Shown here: piece by piece, positions 1-64,000 of the stretch
Position numbering within the stretch: the first letter of the stretch is position 1
Layout: each line of letters starts with the position of its first letter
Assembly (NCBI GenBank): GCA_963765895.1
Contig: CAVXZB010000023.1
Span: 32,001 to 96,000 of the forward strand
Source of the DNA: an uncultured Nitrososphaeraceae archaeon
GTDB lineage: Archaea > Thermoproteota > Nitrososphaeria > Nitrososphaerales > Nitrososphaeraceae
Reading direction: 5' to 3'
Length of the DNA stretch: 64,000 nucleotides
Notes under the pieces: generated by a model
Seen by the model: only the letters and a program-made list of their open reading frames with translations
Told to the model about the DNA's origin: nothing
Database searches by the model: none
Made by a program: the position numbers and the translations under genes

Positions 1-1
1 C

Positions 2-121
2 GCAATAACGGGTGGGATGTGGGATATAAGTGAAAGAACAAGCATGGGAATGTGGAAGGCCACAATGATACTATTTGGAGGCCTTGCCGTAATGGTGACA
101 ATTATTATCATGTTTCGTTGA
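2..121 (+). CDS. 3' end of a membrane protein (partial, runs off window)
   Basis: Manual translation of frame 2: AITGGMWDISERTSMGMWKATMILFGGLAVMVTIIIMFR*, with a C-terminal hydrophobic helix. Confidence 0.55.
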   Translation, partial: AITGGMWDISERTSMGMWKATMILFGGLAVMVTIIIMFR

Positions 122-314
122 GGCCAAAAATATTAAATTTGATTAGTTTAGATCAAATTAGATTCCAGAACATATAGGGTTTATTTGGCAAGGCTATTAG
201 AACTATGCTGCACAAAGGCAAATAGCTAGAACAGGCGTGATTAGAATCAATCTATCTAATTTGGAGACCTGTGCTCAAAAGGATTAAAAGAGGTAATATG
301 AAACTTTATTTAAT

Positions 315-611
315 TTGCGCGTAATCGCCATTGGAAGTCGCGTTTTTGTGACTAGTTTTCAACTTGCTGGTGTTGAAGGAATAAAAATATCTTCATCTGC
401 TCAAATACTGAGTGAAATTAATAAATTACGGTCGTCCGAGGACGTCGGCCTCATTCTTCTGAGTGATGACATGGCAAAAGAGATTCGCTTTCAGCTGACT
501 GACATAAGATCAAAAAAACCTATACCTTTAATCTTTGAACTACCTGCTCCTGGAAGCACAAAAGAAAGTATTGATTACAGAGCGTTACTTAAGCAAATTC
601 TGGGTGTATAG
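315..611 (+). CDS. atpF: A/V-type ATP synthase subunit F
   Basis: 98 aa; IAIGSRVFVTSFQLAGV N-terminus, P-I-P-L-I-F-E-L-P motif, C-terminal ILGV. Confidence 0.9.
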   Translation: MRVIAIGSRVFVTSFQLAGVEGIKISSSAQILSEINKLRSSEDVGLILLSDDMAKEIRFQLTDIRSKKPIPLIFELPAPGSTKESIDYRALLKQILGV

Positions 612-646
612 TTGAATAGAACTGAATTTGTTGTGCAATCTCCTAA

Positions 647-1426
647 TCAGCTTGGAAGTTCCAGTTCAGCTATTTTTCTTCCGAATATAAGGTAGGCGGT
701 ATGTCCAATCATCCTCATCGAGGGTCTTGTCATTCCTTCCCTCGCTTCAATGGTTCTTATAAAAACTTCGCTGCAGTCGATATCAACAAACCCGTTTTTG
801 AGTGCTATGGCAGTTTTTTCTACTTGATTGACTGTAGGACAAATTGCTACAAAGGATCCGCTTTCTTTTAGTGCTATATAGACCTGTGGGACTATGGTCC
901 AAGGATCTCCCAGGTCAACGATTGCCACATCAAAATCCTTTTCTTCGATAGCATGATGGGCATCAGCTTCGTTTAGGGTCGCAAATTCTGACATGCCAGC
1001 TTTGCCTAGATTTCGACTTGCTATGATTATTGACTCATGGTTAATATCGTATGAGTGAATATGACCCGTTGGTTTAACTATACTAGCAAGGAACGTGGTT
1101 ATAGCACCGCTTCCAGTACCAATCTCGAGAATCTGCGATCCACTAGTTATTCCTGCTCTTACGACAATATATCCAAGATCTTTAGGATACACAATTTGCG
1201 TTCTCCGCTCTGATTTCATTATAAAATCGTGAACTGTGGGCTTTACAAGGTAGATGACTTTACCGAGTGGAGTCTGAAGAAATGATCCATAGTTCATTCC
1301 AATAATAGATGGTATATCTATTACTCCTAGATGGGTATGTAGTTTCTTTTCTGACGTTACCTTAACTAGCCATTTCTTAGTTCGATTATGAAATAACAAC
1401 ACATAGGAGCCTTCTTCGATACTCAT
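647..1426 (-). CDS. trmI: tRNA (adenine-N1)-methyltransferase
   Basis: RRTQIVYPKD, SAM motif EIGTGSG, DLGDPW, TRPSMRMIGHTAYL. Confidence 0.92.
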   Translation of the reverse strand: MSIEEGSYVLLFHNRTKKWLVKVTSEKKLHTHLGVIDIPSIIGMNYGSFLQTPLGKVIYLVKPTVHDFIMKSERRTQIVYPKDLGYIVVRAGITSGSQILEIGTGSGAITTFLASIVKPTGHIHSYDINHESIIIASRNLGKAGMSEFATLNEADAHHAIEEKDFDVAIVDLGDPWTIVPQVYIALKESGSFVAICPTVNQVEKTAIALKNGFVDIDCSEVFIRTIEAREGMTRPSMRMIGHTAYLIFGRKIAELELPS

Positions 1427-2013
1427 AATTGGTACTCGAACGCTTTTAATATGATAAAAATCTTCGTTATTCTATTGAATTTTGTCAATAAATATTTACA
1501 AAATAGGTATTGCACTATTAGATCAATATTGAAATCTCTGGTAGCAGATGTAGTCTAGAAAGCCAAGAGGTTTGACGGAACCAATAAGACCTTTAATAGA
1601 ACTAAATTATATTTACAAATTCGGATAATACTGCGTACATATACAACATTTAGTTAGCGCATGGCGACTACCTTTGGCTAAGCCCCAGTAACTGAATAAT
1701 TAGTAGAGGGACAATTTTCCGTTGTTTAAATTCATTTAATGTAACGTAAGAGCCATGAAATTTGCACGCGGCAAACTAAACCCTGAGGTCTTTGTAAAAA
1801 TAAGTGTTAATTTGGTATGTCAAACTATAAGACCTGTGCTTATATAAAACAATCCACAAAGTTCGAGACTATCAGGAATTATCTATTTACAAAATAATTC
1901 GCGTTAGGGCTACTGAAAATATCACTTTTTGACCTTCTGAAGTATATGGCTTTTCATCATCTGGTAATTGCATTCTAATCTGATCACACATTATGGAGAA
2001 CCTGCTCTTGGCT

Positions 2014-2529
2014 TTATCCGCCAGTTAGTCTAATAAATCTATTTTCTCCGTTAGTATGTTTTACAGCCAATGCTGCATAATCTAGATTTGCCAGTGCTAT
2101 TGTAGCCGACTTTCTCACTTCTTCATTTGGGTCACTAAGCGCTCCATTCAAAACATCTCTAGCTTTTTCAGATCCAATGACTCCTAACGCAATGGCTGCT
2201 TCATGCCTCACGAAAAAACTAGCATCCGTTTTGACGGCGTCGGCAAGTGCTTCGATTGCACTAGAAAATCCCAGCTGTCCCAAGGAGAATGCTGCTTCAT
2301 GTCGGACAAGCGGCTCCATGTCAGTTCTAAGAACTGTACCAATATCCCTAACTACTGATTCGGTTGAAATATCCGCAAGTATGCAAACTGCCCTAGTCCG
2401 AATTACCATATCCCGATGATTTAGTAGCGCGATAAAGTAGTTTACATTGTGGTTTTCATACTGCCGCTCCATCTCTTCTAATGTACTCATTCTGCTATCC
2501 GGACCTTCAATCGAGTTAATAGTATCCAT
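2014..2529 (-). CDS. HEAT/PBS-lyase repeat protein with two HE motifs (half-DOHH-like)
   Basis: Repeats VRHEAAFSLGQLG, VRHEAAIALGVIG, EVRKSATIAL. Confidence 0.85.
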   Translation of the reverse strand: MDTINSIEGPDSRMSTLEEMERQYENHNVNYFIALLNHRDMVIRTRAVCILADISTESVVRDIGTVLRTDMEPLVRHEAAFSLGQLGFSSAIEALADAVKTDASFFVRHEAAIALGVIGSEKARDVLNGALSDPNEEVRKSATIALANLDYAALAVKHTNGENRFIRLTGG

Positions 2530-2625
2530 AAGATTTGTCTAGGTCAAGATGAACACTTATTTTTTTGTTGTGGCGTACTTTTCCGAATAACCTCGACGAT
2601 TTAATAAGGGTCAAAGTCAGATACT

Positions 2626-3093
2626 ATGAGAATGAGGATAAGATATTGGAGATTAGCGATATCAGAAGTTTTAAAAGCCAAATATCCAGTTAACAAAGTC
2701 AATCATTGGGAAATTAAATGCATGATGGGGGAGTACCAACACTTTGGGGTATTCTGGTACAAGTATGGCACTCCATTTGACAAGGAACCTATCCCCGGAA
2801 TATGCCTTTATTACAATGAGATTCCTCATACGACTGTAGAAGAAATCGTTCAGTTGTTATACGAAAATTTTGGGGGCAATATTCAATATCGACAAACAAG
2901 GGTTTTCTTACGCGGCTCAAAGGAATTTGCAGCAGCAGACCAAGTCGGCATGTTGGCAAATCAACTGAGTCTGAAATTCAACTCTCCAGCTGAAATCAGT
3001 ATTGAATTTGAAAGGATAACCGAGGAAGAAAAGCTGCTGGAATCTCTGAGTCTTCCGGCCGCTAAAGCATTACCAATTGTAGGTCCTGATTAG
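2626..3093 (+). CDS. hypothetical protein
   Basis: 155-aa ORF with TATA-like ttaataa about 20-25 nt upstream, divergent from the HEAT gene. Confidence 0.75.
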   Translation: MRMRIRYWRLAISEVLKAKYPVNKVNHWEIKCMMGEYQHFGVFWYKYGTPFDKEPIPGICLYYNEIPHTTVEEIVQLLYENFGGNIQYRQTRVFLRGSKEFAAADQVGMLANQLSLKFNSPAEISIEFERITEEEKLLESLSLPAAKALPIVGPD

Positions 3094-3243
3094 TATTAGA
3101 TTTTGGAAGATTGCAATTATGTAAGTATTACGGAAGTTCTTATATAGATCCCACGCAAATCAGGACTCTAATGAATCTGAAACGTGACTTTTATAATAAT
3201 TTGCAATATTGATATAGGCGGAAACAGATGATGAGGTGGATCA

Positions 3244-3711
3244 ATGGGAAATGTATCGTTAAATGAAGCTATTCTTTTATTGCAGAATTCGAGAGTCGCG
3301 GATTTTAACCTCTGGCGATTTAAGAATTTGACTTTAAAACTAGATTTAAGTGATATGGATTTTTCTGACAAAAATCTGTCGGGTGCTTGTCTGAACGGGG
3401 CCTTATGCACACGTTCAAATTTTTCCGATAGCAAGCTATCTCGCATCAACCTAGTTCAAGCAGATCTCACTGATGCCGATCTCACAAGGGCAGATCTAGC
3501 AGGAGCGTTATTAATGTTGGCCGAGATGGATCGCTGTAGCCTGATTGATGCAAATTTGACGGCAACCAATTTAATGGGGGCAAGACTGCGAAACGCCAAC
3601 CTATCTGGTAGCAAGATGATACGGACAGTCTTGATTGAAGCAGATCTTAAGGATACTAATATAAGTGTAGAAGGACGGAGTCAAGCATATACCAAATTTG
3701 CAAAGTTCTAA
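3244..3711 (+). CDS. pentapeptide repeat protein
   Basis: A(D/N)LXX repeats: ADLTDADLTRADLAGA, ANLTATNLMGARLRNANLSG. Confidence 0.9.
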   Translation: MGNVSLNEAILLLQNSRVADFNLWRFKNLTLKLDLSDMDFSDKNLSGACLNGALCTRSNFSDSKLSRINLVQADLTDADLTRADLAGALLMLAEMDRCSLIDANLTATNLMGARLRNANLSGSKMIRTVLIEADLKDTNISVEGRSQAYTKFAKF

Positions 3712-4052
3712 TGGAAATCTCTCCTAGAAGCCATATTCGCGCAACTAATCCTGCTTTTGATTATTCCTGGCTTTAATCAGTATCAAATTTCTATTCGATT
3801 TAATGACTTTCGTATTGTAAATTCTATATTACTTATTAAGACGGTTCTATCCAAGTTGACCGTAATATTTCCTATTTTGCAAAATGGCAGGTTAGGTCAA
3901 TGAAATAGATAGCGATCGTTCTTATGGGTAGCAAGAGTGATTTAATTACTCATCAGGCCTAAAAAATAGCGACAAAAAATACTGAGTAAACGTAACGCAA
4001 CTGATGGTGCTTCTATTATGTAATATTCAGGCCCAACTTGGCTTCAGCAGAA

Positions 4053-4911
4053 CTAACAGTCTAAGATCTCTGCCATCATTAATCCGTGAATGGTTTGCTG
4101 AGACATCATGTGTCCTAATAATGTTCGCTCCATTTTTCACAGATTTTATTTCGGCAACTATCGAGGCAACTAAGCGGTCCTCCGTTCTTGAATTTAATAA
4201 ATGACCGATGAAAGACTTCCTCGAAACTGACACACATATAGGCTTTTGAAAATTTTTCAATTTGGTTAAGTTTAGAATTGCCTCTATATCACGAATATAA
4301 AATTCTGCACCTTGAATTTTAGTAAAGAATGGGTTTTTACCTTCACTCCTGAAAAATCCAATTGATGGATCGATAATGACCTTATTCTCTGCAATCTTGG
4401 CTTGACGTGATATTGCTAAGCTTTCTCGCAAGAATTTTTTCGTTGCTGAAATCTGCCAGGAAGAGTGCAGTGACGGACCGCCGTATGCTCCAAGTATTAT
4501 CGGTGTCTTGGTGTCCGCCACAATCTTAGCCATGTTTGCATCAAATTTGAGTCCAGAAATGTCATTAACGGCATCAGCACCTGCTTCGATTGCTTCTTTT
4601 GCAACAGCCGACCTTGGCGTATCAGCTACTATTGGAAGATTACAACTTACCTTAACTGCTTTGACTGCATCAACCATCCTCCTTACTTCTTGGTTGAGTG
4701 GGATGAGTGTCTGCAGATATGGGGCAGTCGACATTGCACCTATATCTATTAGACTGGCTCCCATATCTTCCATACTCTGCGCAGTTTTCGCGATCTCTTC
4801 GAATCTTGTCAGGACAGATCCCTTGTAAAATGATTCTGGACTAACGTTTATTATTCCCATTACCCTCACAGGTGCATTATTACCTACGCACACTTCTCCT
4901 AGAAAAGTCAA
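4053..4911 (-). CDS. folP: dihydropteroate synthase (probable 1-nt insertion near 4100 alters the C-terminus)
   Basis: MGIINVSPESF, IDIGAMST, NDISG, IIDPSIGF, SVSRKSF, IIRTHDV; removing one base near 4100 gives HDVQQTIHGLMMAEILDC*. Confidence 0.9.
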
Positions 4912-5118
4912 TTATTGGGATCACATTACAACTCAGAATTGCTTTTTTATATAAACAGTCTTGTTTATACATGAGACTAGCTAAGGTTAATATAGAACTC
5001 GCAATCTTTCTCTTGATAAAATATGCCTGTGATATACGTTGTATTGAATTACGATATTATGAATTGGTTCCTGGGAAAAGTGTTCTTTAACTAAAAGTCA
5101 ACATGGTAGATATACTCA

Positions 5119-7784
5119 ATGGTCAGAACGCTTGACAAGACTCACACCGTTCTCTCCTATATTGAGGGGAGTCTTAAAAACGTAACGATTGTTAATGGCA
5201 AAAGTAAATTTCCAGGGTTCATTTTTTCTCTGCTAAATCCACCGATCCCATTAGGCGGAAACATTGTATCTCTTGATTTATACGTTGACGAAATCCCTAT
5301 TGCAAAGAAATCAATCTTTGTCGCTACTTCCGATGACGTGGTCAATGCGTCCACTATCTCAGAAAACAGACCCATATCTTTTAGACCCTTTCAAAGTGCT
5401 AGATTTTTAATAACAAGGGATTATATGTTAGAAAAGACCAAGAAACACAAAATAGTCATACTTAGCAAGCTTGAGGGATTTGAGCAAATAATTATCCCAT
5501 TTACATTCAGAGACCGTGCTGGAGATCAGAGGGAAAGAATATTTATTCCGTCGAACATTTTTGACGAAGCAAATTTTGCTACCGATAGTTATGATACAAT
5601 TTTTAAAAATTTTATGAGTCCTCTAATCCTTTCGAATAAAAAGGCATATGTTGTTTGTTCATCGAATGCAAATCTTTCAGCAAATTGGACGTGGATGGGG
5701 GCAAGATATGATAACGGCGGACTATATGTACCTCCAGCGAGAGCTTTTGGAAGGATTAATGTAGAGATCTCAATAGAAGGCGAAGTCCGCAAAAGACTTC
5801 CGAATTTTGTTGCGTCATCTAAACACGAAAATGGAATCCTCTATACAAGACATGAAGTTTCTGGGTTGCAAGTTAAGAGAACCTTATTTTTGCCCTTGAG
5901 TCACAGAGGGTTTGTTATGCGTCTAGAGCTATCAGATAAGACATTGGACTATAAGAAACTAGGATTAAGAAGGAAGACTAGTAGGCCACAAAGAAAGATA
6001 AGAATTCATTTTTTGATAGATGGAAATATAACAAGTTACGGCTTGGGCAGCAATCTCACAACATAACTCGACTGATCTGATTGATAATGAAAATTGTCTT
6101 CTCATCCAAACTGCTGCTAGGAGGGACATTGCGCATTATTATGGAACGATAGGTGTTTCCCCTAAAACATTGAAACCTTCCAAAGTCCTGACTGATTCTT
6201 TCGATAATGACCTGGAGATTTCCTATGACTTAGTAATCGAACCGGACAAGAATGTTGAGATTGCGTTGATAGGAACAGGAAGCTATATCAGTTCTCAAGA
6301 TTGCATTGAAGAATACAAATTTTTGAGAGAAAATTATCAACGATTGCTACAAGATACCGAGATTTATTTCAAGGGATTATCGTCTTCCCTTCTTCATATC
6401 CAATCGACTCCACATCAGAACTCCACTTTCTCAAAACTTATCAAGGCATACGAAAAAGCCAGAATGAGTATGGAATATTTAAAGGCCGACTATGATGAAT
6501 TAGGTCCTGGCATATGTGCAGGTCTTCCTCGTTTTCCGAATTATTGGGCTAGAGATACTGGTTGGTCGTTAAGAGGGTATATTTCTCTCGGAGATTATGA
6601 TTTTGTCCTAGATGTCCTAGAAAATTTTTTTAAACACCAGGCCCGAAGAACGGCGGGATCGGCAACCCGAGGCGAACTGCCAATGATAATTAGTGGTAAG
6701 GCCTTTCTTCACAACACCACTTTTGGATCAGCTGATTCTACATTTTTATTTCCTTGGATAATCCGAGAATATGTCTATTCTACTGGAGATGTAAAGTACC
6801 CTAAGGAAGAGATGGAGAAACATAACTGATCTCGTAAATTGGGGTTTTTCAAAAGATGTGGACGGTGATGGTCTAATCGAGCATGGATTTACAGGAATTG
6901 CTGAGAAACTCCCGATCCAAGACTCGACTTGGATGGATCATATCGATCGAAGGAAGAGTGCAAATGATGTTCAAGCTCTTTTTTATGAATGTCTAAATAT
7001 TGGGAGTGAATTGGCAACAATCGTTGGCGATCACAGTAACGAACAAAAATGGTCAAACAATTCAAGATTATTGCGAGATCGTATTGATCATGTCTATTGG
7101 AATGAAAATAGTGGATTCTACTATGATACTATCCGTAGGGATGGAAGCAGGGATTCAAGCATTAGACCTAATGCACTTATCCCCATCCTAACAGACATGG
7201 TCAGTGAAAAGACCAAAGCGGAATCAGTATTGAGAAGGATTGAAAAGAGTGACTTGACTACTCCTTGGGGAGTACGAACGTTAAGCTCTCTCGATCCGAA
7301 ATACCATCCAACTTTATATCATGATGGAGCAGTCTGGCCACTTGTCACAGGATGGGCTGCAATTTGCGAAATCAAATATGGTAGGAGAGAACAAGCCTTG
7401 TATTATCTAGAATGTATGGCAGAGAGAATTCTCGCAGAAAATGGCATGTTTGCCGAAACTTACCGAGGTGATAGGCCTGAACCATTTAATTCGTGCATTC
7501 TCCAAGCTTGGTCAGTTGGAATGTACATCTACGCTTTGCGTGAGATGATGCTTGGTATGAGAATTGATATGACCAAAAATCGAATCCAGTTTGAGCCTCA
7601 GATTCCCGAATCTTTAAAGAATAATTCTGTACCTATAACTTTTGAACATACCCTAACAAGTGTATCAGAGAAATGTAGAATTCATGTGGTCTTAGACCCC
7701 ACACGCGATAAATTGTCAATCAAATATAAAGACCACGAATTAAAGAATATTCAAATGTTAAGTAGCACGTATTCAGTTGAATAG
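5119..7784 (+). CDS. amylo-alpha-1,6-glucosidase / glycogen debranching-like (alpha/alpha)6 glycoside hydrolase, split by two +1 frameshifts (about 6046 and 6800)
   Basis: AGLPRFPNYWARDT, SADST, TWMD, SIRPN, TPWGVRTLS, YHDGAVWP, QAWS motifs across three consecutive ORFs offset by +1 each. Confidence 0.85.
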
Positions 7785-7906
7785 AGGATAAATCACGTCC
7801 TGCCGTCTGACCTTTCATTTAGCAATAGATCAACTATCCTAGGAAATCAATTTAGTCCCGATCAAACACATAGAGTTTTGGAAAATAATTCCAAGGAAAC
7901 CGACCG

Positions 7907-8319
7907 CTATACTCTACGGCCCCTTCGTCCCCCAGGTTTACGAGTGGTATCATGAGGTATCGGAGTGACGTCGTCAATTCTACCGATTCTAAATCCAGCC
8001 CTAGCAAGAGCTCTAATAGCAGCTTGTGCGCCAGGACCAGGTATCCTGGGACCTACTCCCCCTACAGCCCTGACTCGAATATGAAGCGCATTAATGCCCT
8101 TTGTCTTGGCCACATCTGCTGCCAGCCACAGCAGATTTCATAGCCAGCATATGGCGATGACTCATACCTATCAGCGGTAACATGCCTCCCCCCAGAGCTA
8201 AATGAGATTGTCTCTGCGCCACTAATATCGGTAATATGAACCAATGTATTATTATAACTACTAAAGATATGTGCTACTCCCCACTTGTACTTAAATAGAT
8301 CTTCGGTTTCGCTACTCAT
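7907..8319 (-). CDS. rps11: 30S ribosomal protein S11 (two apparent 1-nt insertions at about 8123 and 8145)
   Basis: [13 protein letters not shown]...ESSPYA and [14 protein letters not shown]...DVTPIPHD...GGRRGRRV; repaired junction reads YAAMKSAVAAADVAK. Confidence 0.95.
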
Positions 8320-8493
8320 GCCACTTCTTGAATGTCTGCAGGTATATTAACTTAAGGAGATAACATGCTCACGGAGGATCTAGCCAATAGAGTTATTGGC
8401 TTCTGCATCTCCTTTATGTAGTCTGAATTAAAATTAATATTCTAATCATGTAAACTTTTTGTGCGATTTATCTTGTTTTTAAACTGCTCGAGA

Positions 8494-9493
8494 TTATGAA
8501 AGATGAGTATATCCCCTATTTTCAAGCAGTGAGTATTTATTTTCCTTCCTGGAACGTATGAATACATTTCCAGAGCCATTCGTAGCTTCGCCTATCACTA
8601 AAAACTTTATTCTTGATCTCTTAGCACAAGAGATAGCTTGTTTAAAGTTTGATCGCGGAATTGTAGCGACTATCTCATATTCCTCCCCGCCATGGAATAT
8701 TAATTCTCTTGAACTCAAGTCGTTATGTTTCACGAATTCAGTCAAATCTAATCCATACGGAATCCTCTTTATTAGGATATCTACATTACTTTGTGTTGCA
8801 AGTTCGTAAAGCGACGTTGCAAGGCCGTCGCTAGAATCAATGGAGGACGAAAAATACTTTGATAGGATCGTGCCAAACCGAATTCTAGGTATTGGCATCA
8901 TTACCGAACTAATGGCTTTTTTTCTAAATTTCTCTGTGGCTTTCGCTCGATCCATAATGATTTTTAGCCCAGCTGGTGGATAGCCAAACATTCCAGAAAC
9001 AATTATCAAATCACCAGGACCTGCTCCATTTCTACCAGGGATCTCTAGATGGCTTCTATAGGTAATTCCTATAACACAACAATCTATAATCAATTCCTTT
9101 GTCTGATTTGTATCCCCTCCTGCTATTATGAAACCAAATTCTCGTGACGCCATCCGAAACCCCTCAACCAGACTCGCAATTGCTTTTGCTGAATAATCCA
9201 CAGGGATTCCTACAGAAATTAAAGATACATATGGTTTGGCGCCCTTGGCAGAGAGATCACTGATAACCGATACAATGCTTTTTCTGGCAATTTGCCATGG
9301 TTTCATTCCAGCAGGTACATCAGTACTTTCTACTAGCATATCACATTTGAAAACTACAGCATGCGATAATGAGATAGCCGCTTAATCTCTCCGGAGGAAT
9401 GACAGTAACATCATTTTGCCCAAAATCTTTCAAATTATTCTGTTTAAGTTTGGCAATAAAGAGCTGAATTATTTGTTTTTCATCTAATTTCAT
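8494..9493 (-). CDS. thiL: thiamine-monophosphate kinase (frameshift near 9380)
   Basis: N-terminus MKLDEKQIIQLF...GQNDV in an adjacent frame; KCDMLVESTD, SDLSAKGA, GGDTN, DSSDGL, GGEEYEIV, GYTH. Confidence 0.9.
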
Positions 9494-10796
9494 CATATAC
9501 CAGCTTCGCTCTACTAATCACTTGTCCGTACAGAGCACTAGCCTTGTCTGCCAACGATTCAACTGAAATGCGTACAGCATGTTCAGTGTTTGAAGGTCTT
9601 ATAAGGACCCATGAATTTTCGTCGATTATTAATTTAATTCCATCAATCTCGGAGGCCTCAGAAGAAATAGGACCAAGCTCATCGTATAACCTCTCTATCA
9701 GATCTTTATGTAACCTGGAATCAGCGGCAAGTTTTGATCGAATTTGGACATATTTTGACGATAATCTCAGGCAATCAGTCATTGATTTACGATCTAGTGA
9801 TGAAATAAGAACGCCTGCTAGTAGCCCATCCCTGCACATATTAAATTTAGACATAATAAAGCCGGCACTGCTTCCTTCACCACCTGCCTCTGCGCTTGAT
9901 TCAGACATCTTCTTAACTACATTAGCTTCGCCTACCTTTGAGTAATACGCCGTGCCGTTATGGTTGGCAATAAATTCCTTCACAGATATGCTAGTATCCA
10001 CGCTTATCGCAAAGTTTCTAATTCCAAGTCTCACTGCATTTGCTACACAAAATAAAAGCGTTACATCAGATGTTAACTTCCTCCCTGTCTTATCGATAAC
10101 TACTAGTCTATCTCCATCTAGATCTAAAGCCAAGCCTAAATCTAGAGAGTTGCACCTGACCAGCGCCCTTAATTCCCTAAGATCGTCTACGGTCGGATCT
10201 GGATTTCGTGAATGAATACCGGCTGTATCATTTATGCTAGCGACTCTATATCCTAGATTTCGAAACAGGATATTTGAATACTGACAAGCCGCTCCACCAC
10301 CTGGGTCAAGACCAATCTTTATTTTCTCCGCCATCTGTATACTCTGTGCCAGTTCTAGCAATTCTTTGATGTAGCTTGAGAAAAAACTAACTGACCGACC
10401 AAAATTATTAGACTGTTGCTGAACCGCTCGATCGAGCATGATATCTAATTCATTTTCATAGAGACCCCTACCATTAATAACAAATTTCAAGCCATTCCAA
10501 TCTAAGGGATTATGAGAAGCTGTTATAACGCAGCCGGCATGATAATTTCTAGCTTCGCGAAAAACTACTGGAGTTGGCGCTATATCGATGTTGTATACGT
10601 CTATGCCCTGCGCCATTAATGCCGACTCAACAACCCTAGCAATAATATGACTGGAAGGTCTAGTGTCTCTGCCTAAGACACATTTTCCTCCCAAATCTAA
10701 GAGACCTGATCCAAATAATCTACCTAATCTGTAAACCTCATTTATAGTCAGATCTTGCCCATATACTCCTCTTATACCGGAGACCGATATTTTCAT
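9480..10796 (-). CDS. phosphomannomutase/phosphoglucomutase family phosphohexomutase
   Basis: SVSGIRG, TASHNP, DLDGDR, GEGSS, RPSNTE. Confidence 0.9.
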   Translation of the reverse strand: MKISVSGIRGVYGQDLTINEVYRLGRLFGSGLLDLGGKCVLGRDTRPSSHIIARVVESALMAQGIDVYNIDIAPTPVVFREARNYHAGCVITASHNPLDWNGLKFVINGRGLYENELDIMLDRAVQQQSNNFGRSVSFFSSYIKELLELAQSIQMAEKIKIGLDPGGGAACQYSNILFRNLGYRVASINDTAGIHSRNPDPTVDDLRELRALVRCNSLDLGLALDLDGDRLVVIDKTGRKLTSDVTLLFCVANAVRLGIRNFAISVDTSISVKEFIANHNGTAYYSKVGEANVVKKMSESSAEAGGEGSSAGFIMSKFNMCRDGLLAGVLISSLDRKSMTDCLRLSSKYVQIRSKLAADSRLHKDLIERLYDELGPISSEASEIDGIKLIIDENSWVLIRPSNTEHAVRISVESLADKASALYGQVISRAKLVYDEIR

Positions 10797-10897
10797 AGAA
10801 ACCTTAGAGATCCCCGCTATATTATATTGATTTGCTATTCATAACATATTACATATTAACAATTAAATATAGACTAAGCAAATTTTCGTCATCTTTT

Positions 10898-10972
10898 GCC
10901 CTAGTAGCTCAGACTGGTCAGAGCGAAGGTTTCGTAAACCTTAGGTCGTGGGTTCAAATCTCACCTAGGGCT
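10898..10972 (+). tRNA. tRNA-Thr(CGT)
   Basis: Acceptor GCCCTAG/CTAGGGC, anticodon arm AAGGT-TTCGTAA-ACCTT, T-arm GTGGG-TTCAAAT-CTCAC; AT-rich TATA-like box about 30 nt upstream. Confidence 0.93.
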
Positions 10973-11009
10973 TAATAGGTCAAGATGCAATTTAGAACCA
11001 GCGTGGTAT

Positions 11010-12530
11010 TCATTCGTTACTAGTTAGAAGATAATTTTTAATGGCTTTCCTTAAGATGTCTACTGATCTTCCGAGATGCCTTTTTCGATTTGACAATGCT
11101 GACTCGTACTTTGACATTTTGCGGTTCAAAACGCCTATCATTTGTTGTTGATGTTTGGGATTGGGTGAGCCTGCTGACGCTCGCAAAGAAACCGAGGCTT
11201 CAGGGGTAAGTCCCATGATTATATGTAAGACCTCTTTAGCCTGGAGATCTGACTTTACCTTATGGAGGACCTCTTCCACCTGCTCTGTTTTCAACTGTGC
11301 CAAAGACATATTTCCGTTTCTCACCGCTTTTTCTACTAATTTACCGATTATCATGTGCGCGGTACGGAATGGAACGCGTTTGCGCACGACCAACTGCTCT
11401 GCTATGTCAATCGAAATGGCGTAGCTGTTGTTAGCTACCTGTGCCATTCTTTCTTTATGAACATAGATCGAATCAATAACCATTTTCATTATTTGCAAGG
11501 AGTCCTGTACAGAGCGTGAGGCATCCCACAGAGCTGGTTTAATTTCTTGGAGATCTCTACTATATCCTGTAGGCAGTGACTTCACGATTGAAAACACGCT
11601 ATTCATGCTGCCCAATAATAATCCAGATTTTCCGCGTATTATTTCCAACGGATCTGGATTTTTCTTCTGAGGCATGGCACTAGACGAAGAACTGTTCTCC
11701 TCTGAGATATCGATATAGCCAAATTCGGATGTTGACCACAGGATCAGATCTGCTGATATCCTACTCAACGTGGTCATAATAATTCCCAATGTAGACATAT
11801 GCTCACATATAGTATCGCGTGAGCTAGTCGCATCTATGGAATTTATCACAAGCCCTCTAAAGCCCAGTAAGAGAGCGGTCCGATTCCTATTAATTCGTAT
11901 AGACGATCCACCTATCGCACCCCCTCCTAGTGGACATTGGTTGATTCTATTATATACTAGATACAATCGGTCCAGGTCTCTAAAGAGTGCCTCAACATAT
12001 GAAAGAAGCAAGTGTGAAAACGTTCCTACTTGAGCTTGTTGTAGATGAGTGTATAACAGAGTAATTGTTTTTTGGTTTTCTGCTGCCTTTTTAAGTAGAC
12101 TACGAATTAGGTCTAAGATATAGGCACAAGTTTTGTTGATGTCATCTCTAATCTTCATCCTCATATCTAAAACTACTTGATCATTTCGTGACCTTGCAGT
12201 ATGCATCTTTCCTCCCGTTTGAAGACTGGTCTGTTGAATCACAAATGCTTCAAGGGATTCATGAACATCTTCAAAACTGGCCAGGTCTATTAGAGTAGTA
12301 TTTCTTTCCAGTTTCAGCAGAGCATGTAGAATTTGACTGAGTTCTGATATGGTTAATATCCCTATTTCGTGTAACATTATGCAATGGGCTTCGGTTCCTA
12401 AAACATCGTAGTATAATAATTCGATGTCTTCCTCGCCTGATGAAAGAAATCTAAGCATATTGTCTTCAAGATTTCGGTCTGATCTGGATCTATACACGAT
12501 TGATGCGTTTTGAAGAACACTAGATATCAT
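11010..12530 (-). CDS. argH: argininosuccinate lyase
   Basis: EDVH, HTARSRNDQV, YTHLQQAQ, SSAMPQKKNPD, YSRDLQE, PFRTAH. Confidence 0.95.
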   Translation of the reverse strand: MISSVLQNASIVYRSRSDRNLEDNMLRFLSSGEEDIELLYYDVLGTEAHCIMLHEIGILTISELSQILHALLKLERNTTLIDLASFEDVHESLEAFVIQQTSLQTGGKMHTARSRNDQVVLDMRMKIRDDINKTCAYILDLIRSLLKKAAENQKTITLLYTHLQQAQVGTFSHLLLSYVEALFRDLDRLYLVYNRINQCPLGGGAIGGSSIRINRNRTALLLGFRGLVINSIDATSSRDTICEHMSTLGIIMTTLSRISADLILWSTSEFGYIDISEENSSSSSAMPQKKNPDPLEIIRGKSGLLLGSMNSVFSIVKSLPTGYSRDLQEIKPALWDASRSVQDSLQIMKMVIDSIYVHKERMAQVANNSYAISIDIAEQLVVRKRVPFRTAHMIIGKLVEKAVRNGNMSLAQLKTEQVEEVLHKVKSDLQAKEVLHIIMGLTPEASVSLRASAGSPNPKHQQQMIGVLNRKMSKYESALSNRKRHLGRSVDILRKAIKNYLLTSNE

Positions 12531-12608
12531 ATATAGTTTTTAGATGTTATGCCATTTGGGGTCATTCTATTCATAGATATTGAATTCCTGAATTTGGAGA
12601 CAAAGTGC

Positions 12609-13586
12609 TCATTTTGGTGTTATGCGAATACCATATCTTCTCATGAATTTAACAAGATGATTTGCGAGTTCCCAGCTTCCTTCACATGTCAGAGAATCTA
12701 ATTCTATCCACTCGAATTTTTTCTTTAGATGTGACGGTATTTGAAATGAAATTATCGTGTCGTTAGCATCGAGATTTTTAAGATTAATTCCGTACACTAA
12801 CCTTTTACCCTTAAATGCAATTATTCTACTACTATTCAATTTTCTAAATGTAATATTTCGAAGCTTTAGAAATTTCGAGGCATATTTGTAAAAATCCGGA
12901 AGAATATTTAACATAACTTTGTGTTTGGCATCAACTTCAAGTTTACTGCTCCTAGCCTTTTTTATTACTTTCGCTGGTACGCCGGCAGCAAATACACCTG
13001 GCGAAAGATTTTTCGTAACTACCGATCCTGTTCCAATAGTGACTCCTTTTCCAATCGTGACCCCAGGTAATACGGTAACGTTCCATGGTAGCCAAGCTTC
13101 GTCTCGAATAGCAATACTTGCAAAAAGATATGGGTTGCCATTCAAAGCATTCTGCCATGAGCTATGTGTAAAGAGTAAGCAATACCCCCCGATGCCGACG
13201 TCGTTACCTATCATAACTGTTCTTGTAGTATTTATATAGGACCGGTAAAGCACTACACAGTTATTGCCGATCTTAAATTGGCTAGCCTCGCTTTGCATCC
13301 CTCCTATAAGTACATCCCTGTCAATAATAGTGTGGTTACCAATCGAAATTGACTTGAATGCGTTAATTACTGTTCGCTCTTTAACGACCGTATTATACCC
13401 CACACTTATGGTGCCATCAGAAAAAAGTTTACAGTCTGTCAACGAGGAAACTGATCCTATTCGTACATTTTTGGCCTTTATCTGAACATTGTTTATCTTT
13501 GCTCCTGCGCAAATGACAACATCTCTTGCGTCGATATTAGAATTCGTTAGCTCCGCACTATTTGCTATATTTATATGTGAGGGCAT
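12609..13586 (-). CDS. hexapeptide-repeat (left-handed beta-helix) acyltransferase with C-terminal extension
   Basis: IGNHTII, IGNNCVV, VLPGVTIGKGVTIGTGSVVTK, AAGVPAKVI. Confidence 0.85.
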   Translation of the reverse strand: MPSHINIANSAELTNSNIDARDVVICAGAKINNVQIKAKNVRIGSVSSLTDCKLFSDGTISVGYNTVVKERTVINAFKSISIGNHTIIDRDVLIGGMQSEASQFKIGNNCVVLYRSYINTTRTVMIGNDVGIGGYCLLFTHSSWQNALNGNPYLFASIAIRDEAWLPWNVTVLPGVTIGKGVTIGTGSVVTKNLSPGVFAAGVPAKVIKKARSSKLEVDAKHKVMLNILPDFYKYASKFLKLRNITFRKLNSSRIIAFKGKRLVYGINLKNLDANDTIISFQIPSHLKKKFEWIELDSLTCEGSWELANHLVKFMRRYGIRITPK

Positions 13587-14358
13587 GATCTACTATGTGA
13601 TTTGCTAAATCTATTCCTCTAAAAACCTTAACATCAGTCTGAGACGTCAAATACTCTACTATCTGTCTATACATTCTGCCCCCTTTCATCCTTAATACGT
13701 TATCATGCCAGATTACTGTGATGACATTGAAATCAGGGTTCAACTTTCTGCCTTGTTGAACAGCTCGTTGGAAGGTAGGAAGAATATCATCTTCTGTGAG
13801 CTTCATGTAAGTAAATAAATATGCATCCATAACAGTAATGGGGAATTCCAAAAGGCCGTCAAATATATAAAAACCAAACTCCTCTGATCCAATTAGATGT
13901 TTGGTTGTTCTCATAGAAGAATCGTAAACAAAGCCCAGTTCTCGCAGTTTAGTTGGGAGGTCTATATTGAATTTTAGATAATGAACTCTGTTCGCCGCGA
14001 TTATTCCCTTGGATAACTCTTCCAGATCCTTTTTTTCCTTGAGGAGTTTGTCCTTAGCATCAACGGATGAAGGATCGGAATGAAGCCCTATTTCCCAGCC
14101 GCCATTAATTAGTGATTTTATATCATTCTCATAATCAAGGAATATTCCATTTTCATACGTCGTCCTAAAAAAAAATGTTGACCTTAGCCCGTATCTTTCT
14201 TCGATTTCCATATAGTCTGGAATATTATAGTAAGGATTTATTCTCTCAGCATCCCTGATCGTCTCTTGATCAAATCGCGTCTTTCTTGCTATGATATGAT
14301 CTAAAGATGGGCCTTGCCGCCTCCAGTCAACGTCATGGCTCAAAAAAATGTATTGCAA
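13558..14358 (-). CDS. polysaccharide deacetylase family protein
   Basis: LSHDVD, STFFF, EIGLH, RVHYL, YDSS, EFPITVMD, WH motifs. Confidence 0.85.
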   Translation of the reverse strand: MQYIFLSHDVDWRRQGPSLDHIIARKTRFDQETIRDAERINPYYNIPDYMEIEERYGLRSTFFFRTTYENGIFLDYENDIKSLINGGWEIGLHSDPSSVDAKDKLLKEKKDLEELSKGIIAANRVHYLKFNIDLPTKLRELGFVYDSSMRTTKHLIGSEEFGFYIFDGLLEFPITVMDAYLFTYMKLTEDDILPTFQRAVQQGRKLNPDFNVITVIWHDNVLRMKGGRMYRQIVEYLTSQTDVKVFRGIDLANHIVDHALTYKYSK

Positions 14359-14536
14359 TGCCTATTTTACAGATTCTTAGAGGTTAATTTGTATATCGAT
14401 TTCCATCGGAGCTGTAGATGAAAAATATCATACAGGAGAGATGATTGACTAATCTTTTTAATGCCAAGGCCATTTCGATCAGGACGCTAACCTGCAATAG
14501 TTATATAGGGATTGAGTAGATCTCTTTTTTACAGCA

Positions 14537-14863
14537 ATGAGCCAAGATCTCCAGCAAACACGTAGATTGATATTTGATGAATTAACTAAAATAGTTGATC
14601 CTGAAATCGGTATTTCTATAATGGAACTGGAATTGATAGACAAGGTTGTTATAGAGAATGGAAAAGTCGATATCGATCTGCATTTAACAAGCCCTTTCTG
14701 TCCTGCGGTATTTGGTTTCAAGATTGCACAGGATGTAAGGGACAACGTTTGTCGCCTCGATGGCATTGAAAACGTAAAAGTAACGGTTAGTAACCATTTC
14801 ATGGCTGAGGCCATAAACAAACAGGTAAATGAGAGCAAACCTCCTGAGAAATCGAGCAAATAA
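14537..14863 (+). CDS. metal-sulfur cluster assembly factor (DUF59/SufT/MIP18 family)
   Basis: IVDPEIGISIMELELI and LTSPFCP motifs. Confidence 0.9.
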   Translation: MSQDLQQTRRLIFDELTKIVDPEIGISIMELELIDKVVIENGKVDIDLHLTSPFCPAVFGFKIAQDVRDNVCRLDGIENVKVTVSNHFMAEAINKQVNESKPPEKSSK

Positions 14864-14889
14864 ATTATCAGACGGTTAATACCTTGATA

Positions 14890-15672
14890 TTAGCTGTCTA
14901 TTTGGTCCTGTCTACGAACGTATTCCTGTTTTGCTTTTTTCATGTCGTTCTTTGAGAAATTCATGAGATGGCCTCTCATAAGCTGTATTCCCAAGGCTGG
15001 ATCTACCCCCTTTGGGCAAACAACACTACAGGAACCTGCGAAGTGACACCTCCATATGCCGTGCCTTTCATCTACGAGGTTCAATCGTCTCTTGCTTGCG
15101 TTGTCTCGAGAATCGCTAAAGTATCTATAGGCCTGTGCCAGTGATTGGGGTCCAGGAAATTTAGAGTCAGTTGCCACCGACGGACACGCTGAATAACACA
15201 AGCCACATTTAATACAATATGAAAATTGTAGGTATTTGTCAACATCTTTAGGGGTTTGCGTAAACCACGATAGATCCTCCTCATTATTAATATCTGCAGA
15301 TTTGTTTTGTATAAAGGGTTCCAAATTTTTATGGTGCTTGAAGAATTGGGTGAAATCTGTTACAAGGTCTCGTATTATTGGAAAGTTTCCCAAAGGCTCG
15401 CATGTTATCACAGAGGAATCAAGCTCAGACACTTTGGTATAACACGCAAGCCTAGGTATCCCATTTATCTTCATACCACAAGATCCGCATGAAGCCATTC
15501 GGCAGGAGTATCTTATGCCTATACTTGAGTCGAGATAGCTTTTCGCATATAATAATCCGTCGAGCACAGTGGTCCATCGCTGGACGGGTATCTCGAATTC
15601 ATCATGATTTGGCATTTTCTTATTGTTTGTCATTGTTCGGGAAATTCTGAAGGTAACAGTTTTAGAAGCCAT
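14890..15672 (-). CDS. sdhB: succinate dehydrogenase iron-sulfur subunit
   Basis: SCRMASCGSC, CIKCGLCYSACP, CHFAGSCSVVCP. Confidence 0.95.
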   Translation of the reverse strand: MASKTVTFRISRTMTNNKKMPNHDEFEIPVQRWTTVLDGLLYAKSYLDSSIGIRYSCRMASCGSCGMKINGIPRLACYTKVSELDSSVITCEPLGNFPIIRDLVTDFTQFFKHHKNLEPFIQNKSADINNEEDLSWFTQTPKDVDKYLQFSYCIKCGLCYSACPSVATDSKFPGPQSLAQAYRYFSDSRDNASKRRLNLVDERHGIWRCHFAGSCSVVCPKGVDPALGIQLMRGHLMNFSKNDMKKAKQEYVRRQDQIDS

Positions 15673-15750
15673 ACAAATATCTCCCCCTGCACTTTACAGA
15701 CTTCCAATTACTTTCAAACATTGTACCTTCCTCTTTCATACTTTAACACT

Positions 15751-16101
15751 TTATAACTCTAATCCGTTTGCAAATATAATGGTTCGAGTGCCGTATGCGA
15801 TGACTGCTATTGAAGCAATTATTATGGCATAGCTGACACACTTCTCCCATATTCTGTTTTGACGTAATTCGAGCAAAATAATCCTCAAACCATTGAAACC
15901 ATGTATAGCTATAAGTATAAGTATGATTTCAAGCAGAACCGCATACGGGATGTTGTGATAGTTTCCAATCACATTCTTGTAGGTGAGGCTTGTAGAAAAC
16001 GGTACGATTAAACGCATAATTATGTGTACAGCAACCACAAAGAGTGCGCAAACTCCTGTCAGATAGTGGATTTTCATTATTTGGCTCTCACGCAGATTCA
16101 T
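15751..16101 (-). CDS. sdhD: succinate dehydrogenase membrane anchor subunit
   Basis: Three hydrophobic helices, HGFNGLRIIL, operon position. Confidence 0.88.
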   Translation of the reverse strand: MNLRESQIMKIHYLTGVCALFVVAVHIIMRLIVPFSTSLTYKNVIGNYHNIPYAVLLEIILILIAIHGFNGLRIILLELRQNRIWEKCVSYAIIIASIAVIAYGTRTIIFANGLEL

Positions 16102-16140
16102 TTCAGTTCATGTCCCCTACAATCAATCTTATGCCCCAAT

Positions 16141-16614
16141 CTAGCCTTTTCCAAATAGAACTTGCACCCCAAATAGCATTGCAAGCGCAGCCAATATTAA
16201 CGCGACCCAGATTCCTGATTTCTGGCGATAGTTCAATGAACTCGCTAAATAAGGATAATCAGGTCTCCCTGGCTTACCCAGGCCTTTTCCAAGGTGTGTA
16301 AAGATTAGCCTGATTCCATTAGCCGAATGAAAAGTGCTTGTACCTATTACCAATATCAGAAATAAGTGGCCCATCGGTGTCTGTGTTAGCTGCAACATCG
16401 AATTCCAAACATCTGGACCACCAATTATAGAGCTGGTTTCAAATACATGACCTACAAAATAGACTAGTAGGAATATACCCGTCAGCCTCTGAAGCCAATA
16501 AGATACTCTTTCCCAGCCGTAGCCAAACGGATTAAGCCAGGCCTTGATACCCTCCCGATTATCGCTACTGACAAATCGATTTCCGAAATTGACATTCCTT
16601 TTCGAAGTTGCCAT
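16141..16614 (-). CDS. sdhC: succinate dehydrogenase cytochrome b subunit
   Basis: LQRLTG, FHSANGIR; ATG overlaps the sdhA stop (TAATG). Confidence 0.88.
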   Translation of the reverse strand: MATSKRNVNFGNRFVSSDNREGIKAWLNPFGYGWERVSYWLQRLTGIFLLVYFVGHVFETSSIIGGPDVWNSMLQLTQTPMGHLFLILVIGTSTFHSANGIRLIFTHLGKGLGKPGRPDYPYLASSLNYRQKSGIWVALILAALAMLFGVQVLFGKG

Positions 16615-18331
16615 TAATATTTCCTCTCGACTGGTGCGTATCGGGTAAACGCTATAGGGTGCCAAGCTATTTTTGGCTCTTCCGTAGAGTAATAGGTGAG
16701 AGAGTGTTTCAAATACCTCTCATCGTCTCTTAATGGATAATCAAGGCGCGCATGCGCTCCTCTTGATTCGCAGCGATTCAAAGCATTCACTAAGACAACT
16801 TCTGCGACAGATAACATGGAATCGGTCTCCATAACATTAATGAAATTAGTATTATACTCAGTAGCTCTATCATCAACGTGTTTCCATGTTTGTAACTTCA
16901 ATCCCCTCAGACCCTTAAGACCTTCGATAAGACTTTTTTCAGTTCTGAACACATATGCTTTTTCATCCATGATATCTGTTAAACATTTTCTGACTTCATA
17001 TGGATTTGCTTCTCCTTTTCCCCTAAATATTCCATCGAATATTCGTTTTTCTTCTTCACTTACTTGTTCTAATGGTGTAGACAGGCTTAGGTCAGTATGC
17101 CTCAACGCATGGTTTGCAGCAAGTTCTCCAGTAATTTTCCCCCAGACCAGACATTCAGCAGTCGAGTTGGCTCCCAGGCGATTTGCACCGTGGGTACTAT
17201 TGCAAGCTCGCCTCACCTGCAGCCCAGAGTCCATTCAACTCAGTCGCCCCGTGAATATTCGTATGAATTCCTCCCATCATATAGTGGCAAACCGGTCTAA
17301 CCTCTATTGCCTCGTTGATAATATCGACTCCAGAAAATTTAAAACCGATTTCTCTTATTCCAGCTAGACGCTCTTTTATCTTGTCCGATCCGAGATGAGT
17401 GAGGTCTAATTTTAGACAGCTCATACCACTCTCGTGTTTGAATCCTCTTCCCTCTTGAATCTCACGTATCATAGAACGTGAAACCACATCCCTTGGTGCC
17501 AATTCAAGTTTTTCTGGAGCGTATCTCTTCATGAATCTTTCATCCTGATTATTAATCAGATATCCTCCTTCACCTCTTGCTCCTTCGGTAATAAGTATGC
17601 CAGAAGGTAAAATGCCACTAGGATGAAATTGAACGAATTCCATGTCCTTGAGCGCAAGCCCCTTGCGATAAGCCATATGTAGACCATCCGGAGTGGAGGA
17701 ATAGGCGTATGTAGAAAAGCTATAAATCCTTCCCGCGCCGCCTGTACAAATTATGCCCGCACGCCCCCTTATTACAAAGAACGTACCCGATTTAATTTCA
17801 ATTGCAGTTACTCCACAAAATCCATTCTCGCTAGAAAGTATCGATGTGCAAAACCACTCGTGAAGGAAATCGATATTGTCATATTTCAGGCAAGTATCGT
17901 AGAGGGTTTGCATTTCATAAAACCCAACCTTATCTTGAGCATAAGTTGCTCTCGGGAATGAATAGCCTCCAAATTTACGTTGATCTATTCTCCCGTCATC
18001 CCTTCTTGACCATGGCATTCCCCAATGATCCAACTGATATATTTCGAAAGGAATGCTTTCGACCAATAGTTCGGCTACGTCTTGATCGGCAAGAAAATCG
18101 CTACCCTTAATGGTATCGTATATGTGAGAATCGCGGTTATCTCCCTCATCCTCAAATAGTACCTGCTGCCGTCCCACCTTCTGCTGAGACCGAATGAGAT
18201 CGCATGGCTTGCACCTTCGAAATTACTGCAATACTCAGTTTATTGCTTTTTGAAGCAGCAGAGATCGCGGCTCTAAGGCCTGCCAAACCCGACCCTATAA
18301 TAATAACATCATAAGAAATAGCTTCTGTCAA
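16614..18331 (-). CDS. sdhA: succinate dehydrogenase flavoprotein subunit (frameshifts at about 18162 and 17208)
   Basis: [22 protein letters not shown]...[10 protein letters not shown] (read manually), [51 protein letters not shown]. Confidence 0.95.
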
Positions 18332-18578
18332 TTAAGATGCAGTTACTCATCCATGATTTGGTATTCATTTCTCATAAATATCTTTAGACAGCTATGGCCA
18401 ACAAATGCTTTCTCAGTCTGAACTTTATCATCCCCGTTTATCAATTTTCTGCAACACATTTAATACATGACCTAGAATTAGAAGCCCTTGCCCTAAATTT
18501 AGCAGTACATATTTGTACGGTATTTTGCCGCCTGTCAATAAACACGTTTTATATACTATAGATGGTGGAATCAGAAAA

Positions 18579-18836
18579 ATGCCTATTGAATATAGTGGTA
18601 AGATATACTTCTCGCCGAACTCTTCTGATGATATTATTGTTGAAAAGTCCAAAAGGAGATTGGTCGAAGAGGGAATAAAGCCTGAAGATATCGAAATTAG
18701 CTATAACATACAGGAGTTAGAAGTCGGTGACTTATTTATAAACTATGATCCGCCGAACTTAGTGATTAGACAAGTATACGAGAAGAAATCTAATGGCATG
18801 ATTAAAATGAAAAGCTGTGCACTCTTAACTATTTAA
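18579..18836 (+). CDS. hypothetical protein
   Basis: ATG at 18579 preceded by TTTTATATA about 25-30 nt upstream; MPIEYSGKIYF... Confidence 0.65.
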   Translation: MPIEYSGKIYFSPNSSDDIIVEKSKRRLVEEGIKPEDIEISYNIQELEVGDLFINYDPPNLVIRQVYEKKSNGMIKMKSCALLTI

Positions 18837-20125
18837 CGATGAGTCAGCTTTTCTTCCAAAGTCTTAGGCAGTTCACCAATTTCCCGAGTAAATTCTAAGC
18901 CATCATCCATTAATCTTATTGTTACGCGGCCATTCTTATACTCTCTATCCCCTACAATAATTGTAATTATTGCTCCTCTTGTAGCTGCGTCTTCGATCTG
19001 TCTCCTCAATGGTCTGCCGGAAGGATCGTAATCAGTAATGTAGCCTTTTTCTCGTAGATCTGATACTATATCCATCGCCTGAACCCTTGTGTCATTTGAA
19101 GTGAACGCAACATAAATCATTCTAGGTTGCATTATATTTTTATCCTTCCCAAGCGCTACAAGAATCCTTTCTACTCCACCTGCGGCTCCGGAGGCACCCA
19201 TATCTTTCCTACCGAATGCTTTCGTAAGAGTATCATATCTTCCACCTCCTACAAGTGCACCTATCTTGAGGGATGGATCAGTGGCCTCAAATACTATTCC
19301 AGAATAATAATCTAAACCCCGTACAATTCCCAAATTTACACTCACATTCCTAACCTTTCGCGATCTCAATGAGTCACTCAATTGAAATAAATTATTCCAA
19401 CTCTTCAAATGACTAGCATCGACACTTGAATAAGCCGAATCTACGTTACCACGTACACTTGACAGGCCAATCAATTTATCTAAAACTGGGATGCTAAGTT
19501 TTCCTTTAAACTCGTTATAGACTGCCTCGTTACCTTTTTTAGGAACCTTGTCCATAGCTCGAAATATCTCACCTATAATACGCTCATCCGAAACGTGAAG
19601 ATAATCTTTTATGTATTCCTCTAGCAACTTTCGATCGTTCAGCTCGATAACGACATTTTTTAATCCCAGTTTTTTTAGGAATACAGAGACAAATTGAATA
19701 GTCTCGGCGTCCGATTCGATATTAAATGAGTCATAGATCTCAACATCCCATTGATGAAAGTACCTATAACGGCCGGCCTGAGGTTCATCGTACCTCCAAA
19801 CGCCGTCAAATGCCGCTACTTTTATGGGCATCTTAAAATCTCTTCTGGACGTAGCAAATCTTGTGAGACCCATCGTGAGATCAAATCTCAACGCTACATC
19901 TCTACTGCCTTTATCTTTAAAAGTATAGATTTCATTCGAGATTGATGGACCAGCCTTGACTTCTAAGGTAGACAGTAATTCAAGGGTTGAAGGTACGATT
20001 AACCTAAAATTGAACGCTTTGGAGGTATCGAAAAAGGCATCTCTCATTTCGTTAATTCTCGCAGCTTCCTCATAATCGATATCACGCATCCCTCTCGGGA
20101 TTTCGAATTTCACAATCGATTGCAA
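18833..20125 (-). CDS. hisS: histidine--tRNA ligase
   Basis: PRGMRD, LRFDLT, WRYDEPQAGRYRYFHQ, RGLDYY, GGGRYD. Confidence 0.96.
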   Translation of the reverse strand: MQSIVKFEIPRGMRDIDYEEAARINEMRDAFFDTSKAFNFRLIVPSTLELLSTLEVKAGPSISNEIYTFKDKGSRDVALRFDLTMGLTRFATSRRDFKMPIKVAAFDGVWRYDEPQAGRYRYFHQWDVEIYDSFNIESDAETIQFVSVFLKKLGLKNVVIELNDRKLLEEYIKDYLHVSDERIIGEIFRAMDKVPKKGNEAVYNEFKGKLSIPVLDKLIGLSSVRGNVDSAYSSVDASHLKSWNNLFQLSDSLRSRKVRNVSVNLGIVRGLDYYSGIVFEATDPSLKIGALVGGGRYDTLTKAFGRKDMGASGAAGGVERILVALGKDKNIMQPRMIYVAFTSNDTRVQAMDIVSDLREKGYITDYDPSGRPLRRQIEDAATRGAIITIIVGDREYKNGRVTIRLMDDGLEFTREIGELPKTLEEKLTHR

Positions 20126-20189
20126 TCATTGTTCTCATTTAGATTTTGCGATCAATTATTATAATTAATTAGTCTCAACGTAATTACTA

Positions 20190-20622
20190 ATGAGAACAAC
20201 TGGCTTTCGCTATCTAGATCATATGGCAGATATTATTGTTGAAGCGTACGGTAGGAGTTTGGATGAAGCATTTGAAAATTCTGGCCTTGCTCTTGTTAAT
20301 ATCATGTTTGGAATAGATGAGGTTGTTACTAAGAAGGCTATGAGAATCGATGTACAAGGGAAAGATATTGAGAGTTTGCTGTATTGCTGGCTTGAGAAAA
20401 TCCTGTTACTTTTACTTGTGGACGAGTTTATACCCTCAGAATTTGATGCCAATATTAGCATGGAGAAAAGCGAGCATTCTGTTAACCGGTATTGTCAGAG
20501 GTGAAAATATTGATTTACGGAGGCACATATATCGCATCGAAGTTAAAGCAATAACATACCACGAGATGAGCATAATGCAAGAGAAGGATAATTTCACTAT
20601 AAGGTACATAGTCGACCTCTAA
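20190..20622 (+). CDS. archease (frameshift at about 20472)
   Basis: FRYLDHMADI...AFEN in the first frame and EVKAITYH...VDL in the second. Confidence 0.92.
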
Positions 20623-20701
20623 GCCTTTTCACTTACTAATAGCTCCCTACCCAAGTTGACAAATCTTAAATACTGAGTATAACCTTTAAGTTTTAAGAAT
20701 T

Positions 20702-21064
20702 ATGAGTGAGGATAAGAAAACAGCTAGCTCATCCCAAAGCGGCGCAACTGCCCTGTTAGAACTCTCAGAGAAGAATTTTGATGAGGCTGTGAATGCAAAC
20801 AAACCGGTTTTAGTTGATTTCTGGGCTACATGGTGTGGACCCTGCCAATTTATGCTTCCAATTTTCGACAAACTGGCAAAGAAATACGGCGAAAAAGTGT
20901 CTTTTGGTAGACTAAATGTCGATGACAATCAAGGTATAGCAATGCGATTTGATGTTTACGCCATTCCTACCTTCATTATTTTCATGAATGGCAAGGCTGT
21001 CGATCGGGCGGTGGGAGCAGTAGGCGAGAAGGGTTTGGAAGGCCTCTTACAGAAGTATCAGTAG
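20702..21064 (+). CDS. trxA: thioredoxin
   Basis: VDFWATWCGPC, AIPTF. Confidence 0.93.
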   Translation: MSEDKKTASSSQSGATALLELSEKNFDEAVNANKPVLVDFWATWCGPCQFMLPIFDKLAKKYGEKVSFGRLNVDDNQGIAMRFDVYAIPTFIIFMNGKAVDRAVGAVGEKGLEGLLQKYQ

Positions 21065-21111
21065 TATTTGTTACTTCTCGTTTATCGAATCCACGCATCG
21101 GTGGGGTAAGC

Positions 21112-22914
21112 TTAAAGATACCCGAAGGCGGGATCATCTTTTCTTTTGAGTAGTAATACTGCATCAAATATATCCTTTTCTTCTTTAGTTAGTCTATATT
21201 CAAATCGCTCAATCAACATCTTAGCATGTCGACTATTCAGATCCGTATAAAAGAATTCTCCTTCATTAATTTGTCTTCCTATTGTAGGCTCTCTAATCGA
21301 AATCGCGACCTGCATACCTCTTGTTGCCTCTTCAATCGTCTTACCGCTATCTTGGATTTGATGCACAATCCCGATTTTTTTGCCTGTATCGTTTATAACC
21401 CTTGTTTTCTGCCTAAGTTTTCCAACCAAGATTTCTGCTCCAAAGACAGCAGGACTATTTCGTCTAAATATAAATCCCTTCATAAACTGGAATTTACAAA
21501 CTGGGGGGATTTCATTGAATAGGATCGATTCTTCGTGTTCCTTTTGATATCTTGCCCATTCGATGTAGCTACGTACTAGGTTGTAAATAATTTGCTCATT
21601 GAATATCTTCACATCTCGTTCTTGCGCTTCTTTTATCGCATCATCTAGTACTCTAACATTAAATCCTAACACAACTCCCAGGTAGCGATCCTTGTCTTTT
21701 ACCGCAGACGCGGCTATCACGTCTCTCCTCGTAATATAACCAATATCAGCAGACTGAATCGCTACGTTCGCCTTGTATAGCATATCTGTGATAGCTTCTA
21801 TTGAACCAATGGTATCGCACTTTAGAATTATGCCATTAGATTCGGTGTTTATAAATGCAGCATTAACTTCAGATCGCAATAAGGTTTTGAGACGGTCTTC
21901 ATCCTCTCTCCTTTCAAGAACATAAATGGGGCTACCCGCAAGAACGCCATCCAAATCTGGGGACGTTATCTTCAGGCCAGCAGCAGATATCACTTCGTTT
22001 ACTGGCATGAATTTATCTCGAGGATCGCGCATCTCATCCAAAGGTTTGGGTACCAAGAGTGCCTTCGCTCTTGTTACAACCGATTTATCGCGTTTCGCAA
22101 CTACTATACTTGCACCCTGCTTCAATACTCCATCTAGGAGAATAACGTTGGCAGAAGGACCAAGGCCTATTTCTTCGTTGACTTCCAGCACTATTCCTCT
22201 GGCAGGACCTTCGTGTCGTTCCAATTTTAGGCCGAGGTACTGTTGAGTTAGACCAACTAATACTACAAGCAATTCTGGGATTCCGCCACCAGTTACTGCA
22301 CTGACTGGGACGACAGCAACTTCTCTGGTAAAGTCTTTGACTCTCCAAAACGCTTCTGAGACATAGCCGAGTCTTGAAAGTGATCCTACGACATCATAGA
22401 TTTTTTCATCTAGCATTTGTTGAATAATTTGGTCTTGTTTCTTTATTTCATTGCTTATAAGCGAGTTATCTCCAGTATTTCGCCAGCCGCTAATCAAGTC
22501 GATCTTGTTTAGTGCTATAACGAATGGAACCTTCCTTTTCTTAAGTATACCTAGACTCTCTATGGTTTGTGCCTCTAATCCCTTGTTCACATCGACGACA
22601 ACAATGGCGATATCAGCAGCCGAGCCACCCCGAATACGGAGGTTAGCAAATACTTCATGCCCCGGAGTGTCTATTACAAGCAATCCCGGAATCTGGGCCT
22701 CGGCTTTTGCAAGATTCAAATAGAGATTACCACTGATCTGTTTAATTGTCTCGATAGGAAAGAAGCTTGCACCAATATGTTGGGTTATCCCTCCTACTTC
22801 ACGAGCCTGAACAGCAGTACCCCTTATCTTGTCTAAAAGGGATGTTTTTCCGGAGTCTACATGGCCTAATACAACTACGACCGGTTGTCTGAGTCTGCAC
22901 TTAGCTACTTCCAA
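21112..22914 (-). CDS. infB: translation initiation factor aIF5B (IF-2)
   Basis: GHVDSGKT, GGITQHIGA, DTPGHE, NKID. Confidence 0.96.
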   Translation of the reverse strand: MEVAKCRLRQPVVVVLGHVDSGKTSLLDKIRGTAVQAREVGGITQHIGASFFPIETIKQISGNLYLNLAKAEAQIPGLLVIDTPGHEVFANLRIRGGSAADIAIVVVDVNKGLEAQTIESLGILKKRKVPFVIALNKIDLISGWRNTGDNSLISNEIKKQDQIIQQMLDEKIYDVVGSLSRLGYVSEAFWRVKDFTREVAVVPVSAVTGGGIPELLVVLVGLTQQYLGLKLERHEGPARGIVLEVNEEIGLGPSANVILLDGVLKQGASIVVAKRDKSVVTRAKALLVPKPLDEMRDPRDKFMPVNEVISAAGLKITSPDLDGVLAGSPIYVLERREDEDRLKTLLRSEVNAAFINTESNGIILKCDTIGSIEAITDMLYKANVAIQSADIGYITRRDVIAASAVKDKDRYLGVVLGFNVRVLDDAIKEAQERDVKIFNEQIIYNLVRSYIEWARYQKEHEESILFNEIPPVCKFQFMKGFIFRRNSPAVFGAEILVGKLRQKTRVINDTGKKIGIVHQIQDSGKTIEEATRGMQVAISIREPTIGRQINEGEFFYTDLNSRHAKMLIERFEYRLTKEEKDIFDAVLLLKRKDDPAFGYL

Positions 22915-23311
22915 AAATAACTTTGGATTCTTTTACAAAATTTTCATTGGTATCAGAAGCATGAATAATATTATCGGTTAGACCTAAACCAAAATCTCCT
23001 CTTATTGTACCTGGAGATGCCTCATAAGACCTTGTTTGACCTATCATCGCCCTAACTACATCTATCGCATTGTTTCCTTCTAGAATACAGGCCACAGTTT
23101 TACCAGAGGAAATAAATGAAACTAGCTCTCGGAAGAAATCTCTCTCCCGGTGGACATCGTAAAACGCCTCGGCCATCTCTTTAGAGAATAAATACAATCT
23201 TAGTTCGAGTAACTGAAATCCCTTCTCTTCAAATCTATTCACGATTCGTCCAACTAACCGTCGTTTGACTGCATCTGGTTTGATTACAACAAGCGTTTTC
23301 TGTATTACCAT
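22901..23311 (-). CDS. ndk: nucleoside diphosphate kinase
   Basis: IKPDAV, PGTIRGDFG, NIIHASD. Confidence 0.96.
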   Translation of the reverse strand: MVIQKTLVVIKPDAVKRRLVGRIVNRFEEKGFQLLELRLYLFSKEMAEAFYDVHRERDFFRELVSFISSGKTVACILEGNNAIDVVRAMIGQTRSYEASPGTIRGDFGLGLTDNIIHASDTNENFVKESKVIFGSS

Positions 23312-23314
23312 TTT

Positions 23315-23527
23315 CTACTTTCTTACCCTAATTCCTCCTTTTACATACTTACGAGTCCACTTTAATTTTCTAGGATCTCGTCTCAGCTTTCGCGAATTTT
23401 TCTTGCACTTTGAAGAACAGGTCCACTGAATCACTCCATCATTTTTCACCAACATTAGTCCATGACCAGTCACTATGGTTTTACCACAGAAGAAACAATT
23501 ACGAAGTGAAGTTGCTGTCTTGCTCAT
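23315..23527 (-). CDS. rpl24e: 50S ribosomal protein L24e
   Basis: CFFCG...G.G.MLVKNDG...CSSKC...PRKLKWT. Confidence 0.95.
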   Translation of the reverse strand: MSKTATSLRNCFFCGKTIVTGHGLMLVKNDGVIQWTCSSKCKKNSRKLRRDPRKLKWTRKYVKGGIRVRK

Positions 23528-23555
23528 ATAATAACCCCTACCAATTATCTCCTAA

Positions 23556-23771
23556 TTACTTTATTTTTCGAGCTTCTCTTTCTGTTTCTCTGAGCATTAG
23601 GATATCGTTCATTCTTATAGATCCCTTCACGTTTCGCGTCAAGATCCGCCCTCTATCCTTCCCCTCTAATACTTTGACCCTGACTTGTATTACCTCACCG
23701 GCTATACCCGTTCGACCAACTATTTGAATTACCTCTGCAGGTATGACCTTCTCTTCAGATGCTTTACTCAT
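23556..23771 (-). CDS. rps28e: 30S ribosomal protein S28e
   Basis: [27 protein letters not shown]. Confidence 0.96.
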
Positions 23772-23780
23772 CAGGATCCC

Positions 23781-24161
23781 CTATTCTTTTTTGCTTTTCA
23801 CTGTCGAAATCGAACTTATTACTTCATCCACTATATGTTGGGCTTCTCCAGCTTCCATAATAGTTGCGGCTGCAGAACCTACGTCTATTCCAAGTGAAGC
23901 ACCAAGTTGTTGCTTACTTGGCACAAATATGTATGCAGCATGTCTATCTTCGCAGAGAATAGGCAAGTGCGCAACAACTTCTGGTGGCTCTACGTCCTCT
24001 GCTATCACAACTAGTTTACTGTTTCCTCTTTCTATCGCTTTTGTTGTCTCATTAGTTCCCTTTCTAACCTTGCCGCTCTGTTTGGCCACGCGTACAGCTT
24101 CATAGATAGCACTGACTAGATCTTTTGGAGTCTCAAATTTAACATAATAAGGCTTACTCAT
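23781..24161 (-). CDS. rpl7ae: 50S ribosomal protein L7Ae
   Basis: KGTNETTKAIERG, IAEDVEPPEVVAHLP. Confidence 0.96.
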   Translation of the reverse strand: MSKPYYVKFETPKDLVSAIYEAVRVAKQSGKVRKGTNETTKAIERGNSKLVVIAEDVEPPEVVAHLPILCEDRHAAYIFVPSKQQLGASLGIDVGSAAATIMEAGEAQHIVDEVISSISTVKSKKE

Positions 24162-24245
24162 ATTTGATGCAATCACCCGTAGGGATCATTTCTATTCTCT
24201 TGTAGGATAAAGATATTATATAATAATGTTGTCAATCACCGATCT

Positions 24246-25628
24246 CTATCGACTAGTTTGTCGTAAAATGTTCTCTATCACGGACGTGTACTCCCCTACC
24301 ATTGAATACAATCTTGATTCGTCAATAGATTCAGCGTACATCCTCAATATCGGTTCAGTACCACTAGGTCTTACTACAATCCATGAATCTTTATCAAGCC
24401 ACATTTTTGCTCCATCGATCGTTTCGGTCTTCAGCGGGTTCTTGTAGATAAGACACGCCTCCACTACCTCATTAGCAATGTGGATTGTATCACATTCGAA
24501 TTTGGATTTATATTGAAATGTTTTAGGCAATTTACCTAGCATTTGAGATAGTGACTCATTCGTTTTAGAGGAAGCAAGCATATCCAGCACAAGTGCAGTT
24601 GTCATGGCACCGTCCCTCACTTCATTCATTTTGCCATACATGAATCCACCATTCTCTTCAAGTCCAATGAGAGATTTACGTGCTACCATTTCTCTAGAGA
24701 CTTCCACGCTTCCTACCTTGGTAAATAGGACCTTTGATTTCTCTTCGTTCGCCACTAGAGAGACTAACATAGTAGTATTAATCGGGCATACAATCTCAGT
24801 ACCGCTACGCCCGGAGCTTAGTAAAAATCTAACCAGAAGGGCTCCAGTTTTGTCTCCTGGATGTACTATGCCTTTTTCATCGCAAAATATACTTCGATCT
24901 CCATCACCGTCGTAAGCCACGCCGAAATCTGCGTCTAGATCCCTTACAATTTCGCATAACGGATTAAGATTACTCACAGTAGGTTCTGAACCTCGCGAGG
25001 GGAAAGCACCGTCTAGATCACCATTAATTGTTACCACCTGACAGCCAAGCCGTCTTAGCAAGAGCGGAGCAACGTGGGCCTGAACGCCATTTCCCAAATC
25101 CATTATAACCTTAAACTTTCGTTCGCGTATCTTGTCAGAATTAACTAAACTGAGCACAGCATCAAGATATGGATTTATAATATTATCTTCCTTGTATAGA
25201 ATTCCCAAACCATCAGTTCTAGAAAATTTTTTTTCAAGATAAATTTTTTCTACCTTTAATTCGTCTTCTCTCGAAAGCTCGACACCATCTGATGCTATCG
25301 GTTTAATTCCATTATACTGTGGAGGATTATGCGAAGCAGTGATCATTATACCTCCGCTGTACCGGTATTTCTTTGTTGCAAACTGCAAACAGGGAGTAGG
25401 AATTATTCCGGCATCCCATACGTCAAGGCCGGCCGAATTTGCTGCAGAGCTAACCAGTCTTGCAATAATTGGGCTCGACAGTCTTGCATCTTGGCCAATC
25501 AATATCTTTCCATTTTTGAAAAAGGTAGCAAGAGAATAAGATAGATTTGTAATTAGCTCGAATTCAAATTCTCTTCCGAAAATACCTCTTACTCCGTTAG
25601 TACCAAAAAGCCTATTCCTAATTAGCAT
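24246..25628 (-). CDS. glmM: phosphoglucosamine mutase-like phosphohexomutase
   Basis: LFGTNGVRG, TASHNPPQYNG, DGDGDR, EENGG, RPSGTEP. Confidence 0.85.
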   Translation of the reverse strand: MLIRNRLFGTNGVRGIFGREFEFELITNLSYSLATFFKNGKILIGQDARLSSPIIARLVSSAANSAGLDVWDAGIIPTPCLQFATKKYRYSGGIMITASHNPPQYNGIKPIASDGVELSREDELKVEKIYLEKKFSRTDGLGILYKEDNIINPYLDAVLSLVNSDKIRERKFKVIMDLGNGVQAHVAPLLLRRLGCQVVTINGDLDGAFPSRGSEPTVSNLNPLCEIVRDLDADFGVAYDGDGDRSIFCDEKGIVHPGDKTGALLVRFLLSSGRSGTEIVCPINTTMLVSLVANEEKSKVLFTKVGSVEVSREMVARKSLIGLEENGGFMYGKMNEVRDGAMTTALVLDMLASSKTNESLSQMLGKLPKTFQYKSKFECDTIHIANEVVEACLIYKNPLKTETIDGAKMWLDKDSWIVVRPSGTEPILRMYAESIDESRLYSMVGEYTSVIENILRQTSR

Positions 25629-25838
25629 CTAGATCAATTTGGGTTATAATTTAATACAGACAATTTATTGGTATCTATAGTTCCTTAAGATTTGGTTGTA
25701 CGATTCACAACCTTAACTATAGTTTCAGACTTGCATTTGAATGGTAAACATATATGAGTTATTCCTTGCTTTTTTGCATAGATGATGGCTCGGCCCAAAT
25801 AAACAAATTTAACCTACCTACAATAGTAAACAGATAGA

Positions 25839-25981
25839 GCGGGGGTCGCCAAGCCCGGCCAACGGCGCAGGTCTCGTTTTTATTGTATAACTCTAATAAA
25901 AAGAGGGCGAAGCTTAGAATGAGTCAGGCTCCTATAACCCTGTTCCTCAGGGATTCGTGGGTTCAAATCCCACCTCCCGCA
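25839..25981 (+). tRNA. tRNA-Leu(TAG) with two introns (25872-25911 at 30/31; about 25919-25936 at 37/38 or 38/39)
   Basis: Acceptor GCGGGGG/CTCCCGC, T-arm GTGGG-TTCAAAT-CCCAC, long variable arm; removing both inserts yields anticodon arm CAGGG-CTTAGAA-CCCTG. Confidence 0.88.
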
Positions 25982-26427
25982 TCATATCATATTATGTATC
26001 ATCTAATTCCCATCGCTCTCTAGCTATGAGAAATAATGTAATAGCAACTTATGTAAGTCGTACGCAAAGGCTTCTCTCCTTATGATCCTGAAAGTGGATC
26101 TCGCAAAAATCATTGTCACAATCATAACAATGCCAAGCAGATAAGGTATAACAAACCGTACATTTACGAAAAGGCATATTGTAGTCGTAATTTTTTTTTC
26201 CCTTCGATTTTTGTTGCTGCCGTCTGCTGCTTCATAAGATCTGTACACTAACAATTTCCGTAACAACAGTTACTGTATTGATTGTCATAAAATATTGTCC
26301 TCAGATTGTTAATTCCATGAAGTCCATGCACAATTCCAACTACAAGTTGACCACCATATTTTGAATTTAAATGTTTGTTTGCTTCTAATGGAAGATTTAA
26401 TTTTGGTATTATAGATCGTGGCAGCTT

Positions 26428-27291
26428 ATGGTTGATGAACCAAAGGCACTCGCGGAGCTTACAGTAATAGGAAAGGATCAAAAAGGGGTCGTCGCTGACA
26501 TAACCAATTTTATATTTACAAAAGGTGGAAATATCGAAAATGTGAACCAGAAGGTAACGCGAGGCCTGTTTGGAATGCATTTGGAAGCATCATTTCACGA
26601 AATTGATAGAGTCTCTCTCGATAAAGGGTTAATGGCCTTGTCAAAGAAGCTGAATATGGAGATTAGAGTCCATTATGACGAACCGAACAGGCTCAAAAAC
26701 ATAGCTATTTTAGTTACCAAAGAGGCGCACTGCCTAGAGAAAATTTTAGATTCTAAAAAACGGAACGAAATAAATGCAAATATTTCCGCCATAATTGGAA
26801 ACGATGGATTGTTGTCTAAGATTGCAAATGACTTTAAAATATCGTTTCATACAGTCTCCTACGACGATCGAACCGATACTGCTGAACAAAACATTTTGGA
26901 ATTGATAGAACAATATAATATTGACCTTATAGTTTTAGCGAGATATATGCGAATTCTAAGCCCTAACTTTGTTTGGAGATACCCGAATCGGATCATAAAT
27001 ATACATCCATCATTGCTGCCTGCCTTTCCTGGGGCTCTGGCATACGCTCAGGCCTATGAGAGAGGTGCTAAGATAATTGGCTGCACTGCTCATTTCGTAA
27101 CAGATGATCTCGACCAAGGTCCAATAATATGTCAAGATGCATTCAAAGTGTCAGAAAGTGACACATTAGACACCATAAAGACAAAAGGAAGAGATTTAGA
27201 AGCCACTACCTTGTTGAATGCGATCAAGTTATATTTAGAGGGAAGGCTAGAGGTCTATTGGGGAAAAGTAATTACAAAGTCACGTAGCTAA
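26428..27291 (+). CDS. purU: formyltetrahydrofolate deformylase
   Basis: N-terminal ACT domain (GKDQKGVVA), LARYMRIL, INIHPSLLPAF, DLDQGPII. Confidence 0.92.
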   Translation: MVDEPKALAELTVIGKDQKGVVADITNFIFTKGGNIENVNQKVTRGLFGMHLEASFHEIDRVSLDKGLMALSKKLNMEIRVHYDEPNRLKNIAILVTKEAHCLEKILDSKKRNEINANISAIIGNDGLLSKIANDFKISFHTVSYDDRTDTAEQNILELIEQYNIDLIVLARYMRILSPNFVWRYPNRIINIHPSLLPAFPGALAYAQAYERGAKIIGCTAHFVTDDLDQGPIICQDAFKVSESDTLDTIKTKGRDLEATTLLNAIKLYLEGRLEVYWGKVITKSRS

Positions 27292-27412
27292 ACATTTTGG
27301 AATGCCAAATGTACTCGTCAATTGAATAAAGGTACTAGAATTCTTTGCTATGGCTTATTTGTACATAAGGCTAGTTTAAAGTTGATAAGTGTGTCCTATA
27401 TAATTTCTATAA

Positions 27413-28120
27413 TTGTCTTACCATATCAATGAACTTACTGACCCGGAATTTCGTAATGCCGTGGCCCGAAATCAGACAGCTATAATTCCAGTAGGTTCAC
27501 TTGAACAGCATGGTGAACATTTGCCAATCTCCACTGATTCAATAGTTGTTGATTACATATCTTCCAAGGTGGCATTGGATGTTGGCGCATTTAAACTGCC
27601 AGTAGTTAATTATGGGATATCGTATGAACATAGGCCACTGTTCAATATATCTTTACAGAGTTCCACGCTGTTAGCTGTCATATCTGAGATATGTTGTTCT
27701 TTACTAGATAACGGAATCAAAACCATTATCATAATTAACGGTCATCACGGAAATGCTGGTATACTACAATATGTATCACAAACCACGCCTGGAAATTTTT
27801 CGCGGGAATCTAATATTTATGTTCTCAACTATTGGCAATTAATGTCAGACAAATTTGATCATGCCGGTAACGTCGAGACATCTTTACTGCTAGCCATTGC
27901 TCCGAATCTAGTCCAGATGCAAAAGGCAAAACCCAACTCCAAAGAATTACAAAAATCAAAGATTGCATATACTGCTATAGCAAACTCTCCAGGTAGTTTC
28001 CCACGGCTTACAGGCAATGGTGTTTGGGGCGATCCAACAGGCGCAAGCATAGAAAAAGGGATCGAATTATTGCGAGAAATTGTCAATAATATTAAATCTG
28101 TCATTACCGAACTACGCTAA
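27413..28120 (+). CDS. creatininase family protein
   Basis: PVGSLEQHGEHLP..TD, NGHHGN, DHAGNVETS, GVWGDP. Confidence 0.9.
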   Translation: MSYHINELTDPEFRNAVARNQTAIIPVGSLEQHGEHLPISTDSIVVDYISSKVALDVGAFKLPVVNYGISYEHRPLFNISLQSSTLLAVISEICCSLLDNGIKTIIIINGHHGNAGILQYVSQTTPGNFSRESNIYVLNYWQLMSDKFDHAGNVETSLLLAIAPNLVQMQKAKPNSKELQKSKIAYTAIANSPGSFPRLTGNGVWGDPTGASIEKGIELLREIVNNIKSVITELR

Positions 28121-28293
28121 TGGAAATGGTCCGAACATGCCAGCATTAAGTTACATTGATCTATTTTTGTATACTCTGGATTTTATACAAATTCTTTTCA
28201 AACTTCTTTATACCAGGCCAGGCCTAGACTTGGCCGACAATGATATTTTAATATATCACCATGTTACGCCTATTCCATAGGTAGAATTTAGCG

Positions 28294-28524
28294 ATGTCAG
28301 TTGATATGGCTGTAAAAGTCTTGGACGAAAGCTTGGGTAAGGTTGTCCTTATAAAGCTAAAAGGGGGTAAGGTAATTAGAGGTAATTTACATGGGTTTGA
28401 CCAACACATGAATTTATTGTTAGAGAATTCTGTAGAAATACTTCAGGATGGCAAATCTAATGATCTAGGGACTATAGTAGTCAGGGGCGATAATGTCGTA
28501 ATCATTTCTCCGCCGCCTCAATAA
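28294..28524 (+). CDS. Sm-like (LSm/SmAP) RNA-binding protein
   Basis: [13 protein letters not shown] (Sm1) and VVRGDNV (Sm2). Confidence 0.95.
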
Positions 28525-28549
28525 TAATTAAAAAAATTCGGTGATATAA

Positions 28550-28720
28550 ATGACCAAAGGCACTACATCGATGGGAAAGTTTACGAGGAAAAAGGTGCAC
28601 ATTAGGTGTAGGAGATGTGGACACAACTCATTTCACAAGCGAGGAAAGGCTTGTTCAAAATGTGGATATCCTGAGCCGAAAATGCGAAAATATAGTTGGA
28701 TAAAAAGAAGCGTTCTTTAA
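28550..28720 (+). CDS. rpl37e: 50S ribosomal protein L37e (absent from the ORF track, 56 aa)
   Basis: Manual translation [41 protein letters not shown]...; the Sm-L37e pairing is conserved in archaea. Confidence 0.95.
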
Positions 28721-28794
28721 TATCCGACTGTTGTTTCTGTGAGATGACCTAGTCTATATCCTATCGAAAACTGGGCTAGAGGAAATGCTGAATC

Positions 28795-29544
28795 TTGTTT
28801 GAGCTAGTTATTATAGCCGCATCCTCAGCATTAGGTGCGTTGTCTGTCTTTATTCTTCATGGTAGCAAGGCAGTAACAAATCATATAAATAAAATTAAGG
28901 GTAAAGCCATTTTACATCCATTCGAGTCCGCACGCAGCGAACTAGAATCATTGAAGCTTGATAAGGATTCTCTGGTTGATAAAATAAATAGAGCCTACAA
29001 AGCTAAAAATGAGGAAAAGATCGACACATACGAGCGAGACAAGATAATCCTAAACTGCAAAGAACAAATAAGATTACAGAATATAAGAATCAAAGACCTG
29101 GAAGAGGTAAGCAATTATTCCGAGATTTTAAAAATGCGATCAGAATTAATAGGGCTCCTAGAGACAAGAATTCCAAAGATTGATAGTAAATTAAGGGAAT
29201 TATCTACAAAGTTAATAATAAACAGCGCCACTAACCTTGATTCATCTAAGCCGTTCAGTACCAGTCCTAATGAAAAAGTAAAGGAAAAATTCACAGGCGG
29301 AACACCGATCGCTACAAATATAAAAAATAACCATCGATCAGAAGGATATAATTATACTGAAGAGAATATCCAGAAGATTCAGCACGAGATCACTAAGGCA
29401 ATAGCCGAGTTGGAAGAACCAAACGTTAATTCCATCAATAACACCACAGGGAATTACCAACCATCAGACAAAAAAATGACTCTTGAACGAGCCCAGAATA
29501 GAGACGCATTGTCTTTTTTGGATTACTTCTATGACAAATCATAA
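28795..29544 (+). CDS. hypothetical protein with N-terminal membrane anchor and coiled coil
   Basis: Hydrophobic N-terminus followed by heptad-like K/E/L-rich helices. Confidence 0.7.
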   Translation: MFELVIIAASSALGALSVFILHGSKAVTNHINKIKGKAILHPFESARSELESLKLDKDSLVDKINRAYKAKNEEKIDTYERDKIILNCKEQIRLQNIRIKDLEEVSNYSEILKMRSELIGLLETRIPKIDSKLRELSTKLIINSATNLDSSKPFSTSPNEKVKEKFTGGTPIATNIKNNHRSEGYNYTEENIQKIQHEITKAIAELEEPNVNSINNTTGNYQPSDKKMTLERAQNRDALSFLDYFYDKS

Positions 29545-31023
29545 TTCCCATTCTATTAATGGCAAAAAAAAGATCTAAAATCTGATTTGATCATCTCAGG
29601 CTGTGTCACGATATTCATTCGGTAATTAATAATAGACATCTGAAACGACTGTTTATCGCGATCTCCTGACCAGGCTCCATTTACATTACAATCCTTCATA
29701 TAAGCACTCTAGTGTGCATATCTGCAAATAACTCCGCCTATTCATGACGCGTTTTAGTTTATAATTGTTATCTTTCTAATAGAAATCGAAAAACCCAGTT
29801 CTATCTTTTATGTACTGTATCGTTATTTCTATGAAAGTTTTTAAATTGAGGATAATTATGTTATTCAATATTTGGGAATCTACATACCTATGGATACATG
29901 TGCCACCATCTGCTGAAATATTGTGTCTTGCGTATCTTCTTATCAGAGGCTGTATACCTTGTTTAGCCACAAGCATGTTCCTTTCGCCTGAGGGACATCT
30001 AACAAAGATTTCCTTATTGGTTGTCTTTTGCAACTCTTTATCATATCTAGTTACTACCTACTTTAATCAATGCTTAGTCTATAATGAATTCGGAGAATTT
30101 ACATCTGGTTTGTTTGCAATAGCTAACTTGTTTTGTGTACCTGCTTTCTGTTCCGAATGGAAAAATAGCCCTTTCGATATTGACATAGCCCTAGTATGCG
30201 TTTCACAGGAGAGGCTTACAAAATATAACTATAGTGCGTAGTAAGATATTCCACTGAAGTCATAGATCTTACTTTGCACATAACTCCTAGTAGTCTTTAA
30301 CTATGGGACTATCCGTTACGCGAACAACGCCTACTTACTGCACATCACATTAAAATAGGAATACTCTTGTAGAACCATGGCCAAGTGACGTCCACTCAAG
30401 TACGTCAAAGTCAGCGATCGTTCTTACGGCACACATCAGGAGCTGGTTGGTTTACTAATTTTCCATAATAAAAGAATGTCAAGCAAACCGAAGAGGTTAT
30501 ACAAATGTTCTGTGAATTAAATGACTGTTGACTTGATTTCAAAGAGCTATCAAGGTATCAGTCAATACAAAGTCCGTGGGATAAGTTTGAAGAAAGGGTA
30601 TCACCATAAGTGTTCCTTCGGAAAAGGCGACGAACTTTTTTTGTATAATTCAGACCAGGGTCGCCAGTCTTAACTACTATGTAGAATTTCATAATCGTAT
30701 ATAATAACTTGGAGAAGAAATGCTCGTCCTGTGCTTTTCGATTATTTCAATGAATAAGTTGTAACTATGTCCTCAGAACATGGCCGCAATGGCAAGATAC
30801 GCCGATGGAGGTAGTACAGTTCTATACACAGTCTTTAAGTTCTACGACATCAAATCTGAAAAAGTTAGAGATATAAAATTGGACAGGATTAAAAATACTG
30901 TTAGAACAGATCCTAATGAAATATTAGCTTTCTTCCTCCAACTATCTTTGGATACCTTCAATGCTTCAGAATTTGAATAGACACAACCCATTGTGGGAAA
31001 GGTTAAAGTTGGATTGACATTAT

Positions 31024-31719
31024 TTGCATTCCATGTCTTCGATGAACACATCAATTCGCAGACTGGCCAAGGACATCGTGAATAAATACATTATCGAAAA
31101 CATGACAATTGGTTTAGGGAGCGGTAGTGCAGTTGCAGCAATAGTCGGAGAGTTAGGACGGATATCGATCAAAGATTCCTTGACATTCATACCTACATCA
31201 TTACAGATTGAGTTAGTGGCTGAAGAAAATAACCTCAGGATTAATGATGAAAGCAGAATTTCAGAAATTGACATAGTATTTGATGGCGCTGATCAGATCG
31301 ATTCAAATCTTAACATGATTAAGGGAGGAGGGGGGGCATTACTAAAGGAAAAGATTATCACCTCCGCCTCTCCAAAGCTAGTAATTACAGCAGATTCTAC
31401 TAAATATGTGAGCTCATTTACCCGCCCCGTTCCCATAGAGGTACACAAATTTGCCAGGCGCATAGTCTACGACAAGTTAAAGAAAGTAGGTGGTCAGCCA
31501 CAATTGAGAACTTTGGAAAAGGGATATCCATTCATTACCGAGAGTTCCAACTTAATTTATGATACCATTTTTGAGCCACATGAAAACCATAGACAGAAGG
31601 AAAATGAAATCAAGAGTATTCCTGGTGTCATCGAAGTGGGACTCTTCACACGTCGAGCTGATGCATATTATAAAGCAAACAATGATGGGTCTTTTGAAAT
31701 TATTTGTGGCAGTTCGTAG
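31024..31719 (+). CDS. rpiA: ribose-5-phosphate isomerase A
   Basis: IGLGSGS, DGADQID, IKGGGGALLKEK, PGVIEVGLF. Confidence 0.95.
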   Translation: MHSMSSMNTSIRRLAKDIVNKYIIENMTIGLGSGSAVAAIVGELGRISIKDSLTFIPTSLQIELVAEENNLRINDESRISEIDIVFDGADQIDSNLNMIKGGGGALLKEKIITSASPKLVITADSTKYVSSFTRPVPIEVHKFARRIVYDKLKKVGGQPQLRTLEKGYPFITESSNLIYDTIFEPHENHRQKENEIKSIPGVIEVGLFTRRADAYYKANNDGSFEIICGSS

Positions 31720-33148
31720 GCCTACTTATGAATTCTCCGTGACCCAGGCTTCTCTTTTCTACTTCTCCGTTTTCCATTACTACAATTCCTCTAACCATAG
31801 TCAAAACAGGCCATCCCTTCAATTCCCAACCGTCATATATAGTGTAGTCAGAATAAGACTTGAGTAGTTGTGAAGATACTCTTTTCTTTAACGCTAGATC
31901 AACGATTATGAGGTCGGCGTCTGAACCAGGTTGGATAGTACCCTTCCTTGGATAAAGGCTAAAGATCTTGGAGGTATTATAACTAGTTACTTCAGCTACT
32001 CTCTCCAAGCTAATTCTATGTTTATTAACACCATTGCTGAGAAGCACAGGAATCATAGTGGCGAGACCTGGAAACCCAGCCAACGCAGACCAGATATCCC
32101 CCTTTCCAACTTTCATTGATAGTCTGCTAGCAACATGGTCGGTACCAATAGTATCGATTTGGCCATGTCTTAACGCAGACCATAAATGGTAGAGATCGCT
32201 TTTTGATCTGATGGGCGGGACAACCTTGCCAAGTATACTATCAAAGTCCGTGCTGTGAGTAAGATAATGTGGACACGTTTCAATGTATAAACTGTTCCTT
32301 CCACCTCCCCTTTTTCGCTGTTGCAATATCGTTTCTAGAGCCCGTGCGGATCCAATATGTACAAAGTATAATTCTGAATTAAATTGTCGTGCAAATGAAG
32401 CGGCTTTAGTTATGCTTCTTATTTCAGATAAAGCCGGTCTGCATCTAGACCATGTTTCCAAGATGGGCAGGTTCTCCTGTTTGTTTTTGATTGCCCTCAT
32501 ATATTCAGCACACATCAACGGATCTTCTGCGTGAACCATTGTTAAAGAATTATTTATTTTTGCAGACATGATTATTGAAGAGAGCAATTCATCATTCACA
32601 TTTACCTCAGAGTATAGCGGTTAATCTGATCCAGGTTCAAGATCCACATAAATATGGTTTAGCTCTCCACCCAGGTTCATGTATACCTTAAAGGAATTGA
32701 TTCCAATTTTTTCTGCAAGGTATGGGATATCTTGGATCTGGGACCGATGTAGAATTGAAGCGTGAATAGAATAATCTACATAATGGTTACCCCTACTTGC
32801 TGAGAGCTGTTTTTCGATATCTGTGTAACTCCCAGTCATCCTAAGTATTCGCATCATAGTCGTTACTCCTCCTATGCAGGCTGATGCTGACTCCGTCTGT
32901 GCAGCCTCTTCTATCGGCCTATATACACCGTAGTGAACATGTGGATCTATCACACCCGGGAGCACGTATTTATCATTAGCGCTTATTATTTTAGAAGCCT
33001 GAATGTTATCAATTGACCGTTGAAGTGATTTGATTTTTCCATTCTCTATCAAGATATTCGTCTGAATGATCCCGATTTCTGGTATAACCACGCCCTTGGC
33101 GTTAGCAATTAGTGTGTCACAGACGTTTTTCATAGTACTAGTTGTCAT
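31700..33148 (-). CDS. dihydroorotase/allantoinase/hydantoinase-type cyclic amidohydrolase with in-frame TAA at 32621-32623
   Basis: PGVIDPHVH, GGVTT, SFKVYM, MVHAED, ETCPHYL, GTDH, KGTIQPGSDADL; the two ORFs share a frame. Confidence 0.88.
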
Positions 33149-33406
33149 TCATTTGTTCTATTTTGGTATTTAACAACTAGCGTGGTCACAAATCTGCCAT
33201 AGGTATCAATATAAATTCTGGCCAATAGAAAATGTCTCGAAATTGGTTAGATATTGAAAACTGTGTTAACGCTTTATGTCAACTGAGGCAGCCTTAATCG
33301 TCCTGTTTCCACCTCCTTTTTCTGCTGTTGAAGACTATCGTTCAATTTTATTAGGGGGCTCTGAACACGAAATCCAGATATAAGTGAACATTAATAGCCA
33401 TACCTG

Positions 33407-33709
33407 ATGGCTAAAGATACATCTTCGGCAGCTTCAAACACGATCCCGTTTCCAACATTAACGATTCTATACATTCCAGACAAAGCCGAATCCTTGATCG
33501 GAGAAATAGGCGAAAAGTATTGTAATATGACGACTGAGGAGTGCAAGGGATTCTTTCATGGGGGAATTCAAAGAGAATATAAGAAAATAACAATATGGAG
33601 TCAGGGAATAGATAGCCTATGGTTTAACGCCATCATAGCCAAGATAAAAGAATTAGCCAATATAGAATATGTGCCTATCGTCTCTGGAGGCATAATGTAT
33701 TCCGTCTAG
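33407..33709 (+). CDS. hypothetical protein
   Basis: 100-aa ATG ORF with plausible upstream TATA-like sequence. Confidence 0.55.
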   Translation: MAKDTSSAASNTIPFPTLTILYIPDKAESLIGEIGEKYCNMTTEECKGFFHGGIQREYKKITIWSQGIDSLWFNAIIAKIKELANIEYVPIVSGGIMYSV

Positions 33710-33895
33710 CCGTTTATTCGGTCCAAAATATTATCATGATGATCGAAATTAAAGAGTAGTCGATCTCCCAGGTTAAGTAGTCCAATAACCCGAAATAGAT
33801 CTTAATATTCAATTCCGAGTCATCGATGTTAGCGACTAGGAAAAAACTAAGAAAAGAGGCAGGTCCGTGAACAGTCTAGGAAGCCATGTTAACAT

Positions 33896-33990
33896 TAGCC
33901 CGGCCCAGATTCGAACTGGGGTCAAAGGCTCCAAAGGCCTCTATGCTTGGCCACTACATTCAGCGGTCTCTAAAATACCACTACCGGGCT
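33896..33990 (-). tRNA. tRNA-Gln(TTG) with a 22-nt intron at the D-stem (33959-33980, about position 10/11)
   Basis: Acceptor AGCCCGG/CCGGGCT, anticodon arm GAGGC-CTTTGGA-GCCTT, T-arm CCCAG-TTCGAAT-CTGGG; mature length 73 nt after intron removal. Confidence 0.9.
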
Positions 33991-34029
33991 TCCGGGCGTA
34001 TCTTGTTATAATGCGCTAACTTTATAATG

Positions 34030-35094
34030 TTACGCACAATTCCTAATGAAGGACAACAATTCCAACATAGGATCCTCCATATTATCAAGGATATGCTTCG
34101 CAATTTTTTTCTGCCTAGTTGCATAGACTTCACTTTGGAGCATCGTTCTAACTAATAACAGTAGCTCGCGAGCATTTGAAGACCGTCTTGCTAACCCTGA
34201 ACGGACAAGATATTTCTCGACATAGAAACGAAATGGAGAAATAGAAATTGTAGGCTTTCCAAGAAGCGCAGCTTCCGTGGTCATTGTACCCCCTGCTCCT
34301 ATGAAAACATCAACCGAGGAAATCAACGAGACACCGTCTACAATATTTTTTAGTACTTTTGCTTTACCTCGATATCGCTTTTCAACTTGACGAAATTGAT
34401 CCTGATATCTACAGAGAATTATAATATTCGTCGTCTGAGATAGATCGCGTATAAGCTCATCTATCATCAAGAGGCTACTATTCAACTTTCTATCCGCTAT
34501 GTAAGATGCCTTTAATTCTTCTAACCTAATCAAGATATTTTTTCTACCCTTTTCCACAGCCGAATTAGCAATCAGTTTTGTAGGTCCAGTGTTCGAATCT
34601 CTTTTTAGCCATACTACAGGATCTAGGCCTTTATACATTGTTATTAGACTACTCGAAATCCCGGAATCTCGCCATGCCGAAATAGGTATAACCCAGGGAC
34701 AAAAGAGTCGAGTTAGCAGTGGGACTGTAAGCTTTGTCACGGCAGTTGCATGAGGCGAATCGTTAAAACCTAAATGCTTAATACCAAGGCCAAAGGCAAC
34801 TCTGCCGCATTCTGGAGATGAAAATGAAATAGCAATAGATGGTTCGAATTTTTTTACCTCGTAAGCCAGCTTAAATGTTCTACTAGTGCTTGCACGAAGT
34901 TTTTCATATCTTTCTGCTCCTCCATGTCTTCCTATTATCTTAAGTTGCAGATTCTTCATGCTGGCCAATTCGACTGCTTCTCTATATTGTCTTGAAGTAC
35001 ATAGGATATCGTGCCCCTGCTCCTTTAAGTAATCTACAGCTGGCTTAAAAAACATAACCTGCTTAGGTGTTAGAATATCAAACCAGATCCTCAA
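34030..35094 (-). CDS. DUF354 family protein (GT-B fold-like)
   Basis: MRIWFDILTPKQ, IGRHGG, FSSPE, DSPHA, GAGGTMTTEAALLGKP. Confidence 0.85.
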   Translation of the reverse strand: MRIWFDILTPKQVMFFKPAVDYLKEQGHDILCTSRQYREAVELASMKNLQLKIIGRHGGAERYEKLRASTSRTFKLAYEVKKFEPSIAISFSSPECGRVAFGLGIKHLGFNDSPHATAVTKLTVPLLTRLFCPWVIPISAWRDSGISSSLITMYKGLDPVVWLKRDSNTGPTKLIANSAVEKGRKNILIRLEELKASYIADRKLNSSLLMIDELIRDLSQTTNIIILCRYQDQFRQVEKRYRGKAKVLKNIVDGVSLISSVDVFIGAGGTMTTEAALLGKPTISISPFRFYVEKYLVRSGLARRSSNARELLLLVRTMLQSEVYATRQKKIAKHILDNMEDPMLELLSFIRNCA

Positions 35095-35204
35095 TAGCAG
35101 GGTTAATACGATCTATAATGGAATAAAGTCTTTGCCTAATTTCTTTTATATATATAGTAATGCATCAATAGATAAATGCCTGCGGAAGAGGTGAGAGTAA
35201 TCAA

Positions 35205-36380
35205 TTGAGCTTTCGACAGTCATCATCATCATCGTTATCTGTCACCGTATATGGTCTCAGCACAGAAGGGTATAGAATCGCATCCTCTATTGCACTTAAG
35301 GGTTTGAAAGTATCGTTGATTGATGAATCAGCCAGAGTAGCAATAGCACTTAAGCCAGATATTGCACGTAACTATCCGAATGTGAACTCTCTGATAGATG
35401 ATGAATCCTTATTGAATCTTGAGCCGGTGGATATTGCCATTAGTACTGCTTCGTATATTTTTTTTGCCCCTAAAATTCGAAAAATAGGCCAAGATGTGAA
35501 GAGTGATGTTATGTCTAAATTAAGAGATGCCATAAAGACGTTGAGGAAGGGATCATCGTTTGTCTACACGCTACCTACGGGGATTGGGGGAAACGATGAA
35601 AATATAGCTCTTATAGAACATTTAACTGGAATGAGAGTAGGAAGTGATATAAATTATTACTATATTCCAATCTTCAGTAGTGGTTCTTCCTCACGCGATC
35701 TATTAGTAGGTTCAATCCAATCAAAGCAAGATGCACAGATGGAGCGACTGCTCCTTGATCAAGATACAGACATGAAAGTAGATTTTGTGGACGTTCTTTC
35801 TGCTGAATTTGCACACTCAATTAGAATCCTTGGACATTACGCTGGACTAGCGAGTATTCTAGAAGTATGTAAACAGGTAAACGACGTGCGCATAAGTAAC
35901 GAGTTAATGTCCAATCCTCTTAGAAATATCTATCTTGATGAAGTAGCAGATGGCTTGTACGACCTCCGCGCAATAGCAGCTTCTTTAGGTGGTGCAGGTC
36001 CGTTAATGTACCTCGTTAACGGCACGATAAAAGGGACTGAAGGATATATAAAACATCTCATAGACGAAGTTAGGGATGTCCTCAAGAAACGCGATCTTAA
36101 AGCAAGCAGAACAAAAGTCGTGATAAAATGGGGATTGGATCTAAATGAAATGAGAGGAGATAAGTTAGACTTACTGTCGTCGCTAGAATCCAAGTTGAAG
36201 GATTACATAGGTGATGTAGAATTACATAATGGACCTTCGATAGATCTGTATCCCAATGACAAGACGATTATTATTATTACATGTTCAAAAGAAGATTATG
36301 CAAAATTGGAAGATGAAGGAATTGTTAACAGCGAATGCATAATAATGAAAGCAAATCCTGTCTGCGAGATAGTTGGTTAA
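35205..36380 (+). CDS. divergent UDP-sugar (UDP-GlcNAc/ManNAc) dehydrogenase-like protein
   Basis: N-terminal Rossmann-like VTVYGL..EG, overall length and layout of nucleotide-sugar dehydrogenases, C-terminal KVVI.WG...NEMR. Confidence 0.6.
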   Translation: MSFRQSSSSSLSVTVYGLSTEGYRIASSIALKGLKVSLIDESARVAIALKPDIARNYPNVNSLIDDESLLNLEPVDIAISTASYIFFAPKIRKIGQDVKSDVMSKLRDAIKTLRKGSSFVYTLPTGIGGNDENIALIEHLTGMRVGSDINYYYIPIFSSGSSSRDLLVGSIQSKQDAQMERLLLDQDTDMKVDFVDVLSAEFAHSIRILGHYAGLASILEVCKQVNDVRISNELMSNPLRNIYLDEVADGLYDLRAIAASLGGAGPLMYLVNGTIKGTEGYIKHLIDEVRDVLKKRDLKASRTKVVIKWGLDLNEMRGDKLDLLSSLESKLKDYIGDVELHNGPSIDLYPNDKTIIIITCSKEDYAKLEDEGIVNSECIIMKANPVCEIVG

Positions 36381-36409
36381 TATTTTAAGAGTAAGCTGGG
36401 CTCAAGTCT

Positions 36410-36540
36410 ATTGTATCAAAGGAAACGTAGCATCCGTAGCCAGAGTGGAAGCAGCAATTATACTATCATAATACCAATTATCATCACGAAGTTGTCTCGA
36501 CTGAGACAGACGCGAGAATACTTACCGCTATGGCCAGATA
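36410..36540 (-). pseudogene. possible PIN/VapC-domain remnant
   Basis: Minus-strand fragment SRQLRDDNWYYDSIIAASTLATD resembles the VapC Y(F/Y)DSLIAA.AL motif; no start or full ORF. Confidence 0.35.
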
Positions 36541-36573
36541 CCGATTGATTTTTGAGCGATATAAAATTTGGAG

Positions 36574-37167
36574 TTAAGTTTGTAAACTCGCTCGTGACTT
36601 ATTCCACTTTTCTCTTTTAGAATTGTACTCTTCCCGAGAATAGGCGACTCTTGCAGGATGTCCTATAACAACCGTGTTAGCAGGAACATCCCTGGTCACG
36701 ACGGCGGCCATAGCAATTACACTGTTTTTGCCTATTCTGACTCCAGGCCTAATAACAGCTCTACTGCCTATTATTGCACCGTCTTCAACGATTACGCCTA
36801 TCATATGTGGACTCATCGGATAAGGGTCATTAGTGAAAGTAGCGCCTGGACCCACGAACACATTTTTGCCGATAGATGTTAGTGGTGGTATATATACTGA
36901 GCCTTCAATTCTAGTGTTTTCACCGATCTTAACTGAATAGTCTACATGAGTTAGAGAGCCTATCACTACGTTATCACTTATTTCGGTATCTCCACCGATA
37001 TATGCAAAATGCCAGATCTTAACATTTTTGCCAATCTTTGCATTCCTCGAAATGTAATTCGTTATCTTGTCATCATTTTTGTTATTTTTAATTGTCGAAA
37101 ATTTAGCATCGACGGAGTCATTATCTTTATCATCATTTCGATTTGCTGCATTCTGCTTCTCATTCAT
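36574..37167 (-). CDS. WbpD-like sugar N-acetyltransferase (hexapeptide repeat)
   Basis: AKIGKNVKIWHF, VFVGPGATFTNDPYP, VVTRDVP, GHPAR. Confidence 0.88.
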   Translation of the reverse strand: MNEKQNAANRNDDKDNDSVDAKFSTIKNNKNDDKITNYISRNAKIGKNVKIWHFAYIGGDTEISDNVVIGSLTHVDYSVKIGENTRIEGSVYIPPLTSIGKNVFVGPGATFTNDPYPMSPHMIGVIVEDGAIIGSRAVIRPGVRIGKNSVIAMAAVVTRDVPANTVVIGHPARVAYSREEYNSKREKWNKSRASLQT

Positions 37168-37246
37168 TTCCTAGCCATATCCTAATTGTACCATGTATTA
37201 TATCTTTGATCATTCACGTGTTTTCATTTAATACTTATCGCTGCTC

Positions 37247-37534
37247 TTAGAGATGCCACGGTCGTGCCTTATGCAGTATGTCAATAGGGATCACGTCCCG
37301 CCACTTTTGCAGAAATTCTATATCCTTTTGCTTGTCACGTAATTCATCAGGTAACATAATTGGGATCTGCTCAATAATTGGGTAAAACCGAGTACATTTG
37401 TCGCAGTATAATATTCCCATGTTAATGGTTTCATCGCTTGTACGTTCATCTTCACTTACGCTGATCTCAAATAAAACTAACGGATAATGTTTATCAATCG
37501 GACATGCTAGGATATTCAGCATTGATTTTTTCAA
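37247..37534 (-). CDS. Trm112 family methyltransferase activator
   Basis: LNILACPIDK...GILYCDKCTRFYPI...IPIMLP. Confidence 0.92.
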   Translation of the reverse strand: MKKSMLNILACPIDKHYPLVLFEISVSEDERTSDETINMGILYCDKCTRFYPIIEQIPIMLPDELRDKQKDIEFLQKWRDVIPIDILHKARPWHL

Positions 37535-37539
37535 TTTGC

Positions 37540-38506
37540 CTATCTCAAATCCATGTAAATTGGGGAGCCAGTGTTGCTAGATAAAAGGGCTCGCCTCTGC
37601 CACGCGCGTAACATTAACTGCGTCTATAGCAGAAGCCAAAGGTGTGCTTTTTTCTCCACTAATAGCAGATAGGAAACTCCTCAATTCTAATGTAAGAGGT
37701 TCCTGAAAATGATGCCTTCTAGGTATCAGAGTAGCATCCCCGTGATCTATCTTGATCTCCTGTGTAATAAAATCGCCCGTAATTATACCTTCGGTACAAA
37801 CAGCGCTGAACATTCTTACCTTTTTTGGTGTAATCCAGTTAGAAGCTATAATCGCAACCTTCTGATTAGCGAATCCTAACATTATGGTAGCAAAGTCCTC
37901 ATAGGAATGGAATTTCTTTCCTGCTCTCGCAAAAACCATATCTGGAGTGCCGTTAAATAGAAACATCGCGGTGTCAATATCATGGACTGAGGTATCGTAG
38001 ATTATGCCAACGTCCCTTATATGCAGTGGCATCCTATTTTCTCGATGAAATTCCATCATTATAAGGTCACCGTATTGTTTTCTATCTATTATTTGCTTAA
38101 AATCCTGCACTGCTGGATTAAAACGCTCTATATAGCCTGATGTGAGAATAACACCCTTCTTACCTGCTGCGGATACCATCTCTTCACACTCCATAGTAGA
38201 AAAGGATAAGGGCTTCTCAACGAAAATGTTTATGCCACTTTCTATAACCTTTTTTGCTACTACAGAGTGAGTTTTAGTAGGTGTACATATAATACATGCA
38301 TCCAAAGAGCGTTCCTCTTGAAGTAACTCATCAACTGAGAGATACAGGTTGGTATTATAAAGATCTGCAATTTTTTTTGATCGACCTGCATCTGCGTCAC
38401 AAATGGCAGATAGTACTCCAATATCATGTAGAACCCGAGCATGATTTTTGCCCCAGCCTCCAACTCCTATTACAGCTACTTTAAGGTCCCTATTGCTCCC
38501 TACCAT
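37540..38506 (-). CDS. Gfo/Idh/MocA oxidoreductase (WbpB-like); 1-nt insertion at about 37591
   Basis: IGVGGWGKNH, VEKPL, GYIERFNP, VHDID; repaired C-terminus AEAALLSSNTGSPIYMDLR*. Confidence 0.9.
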
Positions 38507-39417
38507 ACTGACGTTAGCCACTTTTCATACTGCCCAATCTGTCCTGTAACTACTTTCGAATAGGTTTCTCTAATTCTTCTCGTTACAGGTCCCTCCCTGC
38601 CGCTACTTATAACATGGCGATCGACGCTCACTATTGCCGTGATTTCAGCTGCAGTGCCAGTCAAAAAGAGTTCGTCTGCAAAATATAATTCTGTTCTTGG
38701 AATTGGTCGTTCAACTACTTCATAACCTAGGCCTTTTGCAATAGTGATCGTTGTATCGCGGGTAATGCCTTCTAAGGCAGAGCTCCCAATATGAGGCGTG
38801 TAAATAATATTATTTCGTATGACAAAAATATTTTCGCCAGCTGCTTCACTTACATTTCCTTCTCTATCGAGAAGTATTGATTCGTCATAACCATTATTTT
38901 TACTCTCTTGAGTCGCTAGGATCGAATTAAGGTAATTTCCTGCCGCCTTTGACATGGGAGGGGTAGAAGTATCATGGATCCTTCGCCAAGAAGAAATGCA
39001 TGTGTGAATGCCCTCAGAGTTAAAGTATTTGGCAAACGGAAATACGATTATTACTACGTGTGTCGGGGAAGAATTAGTAATATTAAGGTCGATTCCATGT
39101 AGGCCAACAAATGTCAATGGACGTATATAGCACGATTCTTTAATGTTACTCCTTCTCAGTAGATCTATAGTTGCATTACAAAGATCATCTGCGCTGTATT
39201 TCACCAAAAAGGAATAGACGTTCGCCGACCTGTGTAGTCGCTGCATATGCTCTCGGAGCCTAAATACAAAGAGATTTTTCTCAGTAGCATATCCTCGTAT
39301 TCCCTCGAATACCGCGGTGCCATAATGCAGGGCATGAGCTGTGACGGGGATTTTGGCTTCTTCCCATTTCAAAAAATTTCCGTCAAACCAGATAAGCTCC
39401 GCTCCTTTAGTTTTCAT
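38500..39417 (-). CDS. ilvE: branched-chain amino acid aminotransferase
   Basis: HALHYGTAVFEGIR, KAAGNYLNS, EAAGENIF, LEGITR, GTAAEI. Confidence 0.95.
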   Translation of the reverse strand: MKTKGAELIWFDGNFLKWEEAKIPVTAHALHYGTAVFEGIRGYATEKNLFVFRLREHMQRLHRSANVYSFLVKYSADDLCNATIDLLRRSNIKESCYIRPLTFVGLHGIDLNITNSSPTHVVIIVFPFAKYFNSEGIHTCISSWRRIHDTSTPPMSKAAGNYLNSILATQESKNNGYDESILLDREGNVSEAAGENIFVIRNNIIYTPHIGSSALEGITRDTTITIAKGLGYEVVERPIPRTELYFADELFLTGTAAEITAIVSVDRHVISSGREGPVTRRIRETYSKVVTGQIGQYEKWLTSVW

Positions 39418-39453
39418 CCAGAGCAAATTTCATTTGTGCACTATAAATATCTT

Positions 39454-40089
39454 CTAACTAAAGCACAACCCTTCTCTTGGGAATTTCATACCCATTATTT
39501 TGATTGTATGGTCAGGACAATTCGCAAAGCGCTCTACGATTATCCAGTTGTCCTTGATAATATTAGCCACCTTGAAGGGAACCATATCCTCCCAATTATG
39601 CCTCACTTTATAATTGCTTGAATTACCAGTTTTGGCTTGGCGGTAAAGCGATTCTTTCACATTTGAAGCTGAAATATCCAGTCGCTTGGTTTGGGTGGGA
39701 TGCATTAAATAAAACCTCAACATTAGCCGTTCAGCTGTATCGCCAGTATATGATATAAAACGATTTTCTTTAACATTTTCAAGTATCTTCTTCCTAAGTC
39801 TCCAAGAGAATGGCGAAATTAAAGGCGGAAAGTACTTTATGAAAGGGGATTCAAACGAATAACTGGGCAATACAACTATACCCATGTCATCGAAAATCGA
39901 TTCTATCATGGCTTTTCTAATGTGATAGGGAAATGGAAAGCTTCGTGTAGTGATTTCCCTCCCGTTCTTTAAGAATATTACTGGCAACACGTAAACATTG
40001 TAACCTTTGTTTAGTGATAGAATGATTTCCTCATGAGCATTTGTTAGTGGGTTTAAATGTGCAAGAAGAATAACTGCAGAGTTTTTCAT
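39454..40089 (-). CDS. HIGH-superfamily nucleotidyltransferase-like protein
   Basis: AHLNPLTNAH (HxxH-like), ISASNVK, WEDMVP as in NMNAT/CoaD-type enzymes. Confidence 0.7.
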   Translation of the reverse strand: MKNSAVILLAHLNPLTNAHEEIILSLNKGYNVYVLPVIFLKNGREITTRSFPFPYHIRKAMIESIFDDMGIVVLPSYSFESPFIKYFPPLISPFSWRLRKKILENVKENRFISYTGDTAERLMLRFYLMHPTQTKRLDISASNVKESLYRQAKTGNSSNYKVRHNWEDMVPFKVANIIKDNWIIVERFANCPDHTIKIMGMKFPREGLCFS

Positions 40090-40140
40090 CAGATATTACA
40101 AAAATTAAGGTTATAAAACAAAAAGTGCCGAAGTAAGCGA

Positions 40141-40560
40141 TTAAGAGCTTCTCTTTATTTCAATTTCTATGGTAGAGACGTTTCTAGTTCTGCCATCCTC
40201 TGACTGAACCGTCTCGGAGCCAATTCTTACTTCGCCTACCTTGTAACCGGCGTTTTCCATCCTCTTCAATATTATCTGAGAGACATCGACTGCTCGTCCT
40301 ATGCTTAGGCCTCGCGCTTTGATCGTTACATATGGTTGATTGGCCAATTGAATCAGAGTAGACGTAACATACGCCATCAATGGTTTTTTGCCAATATATA
40401 TCGCATCACGTGGTGCATCTCTAAAGAACTGTTGATTTTGTTGTGGTTGTTGTGATTGTGGTTGTTGTGATTGTGGTTGTTGTGATTGTGGTTGTTGTGA
40501 TTGTGGTTGTTGTGATTGTGGTTGTTGTGATTGTGGTTGTTGTGATTGTGGTTCCGACAT
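40141..40560 (-). CDS. albA: DNA/RNA-binding protein Alba with Gln/Pro/Ser-rich N-terminal extension
   Basis: IYIGKKPLMAYV, IKARGLSIGRAVDV, NVSTIEI. Confidence 0.95.
   Translation of the reverse strand: MSEPQSQQPQSQQPQSQQPQSQQPQSQQPQSQQPQSQQPQQNQQFFRDAPRDAIYIGKKPLMAYVTSTLIQLANQPYVTIKARGLSIGRAVDVSQIILKRMENAGYKVGEVRIGSETVQSEDGRTRNVSTIEIEIKRSS
40441..40553. repeat. perfect 15-bp tandem repeat (TTGTGGTTGTTGTGA x7.5) encoding (SQQPQ)7 in Alba
   Basis: Seven identical units plus 8 nt, read directly. Confidence 0.97.
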
Positions 40561-40766
40561 AAGGATGGTAAACACCTCAGGATATTTAAATCTAGAAGAT
40601 CTGACGAATTAGCATACCTGTGATCTGTAGACAAGTCTGATTGTCTCGACTCTCTGTGGTAAAAAGTTGCATTTATAGATATTGCAATAGTCACTAATCA
40701 CAGTTTCAAAGGTTGAAAAATAGATGAATATTTTCTAATGCATATGGAATCTATTGAAAATTGCAA

Positions 40767-40840
40767 TGGGACCGGCCGGATTCGAACCAGCGATCTCCAG
40801 CGCCCGAGGCTGGCATCATACCAAGCTAGACAACGGCCCC
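40767..40840 (-). tRNA. tRNA-Pro(CGG)
   Basis: GGGGCCG/CGGTCCC acceptor, CCAGC-CTCGGGC-GCTGG anticodon arm, GCTGG-TTCGAAT-CCGGC T-arm; TTTATAAT upstream. Confidence 0.95.
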
Positions 40841-41178
40841 CTTTAGAAAAATATTCAAGCCTCTATTATAAACTAAAAACTCATTGACAGAAATTAGAGA
40901 CCTGATCCTTTTCTGGTGGAAGGAGTGATGCAGGTGTAATAGGTGCAGGATTGAATATTGATACAAGTCAGGGAATTTCTAATAGCCTACCGTTACTTCG
41001 CTTTGAGGACTAATCGATAAAAACAACCAAATATTGATGTCAATATGACTTTTGGTACCAGTATTAAATTATTCTGATTTCAGATACCAGAACAAACTGC
41101 GCTACGCTTGACGCTCGGATTGAAATAATACAATAGTACATCTCAGGACTATGCTATATGCTCTAGTCTGTTTAGTAA

Positions 41179-41520
41179 TTAGACGCCTGCTAACTTTATG
41201 CTACCGTAAATACATGCATGACGAAGAGATCCTATTTCTTCCGATCTATGCTCTCGAAGTTCTATGACGTATCCGCTTTGTGAATGATAGTAAATTACCA
41301 TATTTTTGGGGTAAAAAGACAGCATATTGTGATTAGCATAATCCGAAGCCATATGGGGCAGATGGACTGTTTCCCAAGAAAACAGTTTATCGATGTCCCC
41401 ATCAAAATGGTATACGCTTCCACACGGACATTCAGCATCTCTCCAATCAGACCTAACATTCTGCAGCCAGTGACAGTTATTAGGCGAATGACTTGGTACT
41501 TCCTGCCTGGCGGACAACAT
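41179..41520 (-). CDS. hypothetical protein, His/Cys-rich (CPCG motif)
   Basis: ATG at 41520; MLSARQEVPSHSPNNCHW...ECPCGSVYHF. Confidence 0.45.
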   Translation of the reverse strand: MLSARQEVPSHSPNNCHWLQNVRSDWRDAECPCGSVYHFDGDIDKLFSWETVHLPHMASDYANHNMLSFYPKNMVIYYHSQSGYVIELREHRSEEIGSLRHACIYGSIKLAGV

Positions 41521-41699
41521 TTCTAAGGGGAATTTTATTATATTTATTATTGTTGGCTCATGCTTAGAAGATATAATTTGAATATTCTCATAGGCATTAG
41601 AATTATTCAGTTTTAGATCACAGACTAACATCTTGTCCTGCTTCTTAATCAAGCCCCTGGTTTTACACGAATCCTTATTTGAAAAAGAATAGATCGAAT

Positions 41700-43589
41700 T
41701 TACAAGCTCAATTTCTTTCTGAGAGACGCGCGGTTGCTATCCATACCGTGCCAAATTATATCAAATCCAAATTTTGAGATAATGTCCAAGAGACAGGATT
41801 CAGGTATATCATTTTTACCCAATATGCCATTTACCTCGCTTAAACTATCAGTATTATCAATTAAATCCTTCAGCTTTTTCAGCTTCCTATCTGAAATCAA
41901 ATATTTATCGACTATAATGTAATTACCTAAACGATCTTTAATTTGAGCTTGTGACTGAATTATTTCCAATAGAGTGTCCGACTCGATATTCCATGCCTTT
42001 GCTAACGCAGTGATTGAAATTACTTCACTATGATTACTCATAACCTGAAAAAGTTCGTCTACAATATGGGTGCACTCGTTCGCTTTCAAATTTTTAGCAT
42101 GTTCCTGATCTATACTTCTAAGATAGTCCAGGATGGGCTTCAGTGGTATATTTTGATTGTTATAGAATATCAATCTTTTGTCAGTTATCGAAGATACCAA
42201 AGAATTCCATGCGCGAGTTTCAGCCAAATTTGATGAACTCGATGCATAGACATCATGATTTATCGCAATCAAGAGATCAATCTTATTTCTCCGGCTAGAG
42301 TTTGCTATACCTGTAATGGCCTTCAGTTTTTGGACCTTTCTCAACAGGTATTCTTTGGTCCAAAATCCTATTATTTCCAAGTATATTTTTTGGTCATATT
42401 TTTCAAATACAAAGTCAGGAATCATGGCTTTACCATTTTGAAGTATCAGTGGGTCAGGCTCCCTAATCAGCTTCCAATCACTAACAGATTGAAGGAATCT
42501 AGTAGCAAATTTTTTCTCTACGTTACTATCGAAATAATCACTGCCTGACGTATATTCACTTCTAGATTCCGTATTTTTCAATTTTGGTTCTGTTAACAGG
42601 TAAGAAGAAGTATCTGCCATTTCGAATTCATAGATCTTCTTGCCTAATGACAAAGTTTTTCTTACAATCCATGCTTTTAATGACCAGCTGGTCAAAGAGG
42701 TTATCAACGGAATCAGTCTTGCTATAGATGTTCCATATCTATCAGTGAGTTTGAAAATACTAAGCGGACCATCGATGGAACAAATTATTGAGTCCTCACT
42801 ATCCGACTCTGCATGATCATTATTCTGAATAGCCCGAGAGATGTCCTCAGAGGCTGATTTTTCGTCAGTATAAGCACGGGACTCTAGATTATACATCAGT
42901 CCAAGCCTTTTTACAGCTCTAAGAGCATACTTCCAATTCGTACCACCATTCAATGAAAACTCGAGTTTTATACAATTAAACAGAAGGGTTTGAACAAGTG
43001 ACAAATTATACCACGCAATCAATCCCTCTGGAGTAATCGGCTCGAATTTTTCTAATAATAAGTTTTCTTCCTGATCGCTCCACATAAGATTCGAAACTAC
43101 CCCGGCAGACGTGCCCATCTTGGCTGCAACCGTATTGACGATTTCATTCCTGTCGATATCTGTGAGTGGAAATCCTCTCTCTGAACCTAGCTCGAATAAC
43201 ATCTTCCGAATGTAGGATGGGACATTCTTATTTTCGAATGCAGAATTATAACTGGCCGCGAAATTATTCATGTTGCCTGATTTATTGTTTGGAATATAGT
43301 CCATGTCACTCAGAATATAGCTGTAGCCATAAGTACATCTTCGCTCTAACAAAGCATAAAAACCTCTTACCAGTTTGTAGTCATCATAGATTGATTCAAG
43401 AGACGCTATTTTTTTCATAAGAGCCCCTTTCGCTTCTCTCATTGATGAAGATTTCTTAAGTTCATCTATCATTTTTTTAGCTAGTTGGATATAGATATCG
43501 AATTTAGGATCGGACCGTTCGCAAAGTAAAGGAGTAATGCTCTTACCTTTATTGGTAATCTTAAATCGCAATAGTTGAAGTTGTAACAA
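41700..43589 (-). CDS. DUF790 family / Bax1-like endonuclease
   Basis: DYKLVRG, YNLSLVQTLLF, VKRLGLMY, IDGPLSIFKLTDRYG, FDSNVEKKF, REP, IPDF, YLEIIGFWT. Confidence 0.9.
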   Translation of the reverse strand: MLQLQLLRFKITNKGKSITPLLCERSDPKFDIYIQLAKKMIDELKKSSSMREAKGALMKKIASLESIYDDYKLVRGFYALLERRCTYGYSYILSDMDYIPNNKSGNMNNFAASYNSAFENKNVPSYIRKMLFELGSERGFPLTDIDRNEIVNTVAAKMGTSAGVVSNLMWSDQEENLLLEKFEPITPEGLIAWYNLSLVQTLLFNCIKLEFSLNGGTNWKYALRAVKRLGLMYNLESRAYTDEKSASEDISRAIQNNDHAESDSEDSIICSIDGPLSIFKLTDRYGTSIARLIPLITSLTSWSLKAWIVRKTLSLGKKIYEFEMADTSSYLLTEPKLKNTESRSEYTSGSDYFDSNVEKKFATRFLQSVSDWKLIREPDPLILQNGKAMIPDFVFEKYDQKIYLEIIGFWTKEYLLRKVQKLKAITGIANSSRRNKIDLLIAINHDVYASSSSNLAETRAWNSLVSSITDKRLIFYNNQNIPLKPILDYLRSIDQEHAKNLKANECTHIVDELFQVMSNHSEVISITALAKAWNIESDTLLEIIQSQAQIKDRLGNYIIVDKYLISDRKLKKLKDLIDNTDSLSEVNGILGKNDIPESCLLDIISKFGFDIIWHGMDSNRASLRKKLSL

Positions 43590-44003
43590 CTAGCAATAAT
43601 CGAGTCTCCTAGGCTCTCCGTAGTGTAATTCAGGCTGTTTTTTAGTAAGCATGACGTCTTGAAAAAGATATTTTGTTTCAGTCAATCTAACACAAATACC
43701 ATTATGCACACGACCAATATATTTGTGAATTATCGGTATTATAATCATATTCATTCCATCAGGTTGATTATTTTCAGCTGAAATTGATCCTGTAAAATGC
43801 AAGCCAAAAGGCCAAGTTCTGAAAATAACATCTTGGGTTGTGAGATAAAAAGGTAACCACAGGTTCAGGCCTACCAAAAAACAATATGATTAAAGATGTA
43901 TTTGTTACAATTGCTAGTCTAGTCGCACTGTAGGAATACTTTTGACTCGGATAACTTCAATAATAAGCCGTCTGATTTGTAATATAATTATTGACTGCTC
44001 TTA

Positions 44004-44225
44004 CTAGTTCAGCCAACGATTGAATAACCGATCATATTTCTTAGTCTGTCCTTTCAACTGACCAGCAATACTGACAGAATTATTATAGCCTGGAGTATTC
44101 TTATCTATTGATTTATAGTATTTGTCATGAGAATCTATCTCTTCTGCAGTGTTCAGAATTTTACATATCGATCTAGACTGGATCAGAGATTCTAGTATCC
44201 TTATCATAATGGATTCCTCTTGCAA
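44004..44225 (-). CDS. hypothetical protein
   Basis: 73-aa ORF with TTG start; weak support. Confidence 0.3.
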   Translation of the reverse strand: MQEESIMIRILESLIQSRSICKILNTAEEIDSHDKYYKSIDKNTPGYNNSVSIAGQLKGQTKKYDRLFNRWLN

Positions 44226-44694
44226 TTATATTAATATCGCTAAGCAAATTTATTTATTGGTTATGCTATTTGTTATATTAAGTAAATACTTTATACTTTA
44301 TGCAGAGCGATTTTAGTATAAAATCATATTGAAATGTCTACGCGTTGCATGGTCAACCAATCTAAATGTGGTTACGAGCATAATGAAGTATTTTTACATT
44401 AGCATCTAAAATTTTGTTCAATTTAAATCTAAATCGAATTTGAATATTGAATAAGAATAGATTGTCTGTATTTGTAGTCATCTTTGGAGGCATGAAAATC
44501 TAAAATAGTCCTCTGAGATCCAACCTATCGGGCTCGATAAAAATATGCTTTGCATTAATTATTTCAGTATGAGCGTAGAATCTCTCATGCGCCCGTTTGT
44601 ACGATGTCAAAATATAACATGAAATACCACTAGTCACTGTACTTATACAATTGTTACGGCATCAGAAACAGTACTAAAGTTAGGTTGGAAAAAT

Positions 44695-44707
44695 TAAAGA
44701 AAAAAAA
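44695..44707 (-). terminator. oligo-T terminator of the His-rich peptide gene
   Basis: A-run (gaaaaaaaa on +) about 40 nt past the stop, reading as a T-tract on the minus strand. Confidence 0.45.
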
Positions 44708-44746
44708 TTAGGCTATTATGCCTTGTTTGTTATCGAGTTTTTACCT

Positions 44747-44980
44747 CTAGTGGCGATGGTGGTGGTGGTAATGATGGTGGTGGTGATGATGATGGTGGTG
44801 GTGATGATGATGGTGGTGGTGGTGATGATGATGGTGGTGGTGGTGGTGGTGATGATGATGGTCGTGATGACCCCCAGCAAATGCCTCATTGCTTACAATA
44901 GGTGCTATCGCAAGCAAAGATAGCGCAATCGCTAGTACGCCTACCCCAATGATTAATGACGTCTGTTTTGTAAACATCAT
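44747..44980 (-). CDS. secreted poly-histidine peptide (Sec signal peptide plus GGH-led His tract)
   Basis: MMFTKQ + hydrophobic core + AFA cleavage motif, then GGHHD(H)30YHHHHRH; CAT and CAC codons interspersed. Confidence 0.85.
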   Translation of the reverse strand: MMFTKQTSLIIGVGVLAIALSLLAIAPIVSNEAFAGGHHDHHHHHHHHHHHHHHHHHHHHHHHHHHHHHHYHHHHRH

Positions 44981-45000
44981 TATACTAGAACATTCTCACG

Positions 45001-45010
45001 TATATAAAAG
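45001..45010 (-). promoter_or_regulatory. TATA box of the His-rich peptide gene (leaderless arrangement)
   Basis: CTTTTATATA on the minus strand, 21-30 nt upstream of the ATG at 44980. Confidence 0.6.
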
Positions 45011-45218
45011 GACTGATAGAAATTTCTAAAGATTATACGTGTAATATATTCAGGTATATTATTATTTAGCGGTAATCTGGTAGAATTTTTATATTGTTAT
45101 TTAATACTGCATAACTATTCTTATAAGCTACATTCGAGATTGAGGAATATATTCACTAGGACAGCTCTAATCCAAAGTCATATCTAACAAATTCGTAAGT
45201 TGGTAATGTAATCTGGTA

Positions 45219-46223
45219 TTATGTACCTACACATCTCAATTTGCTTAGGAGTAAGTGCCTGAACCTCGAGCCGTTGACATAAAATGCGATCAGTACCTGT
45301 CCTGCCGAGTCCTTTTTAAATATAGATAACCCACGTTCACTTCCTTCATCGGTCAAAATTTCCACTTCTCCTTTAACGAACCTAAAAAGTGAAGGCTCTT
45401 CTAGCATGAATACGGCTATTACATCGTGCAAATATAGAACGGTATTTCGTTCTAGTTTGTAATCAAGCAATGATGATAGGAATTTTGAAGCTTCAGAGGG
45501 GGATCTGCCATGGCCATTAGTATTACAAATTCTTTTCACTAAATCCTTATTTATTGAACACTTAGGATTCTGAGTGAGATTAAGTCCAACAATCCTTATC
45601 ATGAATCGATGTTTAGCATTTAGGACTATTTTAGCCGCCTCAGGGTCAGAATAAAAATTGAATTCTACAGATCTCTTTATATCTCCAGTTGATTTTCCAG
45701 TTTCACGATATGAACCTCCCATTATTGAGATTTCTTTGATCCTCTGCTGAGATTTACCTTCTTTCATTACCATCGTTGCAATGTTAGTTAGAGGGCCAGT
45801 AGCTATGATTGAAATATTCTCATCCGGATACTTTTGTAAAATAAATTCAATGAAGTCCGAATAATTGTGTGTTCCCTTTAGAGCATCAGGAGTGATTCTA
45901 TTCCAGAGTTCGTTCATCTTTTTATCGTCGAGAACCAGATTACCTAATCCTCGCCTTCCGTGGCTTACTTCTCTTCCTATTTTCATTTTAGAGGACTGTG
46001 AGCGGTTCCTTAAGGATCTTCTTGCACCTTGGAATACAGGAATATTCAGCCTATTCTCAATTTCAAGCGCCTTCAAAACATTCGACATGCCAATATTAGG
46101 ATTGACGTTGCCATTTACGGTACTAATGCCAACGACACAGATATTACTTGACCTCAAAGCCACTAAAATGGCAATGACGTCATCGATACCTGAATCTACA
46201 TCTAAAATGACTCTTCTAAGCAA
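45219..46223 (-). CDS. inosine/uridine-preferring nucleoside hydrolase
   Basis: ILDVDSGIDD, TVNGN, HGRRGLG, TGPLTN, MGG, EFNFYSDPEAA, LHD; start probably TTG at 46223. Confidence 0.9.
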   Translation of the reverse strand: MLRRVILDVDSGIDDVIAILVALRSSNICVVGISTVNGNVNPNIGMSNVLKALEIENRLNIPVFQGARRSLRNRSQSSKMKIGREVSHGRRGLGNLVLDDKKMNELWNRITPDALKGTHNYSDFIEFILQKYPDENISIIATGPLTNIATMVMKEGKSQQRIKEISIMGGSYRETGKSTGDIKRSVEFNFYSDPEAAKIVLNAKHRFMIRIVGLNLTQNPKCSINKDLVKRICNTNGHGRSPSEASKFLSSLLDYKLERNTVLYLHDVIAVFMLEEPSLFRFVKGEVEILTDEGSERGLSIFKKDSAGQVLIAFYVNGSRFRHLLLSKLRCVGT

Positions 46224-47029
46224 ATCCTCAATTCTATAAACACAGTGTAGTAGCATAATATTTTTTGCATAATTTGCAACAAGGCAGTTCCAAGTATAAA
46301 TTGCAATAATATTGCAAACATGAAGATAATAGTAAATTATATTAAATATAATACTGGATTTTAGGAGCTGTACCAAATGGAATATGAATAATTGCTACCA
46401 GGCAGTACATTCGCGCTTTTGCCGAATAATGATCTAATGATTTCATAAACTCAAATAATTCCATTTCTTAATCTGGTACTCTAGCAATGCAGCTATACCG
46501 AATTAGTAACCTAAGATGTAGTGCTTATAACCCATCCTAGCAGAATCTGGTAATTTTCAGTTTAGTTCACTTCCCTTTCCAATTGTAAATATCCAATCAG
46601 AATATCTAAATGATATGACTTTAATTATACGTAGCACTTTATAGTGAGAATCTTGAGTTAGCGGCAAATTCGTTTAATTTATCTTTACCTCAATTGATAA
46701 CTAAATTAATCCATTAATGATAGCTAACCATTTTCCCTTGACTTCTTGCACTCCTTATGTCCTATGCTCATCCACTTATGGTAATGCTAGCTTTGTATTC
46801 TTTTACAGTAAATATTGTAAAATTACATTAGAAAGCTCAGCACTAATAAAAGGTTGATTATTTCGCTCGTCTGGCGTTTCAAGAGCCATTCCGAATTTAT
46901 AAAGCCAATTGTCTGCCTCTTCTATCTAATATGAATTTCAGAGATCTACAACCAAAGCATTCCTATAGCTATAACATCAGAAAAAAGAAATATTAACATA
47001 AAGTATCGCAATTCTTGCCTCCTTTACAA

Positions 47030-47662
47030 CTATTTTTTGTCTTTTGGATAAACATACCTTTCACTCGATGAAGAGGCTTTATCTGCTGGTCCATGGTAAT
47101 CATCTGGGTATGCTTCATGTATCAATTGGTTAACAGCCTCGCCCGTCGGCAAAGGAGCGTTTCTATCAACTTCATATTTGAAAATTTCTGGAAAATCTAA
47201 ATTTAATATTACGTTTCTGCCAACTGCAATTATGTGCGATTTAGGAATATCGTACCTATAACCTCGATCTCCAAAGACAATTATCTTATCAGAAGTTTCT
47301 TTCATAATATATCCAACATGGTCTTCATTATTCGCGCGGACTCCCTTGTTAAACAGAGATTTAGGGTATTCTTTTTCATAAGTTCCAAGATCAATTCTCC
47401 CAGATGGCGAAGCCCAGGGGTCTTCACGGCTAGATGGAAGTGGGCTTTCACGGTCTACTTTGTACTTATTTACAATATCCTTGAAACTAAGACCGACTAG
47501 GACATTAGCACCAATTTGTTGAATTTCAGAAATTGGTATATCGTACCTTTCATGCTTTCCTCCAAATACAATAATTTTATCTGGGGTCTCTCTTACAACG
47601 TGTCCGATATCAGGTGAATCCAGAGCTTTTACCCCTTTGTTGAAGTACTTTCCAGAAGTCAT
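47030..47662 (-). CDS. hypothetical protein with two tandem PRC-barrel-like repeats
   Basis: FNKGV.A....IG.V..ET.DKIIVFG....RYDIP.S.I...G.NV occurs twice. Confidence 0.75.
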   Translation of the reverse strand: MTSGKYFNKGVKALDSPDIGHVVRETPDKIIVFGGKHERYDIPISEIQQIGANVLVGLSFKDIVNKYKVDRESPLPSSREDPWASPSGRIDLGTYEKEYPKSLFNKGVRANNEDHVGYIMKETSDKIIVFGDRGYRYDIPKSHIIAVGRNVILNLDFPEIFKYEVDRNAPLPTGEAVNQLIHEAYPDDYHGPADKASSSSERYVYPKDKK

Positions 47663-47988
47663 ACTTTTCCATAAGAATCATATCGAATCAATTATTTAAT
47701 GATTTATTTAGATCGAGTTTTTGAGTTACTTGCACTATATTTAGTATTGAGAACTACTGAGTAGATCAAACAGGGAATCAAATAAGTTTAAAGTTTATGT
47801 TTCCTTGACACATGAAAATCGATCCTATGAAATGTGGTTACATCATTAAGCCAAAACTCATTCCGTAATACTGGGATCAATGTCTGGAATTCCTATTGTT
47901 TGATTAGTTACAGTGACTAGTTACTTAAATCAAGTCTAAACATATTCATATATATGATATACTCCACTATAAACTTGTAAAGGAGATA

Positions 47989-48327
47989 ATGAACCATACC
48001 CTTAAACCAGTTCTGAAAAGACAATTATTGTTTATTGGAGGTAGTTTAGCGGCTTGTTTTGTAATTGGTTACGTGTTTGGCTATTTCATAGGTATTATTC
48101 TAAATATGGCGATATTCGTAGGAATTTTATTCTACATTAGGAAAAAACAGACAGGAGCATTAAAATCTTTGGGTTTTGGTGATGAAAAAGCAGGAGGAGC
48201 AGGTTTCAGCTGGTTTAGTAACGTGTCGGTAAAAGTAAGGTATGTCTGCTTAGGATGCGGGGCTGAAATAGACGGTATTAATAGTTGTAGTAAATGTGGA
48301 TCGCGAATGAAAAAGCCTATATTTTGA
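47989..48327 (+). CDS. small membrane protein with C-terminal zinc ribbon
   Basis: Two hydrophobic helices then CLGC...CSKCG; GGAG ribosome-binding site upstream. Confidence 0.75.
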   Translation: MNHTLKPVLKRQLLFIGGSLAACFVIGYVFGYFIGIILNMAIFVGILFYIRKKQTGALKSLGFGDEKAGGAGFSWFSNVSVKVRYVCLGCGAEIDGINSCSKCGSRMKKPIF

Positions 48328-48805
48328 AGTTAAGATGTGAGCTAAATGTTTGCTGAAAGTATTATTCATTGTGAAAGTACCATATCAATAAAGCTTCTAT
48401 AATGATTTTCTCGATAGCTATACCATTTACGTGCTAAACATTCTGGATATCGTTGACCTGAATTTCAACATTGGTATTTATTGTTTTAGCTTGAAAATAT
48501 TCTGTTAAAGTCCCTAATAGCGAATATAATTAGATCCATTACAATTTTCAAATGAAAAAAGAGACAAGCTATGTTAATAATACTGTCGATATCTAATGTG
48601 GAATCAGAGGAAAATTCAATCATCTCAATTACCTGTTCCTTAAATTTACTTTCCAATAAGATAGTTGCCGTGTTTGATATTGATCATTTATCCAAGGATC
48701 ATGCACTACGAGTATTGTTCTCTTTTTCTACTACTACCAATAAATTGTTTGAATATTCATATATAATTGTCTTTGCCAGAAAATCAACATATTGTCTGCT
48801 CAAGT

Positions 48806-48853
48806 CATATTATATTATATTATATTATATTTTATTTTATTTTATTTTATATT
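48806..48853. repeat. AT microsatellite (TATAT)n/(TTTAT)n
   Basis: tattatattatattatattatattttattttattttatttta read directly. Confidence 0.8.
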
Positions 48854-48928
48854 ACGTTGTACAGATGGTATTAGGGAATAAAAAACGTTACCCTTTTTCG
48901 TAAGGGTTGAAGAAATGTTCTCTTGTCT

Positions 48929-50424
48929 CTATATCCCAGGAACAAATGGTGGTCTATTGATATTAATCGGCGAATCCTGATGGTGGTGAAGTTTCAAAGT
49001 CTGATGTGATTTAACAGGTGTCGTGGAGATTATAGCTACGGATTGTGTCATTGCATCGTGATGGTTGACAACGTTGAACATGCCCATCCATCCTAGGTTG
49101 GTAAATTCAGTAGTATGGGCGTGAAACATATACATTCCAGGTTTAGTATAGTTAAATTCAACTATCCCCCTATCTCCCTGTGCTAGTTCAACGATATCGG
49201 TTCTATAAGTAGGATTTAGCCCGGTGCCGGCAGGATAATATTCGAACATATTTCCATGCAAGTGAAAATTATTCATGGGATCAAATTCAAGCATGTTGAC
49301 CAAGTAAATTCTATACTGCTGTCCTGTCGCCAGCTGTATTGGATAGTCATTATAGATAAATGCAGGACCGTTCACGCTGTATATCTGATTTCCTGGTCCT
49401 GAACCCTCATCTGATGCAGTTGCTTTCTCAAAATTTGTGCGCAAAGCAGAGGCCGTTGGAGGTTGTTGTTCTGTAGGCTGAAGCGTTAGGACTATAATCG
49501 TCTTTCAGGTTATAGCCATTCATTAGCATCACCATCTCTCTTGCTGGAGACCTAGGCACCTTTGGATCGATTATCATGGCACCATATAGTCCATGATTAA
49601 TATGCGATTGCACAGGCGCCACATGACAATGGTAAGGATATACACCATACGGGTCAGCTGTGAATGTATAAGTGTAGTGTCCTCCAGGTGGTATAGTGCC
49701 GGCCATACCGGTTACTCCATCCATCATCCCGGAATGAATCGAATGCATATGTAACGAGTGAGGATGAAGAGACGATTTCGAATTATAAACTGTGATCTTT
49801 ACTAGATCTCCTTGAGTCATTCTCATCGTTGGGCCCGGAATTGTATTGTTGAAAGTCCATGCATTATACAGTACCTGGGTCAGTTTTGTTATCAGTAATT
49901 GGAAGAACATTGTTCTCGCTAACTACCAGTGAGAACTCTCTTAATGTAGTACCGTTTTGTAACTTGGTAACGTGTCCACAATTAAAGTATGTCAAGTATT
50001 CAACAGGATTTGGTCTCTCACTAAGATTGGTGGCACAGTTTTTTCCAATTGGTACAGACATCATAGATGGGTTTGACGTAATCGGACTTGTCGCCACTAT
50101 TGGGTGTGTAGGGACTTGCGTTTCATCGTGCGGTGTGTCTGCATTGTCTTTCATTTGCAAATTTTCATTATTAGAATCAGCTGTATTGGATGCAACGGTC
50201 TTACCACTATCATTATTTTCTCCCTTATCGTGATGAGACTTTGCATACAGATTGATAGAATTTGGACTGCCATACGTTATTGTGGAAAGGACTAGGAGGC
50301 CTATAACGGCGATTAGAAAGTAGCTTTGAACAGTAAGTCTTCTGGTATTCAAAAAAAATGTACTACGAAAAAAAGTCATGTCCCTGCTCCGAATTATAGT
50401 TTCTAAATAATCTGAAATTGGCAT
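48929..50424 (-). CDS. two-domain multicopper oxidase, secreted (frameshifts at about 49873 and 49486)
   Basis: AWTFNNTIPGP, PHSLHMH, YPYHCH...HINHGLYG (T1 site in domain 1), NFHLHG and MFHAH in domain 2; N-terminal hydrophobic segment. Confidence 0.9.
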
Positions 50425-50884
50425 TCAAACATAGGTTTTTAAATTTATATCTCAATATAAAGTAAGCAGTGAGACATCGTAACACATCGTTAGACAATCT
50501 TAGCTGAAATAGTGGGATAGTTAATTATCTTACATATACTCAACATATCTTAGATATTCTTATGGTATTATCTCAGTGTATCGTATAGTATAGTTTTCTT
50601 CTCTTAAAAGAGTATATGATTTGCGGGGGGAGGATTGTTTGAGAGAAATAATTGATACTTTCTTATAGAGTACTATTACAGTTTTGAATTAAATTCAAAT
50701 TATCTGTAGGCCAGCTAAATCTATCTTTTGCCATACAACTATGTTCCGCAAGGGTTGGCGAATATTTTGGATAAATCAACAAACTCGCTCAAACTACCAG
50801 TGAAGATACCGATGTAATCTATTGCAGGCTATGTTTTAGAGAGGTTATCTGTGCATAACAGATGATATTGCTCGAAATGGCATT

Positions 50885-51265
50885 TCATCTGGAAAATGCA
50901 AAGGCTCCAGACGTTGCCCAGTCAGGCGCTAATCGTGATTCATCAACAGTTATGTTATATACTCCATGTCCGCTAGATGCAATGATAAGAGGTCTAGTGG
51001 TTGTCTCTATCATATTCGTGACTTTGCCATTGTTATTTTTCAGGTAAATTATTAGGTCGACAAGGTTAGTATTTGTAGAGCCTTCGTTATTTACTCTACC
51101 TGAACAATTCAAGATTTCCACCTCTTTGACACATTTATGACCTACAACTCTTAGTAAAGATTCGTTAGTAGCCATCGCAGGGCTAACGATATGTCCTTGC
51201 AATAAGGACTCAATCAAAAAGTTCACCTCAAGAACCAGCAAAAGGATTATCATGGCTTTCAGCAT
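50885..51265 (-). CDS. secreted FxLYD-like domain protein
   Basis: Signal-like N-terminus, G.V.N.G......V.L..YL...NG.V and I.......Y pattern. Confidence 0.6.
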   Translation of the reverse strand: MLKAMIILLLVLEVNFLIESLLQGHIVSPAMATNESLLRVVGHKCVKEVEILNCSGRVNNEGSTNTNLVDLIIYLKNNNGKVTNMIETTTRPLIIASSGHGVYNITVDESRLAPDWATSGAFAFSR

Positions 51266-51789
51266 AATTGAGCATCTATCACATCTAGATGAACTTTTGT
51301 GATCCTTAATAATCTAACGACACCATTGAGTTATCAGAAGATATCATTGGCTAGACTTACCGCTTGAACTTGCTTAATTTACACGCGAGCGGAGATATTT
51401 TGAATTCGTGTAAAGGTATTAACAGATTCACGTTGGTAGGGTGCTATACAAATGGGTTTTTGCCTGAATTCATAAAAACGTCCCGGCCATTAATCCAGAC
51501 ATTCTTGGTAGTACGATGTACAGGAAGCAACTGCCCTTTCTGCGTATCAATTCATAACTACGTTTCTGAGCAACATTAACCTGACTTACTTTAATGCGTG
51601 TTATCATATACTAAATAATGTATTAGATATATGGATGACTGATCTGATTTATCGTCCTATTAATCTGATCTTATTCAATTTTTCTCTATCGTATAGTCTG
51701 TTTTTGTTAACAAAATGCTGAAGGTCTATTTGTAATGAACTATAAATAGTCTTTGGAAAGTATTACTAGAAGTAGGATTACCTAGGTAT

Positions 51790-52188
51790 GTGGCATCGAA
51801 GACTCTTCTAAAAAAGAATAGAAAGGATGGCGCTATAATAGTATCAACATTTCCAGAGCCCCGCATATTTTCAGCTGTAGCCAGAAATTTGATTGTGGAT
51901 AAACACCTGTGTGCATGCATAAACGTGATTAAAATTGACTCGCTTTATCATTGGAAAGGCAAGCTGGAAATTCATGAAGAGTACCTGGCTCTATTCAAGT
52001 CAACACGCAAAAGAGTACCTGCTCTCATACATGAAATAGAAAAAATTCATCCATATGAGGTTCCTGAAATTATAGAGCTGAAAACTAACAGATTCTCTAA
52101 GGCGTACCTCTCTTGGTTAGATAGCGAAACGTCTGACTATCCCGACACACTCCAAGAAGATAATGAGAAAAAATCTGGCAAGAAATAA
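51790..52188 (+). CDS. cutA: divalent-cation tolerance protein CutA
   Basis: LCACIN, SLYHWKGK, E...LFKS, HPYEVPEII. Confidence 0.93.
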   Translation: MASKTLLKKNRKDGAIIVSTFPEPRIFSAVARNLIVDKHLCACINVIKIDSLYHWKGKLEIHEEYLALFKSTRKRVPALIHEIEKIHPYEVPEIIELKTNRFSKAYLSWLDSETSDYPDTLQEDNEKKSGKK

Positions 52189-52244
52189 GAAATAAGAATA
52201 AAAATAAGAAATAAGAAATAAGAAATAAGAAATAAGAAATAAGA
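52180..52244. repeat. 7-bp tandem repeat (AAGAAAT)n between convergent cutA and pelota
   Basis: About nine units with one irregular stretch; the first units overlap the cutA stop. Confidence 0.9.
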
Positions 52245-52336
52245 GTTAAAATTCATCTTCATCTTTAACCTCCTTCAATTCATCTTATAGTCAAAAGCCG
52301 TTACTTGTTCTATTTATACAAATACATTGAAAAAGG

Positions 52337-53443
52337 CTACGAAACATGGTATCTTAACAGAGCAACTATTCCACCTAGTGAAGTCACTCGGAGTCCCATG
52401 TCAGTTGATGAATCAACTGCATATGTATTTGCACCCTGTCGTTCAACCTTATTCAATAACTGTATTATCGTATCCTCTTCTGCATTTGAATATACAGAAT
52501 CAGAGAAGGCCAAACTCTCAATAGCTCCTACGAAAGCTGCTTTTGAAACTTCCTTCATACCCATAGCGTATTTTGGGATCCCCTTTTGTACTTGTCGCAT
52601 TATTTCATCTATGATTTTTGAGACAGCAACAATTTTACTTGTACTCATAACATCCTTGGCTGAATCTGAGCGAAGAAATACTAGGATTCCGTCTTCGCCA
52701 GCGACATCTACTCCATTAACTATCAATAGTCTTTCATTGCTGATGGACGGCTTGTCGGCCATTAGGAAATTATAGAGAGTACGTTTTGTTTCTCCCGGAC
52801 CAAATACAAGTATTCTTGTTTCAACATCGGTATCGACGGTATCACCAACTGTTCTATCTATGGATCTGATCATCCTGGCAATATCACCTAGAAAGGTGTC
52901 TAGGCTATTGTGCCTAGAATGTTGCGGATATCGCTTGCCACTATAACCAGAATATATGTTCTGAATAATATTGAGATGCGTTCCAGAGAGTTTGGCAACT
53001 GCTGCCTCGCGATTATCAATTGCTACAAGGATAAAATTCGAGCCCGCATTGCTTAGAGATCTCTTTAGGATGGCGATCTCTGAGGCTTGCCACTCCCTTC
53101 CCTTATCAATGGTTATCGAATCACCTATCTGAATAGTAAGTGAATGATGCGCACCTCTTGGGACTAGATCGTTATCTGTATTTGTGATGATGCCTGAAAT
53201 TCGTAATCGATCTACGAGACTATCCAGGCTAACCTTTTCGACATTAATGGCGACTCTAATTTTGACGCGATCTCCTTTGTCAGGTCTTGAATACTCCTTG
53301 ATTTGTTTTATTACTCTGCTTGTGACAGAAATAACCTGATCATCTTTCTCGATTATCCTTCTTACTGTGAACAGATCATCTGCATCTTCAGGAATAATGT
53401 AATAGGCCTTTTCGGAGGATCCTTTAACATCTTTAACGATCAT
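52337..53443 (-). CDS. pelA: mRNA surveillance protein Pelota
   Basis: PEDADDLF, RLRISG, GAHHSL, GPGETK, SLGGIVALLRY. Confidence 0.93.
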   Translation of the reverse strand: MIVKDVKGSSEKAYYIIPEDADDLFTVRRIIEKDDQVISVTSRVIKQIKEYSRPDKGDRVKIRVAINVEKVSLDSLVDRLRISGIITNTDNDLVPRGAHHSLTIQIGDSITIDKGREWQASEIAILKRSLSNAGSNFILVAIDNREAAVAKLSGTHLNIIQNIYSGYSGKRYPQHSRHNSLDTFLGDIARMIRSIDRTVGDTVDTDVETRILVFGPGETKRTLYNFLMADKPSISNERLLIVNGVDVAGEDGILVFLRSDSAKDVMSTSKIVAVSKIIDEIMRQVQKGIPKYAMGMKEVSKAAFVGAIESLAFSDSVYSNAEEDTIIQLLNKVERQGANTYAVDSSTDMGLRVTSLGGIVALLRYHVS

Positions 53444-53525
53444 AGAAAAAGACTAAAATTTATCTAGTGCTCCATTCATTCTGCTTCTTCTTCTTCTTCT
53501 TCTTTTCACTTAATTCTTAGCTCGC

Positions 53526-53960
53526 TTAAGGTATGGAGCCAGATGGAGACCCTTGTTCACTATTCTTGTATTTGATTTGAGGTGATTTCAAATAACCATC
53601 TACCCATTCTTGAGTAAGAACTCCGGATTGTACAAGATTAACAAGAGCATTAGCCGAGGCTTCTCCCTGCACTTTTCCAGATCTCTTCCTCGTCTGCCTC
53701 CACTTTAGTTGAGTATTACCACTCTTTGACGAATAGATAATCCCTAGGATTTCTTTGACGTTAACAAATGTCATTTCACGAATCCTTTTTAACGTAACTT
53801 TGTCAGCCGCCTCTATATATATAGCGCCTGGACCCTCTTCACGTTCTGGAAAAACCTCATAATCTCGAAGATATATTTCAGGAATGAAGGATCTGCATGT
53901 ACTAAAGATAATAAACTGTCGAAAATTCTCAAGTGACGCAGTTGTTTCGATATGCACCAA
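53526..53960 (-). CDS. hypothetical protein
   Basis: 144-aa ORF upstream of pelota with TATA (TTTTATATA) upstream. Confidence 0.75.
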   Translation of the reverse strand: MVHIETTASLENFRQFIIFSTCRSFIPEIYLRDYEVFPEREEGPGAIYIEAADKVTLKRIREMTFVNVKEILGIIYSSKSGNTQLKWRQTRKRSGKVQGEASANALVNLVQSGVLTQEWVDGYLKSPQIKYKNSEQGSPSGSIP

Positions 53961-54385
53961 TTTACGGTATATAAAAAGATTTAGCCACTTATCAAGTTTA
54001 TGAACTTACGTCTTAGAACAACAGAATTGTATTTATTATTCTAGACAGACTCCAAACTCAAGATCTACATCACTGGAAACTCAGTAGGGCTGGTTTCGTC
54101 ATCGTTTGTCTAATCTTATTTTCTCGCTAGTTATATAAAAGTGATTGTTTGCTGTGAGACTAAACAATGCATCTTTAAAAATTATCAGGAAGCATATCAC
54201 ATTTGAAGAAAACCGCTATAATTTTAACAATTGTACTTTAGTTAGATCAGTACAGCATTTCCTCATTCAGGAATGTGGAAGAATGCCGTCCACAACGCTG
54301 AACCTGTAACAAATGCAAAGTGGGCCGAGTCCCAATCTTACCATGATTGGTTTAGTCTCTGTACAGATACTTGTTCGAATGTTTC

Positions 54386-56110
54386 TTAAGCTCCAGCCAT
54401 ACCATTACGAAGCTCGACGCCTTTATGATCATCGCCGATCCCTGCAGACTCGGCAGTCTGCCTTGTGCATCTCAGACATGGCGCATCCCATTTCAGCTTC
54501 TGGTTTACCGCGTCGCATTAGTCCTCTATACAAACCTGCTTCAAGTGTGTGACCTTGGGTTCGCTCCCATTCCTCTACTGGAATGCTATACTTCTTCTGA
54601 ATTCTATCTCGGTACCATTCTGGAATGACATTAAAGGCACAGAATGGGATTATTCTAAGATCAGGAGTAACATAATGGATGTCGCATCTTTGTAATCTCT
54701 CCAGATCTTCATTATATTTATCTTGAAAGTGCATCATCCCCAAAAATAGTGATCTCCCGTGCCATGACCCGACTGAGTCAAAGTTCTGTTTCAAGAGAAT
54801 ACTTGAAAACATTTTTGCAAGATCCAAGCCGCGCGCGGCTGTTTGCTTTTGTCAACAAACTGATTAAGCTTGTGCATTACTTTTAATATTGCTAAATATC
54901 TGTTAGAACCTGATTTTATTTCATCACTTTTCTCTTCAAAGTATTCTAGCAATCCCCTAATATCGACAAAACTAGTGAGTGGGGTTAATTTCTTTGTCTC
55001 CGAGTCTTCAAATACATATGTACCCGCACCGCATGCGAAATGAATAGAAAGCTCATATTTCGGCTTCTTTGAAAAAGCTTCTATGATATCAGTCATTGGC
55101 ATGCATGACGGAACTGGAAACCATGCATCGGTAGTGATCTGACCATTTGTTTGCTCCTCAATTCTTTTGATACAATCAGGGATCGTGATTCTATACTTTT
55201 CCCGTTCCTTCTTTGACATTCTACCAGTTAATGAAACAGGCTGGAAATTCACTGCATGCACAACATCCATATTCTTTTGTGCATATCCAATTATTCCTCC
55301 CAATTCATGATCATTAATGGATTTAATCACAGTTGGTACAAATACAACCGTCATTCCACACTTTCTTGCAGATTCTAAGGTATACGGAACTTCCCAATAG
55401 TTCTTTGGATTAGTTCTAGGAGTAACTCCATCAAACGAAAGATAAAGATTGCTAACACCAGCTGTTCTTATTTGTCTCATGGTTTCGGGAGAAAGCGCCA
55501 ACTTTATGCCATTCGTATTCATCTGAATATGGTCAACACCTTCTTCTTTCATTATGCGAATCAGCTCAGTAATATCATCTCTTAGCATAGGTTCACCCCC
55601 GGTTATCTGAATTGAATTTCCTGCAATTGGTTTTTGAGCTTTCAACGTCTTCATCATTGCTCTTACTTGCTCATGATTTGGTTCATACAAGTACGCACCT
55701 TCAAGACCTTTCTTGACATAGAAAAAGCAATACCAACATGTCAAATCGCATCTATTGGTCACTATCATATTTGCCAAACCTGAATGCGACAAGTGATTTG
55801 TACAGAGCCCACAATTCGTTGGACATGCACATTTATCGATCATAACATTCGGGGCTTGGGCTCCCTTTCCATCCTTCCAATATGTACTGAATTTTTTATA
55901 CATGTCATAAGATCCGAAATACAATTCCTCACATTCACCGTGAGAGGGGCAATTCTTGGTCATGTAGACCTGACCTCCCCGTTCAAAAACTTCTGCGTCT
56001 AATATCATATTACAATCTGGACATATACTCTGGGTGAACCTTATGGAATGTTTAGATACATCATTTGTCCTTGTTGATAGATTCGAAATCTGAATTAAAT
56101 CCATAGTCAA
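54386..56110 (-). CDS. tes: radical SAM tetraether (GDGT) lipid synthase; frameshifts at about 54833 and 54457
   Basis: TQSICPDC...KNCPSHG, CPTNCGLCTNH, TNRCDLTCWYCF, TGGEP, NFQPVS..GR, HFACG, GMMHFQD.YN.D.ERLQRCDIHY, IIPFCAFN. Confidence 0.88.
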
Positions 56111-56293
56111 TTATCTACAATACCTTTTACGACTAGCACATTTTATCTATATAAATATAACCTACCTACTCCTAAGGTGAATGGGTAGTTAGAGAAAATG
56201 TCTAAAAAGATAAATAAAAATATTCTAGAAGTGAGGTTTATCAGCCTTAAAGGTAAATATATTACAAACTTTAACTTGTTCTAACCCCTAGAC

Positions 56294-57121
56294 ATGAGTA
56301 TTAGCGACAAATCGAAGAAAGCTATGGAGAGCCTTGGTCTAACAGGCTATGAAATCCGAGTATATATGGCCCTATTGGAGTACGGTCAAATGACTGCAGC
56401 TGCTATTAGCAAGACGTCAAGCGTGCCATATTCTAAGATTTATGAAGTCTTAAATAGTTTAGAGGACAATGGCTGGCTCGAGTCAGATAGCTCTAGACCG
56501 CAGAAGTTCTTCCCAAAGTCTCCTTCAACAGCGCTTGATGCTATGAAGATGCGAATGGAAAATGTTATACGCGATAATCAAAACCTTATCCAAAGTGAGC
56601 TAATGCCGATTTACGAAAAGAGTGGCATGAAAGAGAAGCCAGAGATATGGGTGGTACGTGGCGTTTATAATATTGCTGCCAAAGTTAATGAAATCATTGA
56701 AACCTCTGAACAAGAGTTGCTTATAGCATTACCTCAGGCGGCAGAAGATATTGCAAAGCTTACTCAGCCTCTCCTAAGAATGTCTCACGAAAAAGGTGTA
56801 AGAATTACAGTACTTGTCTCTGAAGAAACAAGCCAAGAAACCGTGCGGATGATATCTAGAGTAGCCAGTGTAAGGCTCAAGAACAATATGTTTGGTGGCG
56901 GGGTCATAGGAGATAGTAGACAAGTTGTGATATTGTTGGCTGAGGGTAGAAGCGATAATGGGGCTGTTGAACCCATAGCTATTTGGGCCGATCATCCGGG
57001 TTTGGCTCGTTTTGCCAAGGATTATTTTCAATATCTTTGGACTGATGCAGGTGGAGAGGACAAGCAAAATGTCAATAATCTCACCAAGTCTAATCCTAGC
57101 GCAGTTGATAATCAGGCTTAG
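56294..57121 (+). CDS. TrmB family transcriptional regulator
   Basis: LGLTGYEIRVY, VPYSKIYEVLNSLE..GW, RP..F.P.SP, C-terminal effector domain. Confidence 0.92.
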   Translation: MSISDKSKKAMESLGLTGYEIRVYMALLEYGQMTAAAISKTSSVPYSKIYEVLNSLEDNGWLESDSSRPQKFFPKSPSTALDAMKMRMENVIRDNQNLIQSELMPIYEKSGMKEKPEIWVVRGVYNIAAKVNEIIETSEQELLIALPQAAEDIAKLTQPLLRMSHEKGVRITVLVSEETSQETVRMISRVASVRLKNNMFGGGVIGDSRQVVILLAEGRSDNGAVEPIAIWADHPGLARFAKDYFQYLWTDAGGEDKQNVNNLTKSNPSAVDNQA

Positions 57122-57332
57122 TGATTCGTAAAGTTATTACCGATACCTAATACTGATACTCTAAATAAATTGTAACATTAACAGATAGACTAAGAAACTT
57201 AGCCAAATTACTTACATTAATATAAATTTGAATTGCGTCTAATTGACATTTGCAAAATTACTTGTGGACGATCCTGAGACCAGGAACTACAGACGAGTCT
57301 ACATGACGATAGGGTTATATTTAAAGTAAGAG

Positions 57333-58257
57333 ATGTCGGTAACTATGTCCACTGGCATGAAATATGTACAAATCGAACCTTTAGGAGATATCGCAATCAT
57401 TAGGATCAACAGACCAGAAGCTCTAAACGCCATGAATACGGATGTTATCGCAGAGCTATCTAGGGCAATTGAAATAGTTGGTGTTGATGACGGCATAAAG
57501 GTTGTAATTATAACTGGCTCTGGTGAAAAAGCATTTTGCGCTGGTGCAGATATTGCATTCATGGTTAACATCGACCCCGTGCAAGCAGAAAAATATGCGA
57601 GTTCTGCACAAAGTGTTCTCAATAAAATAGAAAGGATGGGAAAACCAGTTATTGCAGCCATAAATGGGTATGCATTAGGCGGCGGCTGCGAGCTTGCATT
57701 GGTATGTGATATACGAATTGCCGCGAGGTACTGCCAGAATAGGGCAACCCGAAGTTACAATAGGAATTCCACCCGGATGGGGAGGAACTCAGAGGCTAGT
57801 CAGGATCGTCGGCCCCGCAAAGGCCAAGGAGTTGGTATTTACTGGCAAAATGATTACTGCAGAAGAGGCGTTCCAAATTGGTCTCGTAAACAAAGTAGTG
57901 AAATTAGATGAAACCCCTGTTGCGTCAGCCGCTCAAGTAGAATCCACTCAGGACCACGCAAAAACCTCAAGTGACAAGAGCGAGACTGAAAAGAAAGGAG
58001 CTTCAAATACTCAAGCTGGTTCTGATATTACCAAGACCCTTAATAAAAGGCTAATCGAAGATTGCATCCAATTTGCAAAAGAGATTACTAAAAATAGTAT
58101 CAATGCAGTTAAAACTAGTAAAATGTTGATTAATAAAGGTATGGATGTTGATATAGATGCAGGACTTCGGTTAGAGATTTATGGATGGGCTTTATGCTTT
58201 GCTCATGGTGACAGACAGAAAATGATGTCCGACTTCCTAAACAAAGGAAAGAAATAG
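57333..58257 (+). CDS. enoyl-CoA hydratase (crotonyl-CoA hydratase / 3-hydroxypropionyl-CoA dehydratase type); frameshift at about 57727
   Basis: [47 protein letters not shown]. Confidence 0.9.
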
Positions 58258-58384
58258 GCTTCGAAATGATAACGCAGAAAGCTTGACATTTAGTGATGGT
58301 ATGCATCTGATGCCACGAGTCTAGATTGTTCTACAGCATTATGTGGGATGAATGCGAAATTTAAGTAGCATTATTTCCTAAATG

Positions 58385-59413
58385 CTATTTAGATACCTCA
58401 ACTATTTTCGCGCCTTGACTTGGGCGACATACGATTGCTTTGGTATTTTTTATACCAGCCTCGAGAAATCCCTCAGCCATAGAATTAGCTACACGACTTG
58501 CAGTCTTTTTATCATTAAGGATAGAGATCATGGAAGGACCTGCACCACTAATCGTAACGGCTAGGGCCCCTTCATTTAGTGCATTTCGCTTTACCAAATC
58601 GTATCCAGGAATTAAATGTCTTCTCGATGGTTCGACGATGAGGTCGTTTATGCCTTTTGCGATCATCGTAGTATCCTTCAGTGCAAACCCTGCTACTACT
58701 ATACTTGCATTAGATATGTTTTGTATTACATCGTCCAATGGAATTGTCTTGGGCAGGACGCTCCTGGCTACGGCAGTCTTTTTTAGAGGAACATTCATAA
58801 CTGGAACAGCTATAGCCAGAAATAGATCATTAGGAACATCAAGTCTTACGAAATCAATGTCTGGAGCAGAACGGACTATAACAAAACCTCCAAGCATAGA
58901 GCCAGAAACATTATCATAATGTATCGTACCGGCACTTGCTATCTCTCCTTCTGCTGCATACCTAATAAGCCTGTTCCGAGGGAGCCGTAAGTTGAATAAG
59001 CCGTCGAATGCAAGTGCAGCAGCGGCAGCAGAGGCAGCGCTACTACCCATTCCATAGCCTGTGGGTATTTTCTTTAAGATATGAAGATCTAGATCCCAAT
59101 TCGTCTTGCATTTCAGATTAAGGTCATACATCATCCTTCTAACCACTAACCCGGCAGTATTCTCGCTTGCGTTCGGAGAAATTGTCTCAGAGCCATCACC
59201 TGACAAGGCAAGCTTGACATGAGGCACAGGATCTTCTATCTTCTTTCCTCTTGTAATTGTGACAACGTCCTCGAACGCATCAAGGCCTAGTCCGAATACG
59301 TCGAAGCCAGGACCTAGATTAGCAGTTGATGAATGTGCAACTGCACTGCAAGTTATGAATTCAGTGCGCTCCTCATTGGAGGCATCTGAACTTCTGGTGG
59401 GCATCATGGCCAT
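58385..59413 (-). CDS. thrB: homoserine kinase
   Basis: STANLGPGFD, GMGSSAAS, HYDNV, ISGAGPS. Confidence 0.95.
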   Translation of the reverse strand: MAMMPTRSSDASNEERTEFITCSAVAHSSTANLGPGFDVFGLGLDAFEDVVTITRGKKIEDPVPHVKLALSGDGSETISPNASENTAGLVVRRMMYDLNLKCKTNWDLDLHILKKIPTGYGMGSSAASAAAAALAFDGLFNLRLPRNRLIRYAAEGEIASAGTIHYDNVSGSMLGGFVIVRSAPDIDFVRLDVPNDLFLAIAVPVMNVPLKKTAVARSVLPKTIPLDDVIQNISNASIVVAGFALKDTTMIAKGINDLIVEPSRRHLIPGYDLVKRNALNEGALAVTISGAGPSMISILNDKKTASRVANSMAEGFLEAGIKNTKAIVCRPSQGAKIVEVSK

Positions 59414-59423
59414 TCACTATATA

Positions 59424-60200
59424 TCAGTCTCTTACTTCCTCCCCTTGATTAAGTATTCTTGCAAGAGCTGCAACCAGATTTACCATTCCACTCATTGTGA
59501 GATTAGAAATTGCGAAAAGATCCTCTGCGAACCCTCCCAAGTTATAACTTCTTGCTATTTCTTTGCATAAAAGAGAATACTCACTGTCTTTCTCACTATC
59601 AAGACTCTTTTCTAAAGAAGTCATCGAAGTAGACCATTCGAGTATATCCTGCAATCTATCAAGTAATAGATCTCGTTTTGTCAAGGCATTTATTTGTGCC
59701 ATCTTCAATCGTAACTTTACAGCGGATGACAACAATGAGATGGAAATATAGTTAACAGGTGATGAAACTAGCATCCCGTCAAAAACAAAAAGCGATGCCT
59801 TATTATCCGCTTGAAAATTTGTCACAAAATATGGTCCACTAGCTCTAAATGCAAATAATTCAATTTGTCCTGGTGTGTCAATAATGACGTAATCTGGATT
59901 TAGCTCGTTTACCTCAGTCTGGATTTCATCCAGTCGAGTTGCTATCAGATCGCTTGCCATGACTAGGGAACCGTTGGGACCTAGATCATATTTTTCCATT
60001 AGAGTATTAACTTCAATATAGTCCCTTACATCTACATCTGGCTCGTATGGCAATTTGAAGGATCCTGGGTCTAAATTAAGACTCACCGGGTAGGCGCTAT
60101 TATCTTTATACCATTGAATTAATCTTGATGTTAAGGCAGATTTTCCCGACCCCGCTGTCCCAGTTATAAATATAGCATCCAAATGATTTCTTTCCAACAA
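59424..60200 (-). CDS. GPN-loop GTPase
   Basis: GTAGSGKS, NLDPG, LGPNG, DTPGQIELF. Confidence 0.93.
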   Translation of the reverse strand: MLERNHLDAIFITGTAGSGKSALTSRLIQWYKDNSAYPVSLNLDPGSFKLPYEPDVDVRDYIEVNTLMEKYDLGPNGSLVMASDLIATRLDEIQTEVNELNPDYVIIDTPGQIELFAFRASGPYFVTNFQADNKASLFVFDGMLVSSPVNYISISLLSSAVKLRLKMAQINALTKRDLLLDRLQDILEWSTSMTSLEKSLDSEKDSEYSLLCKEIARSYNLGGFAEDLFAISNLTMSGMVNLVAALARILNQGEEVRD

Positions 60201-60271
60201 TGAGGACGTTTTGTCTTATTAGTTTCTATTGATTATTATATGACTCTATTGTAGACCATGATTGAGCCTTA

Positions 60272-61474
60272 ATGAACTGGCGGCTGATAGCAATTCCGGC
60301 TAGTATAGTACCTTTCCTTATTATGATTTTTTTTATTCATATTTCTCCAGCGGATATCTTCAAGGTCGGCCTAGTTCCATTTATTTTTTCTTCTATGTCA
60401 ATCATGGGCAAATACCTACTGCAAGCCGTCAGGTTCAAATATTTCATTAAAAAATTCATAGGACATAATGTCGGTACTACAGGTGAAACAATTTGTGCGA
60501 GTTTAGGAGGCCAGTTTGTTACTCAAACCACACCATCTTACGTAGGAGGAGAACTAGTAAGGATTGCATGGTTGACCAAGAAGGGCGTATTGACTGGAAA
60601 AGCCGCTTGGATCACTACAATGGAGATCGTAGCTGATGTGTTCGTTGGTACTTTCCTTGCATTCATGGCAGGAGCAGTATCAATCTTGCACGGAGGTTAC
60701 TTCATTGGAATCATAGTCATATTGATTACGATCCCGACCTTTGCTTTCTGGTTTCTATTAATGTTCTTTTCTGCTCGACGTGTTTTGAGGCTACCTTCAT
60801 TCTCTTTGCTGGTAGTTCAAAGGTTTGTTCCAAGAGAAAGGGCGCAAAGATCTATCAACTCCATCAACACTGCTATTGCAGATCTATGTCAAATGAGTAG
60901 AGAAAACTTTAATTCAAAAACTGCCGGCAAGACCTTTGCAGTAGGGATTGCAATCACATTTTTGGCATTCATTCTACAGGGTGTGTCGTTTATGGTGCTA
61001 ATTGATACGGTCGGACCGTATCTTGGCATCTTTGATTCAGTTATGGCCACCTCGGCATCTACTGCGTTATCAAATTTACCCATCACGATAGGCGGATCCG
61101 GACTTGCAGAACTGGGAATGTGGGCATATATTTCGAATTTGAATAGCCTTCCTTCGCTTCACGATCTAACAATAAACTCACACTTGAGTGTAATAATCGC
61201 ATGGAGGATCGCATCTTATCATGTTCCATTAGTAATCACTTGGATTGCCCTTATGAGACTTGCATTAGGCAAAGTCACAGTTACGAAAGCGCAGCACTCT
61301 AAGTTTATAGATAAAGCGGAACTTCCTGATTCTCTAGATTCTCCAGACAAAGAGTCTAACTCATATAATGCGAGCGAGATCAAACATAGAAAGAATATTA
61401 ATTTGGACAAAACCTCCGCTGAATCAAAAGATTGGAAAGATAAGAAGGACGGAAATGACACCGTAAATATATAG
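60272..61474 (+). CDS. lysylphosphatidylglycerol synthase TM / AglD2-like flippase family membrane protein
   Basis: Multiple TM helices, TPSYVGGELVR, PITIGGSGLAE, WRIASY. Confidence 0.85.
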   Translation: MNWRLIAIPASIVPFLIMIFFIHISPADIFKVGLVPFIFSSMSIMGKYLLQAVRFKYFIKKFIGHNVGTTGETICASLGGQFVTQTTPSYVGGELVRIAWLTKKGVLTGKAAWITTMEIVADVFVGTFLAFMAGAVSILHGGYFIGIIVILITIPTFAFWFLLMFFSARRVLRLPSFSLLVVQRFVPRERAQRSINSINTAIADLCQMSRENFNSKTAGKTFAVGIAITFLAFILQGVSFMVLIDTVGPYLGIFDSVMATSASTALSNLPITIGGSGLAELGMWAYISNLNSLPSLHDLTINSHLSVIIAWRIASYHVPLVITWIALMRLALGKVTVTKAQHSKFIDKAELPDSLDSPDKESNSYNASEIKHRKNINLDKTSAESKDWKDKKDGNDTVNI

Positions 61475-61562
61475 GAATCCTGTTCCTTATATAGTGAACA
61501 GGCAACTGCGTCTACGCAACTATTCTATTCTGGATAATTTATTAGTCTAAAGTCAGGCAAGA

Positions 61563-61997
61563 TTAGTCTGTTTCGTTATCCAGACTCTCAGCAGTTTCAG
61601 ATTCTACATCCATGAGCTGTAATTCCTGCAGTTCGAATTTATAAATCATATTCATATCAAGATTAAACTTTGTCCCCAAAAATTCTGTGACCTTTTCACT
61701 AAGAGGTCCTTTGTACATCTTTATCCTAAATTCATACACATAACCTTTCATGAACTCTCCTATATTCATTGACCTAGGAACATCCAAACCCTCAATAATG
61801 TTTCTACCATCAGGAAGAGATTCGTAAAGCTGAATATCTATTTTATAGTCATTTCCATAAATATCGAGTATGTAGCCAGTTCTGGTCAAGTTCTCTGGCT
61901 GATCAAATTGAACAGATTTGATCTCATCCTCAGCCCATTTAGGGATAGATTCATCTTGATCTTTAGTTTTGTTAGACGCACTCTTAGTCTTTCCCAT
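61563..61997 (-). CDS. hypothetical acidic protein
   Basis: 144-aa ATG ORF with protein-like composition. Confidence 0.75.
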   Translation of the reverse strand: MGKTKSASNKTKDQDESIPKWAEDEIKSVQFDQPENLTRTGYILDIYGNDYKIDIQLYESLPDGRNIIEGLDVPRSMNIGEFMKGYVYEFRIKMYKGPLSEKVTEFLGTKFNLDMNMIYKFELQELQLMDVESETAESLDNETD

Positions 61998-62261
61998 CTT
62001 AACACATGTACCGATCCATACTAGGTAAAAAGTCTTCTATAGAAACAGATGAATCTTCCCTTCGGGATCTCATAGCAAAGCTTATCGTCAGATTGCCTTC
62101 GGAGAATATCTGCTATTTTGCGGTAGATCTTGTACCTGTAATGAGGAGGAGACTATGTCACGGAAGTCAGTACTTGTTATTCCCAAATGAGTTTGGTGCA
62201 TATTAATTGGTAAGCAAAAATATGAAACAATATTAACCAATAGCGTACAGAGAGTTTTATT

Positions 62262-62381
62262 ATGGACTATGCATACAAGTGTGATAAGTGTAATAACCAA
62301 TTTCCGGACAAGGAAACCGCTACAGAACACAGAAATGCGACTGGACATCCGTTGAGCATGGTAACCTTGGAAGAGGGATAG
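62262..62381 (+). CDS. small C2H2 zinc-finger protein (39 aa; absent from the ORF track)
   Basis: MDYAYKCDKCNNQFPDKETATEHRNATGHPLSMVTLEEG*: Y-x-C-x2-C-x3-F-x8-H-x5-H. Confidence 0.75.
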   Translation: MDYAYKCDKCNNQFPDKETATEHRNATGHPLSMVTLEEG

Positions 62382-62612
62382 CCAATGTATGGGTTGTTAG
62401 CGATGCTATTTATTTGATTTCTGAACATTGTAGAAAGGAAAAACAATTAACTGTGCTAAACTCAAGTATATTCTACGAATAGGTGTTTATTTGGCATTTC
62501 TAAATAATATTAAATAAATAATATTAATTCAGGTATTTTCTGAACCCAAGTTATTTGGTTGGATTTCCCAATAAACCAACGCTTTTATCCTCGGAATCAT
62601 AATTTGTTTTGA

Positions 62613-63074
62613 ATGTCTGATGCAAGTCAGCTACTAGTCCGAAGAATCAAGGACGGAACGGTAATCGATCATATCGAAGCCGGGAAAGCATTAGTAGTCT
62701 TGCGCGTCATCGACATAACTGGTAAAGATGGGAACGTCATCACAGTAGCACTGAACGTACCAAGCAACAAACACATAAAAAAAGATATTGTCAAAATCGA
62801 AAACAGATTCTTGATGAAATATGAGACAGATAAACTTGCATTAATTGCTCCCCGGGCCACAATCAATATAATAAAGGACTATAAACTAGTCGAAAAGCGC
62901 AAAATTCAGCTTCCAGATTCTATAGTAGGAATTTTTAGATGTCCCAATCTTAAATGTATCAGTAATAGCGAGGAGGACATTAGATCTACGTTAGACATTG
63001 TAGATAAGCAAAACATCATACTTGAATGTAGGTACTGTGCGCGTACCCTTACGATTAATGACCTAGTGTCTTAA
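62613..63074 (+). CDS. pyrI: aspartate carbamoyltransferase regulatory subunit
   Basis: IKDGTVIDHI, KKDIVKIE, APRATINII, CPNLKCISN, CRYC. Confidence 0.96.
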   Translation: MSDASQLLVRRIKDGTVIDHIEAGKALVVLRVIDITGKDGNVITVALNVPSNKHIKKDIVKIENRFLMKYETDKLALIAPRATINIIKDYKLVEKRKIQLPDSIVGIFRCPNLKCISNSEEDIRSTLDIVDKQNIILECRYCARTLTINDLVS

Positions 63075-63142
63075 CCGATAGTGAATAATGGATTTATTAG
63101 AAATAGCCTATATGATCGGGCGATCATACTGCATAATATTTA

Positions 63143-63970
63143 ATGCCTGGACTGCGGTTTATAAAATTCATGAATACAGATGATGTTGCAAAAGTTCTAA
63201 CTTGTAATCTAATTTACAAAAGTATTCGCAATATCTTTCGAGGAGTATTCGCAAATAAAATTACACTTCTGGTCCCAGGATTGCTCAGTATAATACTTTT
63301 ATTTGTTCTTCATTCTGCTGCTGTCACAGTAATCTCCAGTGAATCTACAATGCAGAATTTCATCCTTACTGCAACTATTATTTTACTTTTCCTTGTCGAA
63401 GTATCTATTGTATGGGCTGGACTCCTACCTATAAGTATCTCCATACTAGGACTTGTTTTGGTTTTTACAGGTATTACTCTTCCGTTTTATGGTTTAAACA
63501 TACATCAAGAAGGCAATTTTAAGGGAATAAAGGTACTCATAACCCATGAATCGATCGTGCAGGCTGCTGACGCCTATTTTTTTCTGGGTATTTCTATGTT
63601 GTGTTTAAGCATGATAATAGTATTTAGGCCGCGCTTGCTTTATACAAGAAATAGGCCTGAATCTATTGATTCGATGTGGGATAGCTACCAATTATGGGAC
63701 TACAAACAGAAAAGTGGAAGTGAAAGTATCGATAGTTCTCTAAATAATGATTACGCTACTCAATTTGTTGAACCAGTAATACCAATAAAAGATCTGATGA
63801 ATGAAAAGGAAAAATATCTTCTCTGGAGATATGAATACGTACTTGCAGTGATTCATAATCGTCATTATCTTGCTGGAATACATAGTGTTGTTCCGGTAAG
63901 TTCAATCATTTTACGTGATAATACTGGACGCATGATGGGTAAATCAAAGTATACAGGGTTCTTTGTCTAA
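63143..63970 (+). CDS. hypothetical multi-pass membrane protein
   Basis: About four hydrophobic helices followed by a soluble C-terminal domain. Confidence 0.7.
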   Translation: MPGLRFIKFMNTDDVAKVLTCNLIYKSIRNIFRGVFANKITLLVPGLLSIILLFVLHSAAVTVISSESTMQNFILTATIILLFLVEVSIVWAGLLPISISILGLVLVFTGITLPFYGLNIHQEGNFKGIKVLITHESIVQAADAYFFLGISMLCLSMIIVFRPRLLYTRNRPESIDSMWDSYQLWDYKQKSGSESIDSSLNNDYATQFVEPVIPIKDLMNEKEKYLLWRYEYVLAVIHNRHYLAGIHSVVPVSSIILRDNTGRMMGKSKYTGFFV

Positions 63971-64000
63971 CAGTTCAATCCATTTTAAATAGTCATCTTT

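What the first reader, a model, noticed from the sequence alone, without database searches (positions are those of the whole stretch)
44747..44980. Secreted poly-His peptide whose mature N-terminus is the ATCUN motif Gly-Gly-His: candidate ribosomal copper/nickel scavenger
Seen in sequence: a 35-aa signal-like leader ending A-F-A, then a 42-aa peptide with 37 His (GGHHD-H30-YHHHHRH). His codons alternate in CAT/CAC blocks, and the gene has its own TATA box and T-tract. This looks like a real expressed gene, not a bare microsatellite. Established: A-x-A is the signal peptidase I site; a free N-terminal Xaa-Xaa-His (ATCUN) binds Cu(II)/Ni(II) tightly, with GGH as the model peptide; AOA depend heavily on copper proteins; His-rich Hpn of Helicobacter is cytoplasmic, not exported. 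Inference: processing would expose a Cu site plus a polyvalent His tail, giving an extracellular chalkophore-like or metal-buffering peptide.
Basis: partly seen in the sequence, partly recalled or inferred. Interest (0 to 1): 0.82.

Follow-up and report, generated by a model that had tools for sequence, protein, structure and literature searches.

The report
Exported poly-histidine peptide gene family
A soil ammonia-oxidising archaeon carries a small, transcribed gene for an exported peptide that is almost pure histidine; it is one of a large unannotated family of such peptides and most likely binds metals at the cell surface, but the copper-specific N-terminal motif is not a conserved feature of the family.

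Summary
Window 44747-44980 (-) encodes a signal-type leader ending A-F-A, then GGHHD-H30-YHHHHRH (42 aa, 37 His). RNA ends, TATA spacing and relatives indicate the second ATG (44977) is the start, giving a leaderless mRNA of about 280 nt.

The gene is real. Metatranscriptome contigs from three studies cover only this gene, not its flanks. Leader dN/dS is 0.05-0.23. The 100 nt upstream are 93% identical between species whose flanking genes are about 70% identical.

It is not a singleton. The genome holds 12 leader-plus-His-rich genes. All 6 other genomes of the genus and 21 of 151 of the family (Nitrososphaeraceae) have members; 0 of 300 other genomes of the phylum do. A profile finds 125 representatives among 1.84 billion proteins. 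These share a conserved leader and a hypervariable His/Tyr/Gly-rich mature part. The only invariant column is Ala -1; Ala -3 is at least 90% conserved.

The ATCUN reading is only partly supported. GGH is kept in this orthologue group, but His at +3 occurs in 14 of 47 and 15 of 76 relatives, about what composition predicts. No copper genes are linked.

Best reading: an exported, disordered, multivalent metal-binding peptide (confidence 0.5). Antimicrobial and matrix roles remain open.

The parts
44747..44980 (-). ORF as listed (77 aa from the first ATG, stop TAG at 44747-44749). The probable true CDS is 44750-44977 (76 aa from the second ATG).
   Evidence: start choice
44876..44977 (-). Signal-peptide coding part (34 aa from the second ATG). 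It has an n-region with Lys, a 22-residue hydrophobic core, Pro at -9, and a c-region SNEAFA with Ala at -3 and -1.
   Evidence: In alignment A3 Ala -1 is invariant, Ala -3 is at least 90% and Pro at least 70% conserved. dN/dS 0.05-0.23.
44750..44875 (-). Predicted mature peptide GGHHD-H30-YHHHHRH (42 aa, 37 His, 5641 Da). Gly-Gly-His would be the N-terminus if cleavage follows AFA.
44755..44866 (-). Imperfect (CAY)n repeat encoding the His tract, with CAT/CAC blocks of period 18.
   Evidence: Orthologues use different repeat units but all encode His: 11-13 synonymous against 0-1 non-synonymous differences in 29 shared codons.
45001..45008 (-). TATA box TTTATATA, centred about 26 nt upstream of the RNA 5' end at 44978.
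   Evidence: invariant in three species
44978..44979 (-). 5' end of the RNA (leaderless mRNA; 0-1 nt before the second ATG).
   Evidence: the X15 contig ends at 44979 and runs into Illumina adapter; the X16 match ends at 44978; the DNA run X1 continues through this place.
44981..45075 (-). Conserved upstream region. The 100 nt before the start are 93% identical between G000 and G002. It holds the inverted 8-mers CACGTATA/TATACGTG at 44997-45004 and 45034-45041, one overlapping the TATA box. This is a possible regulator site.
   Evidence: no second copy in the genome
44695..44746 (-). 3' UTR with a weak hairpin (AGGC/GCCT, 44710-44723), a T8 tract (44700-44707) and further T runs. The RNA contigs stop here.
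   Evidence: (five X15 contigs over 44695-44748, none below 44695)

Best explanation
This is a stand-alone, strongly transcribed gene of a soil ammonia-oxidising archaeon (Nitrososphaeraceae). Its product is made from a leaderless mRNA. It is taken across the membrane by a Sec-type signal peptide and is probably cut by signal peptidase I after Ala-Phe-Ala. That releases a 42-residue, intrinsically disordered peptide that is 88% histidine into the space between the membrane and the S-layer, or beyond it.

I think the most likely function is multivalent binding of divalent transition metals by its imidazoles, as a buffer, reservoir or capture agent at the cell surface. By the Irving-Williams order Cu(II) would bind first, then Ni(II) and Zn(II). 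In this orthologue group the new N-terminus Gly-Gly-His would add one tight ATCUN-type Cu(II)/Ni(II) site.

The gene is one extreme of a lineage-specific, fast-diversifying family of small exported peptides. The family has a conserved leader and a hypervariable His/Tyr/Gly-rich mature part.

Shown here: the gene structure, transcription in situ, selection, family membership and distribution. Inferred: export, the cleavage site, metal binding, and which metal.
For: Transcription:
- RNA contigs of three metatranscriptome studies (X15, X16, X18) cover 44872-44979. In X15 they also cover the 3' UTR 44695-44748.
- No RNA contig lies on the flanks 44300-44694 or 45003-45400, which the DNA run X1 covers.
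- The RNA 5' end at 44978/9 lies about 26 nt from a TATA box that is invariant in three species.

Selection:
- Leader dN/dS is 0.05-0.23 at dS 0.16-0.79.
- The gene plus promoter is 87% identical between G000 and G002. The syntenic flanking genes are 70-73% identical.

Export signal:
- Ala -1 is the only invariant column and Ala -3 is at least 90% conserved among 27 relatives.
- The cleavage triplets of 76 metagenomic relatives are AFA (23), ALA (16), AYA (5) and ASA (5).
- Archaeal signal peptidase I is present, 79.9 bits against a cut-off of 51.85.

His is the selected feature:
- Three orthologues use different CAT/CAC repeat units yet all encode His.
- 8 of the 11 strongest poly-His frames in the genome follow such a leader.

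Family: 12 members in G000; the genus 6 of 6, the family 21 of 151; 125 representatives.

Chemistry and precedent:
- Prokaryotic His-rich low-complexity regions are enriched in Ni/Co-binding proteins, and natural poly-His venom peptides bind Zn, Ni and Cu (PMC6821194, passages read).
- The exported N-terminal His-rich region of CopI is its main Cu(II) site (PMC13308877, passages read).
- SilE is a disordered periplasmic metal sponge (PMC5008109, title and abstract in the listing).
- A multicopper oxidase (48929-50424) and CutA1 (51790-52188) lie 4-7 kb away. This is weak support.
Against: - No metal-binding measurement exists, and none is possible with these tools.
- No metal transporter, chaperone or copper enzyme is a regular neighbour. 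Among 66 ORFs in 41 loci there is one CDF transporter, one Zn protease and no copper family.
- The immediate neighbours here are a nucleoside hydrolase and a DUF790 protein.
- The seven cupredoxin genes of this genome have no His-rich N-terminal segment.
- The N. viennensis copper-limitation motifs do not match above background.
- Many relatives have fewer His and much Tyr, Gly, Trp or Phe. A conserved signal with a hypervariable mature peptide is also the pattern of defence peptides and of matrix proteins.
- The hydrophobic core is long (22 residues), so an uncleaved membrane anchor is not excluded.
- The RNA evidence comes from assembled contigs of related strains (95-99% identity). It shows neither strand nor level.
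Confidence: 0.5

Rival explanations
1. It is a competition or defence peptide. The poly-His and His/Lys-rich peptides would be secreted antimicrobials, histatin-like and active as polycations at acid pH or through bound metal. Alternatively they would be metal-withholding agents aimed at competitors.
For: - The family has a conserved signal peptide and a hypervariable, low-complexity mature part, with many paralogues per genome. This is the pattern of host-defence peptide families (recalled).
- Paralogues are rich in His+Lys (GGDHHKDKDHKDKHHK...).
- Other members resemble Gly/His/aromatic-rich animal and plant antimicrobial peptides in composition (the resemblance is recalled, not tested).
- The calculated charge of the mature peptide is +18 to +28 at pH 6.
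Against: - No immunity gene, ABC exporter or processing gene lies next to any of 41 loci.
- The peptide is near neutral at pH 7.5.
- The orthologue groups are conserved across species of the genus rather than turning over.
- No activity data exist.
Confidence: 0.12
2. It is an extracellular matrix or adhesion component. His (and Tyr) rich peptides would cross-link the cell envelope, EPS or biofilm through metal-imidazole bridges or oxidative coupling, or would stick cells to mineral and humic surfaces in a pH-dependent way.
For: - Many relatives are Tyr/Gly/His-rich (H 20.8%, G 12.3%, Y 10.2% of mature residues). This is like metal-hardened structural proteins of animals (recalled).
- Longer relatives carry the same leader and a short His cluster in front of a small two-Cys Q/N/G-rich domain.
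- Soil ammonia-oxidising archaea grow as biofilms (PMC12448741, abstract in the listing).
- The family is confined to the soil lineage.
Against: - A 42-residue homopolymer has no second interaction module.
- No glycosyltransferase or EPS genes are linked.
- Nothing shows the peptide stays on the cell.
Confidence: 0.15
3. It is a membrane-anchored histidine brush. The hydrophobic segment is not cleaved and holds the His tail on the outer face of the membrane, next to the copper enzymes.
For: The hydrophobic core of 22 residues is long enough to span a membrane. No tool for cleavage prediction was available.
Against: - The A-x-A triplet at the end of the leader is the most conserved feature of the family. 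An anchor would not need it.
- Pro lies 6-9 residues before it.
- In the 76 sites that the rule assigned, Pro is not among the eight commonest +1 residues (the fuller count was not printed). Pro stands at +1 only at sites that the rule mis-set and that I reset by eye (L028, L036).
- The lines were not screened for this.
Confidence: 0.1
4. It is a proton buffer. A dense pool of imidazoles (pKa about 6) outside the membrane would buffer the acid made by ammonia oxidation or help NH4+/NH3 exchange.
For: The calculated charge changes from about +1-3 at pH 7.5 to +18-28 at pH 6. Ammonia oxidation releases protons outside the membrane (established).
Against: - This is an expensive way to buffer.
- Relatives with few His would not do it.
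- Marine and other ammonia-oxidising archaea lack the family.
Confidence: 0.05
5. It has no function. A (CAY)n microsatellite expanded by chance inside a small secreted ORF, and the transcript is noise.
For: Triplet slippage keeps the frame without selection. Tract structure differs between species.
Against: - Leader dN/dS is 0.05-0.23.
- The promoter is more conserved than the flanking genes.
- The RNA is assembled in three studies while the neighbours are not.
- There are several orthologue groups and at least 12 genes in one genome.
Confidence: 0.03

Closest known systems
SilE / PcoE (periplasmic 'molecular sponge' of silver/copper resistance operons)
   Same: It is small, exported by a cleaved signal peptide, intrinsically disordered, and binds many metal ions through His (PMC5008109, title and abstract seen in the listing).
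   Different: SilE/PcoE use spaced His/Met motifs, sit inside metal-resistance operons and are bacterial. This peptide is a near homopolymer of His, stands alone and is archaeal. It has no Met, no operon, and no Pfam or NCBIfam match.
N-terminal His-rich region of the periplasmic cupredoxin CopI
   Same: It is a disordered His-rich stretch at the N-terminus of an exported protein, and it is the dominant Cu(II) site (PMC13308877, passages read).
   Different: In CopI it is an appendage of a folded copper protein, with about 6 His in 18 residues. Here there is no folded domain, and the cupredoxins of this genome lack such stretches.
Hpn and Hpn-like proteins of Helicobacter pylori
   Same: They are very His-rich small proteins that store and buffer Ni (PMC8704837, abstract in the listing; the rest recalled).
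   Different: They are cytoplasmic, have no signal peptide and contain Cys or Gln stretches. No homology was seen.
Histatin 5 (human saliva)
   Same: It is a secreted, short, His-rich peptide whose N-terminus (Asp-Ser-His) is an ATCUN Cu/Ni site, followed by further His pairs (recalled).
   Different: It is eukaryotic, cationic through Lys/Arg, about 30% His and antifungal. The comparison is by composition only.
Poly-His-poly-Gly peptides of viper venom
   Same: They are natural secreted peptides with an uninterrupted His run that bind Zn, Ni and Cu (cited in PMC6821194, passage read).
   Different: They have about 9 His followed by poly-Gly, are cut from a larger precursor, and act as protease inhibitors in venom.
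Methanobactin (chalkophore of methanotrophs)
   Same: It is ribosomally made from a short precursor, is secreted, and serves a copper-dependent monooxygenase lifestyle (recalled; mentioned in PMC13003922).
   Different: Methanobactin is a heavily modified RiPP with oxazolone/thioamide ligands. It is made by MbnBC and re-imported by a TonB receptor. None of these genes is near any member, and the leader here is a Sec signal rather than a RiPP leader.

Membership tests
Sec / signal peptidase I signal peptide | Positively charged n-region, uninterrupted hydrophobic core, polar c-region | tested here: met
   The leader reads M-F-T-K-Q, then 22 hydrophobic residues, then SNEAFA. It passes the simple leader rule, as do the 7 paralogues tested.
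Sec / signal peptidase I signal peptide | Small residues at -3 and -1, no Pro at +1 | tested here: met
   The site is A-F-A|G. Among 27 relatives Ala -1 is invariant and Ala -3 is at least 90% conserved. Among 76 representatives the triplets are AFA (23), ALA (16), AYA (5) and ASA (5).
Sec / signal peptidase I signal peptide | Processing enzyme present in the organism | tested here: met
   TIGR02228 archaeal signal peptidase I scores 79.9 bits against a cut-off of 51.85.
Sec / signal peptidase I signal peptide | Cleavage and export shown experimentally or by a trained predictor | not testable with these tools
   No SignalP-type tool was available and no proteome data were found.
ATCUN (amino-terminal Cu/Ni) motif | His at position 3, non-Pro at position 2 | tested here: met
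   Gly-Gly-His follows A-F-A. The orthologues of G001 and G002 and P0002 keep it.
ATCUN (amino-terminal Cu/Ni) motif | Free alpha-amino group at residue 1 (needs cleavage exactly after AFA) | not testable with these tools
   This is inferred only from the A-x-A site.
ATCUN (amino-terminal Cu/Ni) motif | Conserved among homologues, if it is the functional core | tested here: not met
   His at +3 occurs in 14 of 47 relatives from genomes and 15 of 76 representatives, 19.7% against 20.8% His overall. In G000 it occurs in 15 of 191 leader-bearing ORFs.
Class III (type IV pilin-like) archaeal signal peptide | Gly/Ala at -1 directly before the hydrophobic core, after a charged residue | tested here: not met
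   By inspection: K-Q-T-S precedes the core, with no [KR][GA] junction. The motif is recalled.
Methanobactin-type chalkophore (RiPP) | MbnA-like precursor next to MbnB/MbnC and a TonB-dependent importer | tested here: not met
   No such neighbours appear in the window or among 66 ORFs at 41 loci. Archaea have no TonB system (recalled).
Curated protein families (Pfam-A, NCBIfam), including SilE/PcoE, Hpn, UreE, ZnuA loops | Score above the curated cut-off | tested here: not met
   The best Pfam hit is DUF6095, 17.9 bits against 23.8. The NCBIfam hits are all far below cut-off and fall on His-rich loops.

The most novel reading that the evidence does not exclude
Soil Nitrososphaeraceae make ribosomal, unmodified chalkophore-like peptides. 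After signal-peptide cleavage, the Gly-Gly-His N-terminus captures Cu(II) from organically complexed soil copper. The poly-His tail relays or stores further ions next to the copper-dependent ammonia-oxidation machinery. The many paralogues would tune metal affinity and pH response. This would be the first copper-capture molecule of ammonia-oxidising archaea.
Probability: 0.15. Interest if true: 0.88.

Novelty: new variant of a known kind. Interest (0 to 1): 0.66.

Why it matters
- **Open question on copper.** Ammonia-oxidising archaea run their energy metabolism on copper proteins. A 2023 review states that no chalkophore of these organisms is known (PMC10432482, passage read). [quoted passage not shown]
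- **A concrete candidate.** A strongly transcribed, exported, nearly pure poly-His peptide family confined to the soil lineage can be tested for metal handling at the cell surface.
- **A gap in annotation.** This gene and its orthologue are missing from a 15-billion-protein collection, and their relatives are named only "hypothetical protein". Gene callers and low-complexity filters therefore hide a whole class of small secreted peptides.
- **Practical caution.** Natural His30 peptides would co-purify on IMAC and could confuse metaproteomic and metal-speciation work in soils.

Tried and rejected
- **Copper-response motifs.** The motifs of N. viennensis (PMC7785015: TTCSGSMTTTGWACYANT and RATTTAAABATAGATTTAAATAATAAS) gave best matches of 4-7 and 9-11 mismatches upstream of the 12 paralogues. 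Background means in random 320-nt windows were 5.28 and 10.43. There is no signal.
- **Shared regulon.** The conserved upstream module has no second copy in the genome.
- **Rfam.** The only hit is sub-threshold: sR2, 18.3 bits against 42.
- **ESM Atlas.** No usable hit.
- **Word-based protein search with the leader.** Only 2 proteins, P0002 and P0003.
- **The search for related loci on genome contigs.** The leader alone was too short. The whole protein gave one locus, titled Nitrososphaeraceae archaeon; 604 pattern matches were mostly poly-His noise.
- **His-rich N-termini on cupredoxins of this genome.** None in 7.
- **Other frames.** The + strand Met/Val-rich frame (44723-44923) and the Thr/Ile frame (44716-44889) were rejected. 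The substitution pattern, the TATA box, the T-tract and the leader all fit the His frame on the - strand.
- **Other export classes.** RiPP, lipoprotein, pilin-type and double-glycine leaders were considered and rejected by inspection. There is no Cys lipobox and no [KR][GA] junction; the leader is hydrophobic; no maturation genes are nearby.
- **Tract length from reads.** The read tool skips the repeat, and the DNA contigs of X1 break at 44721 and 44872. Length polymorphism could not be checked.
- **Earlier notes of this scan.** Nothing was recorded for this genome or sequence.
- **Literature.** Searches for histidine-rich with Thaumarchaeota, with Nitrososphaer*, and with ammonia-oxidizing archaea plus copper listed no paper on such peptides.

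Full report
**1. The observation**

Window 44747..44980 on the minus strand gives 77 aa: MMFTKQTSLIIGVGVLAIALSLLAIAPIVSNEAFA followed by GGHHD-H30-YHHHHRH. The second part is 42 aa with 37 His, in runs of 2, 30, 4 and 1. The His codons form CAT/CAC blocks. Tandem Repeats Finder reports an 18-nt period (5.4 copies, 91% matches, 44755-44851) and a 3-nt period (36.7 copies, 44757-44866). Upstream lies TTTATATA (45008-45001). Downstream lie a weak hairpin and a T8 tract (44707-44700).

**2. The organism**

- The assembly is 4.91 Mb in 88 contigs, 36.8% G+C, 88% complete.
- It encodes archaeal AmoA (PF12942).
- The one named record recovered for a genome of the same genus is titled "Nitrososphaeraceae archaeon".

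**3. It is a real, transcribed gene**

I laid three metatranscriptomes from three studies and one soil DNA run on window 44300-45400.

- RNA contigs cover 44872-44979 in X15 (word depth 68.6), 44874-44978 in X16 (66.9) and 44874-44960 in X18 (16.2).
- In X15 five short contigs also cover the 3' UTR 44695-44748 (depth 21-602).
- No RNA contig lies on 44300-44694 or 45003-45400. The DNA run covers 27 of 30 bins, including a contig that runs through 44872-45118.
- The X15 contig ends at 44979 and continues into Illumina adapter. The X16 match ends at 44978.
- Two studies therefore place a molecule end 0-1 nt before the second ATG (44977). That is about 26 nt downstream of the centre of the TATA box, the spacing expected for an archaeal promoter (established knowledge). 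The 3' contigs stop in the T-tract.
- The transcript is thus a monocistronic, leaderless RNA of about 280 nt.

Caveats:
- These are assembled contigs, 95-99% identical to the window, so they come from related strains.
- Contigs show neither strand nor level.
- The tool skipped the repeat itself (44749-44871).

The second ATG is probably the start. In the orthologue of G001 the first ATG reads TTG, and relatives begin M-L-T-K.

**4. Selection**

- The gene is syntenic in G002, between the same nucleoside hydrolase and DUF790 genes. The flanking genes are 70% and 73% identical in DNA. The small gene with its promoter is 87% identical.
- Over 37 leader codons dN/dS is 0.047, 0.097 and 0.234 for the three pairs, at dS 0.79, 0.58 and 0.16.
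- The 100 nt upstream are 93% identical between G000 and G002.
- That region holds an inverted 8-mer pair, one arm of which overlaps the TATA box. It has no second copy in the genome.
- Inside the His tract, 29 codons can be compared. There are 11-13 synonymous CAT/CAC differences per pair and 0-1 non-synonymous. The three species use different repeat units.
- This fits selection for His. Slippage of His-only units could also produce it.

**5. It belongs to a family**

- The genome has 33 stop-to-stop frames with at least 9 His in 20 aa. Twelve of them have a signal-type leader directly followed by a His-rich stretch.
- Of the 11 frames with at least 14 His in 20, eight carry the leader.
- The eight strongest paralogues:
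  - AFA|GGDHHKDKD... and AFA|SGDHHKDKD... (His/Lys/Asp-rich)
  - AFA|HSDNN-H27-N
  - AFA|HSD-H9-FFHHRHH
  - AYA|DG-H28-QS
  - ALA|YKHKHSD-H30-NKYNKH
  - AHA|GPGSCPKCF-H18-DGHHGGHGICPPRCA
  - the gene studied here
- Most have a TATA-like box 25-40 nt before the start and a T-tract after the stop.
- A profile of the eight (A1) finds members in all 6 other genomes of the genus, with up to 21 matches per genome at E <= 1e-3.
- At E <= 1e-6 it finds members in 21 of 151 genomes of the family, G000 included: g1 6/6, g16 7/11, g2 3/21, g4 2/21, g12 1/21, g18 1/4, and 12 further genera 0.
- It finds none in 16 other families of the order and none in 300 other genomes of the phylum, including f13 at 0 of 43.
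- Several orthologue groups recur across species of the genus.

A profile of 27 exact translations (A3) was run against 1.84 billion representative proteins.

- It gave 125 hits at E <= 1e-3 and 12 at E <= 1e-10, nearly all 38-168 aa.
- 76 of the 125 representatives examined carry the archaeal-type leader by a simple rule. Some of the other 49 have bacterial-looking or Tat-like leaders followed by His-rich stretches.
- The mature parts of the 76 have a median length of 37 aa. They are 20.8% His, 12.3% Gly and 10.2% Tyr, and many are repeats such as YGHYYHH, GWGWHH or FGFHR.
- The family is therefore a conserved export signal joined to a hypervariable low-complexity peptide. Pure poly-His is one extreme.
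- This gene and its G002 orthologue are not in a 15-billion-protein collection. Listed members are named only "hypothetical protein".
- Nothing in Pfam or NCBIfam reaches its cut-off.

**6. Export**

- The leader has one Lys in the n-region, a 22-residue hydrophobic core, Pro at -9 and SNEAFA.
- In A3 the single invariant column is Ala -1. Ala -3 is at least 90% conserved and the Pro at least 70%.
- Among the 76 representatives the cleavage triplets are AFA 23, ALA 16, AYA 5, ASA 5, VFA 4 and AQA 3.
- The other A-x-A in the leader (A-I-A) is followed by Pro, which signal peptidase I does not accept (established).
- An archaeal signal peptidase I gene is present.
- I could not run a trained predictor, and no proteome evidence was found. 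Cleavage is therefore inferred.
- An uncleaved anchor is a live but less likely alternative, because an anchor would not conserve the A-x-A.

**7. The ATCUN idea**

Cleavage after AFA would give NH2-Gly-Gly-His. G000, G001, G002 and P0002 keep this. Two longer proteins of this genome also start GGHH. Across the family it is not conserved.

- In the genome-derived set I examined 48 distinct frames. I dropped one that has no leader and set five cleavage sites by eye where the script's rule failed. His at +3 occurs in 14 of the remaining 47. His at +1 occurs in 9, mostly HSD.
- In the 76 representatives His at +3 occurs in 15 (19.7%). That equals the His content of the mature parts, 20.8%.
- Among 191 leader-bearing ORFs of G000, His counts at mature positions 1-10 are 7, 4, 15, 10, 8, 11, 8, 13, 11 and 13. 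Position 3 is at most mildly enriched.

It may still be a real feature of this orthologue group.

**8. Links to copper**

- The neighbours are not informative. Here they are a nucleoside hydrolase and DUF790. A multicopper oxidase (split into three ORFs) and CutA1 lie 4-7 kb away.
- Around 41 other loci, 66 ORFs of 100 aa or more include histidine kinases, MFS, three PsbP-like proteins, one matrixin and one CDF transporter. No copper family is among them.
- The copper-limitation motifs published for N. viennensis do not match above background.
- The seven cupredoxin genes of this genome lack His-rich N-termini.

Support for copper is therefore chemical and ecological only:
- Cu(II) is the strongest binder of imidazole among divalent metals (established).
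- Copper complexation limits these archaea (PMC6976641, abstract in the listing).
- A soil strain is thought to have unknown copper acquisition and storage (PMC13003922, passages).

**9. Mechanism I commit to**

The product is an exported, disordered, multivalent imidazole peptide of 5641 Da. It is near neutral at pH 7.5 and about +18 to +28 at pH 6. It binds divalent transition metals at the cell surface and buffers or stores them. The GGH N-terminus supplies one tight Cu(II)/Ni(II) site in this orthologue group.

- Confidence is about 0.5 for metal binding as the main role.
- Confidence is about 0.85 that the peptide is a genuine exported product.
- The hypervariable family pattern keeps an antimicrobial or competition role (0.12) and a matrix or adhesion role (0.15) open.

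**10. Comparison and novelty**

[quoted passage not shown] It is a member of none of them: there is no homology and the architecture differs.

I found no description of exported poly-His peptides in ammonia-oxidising archaea in four searches. A review states that no chalkophore of these archaea is known.

I rate it a new variant of a known kind, that of His-rich metal-binding peptides. It was found as a sizeable unannotated family.

Noticed in passing
G000:C24:168102-168652 (outside the window): The archaeal amoA match is split into three pieces in three different frames. The multicopper oxidase in the window is likewise split into three overlapping ORFs. The assembly may carry indel errors, or these genes may be broken.
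   Followed up: no
window 48929-50424 (-): A multicopper oxidase is split into ORFs 48929-49444 (Cu-oxidase_2), 49428-49910 (Cu-oxidase_3) and 49864-50424 (no family). CutA1 lies at 51790-52188.
   Followed up: partly
G000:C19:199013-199096, C19:179721-179822, C78:5614-5994, C48 (+, 121-aa ORF); loci L031, L032, L039, L054; protein P0002: Small exported proteins carry the same leader and a short His cluster (GGHHHH, GGHH, SNHHHNHHH). This is followed by a conserved two-Cys, Q/N/G-rich module (about QSLAQANxCGNG...CQNxxSQIQGxxNA), sometimes repeated. No Pfam match was found for the one tested.
   Followed up: partly
proteins P0004-P0127: This is a large set of metagenomic peptides with the leader MNSKT...LLFASGPIVGNQQA[FL]A and mature parts made of His/Tyr/Gly/Trp/Phe repeats, such as YGHYYHH, GWGWHHGW, FGFHRGFGF and YGGYGGY. 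Tyr is the commonest first mature residue, in 25 of 76.
   Followed up: partly
G000:C25:22138-22269 and C59:34174-34305: Two identical frames read VASA-H18-LHLLCALAIPLARQVPPPEVR. They have a long His run but no signal leader. Their nature is unknown.
   Followed up: no
window 44997-45004 and 45034-45041: A perfect inverted 8-mer pair CACGTATA / TATACGTG lies 29 nt apart, with one arm overlapping the TATA box. It sits inside a stretch of about 95 nt that is almost invariant in three species. It is a possible repressor site.
   Followed up: partly
loci L047 (G111:C119) and L031/L040 (G023:C80): Family members occur as tandem arrays: three copies within about 1 kb in L047, and two to three longer members in L031/L040.
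   Followed up: no
G000:C84:341933-342280 and C16:9356-9613: Long periodic frames read (HHHLL)n and (HHHYHLR)n. They are probably other frames of repeats and were not examined.
   Followed up: no
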